Source: Archangiaceae bacterium
GTDB lineage: Bacteria > Myxococcota > Myxococcia > Myxococcales > Myxococcaceae
DNA: 11,494 bases
Assembly: GCA_043750125.1 (NCBI GenBank)
Contig: JAYVCD010000323.1
Span: forward strand, 1 to 11,494
Direction of reading: 5' to 3'
Shown here: in pieces, positions 1 through 11,494 of the stretch
Layout of the letters: the number at the start of each line of letters is the position of its first letter
Position numbering within the stretch: the stretch's first letter is position 1
Notes under the pieces: model-generated
Told to the model about the DNA's origin: nothing
The model's input: the letters and a program-made list of their open reading frames with translations, nothing else
Databases searched by the model: none
Made by a program: the position numbers and the translations under genes

Positions 1-120
1 CGCGATGGCGGTGGCGGTTCCAGCCCGCCCCGAAGCCGCGGCGTCCTGCTCGGCGACGGCGAAGCCACCGGCCGATGCGGGAAGACAGAACAGCAGCGCC
101 GAAAACAGAGCGGCTCGCAT
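1..120 (-). CDS. FadL/OmpP1/TodX-family outer-membrane transporter for long-chain fatty acids or other hydrophobic compounds; N-terminal 40 codons only, continues past the left edge
   Basis: Not in the ORF track. The reverse complement from the ATG at 120 reads MRAALFSALLFCLPASAGGFAVAEQDAAASGRAGTATAIA: a signal peptide ending A-S-A, then GGF-x-V-x-EQ-x-A-x-x-x-GRA-x-x-x-x-A, the typical mature N-terminus of FadL-family proteins. Its ATG shares one base with the lipase TGA (TGATG). Confidence 0.85.
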   Translation of the reverse strand, partial: MRAALFSALLFCLPASAGGFAVAEQDAAASGRAGTATAIA

Positions 121-2612
121 CAGATCCCCTCGAGGAAGTTCGCCATGTCGTCCTGGCCCGGGTAGCACGAGAGCTCGGCGGGGTCGGCGAGGAACCCGTG
201 GCTGCCGATGAACGTGCGGAACTGCGTCGCTTCGTCGATGCCGCTCGATTTGATCAGCCGGCGGGTCGCCGTATTGGGAACGACGGTGTCTCCGATTGCC
301 ATCTGCAGTCGCAGCCGCTTGGGCTTCGCCGTGACTTCGAGCCTGGTCTTCGGGTCGACGTACTTCAGCGGGCGGCTCAGCGCGTACGGCGAGAGGTTGA
401 TCGGGTCGATTTCGTCCAGGCACCACCGCGCCGCGTTGACGAACTGCTCGTACGCCGGCGTGCCTTCCGCAATCCCCTTGTCCATCAAGCCCTGCTTCAG
501 CGTCGGGCCAAAGGTCGCCGACTCGCGCATCAGGTCGACCATTCCCGCGCCGGCCACGTTGAGCAGCATCGAATTGAAGACGGGCTCGATGCCGGACACC
601 TCGGCGCCGACGATTCCTCCCAGGCTGATCCCGGCATAGGACACCTGGTTCGGATCGAGCCCGATGCCTCCGGTGATTGGCTTCCAGTCCATCTGCCGAA
701 TCAGGCGGACCTGGGCCGAGAGGTCGATGATCCCCTGACGAAAGTGGTCGCGGGTTCCAAAGAGGTTCGCCACATCGACATACGCGGCCCCGGTCGAGGT
801 GGGCGTGCCCGGGCTGCCGAGGTAGGCGGGGCCCCGCGCGGGCTCGGCGGGCAGGCCGCCTTTGACGCAGCTTCCGTTTTTGGCGCAGGTCGCACCCGAC
901 GAACATTGGTTGTCCTGCAGGCAGGCCGAGCGTTCGCCGTGAAACGGAAGATCGATGGCCATTACTGCGAAGCCGGCGCGCGAGAGGCGGTCGGCGACCA
1001 GGAAGGCGAGCCGGCGTTCGGTGGTCAGGGCGTGTCCAAAGACCAGCACCTTCACGTTGCTGCCCACGACCGCGGTCCTGGGCAGGGTGAGGAAGAACTC
1101 GATCGCTCGGGGTTCTCCCGCGCCGTTCTCGCGAAAAGCCCGCGTCGTCGGGTCGAGCCGGTCGAAGGTGGTGATTTTTCCGGTGATGTACTTGCCGACG
1201 TTGGGCTGCAAGATCGTGGCGGCCGACACCTTGGTGTCGATCACCGTTAAAGGCAGGTTCTTCTCATACGGGGTCATCCACAGCTCTCGCGCGCGGCCCA
1301 GAATGTCCTGGGTGGTGAAAACCCACGCGGCGCCGACGCTGTCTCGAGGGATCTTCGCGCCACTGAGGACGCCCGAAATTCCGGCGCGCAGCGGCTCGAG
1401 CTTGCTCGCGGTGGCGGTGCACATCGACGACAAGGTGGATTGCCCCTGCCCATCGAGCAGGCTCTGGCCCAGGGTGAGCACCGAAGGCAACGGCATCAGC
1501 GCCAAGGGGTTGCCCTGGGCGTCCTTCACGTTCGAGAGCACCACCACGTAGGCAGTCCCCGGCAGCAGCGGCACCCGGGGCTGCAGCACCAGCTTCTTCC
1601 CGTCGGCGCTCAGCGTTCGGTCCACCTCGGTGAATTCCACTTTGCTGTCCCGCGCGAACAGCCGGACGTGGGTCGGGGTCACCGAGCTGAGATCGATGGG
1701 CTGCGTGGCTTCGATCGACAGCGCCGCGGTGGTCGAGAAGCCGTCCAGCTGGTTGAAGCCCTTCTTCAGCTCGATCTGCTCGGGCTTGTCGGTCGCGGCG
1801 AAAGGCAGCGTCACCCTTCCGGTTGCGGGGTCGATCAGCAGCTGGTTGGGGAAGGGAATGCGCTTGCTGTTGGGGTCGAACAGCGCCTCGCCCTGGGTCA
1901 GGGCGGTGAAGTGCCAGAGCGCGATTACTTCCCGGCGGGGGACTCCTTTCGATTCGAGCATCGCGAAGTGGGGCTCGAGCCGGGCGCGAACCCCCTCGAG
2001 GCGCCGAGCGGTGGTGAGCTTTTCTGCGCGGGTGAGCCCCGGCAAGGCGTCGAGGTGGGTGGTCAGGTCTTTGCCCGCGCGCAGAAAATGAAAAGCGGGC
2101 GACTCGACCACTTCTTCCCCGTGCGAGCCCTTCAGCCCGTCTTTTCCTCCTCGCAGCGCAAAGACATACACGTGGCCGGGGACGAACCCGGTGGGCGCGC
2201 TGAAGCTCAGTGAAAGATCGCAGTCCGCCCAGGTGCGATCGAGCGCCACTTCGGCCAGCGGGCCTTTGCCGTGATCTCCCAGATCAAAGACCAGGGCGGT
2301 GGCGTTGGTGATGCTGTCCGGTGCCAGCGCGCCTGAGAACTGCACCCGGCCTGAGCTCGCCGTGGAGAACCCGTCGTGTCCGTTGAAGCCCGCCTTGAGC
2401 GCGTTCTCTGCGTCCGACAGCTCGGGGTTGGGGACAATCGCGACTTTGCCGTTGGCATCGAGCGCGAGGTCATTGGGGGTGGGCAGGTTGCCCTTCGCCG
2501 GATCGTAAACCACGTTGATCACCGGCGGCCGAATCACCGTGGGGATGTCCGGGCCACAGCCGACGAACAGCAACAGCGCAACGAACGGCGCCCGATCAGT
2601 CAGGGTTTTCAT
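120..2612 (-). CDS. Lipoprotein lipase/phospholipase, VolA/Pla-1/Cef-like alpha/beta hydrolase with two N-terminal Ig-like (Lipase_bact_N-type) domains, 830 aa
   Basis: Lipobox LLLFVG-C after a short hydrophobic stretch; P-x-PN and DGFST motifs (each twice); VLVFGHAL oxyanion region; AIDLPFHGER; nucleophile elbow GISLG (Ser codon 624-626); GDTVVPN (Asp); GSHGFL (His) near the C-terminus. Confidence 0.88.
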   Translation of the reverse strand: MKTLTDRAPFVALLLFVGCGPDIPTVIRPPVINVVYDPAKGNLPTPNDLALDANGKVAIVPNPELSDAENALKAGFNGHDGFSTASSGRVQFSGALAPDSITNATALVFDLGDHGKGPLAEVALDRTWADCDLSLSFSAPTGFVPGHVYVFALRGGKDGLKGSHGEEVVESPAFHFLRAGKDLTTHLDALPGLTRAEKLTTARRLEGVRARLEPHFAMLESKGVPRREVIALWHFTALTQGEALFDPNSKRIPFPNQLLIDPATGRVTLPFAATDKPEQIELKKGFNQLDGFSTTAALSIEATQPIDLSSVTPTHVRLFARDSKVEFTEVDRTLSADGKKLVLQPRVPLLPGTAYVVVLSNVKDAQGNPLALMPLPSVLTLGQSLLDGQGQSTLSSMCTATASKLEPLRAGISGVLSGAKIPRDSVGAAWVFTTQDILGRARELWMTPYEKNLPLTVIDTKVSAATILQPNVGKYITGKITTFDRLDPTTRAFRENGAGEPRAIEFFLTLPRTAVVGSNVKVLVFGHALTTERRLAFLVADRLSRAGFAVMAIDLPFHGERSACLQDNQCSSGATCAKNGSCVKGGLPAEPARGPAYLGSPGTPTSTGAAYVDVANLFGTRDHFRQGIIDLSAQVRLIRQMDWKPITGGIGLDPNQVSYAGISLGGIVGAEVSGIEPVFNSMLLNVAGAGMVDLMRESATFGPTLKQGLMDKGIAEGTPAYEQFVNAARWCLDEIDPINLSPYALSRPLKYVDPKTRLEVTAKPKRLRLQMAIGDTVVPNTATRRLIKSSGIDEATQFRTFIGSHGFLADPAELSCYPGQDDMANFLEGI

Positions 2613-2623
2613 GGAGACCCGTG

Positions 2624-2652
2624 GAGATAATCCTGCGCGCCGGGCGGGTCAA
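2624..2652 (-). promoter_or_regulatory. Candidate sigma70-type promoter for the lipase-fadL pair
   Basis: Minus strand reads TTGACC-N17-TATCTC, ending 11 nt before the ATG at 2612. There is no Shine-Dalgarno in between. The -10 box is imperfect. Confidence 0.5.
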
Positions 2653-2707
2653 ATCGGCGCGGAAGAAGTGGCTCACCGACTGCAGGTTCCTTCAGCCCGG
2701 AGCCGCC

Positions 2708-3017
2708 ATGCCGATGATCCTCATGTCACCCGCTTTCAAGTCTTTCGGGCCGATTCCCACCCGGTACACCTGCGAAGGGCCCAACGTCTCGCCTCCGTTG
2801 CAGTGGTCGGGGGTGCCCCTGTCCCCCCATCGGTCGCCACCGCTACTTCTTCAAGTTGTACGCGCTCGATTTCGAGCTTCCCCGAATGAAAAACGCCACC
2901 AAGAAGGACGTTGAAAAAGCGATGGAAGGCCGGGTGATCGCGCGCGCCGAGCTGGTGGGCACCTACGAGAAGACCGGCGGGCTGCACTACCGCCAAGAAT
3001 CGGGACGACGTTCCTGA
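2708..3017 (+). pseudogene. YbhB/YbcL family (PEBP/RKIP-like) gene with an internal deletion and +1 frameshift
   Basis: GGAG at 2699-2702 precedes the ATG at 2708. Bases 2708-2818 encode MPMILMSPAFKSFGPIPTRYTCEGPNVSPPLQWSGVP (family N-terminus). A different frame, 2817-3017, encodes PCPPIGRHRYFFKLYALDFELPRMKNATKKDVEKAMEGRVIARAELVGTYEK...* (family C-terminus). The central DPDAP and HW motifs are absent. Confidence 0.85.
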
Positions 3018-3232
3018 GCGAACGGACCGGGCCTGGGCGCGGTGTCCGCGGAGTCGCTCAACGGGCAACGGGTGCAAGAGAAGCTCTGCCAGCCGCGCAG
3101 AATCGACTCGTTGAGGCATTCATCGTAGTGGCTGCAATAGAGCCGACGGTGCCTCAAGATTTCTCTCTCGTTGCGCAGCGTCGAATCGAGGGGCGTGGGT
3201 TCCGGCTTCAACAACACCATGGGGTTCGTCAC
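2987..3232 (-). CDS. Small hypothetical protein with a C-x5-C-x13-C-x2-C motif, putative metal or Fe-S binding, about 81 aa
   Basis: (M)TNPMVLLKPEPTPL...HRRLYCSHYDECLNESILRGWQSFSCTRCPL...WR*. The GTG at 3232 has AAAGGA 5 nt upstream; an alternative ATG is at 3220. The longer 142-aa ORF-track version overlaps the divergent gene and is unlikely. From memory it resembles a short uncharacterised myxobacterial family (not searched). Confidence 0.75.
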   Translation of the reverse strand: MTNPMVLLKPEPTPLDSTLRNEREILRHRRLYCSHYDECLNESILRGWQSFSCTRCPLSDSADTAPRPGPFAQERRPDSWR

Positions 3233-3255
3233 TTCGTTCCTTTCGACGCGGCTAC

Positions 3256-3271
3256 TGCCCTCGCAATGCCA
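3256..3271 (-). promoter_or_regulatory. Candidate sigma54 (-24/-12) promoter for the small Cys protein gene
   Basis: Minus strand reads TGGCATTGCGAGGGCA: TGGCA at -24 with exact GG-N10-GC spacing. The -12 element is GGGCA rather than TTGCA. The predicted start site lies just upstream of the Shine-Dalgarno. Confidence 0.45.
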
Positions 3272-3288
3272 GTCCAGATTCGCGTCGG

Positions 3289-3310
3289 TCAATCGGTTTC
3301 CAACCGTTGA
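3289..3310. repeat. Imperfect inverted repeat in the divergent promoter region, possible regulator binding site
   Basis: TCAATCGGTT-TCC-AACCGTTGA: the arms are complementary over 9 bp with one extra base in the left arm; AT-rich relative to the flanks. Confidence 0.35.
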
Positions 3311-3353
3311 GCACAAGTGGATCTTCCCGAGGACACTGTTAGATCTCCCGGCG

Positions 3354-4763
3354 GTGAGGTTGAACCCGACGTACGAGCAGTTGGCCCAACTGCGAACGCT
3401 GGTCGCGCAGGCCAATGCTGGGCGTAGGGTCCGGATTCTCGAGCTCGAAGCCGTGCTCGAAGTCGCTCGCGAAGCGGTCGATTCGAAGCTCGGCTTCAGC
3501 TGGCGGCACGCGGGCGATCACGTGGACGCCCGGGCGAGCACGACGGTGTGCCTGGCGGTGCATGCCCGTGGCGGGGTCACCATCGGGTTGGCGGGGGTCC
3601 GCGCGCTCGATCCGGATCCCGGCAAGGGGTGGCCCGAATTGCGACCCTGGGTTTCGAGGGTCCCCGCTCAGAATGCGTCGCGGTGCGCCGCGTGGGGCGA
3701 GCGGCAAAGAGACGACCGGCTGGGTCTGAGCGTGCAATCCGAACAGCCCCGACGGGCCACCGCCGACGGGGCCGTTCTGCTCGAGGCGGTGCTCGCTCAC
3801 CCGGACGATGATGCGCCCCGGCTCGTCTATTCCGACTGGCTGGCCGACCAGGGCGACCCCCGCGGAGAGCTGATCGCCGTCCAGTGTGCCCGGGCCCGCC
3901 TTCCGGACGACGCGGTCGAACAGCGGGCGCTGGAGGAGCGCGAGTGGACGCTGTTGTCGCTGCATGAAGAGACGTGGCGCAAAGAGCTGGCTCCGGACGT
4001 GTTGAGCCTCAAGTTCCGGCGCGGCTTCGTCGACGAGCTGACGCTCTACGCCTCGACGTTCGTCGATCAGGCCGAGAAGATCTTCGCGCGTGAGCCGGTG
4101 ACGACCGCGCGCATCGTCGATGCGGCCGAGAAGGGCGCCGTTCAGCTCGCTGCCTGTCCGTCGCTTCGTAAGCTTTCGGGCTTGAGATTGTCGAACTCGA
4201 CCGGCGCCTATGAGCGGGGGATCGGGCTCGAAGGGCTGGGCGCGCTGCTGTCGTCCCGCCACGTCGGCGCCCTGGGCTGCCTGGTTCTGGAAGGACAACA
4301 CGTCGATGATCTGGGTGCGATCGTCCTGGCCAAGGCGGGCCCGGGGGCGCTTCCGGCGCTGCACACCTTGCAGCTGAGCGCTGATTCGGTCACTGCGGTG
4401 GGAGTCGAAAATCTGTGCGAGACCAAGTGGTTCCGGCGGCTGCGGCGCGTCTCGTTCGCCGCCAACGCCCTGCGCGAAGTCGGAATCGAGGCGCTGGCCT
4501 TCGCCCCCGGAGCCGGCGCCTGGGAAGAGCTCGACCTCGATGCCAACCTGGTCGGCGACGCGGGCGCCCGGGTGATCGCCGCCCATGAGCGGCTCGGGTC
4601 GTTGAAGCGCTTGTCTCTTCAGCGAGATCACCTCGGGCCGGCCGGAGTGCAGGCGCTGCTCGATTCGCCCCGGCTCAAGGGACTGCAGGCCCTTCGCCTC
4701 GATGGAAATCGAATCGGCGGGCTGTTGGTGGAAAAGGTGAGGCAGCGCTTCGGGGCGTGGTGA
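3354..4763 (+). CDS. TIGR02996 (repeat-companion) domain protein with C-terminal leucine-rich repeats and an unrecognised N-terminal region, about 469 aa; start uncertain (GTG 3354 or TTG 3360)
   Basis: LLEAVLAHPDDDAPRLVYSDWLADQGDPRGELIAVQC at 3777-3887 is the TIGR02996 signature, followed by FRRGFV and about seven ribonuclease-inhibitor-like LRRs (e.g. WEELDLDANLVGDAGARVIA, LQALRLDGNRIG). The ORF-track start at 3171 overlaps the divergent small gene. Confidence 0.85.
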   Translation: MRLNPTYEQLAQLRTLVAQANAGRRVRILELEAVLEVAREAVDSKLGFSWRHAGDHVDARASTTVCLAVHARGGVTIGLAGVRALDPDPGKGWPELRPWVSRVPAQNASRCAAWGERQRDDRLGLSVQSEQPRRATADGAVLLEAVLAHPDDDAPRLVYSDWLADQGDPRGELIAVQCARARLPDDAVEQRALEEREWTLLSLHEETWRKELAPDVLSLKFRRGFVDELTLYASTFVDQAEKIFAREPVTTARIVDAAEKGAVQLAACPSLRKLSGLRLSNSTGAYERGIGLEGLGALLSSRHVGALGCLVLEGQHVDDLGAIVLAKAGPGALPALHTLQLSADSVTAVGVENLCETKWFRRLRRVSFAANALREVGIEALAFAPGAGAWEELDLDANLVGDAGARVIAAHERLGSLKRLSLQRDHLGPAGVQALLDSPRLKGLQALRLDGNRIGGLLVEKVRQRFGAW

Positions 4764-4784
4764 AGGCTCTGCTAGAGGCGGTTC

Positions 4785-5744
4785 ATGAACCAGCGCCGCA
4801 GCTATTACCCGCCGATCGAGCCGTACCGCACCGGGCGCCTGCCGGTCTCGGGTGGGCACGAGCTGTACTTCGAAGAGAGCGGCAACCCGAAGGGAAAGCC
4901 GGTCGTCTTCCTTCACGGCGGCCCCGGCGGAGGCAGTGAGCCGAAGCAGCGCCGCTTCTTTGATCCCACCGCCTACCGCATCGTTCTGTTCGACCAGCGC
5001 GGCTGCGGCAAGTCGACCCCCTTCGCTTCGATCGAGAACAACACCACCTGGGACCTGGTCGCCGACATCGAGGCGCTGCGGCTGCACTTGAAGATCGACC
5101 GGTGGCAGCTCTTCGGGGGCTCGTGGGGCAGCACCCTGTCGCTGGCCTACGCCCAGACCCACCCCGCCAGCGTCACCGAGCTGGTGCTGCGCGGAATCTT
5201 TCTGTTGCGAAAGCAGGAGATCGACTGGTTCTACCAACGGGGTTGCAGTGCAATCTGGCCAGACGCCTGGGAACCGTACTTCAACCACATTCCGCAAGCC
5301 GAGCGCGGCGATCTGATGCGCGCGTACCACCGCCGGCTCACCAGCGATGATCGCGAAGTTCGGCTCGCCGCCGCGCGCGCGTGGAGCGTGTGGGAAGGCA
5401 GCACCAGCTACCTGCATTCGAACGCCGAGATGATTCAGCGCACCGGGGAAGACGAGTTCGCGCTCGCCTTCGCGCGGATCGAGTGCCACTACTTCTTGAA
5501 CGACGGCTGGCTCACCCAGGGCCGCGCACTGCTCGACAACATCGAGCAGATTCGCCACCTGCCCTGCGTGATCGTGCAAGGCCGCTACGACGTGGTGTGC
5601 CCGATGGAATCGGCGTGGGCGCTTCATCGCGCCTGGCCGTCGGCGGAATTGAACGTCGTCGCCGACGCGGGACATTCGGCACACGAGCCTGGAAACGTTC
5701 ACGCGCTGGTGCTTGCAACCGACGGATTCAAGAGCAGGAAATGA
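4785..5744 (+). CDS. pip: Proline iminopeptidase (prolyl aminopeptidase, peptidase S33), 319 aa
   Basis: YPPIEPY N-terminus, HGGPGGG, FDQRGCGKS, GGSWG nucleophile (Ser codon 5121-5123), LRGIF, ARIECHYF, QGRYDVVCP (Asp), AGHS (His). GAGG Shine-Dalgarno; 21 nt downstream of the previous stop. Confidence 0.97.
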   Translation: MNQRRSYYPPIEPYRTGRLPVSGGHELYFEESGNPKGKPVVFLHGGPGGGSEPKQRRFFDPTAYRIVLFDQRGCGKSTPFASIENNTTWDLVADIEALRLHLKIDRWQLFGGSWGSTLSLAYAQTHPASVTELVLRGIFLLRKQEIDWFYQRGCSAIWPDAWEPYFNHIPQAERGDLMRAYHRRLTSDDREVRLAAARAWSVWEGSTSYLHSNAEMIQRTGEDEFALAFARIECHYFLNDGWLTQGRALLDNIEQIRHLPCVIVQGRYDVVCPMESAWALHRAWPSAELNVVADAGHSAHEPGNVHALVLATDGFKSRK

Positions 5745-5775
5745 GCTTTCGAGAGATCCGGTCGAAGACGCGTCC

Positions 5776-5805
5776 TTGACGGACCCCGTGCGTTCCATCT
5801 ATCGA
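5776..5805 (+). promoter_or_regulatory. Candidate sigma70-type promoter giving a leaderless or near-leaderless topA mRNA
   Basis: TTGACG (5776-5781), 18 nt, TATCGA (5800-5805), then 8 nt to the ATG at 5814. No Shine-Dalgarno. The -10 box is weak. Confidence 0.35.
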
Positions 5806-5813
5806 CCGCGCCA

Positions 5814-8651
5814 ATGGCCAAGTCGCTCGTGATCGTCGAATCGCCCGCTAAGGCGAAAACCATCGGCCAGTTCCTGGGATCCGACTTCACCGTGATGGCC
5901 AGCATCGGCCACGTGGTGGACCTTCCTTCCTCTGGTTTGTGTGTCGATACCGAGAACAACTTCGAGCTCACCTACGAGGTGACGAAGAAGGACGTCGTCC
6001 GCGATCTGAAGGAAGCGTTGAAGAAGGCCAGCGCCCTGTACCTCGCGACCGACGAAGACAGAGAAGGGGAAGCGATCGCCTTTCACCTCAACGAGCAGCT
6101 GAAGCCCAAAGTGCCCGTGAAGCGGATGGTGTTTCACGAAATCACCAAGGCGGCGATCAAGCATGCGCTCGAGGTGAGCCGCGACATCGACCGCAGCCTC
6201 GTCGACGCCCAGGAAACCCGCCGCACTCTCGACCGGCTCTTTGGCTACGAGGTCTCGCCGGTGCTGTGGCGCAAGGTGAAGGGCGGGCTGTCTGCCGGCC
6301 GCGTTCAGTCGCCCAGCATTCGCTTGATTGTCGAGCGCGAGCGCGAGCGAATGGCGTTTCGTTCGATCGCCTATTGGGACCTCGGCGCCAGGCACCCCAC
6401 CCCCCCGGCCTTCACTTCGTCCTTGCTCGAGATCGACGGGAAGCGGGTCGCCGCCGGCAAAGACTTCGATCAGCTCGGGAAGGCCACCCGCGACGTGGTC
6501 CTGCTCGACGAGGCCCTGGCCCGACAGCTGGCCGAGCGGCTGGTGGGGCTTCCGTTCGTCGTGCGCAGCGTCGAAGAGCGCCCCTCGCGCTCATCGCCCA
6601 AGCCGCCGTTCATGACGTCCACCCTGCAGCAGGAAGCCGGCCGCAAGCTCAACATGAGCGCCCAGCAGGTGATGCGCATCGCCCAGGGTCTGTATGAGAA
6701 GGGCTTCATCACCTACATGCGCACCGACTCGACCAACTTGTCCGAGACCGCCGTCACCGCGGCCCGCGCCCAGGTTCAGGCCCTGTTCGGCGCAGAGTTC
6801 CTGCCCGCCGAGCCGCGCACCTACCTCAAGAAACAGAAGAACGCTCAGGAAGCACACGAGGCCATTCGCCCTGCCGCGGAAGCCGACGACGCCGGCGTCG
6901 TGAATTTCCGTTCTACCGAAGAGCTGAAGGCCGAGCTCAACGGCGCCGAGCTCAAGCTTTATGACTTGATCTGGAAGCGGACTCTCGCTTGCCAGATGAA
7001 CGACGCGATCGGCGTCTCGGTTTCCGCCCGCATGGGCGTCAAGACCGCGAAGGAAGACGTCGTCTTCTCCGCGTCCGGGCGGACCCTGACTTTCCCCGGC
7101 TACCTGCGCGCGTACGTCGAAGGCAGCGATGACCCCGACTCGGAGCTCGAAGACCGCGAGACCGCGCTGCCGGTCCTCAAAGAAGGCGAGGCCGTTCCGA
7201 CCGAAGGCATCGAGGCCCGCGGTCACACCACCACCGCCCCCGCCCGCTACACCGAAGCGTCCCTGGTCAAGAAGCTCGAAGAGCTCGGCATCGGCCGTCC
7301 TTCTACCTACGCGTCGATCATGGGCACTCTCCAGGCCAAGTACGTCTGGAAGAAAGGCCAGGCCCTCATCCCCGCCTGGGTCGCCTTCGCCGTCGTCAAC
7401 GTGATGGAACAGCACTTCGGCGGACTCGTCGATTACAAGTTCACCGCTCGCATGGAAGACGATCTCGATGAGATCGCCGCCGGCGAGCAGGACAAAGTCC
7501 CCTACCTCAAAGAATTCTACTGGGGAAAACCGAAGATCGGCCTGGTCGGGCTGCACCAGCAGGTCACCGAAAACATCGCCGACATCGACGCCGCCGCCGT
7601 CAATTCGATTCCGATCGGGAAGGACCCTTCAGGCGTCGACATCATCGTCAAGCCCGGTCGCTACGGCCCGTATTTGAAGCGCGGCGAAGACACCGTGTCC
7701 GTTCCTGAGAATCTCGCTCCCGATGAAATGACCGTCGCCCGCGCGATGGAGCTGCTGTCTGCTCCCCGCGGCGATGTTCCCATCGGCGTCGACCCCGTCA
7801 GCGGGAAGAACGTCTACGCCAAGAACGGTCGCTTCGGCGCCTACGTCCAGCTGGGCGAGATGCCCGAAGTGAAGGGCAAAGGGAAGATCGCCCAGGAAGA
7901 CAAACCCAAGACCGCTTCGCTCTTCAAAGACATGAAGCTCGACGGGCTCAAGCTCGAAGACGCTCTCAAGCTCCTCGAGCTGCCCCGCTCGCTCGGCGTC
8001 GTCGATGAGAAGGAAGTCGTCGCCGCCAACGGTCGCTATGGCCCGTATCTGAAGTGGGACACCGAAACCCGCAACATGGGCGTCGACAACGAGGCCCGGC
8101 TCTTCACCATCAGCCTCGATGAGGCCATGGTCATTCTTCGCGAGCCCAAGCAGTTCAAGGGCCGCGGTCAGGCCAAGCCCCCCCTTGCCTCGTACCCTCC
8201 CGACCCCGTCTCTGGAAAACCCGTCGTCCTCAAGGAAGGCCGCTTCGGGTTCTATGTCACCGACGGCGAGACCAACGCGTCCCTGCGCCGCGGAGACGAG
8301 GTCGCCGATCTCACCGCCGAACGCGCCTATGAGCTGATGGAGCTCCGCCGCGAATACATCGCTTCCGGCGGCGGGAAGAAACCCAAGAAGGTCAAGAAGA
8401 CTTCCGCCAAGCCCAAGGCCGTCAAGGCCGCTTCTCGCACCGCCGATAAGGCGCCCGCCAAAGTCATCAAGCCACCGGGCAAAGTCGGCGCCAAGCCGCC
8501 CGGCAAAGTCGCCACCCCGCCCGGCAAAGTCGCCACCCCCTCTAAAATCACCAAGCTCAGCGCCGCCAATTCCCCAGATAAGACTTCCAAGAAGGGCGCT
8601 CCGAAGAAGGCCGCCAAATCCAAGAAGTCCGGGTCCGTCGCCAGCCGGTAA
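5814..8651 (+). CDS. topA: DNA topoisomerase I (type IA) with four Topo_C_Rpt-type C-terminal repeats and a Lys/Ala/Pro-rich tail, 945 aa
   Basis: LVIVESPAKAKTI, ATDEDREGEAI (TOPRIM), SAGRVQS, ITYMRTDS (catalytic Tyr codon 6714-6716), AQEAHEAIRP, GIGRPSTYA, FTARMEDDLDEIA. GR[YF]G-x-Y repeats begin at 7656, 7827, 8031 and 8238. No CxxC zinc-ribbon motifs. Confidence 0.98.
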   Translation: MAKSLVIVESPAKAKTIGQFLGSDFTVMASIGHVVDLPSSGLCVDTENNFELTYEVTKKDVVRDLKEALKKASALYLATDEDREGEAIAFHLNEQLKPKVPVKRMVFHEITKAAIKHALEVSRDIDRSLVDAQETRRTLDRLFGYEVSPVLWRKVKGGLSAGRVQSPSIRLIVERERERMAFRSIAYWDLGARHPTPPAFTSSLLEIDGKRVAAGKDFDQLGKATRDVVLLDEALARQLAERLVGLPFVVRSVEERPSRSSPKPPFMTSTLQQEAGRKLNMSAQQVMRIAQGLYEKGFITYMRTDSTNLSETAVTAARAQVQALFGAEFLPAEPRTYLKKQKNAQEAHEAIRPAAEADDAGVVNFRSTEELKAELNGAELKLYDLIWKRTLACQMNDAIGVSVSARMGVKTAKEDVVFSASGRTLTFPGYLRAYVEGSDDPDSELEDRETALPVLKEGEAVPTEGIEARGHTTTAPARYTEASLVKKLEELGIGRPSTYASIMGTLQAKYVWKKGQALIPAWVAFAVVNVMEQHFGGLVDYKFTARMEDDLDEIAAGEQDKVPYLKEFYWGKPKIGLVGLHQQVTENIADIDAAAVNSIPIGKDPSGVDIIVKPGRYGPYLKRGEDTVSVPENLAPDEMTVARAMELLSAPRGDVPIGVDPVSGKNVYAKNGRFGAYVQLGEMPEVKGKGKIAQEDKPKTASLFKDMKLDGLKLEDALKLLELPRSLGVVDEKEVVAANGRYGPYLKWDTETRNMGVDNEARLFTISLDEAMVILREPKQFKGRGQAKPPLASYPPDPVSGKPVVLKEGRFGFYVTDGETNASLRRGDEVADLTAERAYELMELRREYIASGGGKKPKKVKKTSAKPKAVKAASRTADKAPAKVIKPPGKVGAKPPGKVATPPGKVATPSKITKLSAANSPDKTSKKGAPKKAAKSKKSGSVASR
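8451..8539 (+). repeat. Coding tandem repeat in the topA tail (21-24-nt units, PPGKVAT-like)
   Basis: CCGCCCGGCAAAGTCGCCACC occurs as two exact copies at 8496-8516 and 8517-8537, preceded by diverged units encoding APAKVIK and PPGKVGAK. Confidence 0.9.
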
Positions 8652-8844
8652 CGGGAGCGCTCCTCACCGGTCGGAAACCAGGGACCTTGCTCCCGCCCTT
8701 CGCCCAGGGCTCTTCCACCATCGATTGAAGGACCACCCCGGCATGCCCTCACCCCGGGTTCTCGCCGCTGATCCATTTGGGCATTGGCGGAATCAGATTT
8801 TCTGGGGCTCTGCGCACCCTCCCGCGTTTTTTTCCCGACCTTGT

Positions 8845-8876
8845 CCCTCCAACCACACCCTGATGTGGTCGGAAGG
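8845..8876 (-). terminator. Stem-loop 13 nt downstream of the oxidoreductase stop; possible non-canonical terminator or 3'-end stabilising hairpin
   Basis: Minus-strand RNA CCUUCCGACCACAU-CAGG-GUGUGGUUGGAGGG forms a 14-bp stem with three G-U pairs, which only pair on the minus strand. No U-tract follows. Confidence 0.5.
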
Positions 8877-8889
8877 CCAAGCCCAGGCT

Positions 8890-11494
8890 TCAGACCCGAA
8901 TCAGCCCCGGCGTCTTCTTGATCAGGTGATCCAGCCACAGGTTTGATTGCTTCTCGAGCACCGTGTTCGCCCTCAGCCGCGAGTTCAGGTGCACGAAGTC
9001 CACCTCGTCCAGATGTTGATCCTGGTTCGAGCACGAGAAGACGAACGATTCTTTTCCTGTTTTTGGATCCACATGGCGCTGAAGACACTGCGCGCAGATC
9101 TCTTTCATCATGCACTGCATCGGAGAGTTGATGCTTCCCACCGCCGTGTGCGCCGGCTTCAGGTACGGCTGCAGCACTCCGTGTCGGGCGTCTTTCACCG
9201 CCTTCATCATTCGATCGCTGCCAATCACAATCAGCCGATCGACCGTGCGCAACGGGACGATTTGTCTTCCCAGCTCACCCTTCGCGTACGCCACCATCGC
9301 CTGCACCACGTTGCCGTGGAAGGAACGGTCTTGCTCGCGCCTCGGCTTGATCAGCTCGCCCGAGTCCACCGACCAGATCACCTGATCCGTGCCTTTCTCT
9401 ACGTCGTCCATCTTGAAGCTGTCTTCCCTCGTCCGGTAACCGGCGAAGTAGATCACCGCGCAGCCCGCTGCCTCGAGCGCCTGGCCAATCGAAAACAACA
9501 CTGCGTTTCCCAGCCCTCCTCCCACCAACAACACCGTCTCGTTGTTCGGAATGTCCGTCGGCGTTCCCGTCGGCCCCATCAACACCACCGGTTCACCCGG
9601 CTTCAGCGCTGCGCACAGCCGCGAGCTGCCCCCCATCTCGAGCACGATCGTGCTCATCAACCCCTTCTCTTTGTCGACCCAGGCCCCCGTCAGCGCCAGG
9701 CCTTCCATCGACAACGTCGTCTCTTCGACCCGCGGGACTCGCCGTTCGAAGTTCTGCAGCCGATAGAACTGGCCCGGTTGAAAGTGTTTCGCCGCGAACG
9801 GCGCCCGCACCACCACCTCGACAATCGTCGGAGTCAGCCGATTCACCGCCACCACCGTCGCAAGGAACGCGTCGTCCAGCCGCTTGAACAGCTCGGCACT
9901 CGAACGGGTCGCGTCTGAAGCCGCCGCAATCTCTTTTGCAAACAGCTTGGCCACCTGCGGGTACCCGTCTTTCGCCGACGCCATCGCCTTCACCACGTTG
10001 CCCGCATAGGTTGGGTGGTTGTCCCCGTAGAAGCTGATGAACCGGTGGTCTTTGGCGTACGAGGTGAAGAAGCCCGTGTCCTTCCCGATGTCCTCATGCG
10101 GGTGGACCTCGTGCAGCTGCCAGCCGTCGGGCCCGTCCGTCAGATCGTACCCGCGGAAAAAGCTGCGCTCGTTGTCGAGCAGGAACGTGTTCGGGTACTC
10201 GTGCTCGTAGGTCACGTTGGGCTTGGTGCCCGCCGCGACGCAGACCGTCTTCGCCGGAAGCTCGTAATAGGTGCCCGTGCCCTTGAGCTTTCCGTCGATC
10301 GTCGACATCCGCTCGAACTTCATCGCCTTCAGCGCCCCGAATTCGTCCGGCACCGCTTCGATCGGCGCCACCCGTTCGATGATCCGGATTCCCTCTTCCA
10401 GCGCCTCAGCGACTTCTTCGTGGTTGAGCCGATATGCCGGCGATTCGATCAGCGACCGGCGGTAACAGAGGCTGACGCCTCCCCAGGCACGCACCAGAGG
10501 AATGAAGTTCGGCTTCTCGTCCACCTTCGCCGCCCGCGCGCGCTCGGCTCGAATCGCGCGGCCGTGCTCGAGGAACGTCAGGTAGGTCTGCTTCTCTTCC
10601 CCGTCCAGCTTCGCCAACACCTTCTCTTCGCCGATGTCCGCCACCAACTTCTCGTGCCGCCCCAGCACTTTTTCCACCTGCACCGGGTAATAGGCGAACA
10701 GCTCGGTCGCGGTGTCGATGCCCGTCAGGCCTCCGCCAATCACCAGCGCCGGAAGCTGCACCTGCAGGTTGGCCAGTGAGTCTTTCTTCGCCGCCCCGGT
10801 GAGCTGCAGCGCCATCAGGAAGTCGCTCGCCGCCCGCATTCCGCGCAGCAGGTTGTTCTTGATGTTGAGCAGCGTCGGACTTCCCGCGCCCGCCGCGATC
10901 GCGATGTGATCAAAGCCCAGCGCCCACGCGTCCTCGATGGTCAGCGTGCCGCCGAAGCGAATGCCGCCGTACATGTTCAAGTGCTCGCGCCGAGCCAGCG
11001 TCAGGTGGATCAACGTGAGGAACGTCTTGTCCCACCGCACCGTGATTCCGTACTCAGAGACGCCGCCGAAGCCGGCGAGCACCCGCTGATCCAGCGAGAC
11101 CGCCAGCTGCTTGAAGTCCTTCAAGGGCTGCAGCCGGGCACCGTTCTTTCCGGTCAAGGCGTCTTCGAACGGCTCGACCTTCAACCCGTCGATGCCCGCG
11201 ACCGCGAACCCTTCGTTCAGCAGGTAGTGGCTCAGCGTGTAGCCGGCAGGCCCCAGCCCCACCACCATCACGTTCTTCCCGTTGTACGGAAGCGCGTACG
11301 GGCGGGCGAGGTTGAGCGGGTTCCAGCGCGTCAACAGGCCGTAGATTTCAAAGCCATAGGACAACGCCAGCACATCGGTCAGCGCGCTGGTTTCAATCTG
11401 CGGAATGTTCACCGGGTCCTGCTTCTGGAAGATGCAGGCCTTCATGCAGTCGTTGCAGATTCGATGGCCGGTGCCGGGGCACATCGGGTTGTCG
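8890..11494 (-). CDS. Large FAD-dependent Fe-S oxidoreductase: GltD/NfnB/SudA-like module fused to an FNR/PyrK/NfnA-like module with a C-terminal [2Fe-2S]-type motif; 5' end lies beyond the window
   Basis: The frame is open to the edge (DNPMCPGTGHRICNDCMKAC, a GltD-like Fe-S region). Rossmann motifs VVGLGPAG and VIGGGLTGID; GGVSEYGI; then FQPGQFYRL, MGPTG, LVGGGLG and SPMQCMMKEICAQC...FSC. Confidence 0.88.
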   Translation of the reverse strand, partial: DNPMCPGTGHRICNDCMKACIFQKQDPVNIPQIETSALTDVLALSYGFEIYGLLTRWNPLNLARPYALPYNGKNVMVVGLGPAGYTLSHYLLNEGFAVAGIDGLKVEPFEDALTGKNGARLQPLKDFKQLAVSLDQRVLAGFGGVSEYGITVRWDKTFLTLIHLTLARREHLNMYGGIRFGGTLTIEDAWALGFDHIAIAAGAGSPTLLNIKNNLLRGMRAASDFLMALQLTGAAKKDSLANLQVQLPALVIGGGLTGIDTATELFAYYPVQVEKVLGRHEKLVADIGEEKVLAKLDGEEKQTYLTFLEHGRAIRAERARAAKVDEKPNFIPLVRAWGGVSLCYRRSLIESPAYRLNHEEVAEALEEGIRIIERVAPIEAVPDEFGALKAMKFERMSTIDGKLKGTGTYYELPAKTVCVAAGTKPNVTYEHEYPNTFLLDNERSFFRGYDLTDGPDGWQLHEVHPHEDIGKDTGFFTSYAKDHRFISFYGDNHPTYAGNVVKAMASAKDGYPQVAKLFAKEIAAASDATRSSAELFKRLDDAFLATVVAVNRLTPTIVEVVVRAPFAAKHFQPGQFYRLQNFERRVPRVEETTLSMEGLALTGAWVDKEKGLMSTIVLEMGGSSRLCAALKPGEPVVLMGPTGTPTDIPNNETVLLVGGGLGNAVLFSIGQALEAAGCAVIYFAGYRTREDSFKMDDVEKGTDQVIWSVDSGELIKPRREQDRSFHGNVVQAMVAYAKGELGRQIVPLRTVDRLIVIGSDRMMKAVKDARHGVLQPYLKPAHTAVGSINSPMQCMMKEICAQCLQRHVDPKTGKESFVFSCSNQDQHLDEVDFVHLNSRLRANTVLEKQSNLWLDHLIKKTPGLIRV

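Follow-up and report, generated by a model that had tools for sequence, protein, structure and literature searches.

A strand-polar pyrimidine-rich island across a convergent topA-oxidoreductase junction in an Archangiaceae bacterium

The window analysed here, an 11,494-nucleotide stretch from the genome of an Archangiaceae bacterium (G000), a soil myxobacterium, contains an island of base composition in which about 78% of the four-fold degenerate sites on the + strand are pyrimidines, from ~6620 to ~10945. The island covers the 3' two-thirds of topA, the adjoining spacer and the 3' three-quarters of a convergent oxidoreductase gene, the + strand being pyrimidine-rich and the - strand purine-rich wherever a transversion is allowed, and it is the most extreme window of the 6.2-Mb assembly. 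Comparison with related genomes indicates that it probably arose in place in the G000 lineage, after the split from the nearest sampled congener, through a process which appears to act on transversions only and with a fixed strand polarity, transitions proceeding at their normal rate. An in-place, strand-polar bias of the fixation type is highly probable, a cause linked to transcription is put forward tentatively, and any one molecular mechanism is improbable.

The two genes at the junction are topA (5814..8651, + strand), which encodes a DNA topoisomerase I of 945 aa (Pfam Toprim, 8.1e-19; Topoisom_bac, 3.8e-110; four Toprim_C_rpt, 2.8e-59), and an oxidoreductase gene of 864 aa as called (8890..11484, - strand; Pfam Pyr_redox_2, 1.5e-08). 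Orthologues of topA share 91% identity (G003) or 85% (G002 and G004), and those of the oxidoreductase 94% in the fragments from G003 and G002. The genes are separated by a spacer of 238 bp (8652..8889), the + strand of which is 60% pyrimidine (142/238, p 0.003) and stays so once its palindrome is set aside (112/184, p 0.004). This palindrome is a REP-like element located directly after the oxidoreductase stop (8836..8881, - strand), with ten more copies on other contigs, and for the sequence 8826-8890 the folding energy is -37.9 kcal/mol (z -6.95) in - strand RNA and -20.2 in + strand RNA. It was rejected as the cause of the island, since the flanks of the 10 other copies are unskewed (|RY| <=0.2). 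In blastn searches against 13 loci of relatives, the spacer region matched at the gene ends and nowhere else, and it has no similarity to the genes found 3' of topA in the relatives. A search of the whole window for Rfam structured RNAs gave no match at E up to 1, the sigma-70 promoter scan returned 0 sites, the sigma-54 pattern matched twice (4.3 expected), and terminator-like sites numbered 6 (5.2 expected), with none in the spacer and no consensus intrinsic terminator there. The junction is bridged by zero-mismatch unitigs over 8510-9115 (runs X1 and X2) and 8510-8979 (X3 and X4), all from one study that is probably the assembly's own source, and an assembly artefact is thereby ruled out. 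None of the runs listed for the stretch is recorded as RNA.

A two-breakpoint likelihood fit places the island at 6620-10945 with a log-likelihood gain of 65 (support 6182-6704 for the left and 9994-11047 for the right breakpoint), and the pyrimidine fraction at four-fold sites is 0.774 within it versus 0.523 elsewhere. The bias sets in about one third into topA and follows a tent-like profile, which peaks at 0.85-0.88 pyrimidine in three successive 40-site four-fold bins within the last 630 nt of topA (8018..8600). In bins of 100 codons, the four-fold skew of the + strand is -0.16 to -0.27 over 5814-6713, -0.47 to -0.71 over 6714-8651, -0.55 to -0.71 over 8890-9984, -0.45 and -0.49 over 10285-10884, and -0.10 and -0.21 past 10884; a dip lies at 9964..10231, where the pyrimidine fraction is 0.62 versus 0.75-0.80 on either side. 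On the sense strand of the oxidoreductase, purines predominate from around codon 200 up to the stop codon, with coding RY values of +0.07, +0.41, +0.32, +0.46, +0.52 and +0.65 in successive bins of 145 codons.

The asymmetry sets purines against pyrimidines, as the skews for GC and for AT share their sign and lie near -0.65 each (over 7787-9076, RY skew -0.68, GC skew -0.68 and AT skew -0.67). All eight four-fold families are shifted and the two-fold sites, at which transitions are scored, are not: the C:T ratio of NNY codons and the G:A ratio of NNR codons are 0.79 and 0.69 in the 3' part of topA and 0.79 and 0.66 in that of the oxidoreductase, versus 0.79 and 0.71 genome-wide. At codon positions 1 and 2, changes from purine to pyrimidine outnumber the reverse by 11 to 2 within the island, versus 1 to 2 beyond it. 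Synonymous, replacement and intergenic sites are thus all affected, which points to a force on DNA or RNA composition and not on codons. Runs of at least 3 G number 107 on the - strand vs 39 on the + strand; a motif scan yielded no four-run G-quadruplex motif, k-mers of 5-8 nt reflected the general G-richness of the - strand with no enriched motif, and purine or pyrimidine runs above 12 nt were absent.

Much of this pattern was recognised in the original prediction, which was based on hand counts. An exact recount of topA valine codons returns the same figures (16 GTG and 13 GTC in 5814-6999, 3 and 41 in 7000-8648), and the numbers for the last part of the oxidoreductase (27 GTG and 8 GTC in 8890-9990, previously ~29 and 8) and for 9481-9540 (27 C and 7 G, previously ~26 and 7) are nearly unchanged. 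The spacer is indeed C/T-rich (C 91 and T 51 vs G 60 and A 36), and the patchiness noted near 10020-10250 corresponds to a four-fold GC skew of -0.11 in 9985-10284. The bias was said to track the strand and not the gene and to be local and centred near the convergent junction, and so it is. Codon preference or sense direction, already discounted there, does not account for it, because the eight four-fold families shift in opposite directions (in coding sense) in the two genes, and spacer and replacement sites shift as well.

Genome-wide skews were obtained with a simple purpose-made ORF caller that yielded 3448 frames (70% of the assembly). With windows of 300 four-fold sites (n=5050; sd 0.133; 99th percentile of |skew| 0.37), the top three in magnitude are all located at the island (-0.62, -0.585 and -0.575), so that the skew falls outside the ordinary range for windows of this size, which had been named as an alternative. 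With 600-site windows (n=2185), 6730-10230 ranks first at -0.58 and the runner-up reaches -0.45. The surroundings are close to neutral, with a four-fold skew of +0.02 to +0.05 in the left flank (125-4288) and 11 of 12 bins within 0.10 of zero on the adjoining contig C151, one bin being at -0.30. Other islands occur in the genome: a second junction-crossing one on C135, of the same shape relative to a G000-specific PG_binding gene which faces a MiaB-like gene, islands on C424 and C420 with a pyrimidine-rich sense strand of tandem genes, and gene-confined ones, for example on C232. The C135 island has a polarity opposite to that of the topA island and lies ~40 kb away, as judged by synteny with G004. 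A general rule for convergent junctions was rejected, as the raw correlation between neighbouring gene ends (r 0.34) drops to ~0.1 once contig means and the island contig are removed; the corrected value is equal at convergent, divergent and tandem junctions, and G000 therefore has no general read-through effect. A search for the rplB and rpoB domains, meant to supply a codon reference from highly expressed genes, came back empty (assembly completeness 89%).

At the syntenic locus, the relatives are free of the island. The topA and oxidoreductase orthologues of G003, G002, G004, G012, G008 and G009 have a skew near zero or of opposite sign, the syntenic locus reaching +0.1 to +0.3 in window orientation. 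Among the 10 genomes examined, no relative has topA adjacent to the oxidoreductase gene, and the two are 6-10 kb apart in G012, G008 and G005. An NrtR-like Nudix regulator gene lies 3' of topA in the loci of 7 relatives, and a gene for a 519-aa methyltransferase is present in 6 of those 7 loci and in G005; G000 lacks both, save for one paralogue at 40% identity. With these genes gone, topA faces the oxidoreductase across 238 bp, and the island is centred on what appears to be a G000-specific junction from which at least 2 genes conserved after topA are missing. In G005, a sense strand enriched in purines (+0.31 to +0.56) is seen in the oxidoreductase orthologue alone. Whether a convergent neighbour goes with a biased oxidoreductase was tried among the 10 related genomes and abandoned, because 2 of 5 genomes with a convergent neighbour vs 0 of 5 with a tandem one are too few and non-independent. 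One scan each for closer relatives returned at most 74% identity in genome_contigs and 71% in metagenome_contigs.

The substitution history was reconstructed at sites where two outgroups agree, with the sister G003 as a control over the same sites; the resulting rates are parsimony estimates at near-saturated sites, from one fragmentary sister genome and a metagenome-assembled G000. Ancestral G became C or T at 118 of 185 sites in G000 and at 58 of 181 in G003, while ancestral C became G or A at 8 of 144 sites vs 38 of 143. On the + strand, which is the sense strand of topA and the antisense strand of the oxidoreductase, purine-to-pyrimidine change thus appears to have run faster than in the sister (ratio 2.25) and the reverse to have been suppressed (0.24). 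A one-parameter fixation bias with S = 2.25 predicts ratios of 2.52 and 0.26, whereas a model with a forward rise only expects 30 reverse changes among 144 vs the 8 observed (p 3e-7). Among the changes, G->C lies far above G->T (96 vs 22), and the fraction of ancestral G that changed is 0.36-0.66 for every neighbour base with more than 5 sites, with no sign of sequence context. Transitions on the + strand are not raised (C->T 10/144 in G000 vs 11/143 in the sister; G->A 4/185 vs 12/181). Divergence between G000 and G003 at two-fold sites is 19-26% along topA and 15-22% along the oxidoreductase, with 24/92 differences beyond the island and 22/118 and 23/93 within it (p 0.37). Residues 1-270 and 271-890 of topA both yield the tree (G000,G003),(G002,G004) with similar branch lengths and support of 85/85 and 88/89, and amino acid identity to G003 is 0.86-0.97 per 100-residue bin to residue 900, with 0.44 in the 45-residue tail.

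The best guess for the cause, offered with reserve, is a bias of repair or of fixation that is directed by strand and linked to transcription across the junction. The polarity would be set by transcription that now crosses it, most likely in the direction of the oxidoreductase, i.e., sense in that gene, past the REP hairpin and antisense into topA, where it would die out. Purines would then be favoured on the non-template and pyrimidines on the template strand, either because mispairs are corrected in a strand-directed way or because the transcript is under weak selection. The observed bias climbs from 5' to 3' in the oxidoreductase, is strongest shortly beyond the stop codon of that gene, and then declines across 2 kb of topA antisense. 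This gradient, the shape of the C135 island and the purine-rich oxidoreductase of G005 provide hints of the driver gene; the oxidoreductase is proposed as driver solely by analogy with G005 and C135, and the profile is equally symmetric when followed from the topA side. We purely infer the direction, the read-through and the level of this transcription. Over its initial 145-200 codons the oxidoreductase is barely biased (coding skew +0.07 to +0.21), which counts against a link with transcription, since equal transcription is expected there. The sense-pyrimidine tandem islands on C424 and C420 would need long antisense drivers. The fit of a fixation bias may equally reflect selection, biased repair, or a mutational asymmetry that raises the rate of one strand and lowers that of the other. 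One specific version, which is quite unlikely, holds that read-through at the new convergent junction recruits a strand-directed repair that resynthesises the template strand and sees purine-purine mispairs while being blind to pyrimidine-pyrimidine ones, giving a local, strand-polar 'transversion drive' with S ~2 that would act much as biased gene conversion does.

Among the other explanations, weak selection acting on the composition of transcripts that span the junction survives best, although it is unlikely, and its first version would favour a pyrimidine-rich, G-poor + sense RNA on which Rho stops topA read-through before collision with the oxidoreductase. Rho favours C-rich, G-poor RNA; in the RNA 3' of the topA stop the all-site GC skew ranges between -0.16 and -0.32 (9001-9900), the spacer is without a consensus intrinsic terminator, and the kinetics fit a selection-like bias (S ~2.25). 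A Rho-utilisation region, which the excess of C over G in untranslated RNA 3' of the topA stop resembles, consists of roughly 100 nt of ribosome-free RNA, whereas half of this 4.3-kb island, reaching up to 2 kb from the stop, lies inside the translated topA frame, where ribosome-covered RNA is expected. The - sense RNA, moreover, turns G-rich, which would make oxidoreductase read-through into topA less accessible to Rho. The second version, a purine-loaded oxidoreductase mRNA, recalls Szybalski's rule and the purine asymmetry of Firmicutes, which likewise concern purine vs pyrimidine and not G+T vs A+C, and the purine-rich oxidoreductase sense strand agrees with it. Purine loading and the Firmicutes asymmetry are reported to be genome-wide and tied to gene orientation (PMC4070872, PMC5291525). 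The island, by contrast, is local and recent, and its polarity suits purine loading in the oxidoreductase (+0.3 to +0.65) and is the reverse in topA (-0.47 to -0.71). Against both versions, the bias overrides codon preferences and even alters residues of an essential enzyme, and no motif is enriched. Avoidance of RNA structure was dropped as a candidate, as the predicted folding energy per nt barely differs from that of the orthologues (-0.340 vs -0.359 kcal/mol per nt in G003).

Somewhat less probable again is a strand-polar biased gene conversion, in which one particular single strand would serve again and again as donor when the surroundings of the new deletion recombine, with pyrimidine-pyrimidine mispairs escaping mismatch repair and purine-purine mispairs being corrected, so that pyrimidine alleles on that strand spread. 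C-C mispairs escape MutS-type repair, and such a process would explain why only transversions are involved, why G/C and A/T are affected alike, why transitions are unchanged, why the forward rate is raised and the reverse rate lowered, and why the tent is centred on an indel with the same polarity on both sides. We found no feature that would keep the choice of donor strand constant through many events; the direction of replication cannot be responsible for it, given the opposite polarity of the C135 island ~40 kb off, and long-patch repair is expected to remove the whole mismatched donor strand. A single conversion or heteroduplex event is excluded, as 64% of the ancestral purine sites changed, a transversion divergence above the saturation divergence between any donors. 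GC-biased gene conversion and codon-usage selection likewise speed the forward and slow the reverse rate under one coefficient (S ~2.25 for the island), but they are strand-symmetric and concern GC vs AT or specific codons, unlike this strand-polar purine/pyrimidine island of 4.3 kb.

Transcription-coupled lesion asymmetry, in which damage on the non-template strand stays unrepaired and the template is cleaned by transcription-coupled repair to give strand-specific transversions, is about as doubtful as the version with resynthesis of the template strand. It predicts a raised rate on one strand together with a lowered rate on the other, both of which are observed, and the island is local and gene-scale. 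The known bacterial transcription-associated asymmetry is driven by C->T and follows the sense strand of each gene; it resembles the island in being local, gene-scale and polar, and could follow a transcript running antisense into the next gene, but in the island transitions are untouched and the same strand is hit in two genes of opposite sense. Cytosine deamination, the commonest strand-specific lesion, predicts a C->T excess that is absent on both strands, and the earlier suggestion of a site of ssDNA or R-loop damage is disfavoured accordingly. R-loop-prone GC-skew regions carry clustered G on the non-template strand 3' of a promoter; the - strand has more G runs here, with no four-run G-quadruplex motif. 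The excess of G->C over G->T, the lack of a context signature and a tenfold asymmetry, which is large for such a mechanism, also speak against lesions, as does the report that, in Myxococcus xanthus, spontaneous mutations include fewer GC:CG changes than expected (PMC11069108). Kataegis-like ssDNA clusters share with the island strand-coordinated changes over a few kb beside a rearrangement breakpoint. They arise in a single event at all codon positions, whereas protein identity to the sister is unchanged in the island, which shows no context signature or transition excess and has more changed sites than one event gives.

An imported patch, or two independent gene-specific shifts in codon usage adjoining by chance, is very improbable: the region is structurally rearranged relative to the relatives and gene-confined islands exist elsewhere, yet the topA halves agree on their tree, which also disposes of the separate origins considered earlier, transition divergence is uniform, the bias is common to spacer and replacement sites, and the most extreme opposite-sign half-genes among 2777 genes, those of topA and the oxidoreductase, abut one another. 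Least probable of all is a replication feature, i.e., an origin, terminus or fork-stalling site that switches or locally boosts the skew, even with the topA locus of G008 ~0.17 Mb from the point opposite dnaA and two junction-crossing islands of opposite polarity ~40 kb apart, since there is no sign change next to the near-zero left flank and C151, the relatives have the opposite sign, the G012 locus is mid-replichore, 2.1 Mb from dnaA (positions being judged from G012 and G008, as G000 is in 460 contigs), and contig-level skew in G000 is weak and unimodal (sd 0.083, 209 contigs). Replication GC skew extends over whole replichores, reverses at the origin and the terminus, and couples G to T; the island resembles it as an orientation-independent, strand-based excess of a base over its complement at synonymous sites, but spans 4.3 kb, returns to zero at either end, couples G to A, is absent from relatives and reaches ~-0.6 against that contig-level sd. 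Of the local strand-asymmetric process originally envisaged, the local and strand-bound character stands, and the replication skew switch, the recombined patch of other origin and a motif shared with other sites, for which k-mers gave no signal and the palindrome copies have unskewed flanks, do not.

Strand asymmetries are used in locating origins, inferring mutation processes and modelling the evolution of synonymous sites, their assumed sources being replication and deamination-type effects of transcription, and the island fits neither. A full-text literature search, at the level of listings and abstracts, yielded no report in which bacterial synonymous sites form a local purine/pyrimidine island. 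Here such an island is transversion-only, fixation-like and a few kb long, and has arisen within one genus beside a fresh rearrangement. If a repair or conversion bias tied to transcription is true, it would be an unlisted evolutionary force that locally distorts codon usage, dN/dS and protein sequence, and it could be a sequence-only marker of long-standing antisense transcription. A transversion drive would overwrite codon usage and some residues of an essential gene and leave a footprint of antisense transcription in any genome, while under selection the composition of a read-through transcript would be visible to selection over thousands of sites. Either way, the locus offers a concrete case with a defined junction, a defined polarity and an unaffected sister genome.

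The genes topA (5814-8651, + strand) and a Pyr_redox_2 oxidoreductase (8890-11484, - strand) face each other with their 3' ends, and across this junction the four-fold degenerate sites carry a strong strand-specific skew. On the + strand it amounts to -0.47 to -0.71 over 6714-9984, weakens to -0.11 at 9985-10284, reaches -0.45 and -0.49 as far as 10884 and is weak past that point. A likelihood fit bounds this island at 6620-10945, with a tent-like profile whose maximum lies at 8018-8600. Its windows are the top three of 5050 in the assembly (300 four-fold sites per window) and the top one of 2185 (600 sites). Four-fold skew, genome-wide ranking and island bounds thus confirm and sharpen the local bias of the original prediction, whose valine counts in topA (GTG:GTC 16:13, then 3:41) were exact on recount and in the oxidoreductase nearly so (27 GTG to 8 GTC on recount). 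To the left of the island, the skew is at most 0.06 from zero. The right end of the contig (C323) and an end of contig C151 share a 91-nt overlap, the order C151 then C323 is confirmed by synteny with the congener G004, and 11 of 12 bins of C151 lie at most 0.10 from zero, the remaining bin at -0.30. Taken contig by contig, the skew of 209 contigs has a single-peaked distribution (sd 0.083). The topA-spacer-oxidoreductase junction is crossed without mismatch by unitigs from four runs of one study.

The window is contig C323 from end to end. The source assembly comprises 460 contigs and 6.17 Mb (64.9% G+C, 89% complete), in which Ribosomal_L2_N and RNA polymerase Rpb2_6 domains had no match; its ribosomal-protein and rpoBC cluster seems to be unbinned. 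The closest named loci to the window are Myxococcaceae and Archangiaceae metagenome bins. GC3 and an excess of GC1 over GC2 served to tell true from shadow frames. Besides the two facing genes, the contig carries a Big_5 protein (120-2612, - strand), a gene without a given name (3171-4763, + strand) and an alpha/beta hydrolase (4785-5744, + strand); an 819-aa - strand frame at 3339-5798, with A/T-rich third positions, is a shadow of the latter two. The oxidoreductase frame stays open 5' of its called start (window 11484-11494) and runs on into the adjoining contig (L125 6777-8309) for about 480 codons; in relatives it is likewise open upstream, giving open frames of 1237-1471 aa. The protein may extend beyond its called start, and the upstream stretch matches no Pfam family. 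The depth of aligned contigs over 11293-11494 is 30-60 times that of the remaining gene in four of four runs. The oxidoreductase has a Cys-rich N-terminus that many organisms share, and the contig probably breaks off there for this reason.

Chemically, the bias sets purines against pyrimidines, since AT skew (-0.67) and GC skew (-0.68) at four-fold sites are equal in strength and sign. All eight four-fold families are shifted, to C/T endings in topA and to G/A endings in the oxidoreductase, even contrary to the usual codon preference of the genome. Two-fold sites, which are open to transitions only, hold genome-typical ratios. Beyond synonymous sites, the + strand of the spacer is 60% pyrimidine (p 0.003), and at codon positions 1 and 2 within the island there were 11 purine-to-pyrimidine changes versus 2 in reverse (p 0.02). 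The bias comes with neither a motif nor a G-quadruplex, and no long tract or sequence-context preference goes with it; folding energy is all but unchanged.

The bias is specific to this lineage and arose in place. Orthologues of topA, 91% identical in the sister congener G003 and 85% in the congeners G002 and G004, show skews of -0.2 to +0.35 in these and in five other genera. Those of the oxidoreductase, 94% identical in G003 and G002, are near zero or negative in G003, G002, G004, G012, G009 and G008. Identity of topA to G003 runs at 0.86-0.97 per 100-residue bin through residue 900, and only the 45-residue tail is lowered (0.44). Separate phylogenetic origins of the topA halves, which could have accounted for the codon shift, were not found: the two halves yield a single topology, and their branch lengths are similar. 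Divergence by transitions at two-fold sites is even along topA and the oxidoreductase, and the two-fold-site distance to outgroups is no greater for the source genome than for G003. As the trees agree and transition divergence is uniform, no donor lineage is needed.

Substitutions were counted at sites where two outgroups agree, and the source genome was compared with G003 at identical sites. Ancestral G on the + strand changed to C or T at 118 of 185 sites (58 of 181 in G003), and ancestral C to G or A at 8 of 144 (38 of 143 in G003). Transitions were few in both genomes, C to T at 10 of 144 and 11 of 143 and G to A at 4 of 185 and 12 of 181, respectively. After two-state correction, the rate ratios between source and sister are 2.25 (forward) and 0.24 (reverse), for which a single scaled fixation-bias coefficient of S = 2.25 predicts values of 2.52 and 0.26. 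Had only the forward rate gone up, 30 reverse changes would be expected; the count was 8 (p 3e-7). Such kinetics characterise a bias of the fixation type, or an asymmetry which raises the input of one strand and lowers that of the other. Since transitions are not elevated, they argue against single-strand exposure with deamination and against general error-prone synthesis. In Myxococcus xanthus, spontaneous GC:CG changes are reported below their expected frequency (PMC11069108), and this rarity argues against a simple mutational origin.

The junction itself is new. In the relatives G012, G008 and G005, topA and the oxidoreductase are convergent and separated by 6-10 kb. An NrtR-like Nudix regulator (243 aa) follows topA in the loci of seven relatives, and a methyltransferase-domain gene (460-519 aa) is present in six of those seven and in G005; both are absent from the source assembly except for one 40%-identical paralogue on contig C28. 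A lipase-like gene and a 177-aa gene of the same interval in G012 (L024 2777-8516) are also absent from it. The 238-bp spacer (8652-8889) is without similarity to genes after topA in relatives. It ends in a REP-like palindrome of about 45 bp (8836-8881, - strand), immediately past the oxidoreductase stop codon, of which ten more copies occur, all on other contigs of the genome; its - strand RNA folds at -37.9 kcal/mol (z -6.95) versus -20.2 for the + strand RNA.

Weaker islands of purine-vs-pyrimidine (RY) skew exist elsewhere in the genome. A second junction-crossing island, on contig C135 at about 5680-7980 (L129 about 2680-4980; RY +0.5 to +0.6), spans the convergent 3' ends of a PG_binding gene confined to the source genome, without homologue in the seven syntenic loci searched, and of a MiaB-like gene. 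It is missing in relatives; synteny with G004 places it some 40 kb away from the window island, and its polarity is the opposite. In this 57-kb neighbourhood, several gaps and rearrangements separate the source genome from G004, and C135 11077-12643 (1.6 kb) is inverted relative to G004:C51. Further islands (|RY| 0.4-0.75) are located on C424 (6.2-9.4 kb; specific to the source genome), C232 (1.3-4.1 kb; ending where the gene ends), C399 (19.8-22 kb) and C420 (16-33 kb); several of these are no more than 1.5 kb away from a contig end. In G005, of another genus, the oxidoreductase orthologue has a sense strand that is purine-rich over its full length (+0.31 to +0.56; L044 3400-6500, G005:C32 17.4-20.5 kb) and a convergent junction of 4 bp; the sense strands of eight other orthologues are not purine-rich.

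Of the original inference, the general part holds, namely a local process that treats the two strands differently at the junction. Of its named candidates, a replication skew switch and a recombined patch fall, and an R-loop or ssDNA damage site is disfavoured. We rank the candidate causes as transcription-linked repair or fixation bias, followed by selection on transcript composition and, last, strand-polar gene conversion. The first is preferred because the window, C135 and G005 cases are alike in profile: the bias grows along a purine-rich candidate driver gene to a maximum close to its stop codon or slightly beyond, then wanes in the antisense of the neighbour. Transcription of the oxidoreductase, as the putative driver, would then set the polarity of the island. 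However, the island has a symmetric profile, it barely affects the oxidoreductase in its first 145-200 codons, the gene is biased in just two of its five convergent arrangements, tandem genes elsewhere carry sense-pyrimidine islands, and junction type has no effect genome-wide once contig means are removed. A literature search at the level of titles and abstracts found no earlier description of a comparable island. The best-supported description is of a bias that arose in place and in this lineage, is strand-polar and confined to transversions, shows fixation-like kinetics and sits at a convergent junction of recent formation; transcription of the oxidoreductase may be its driver.
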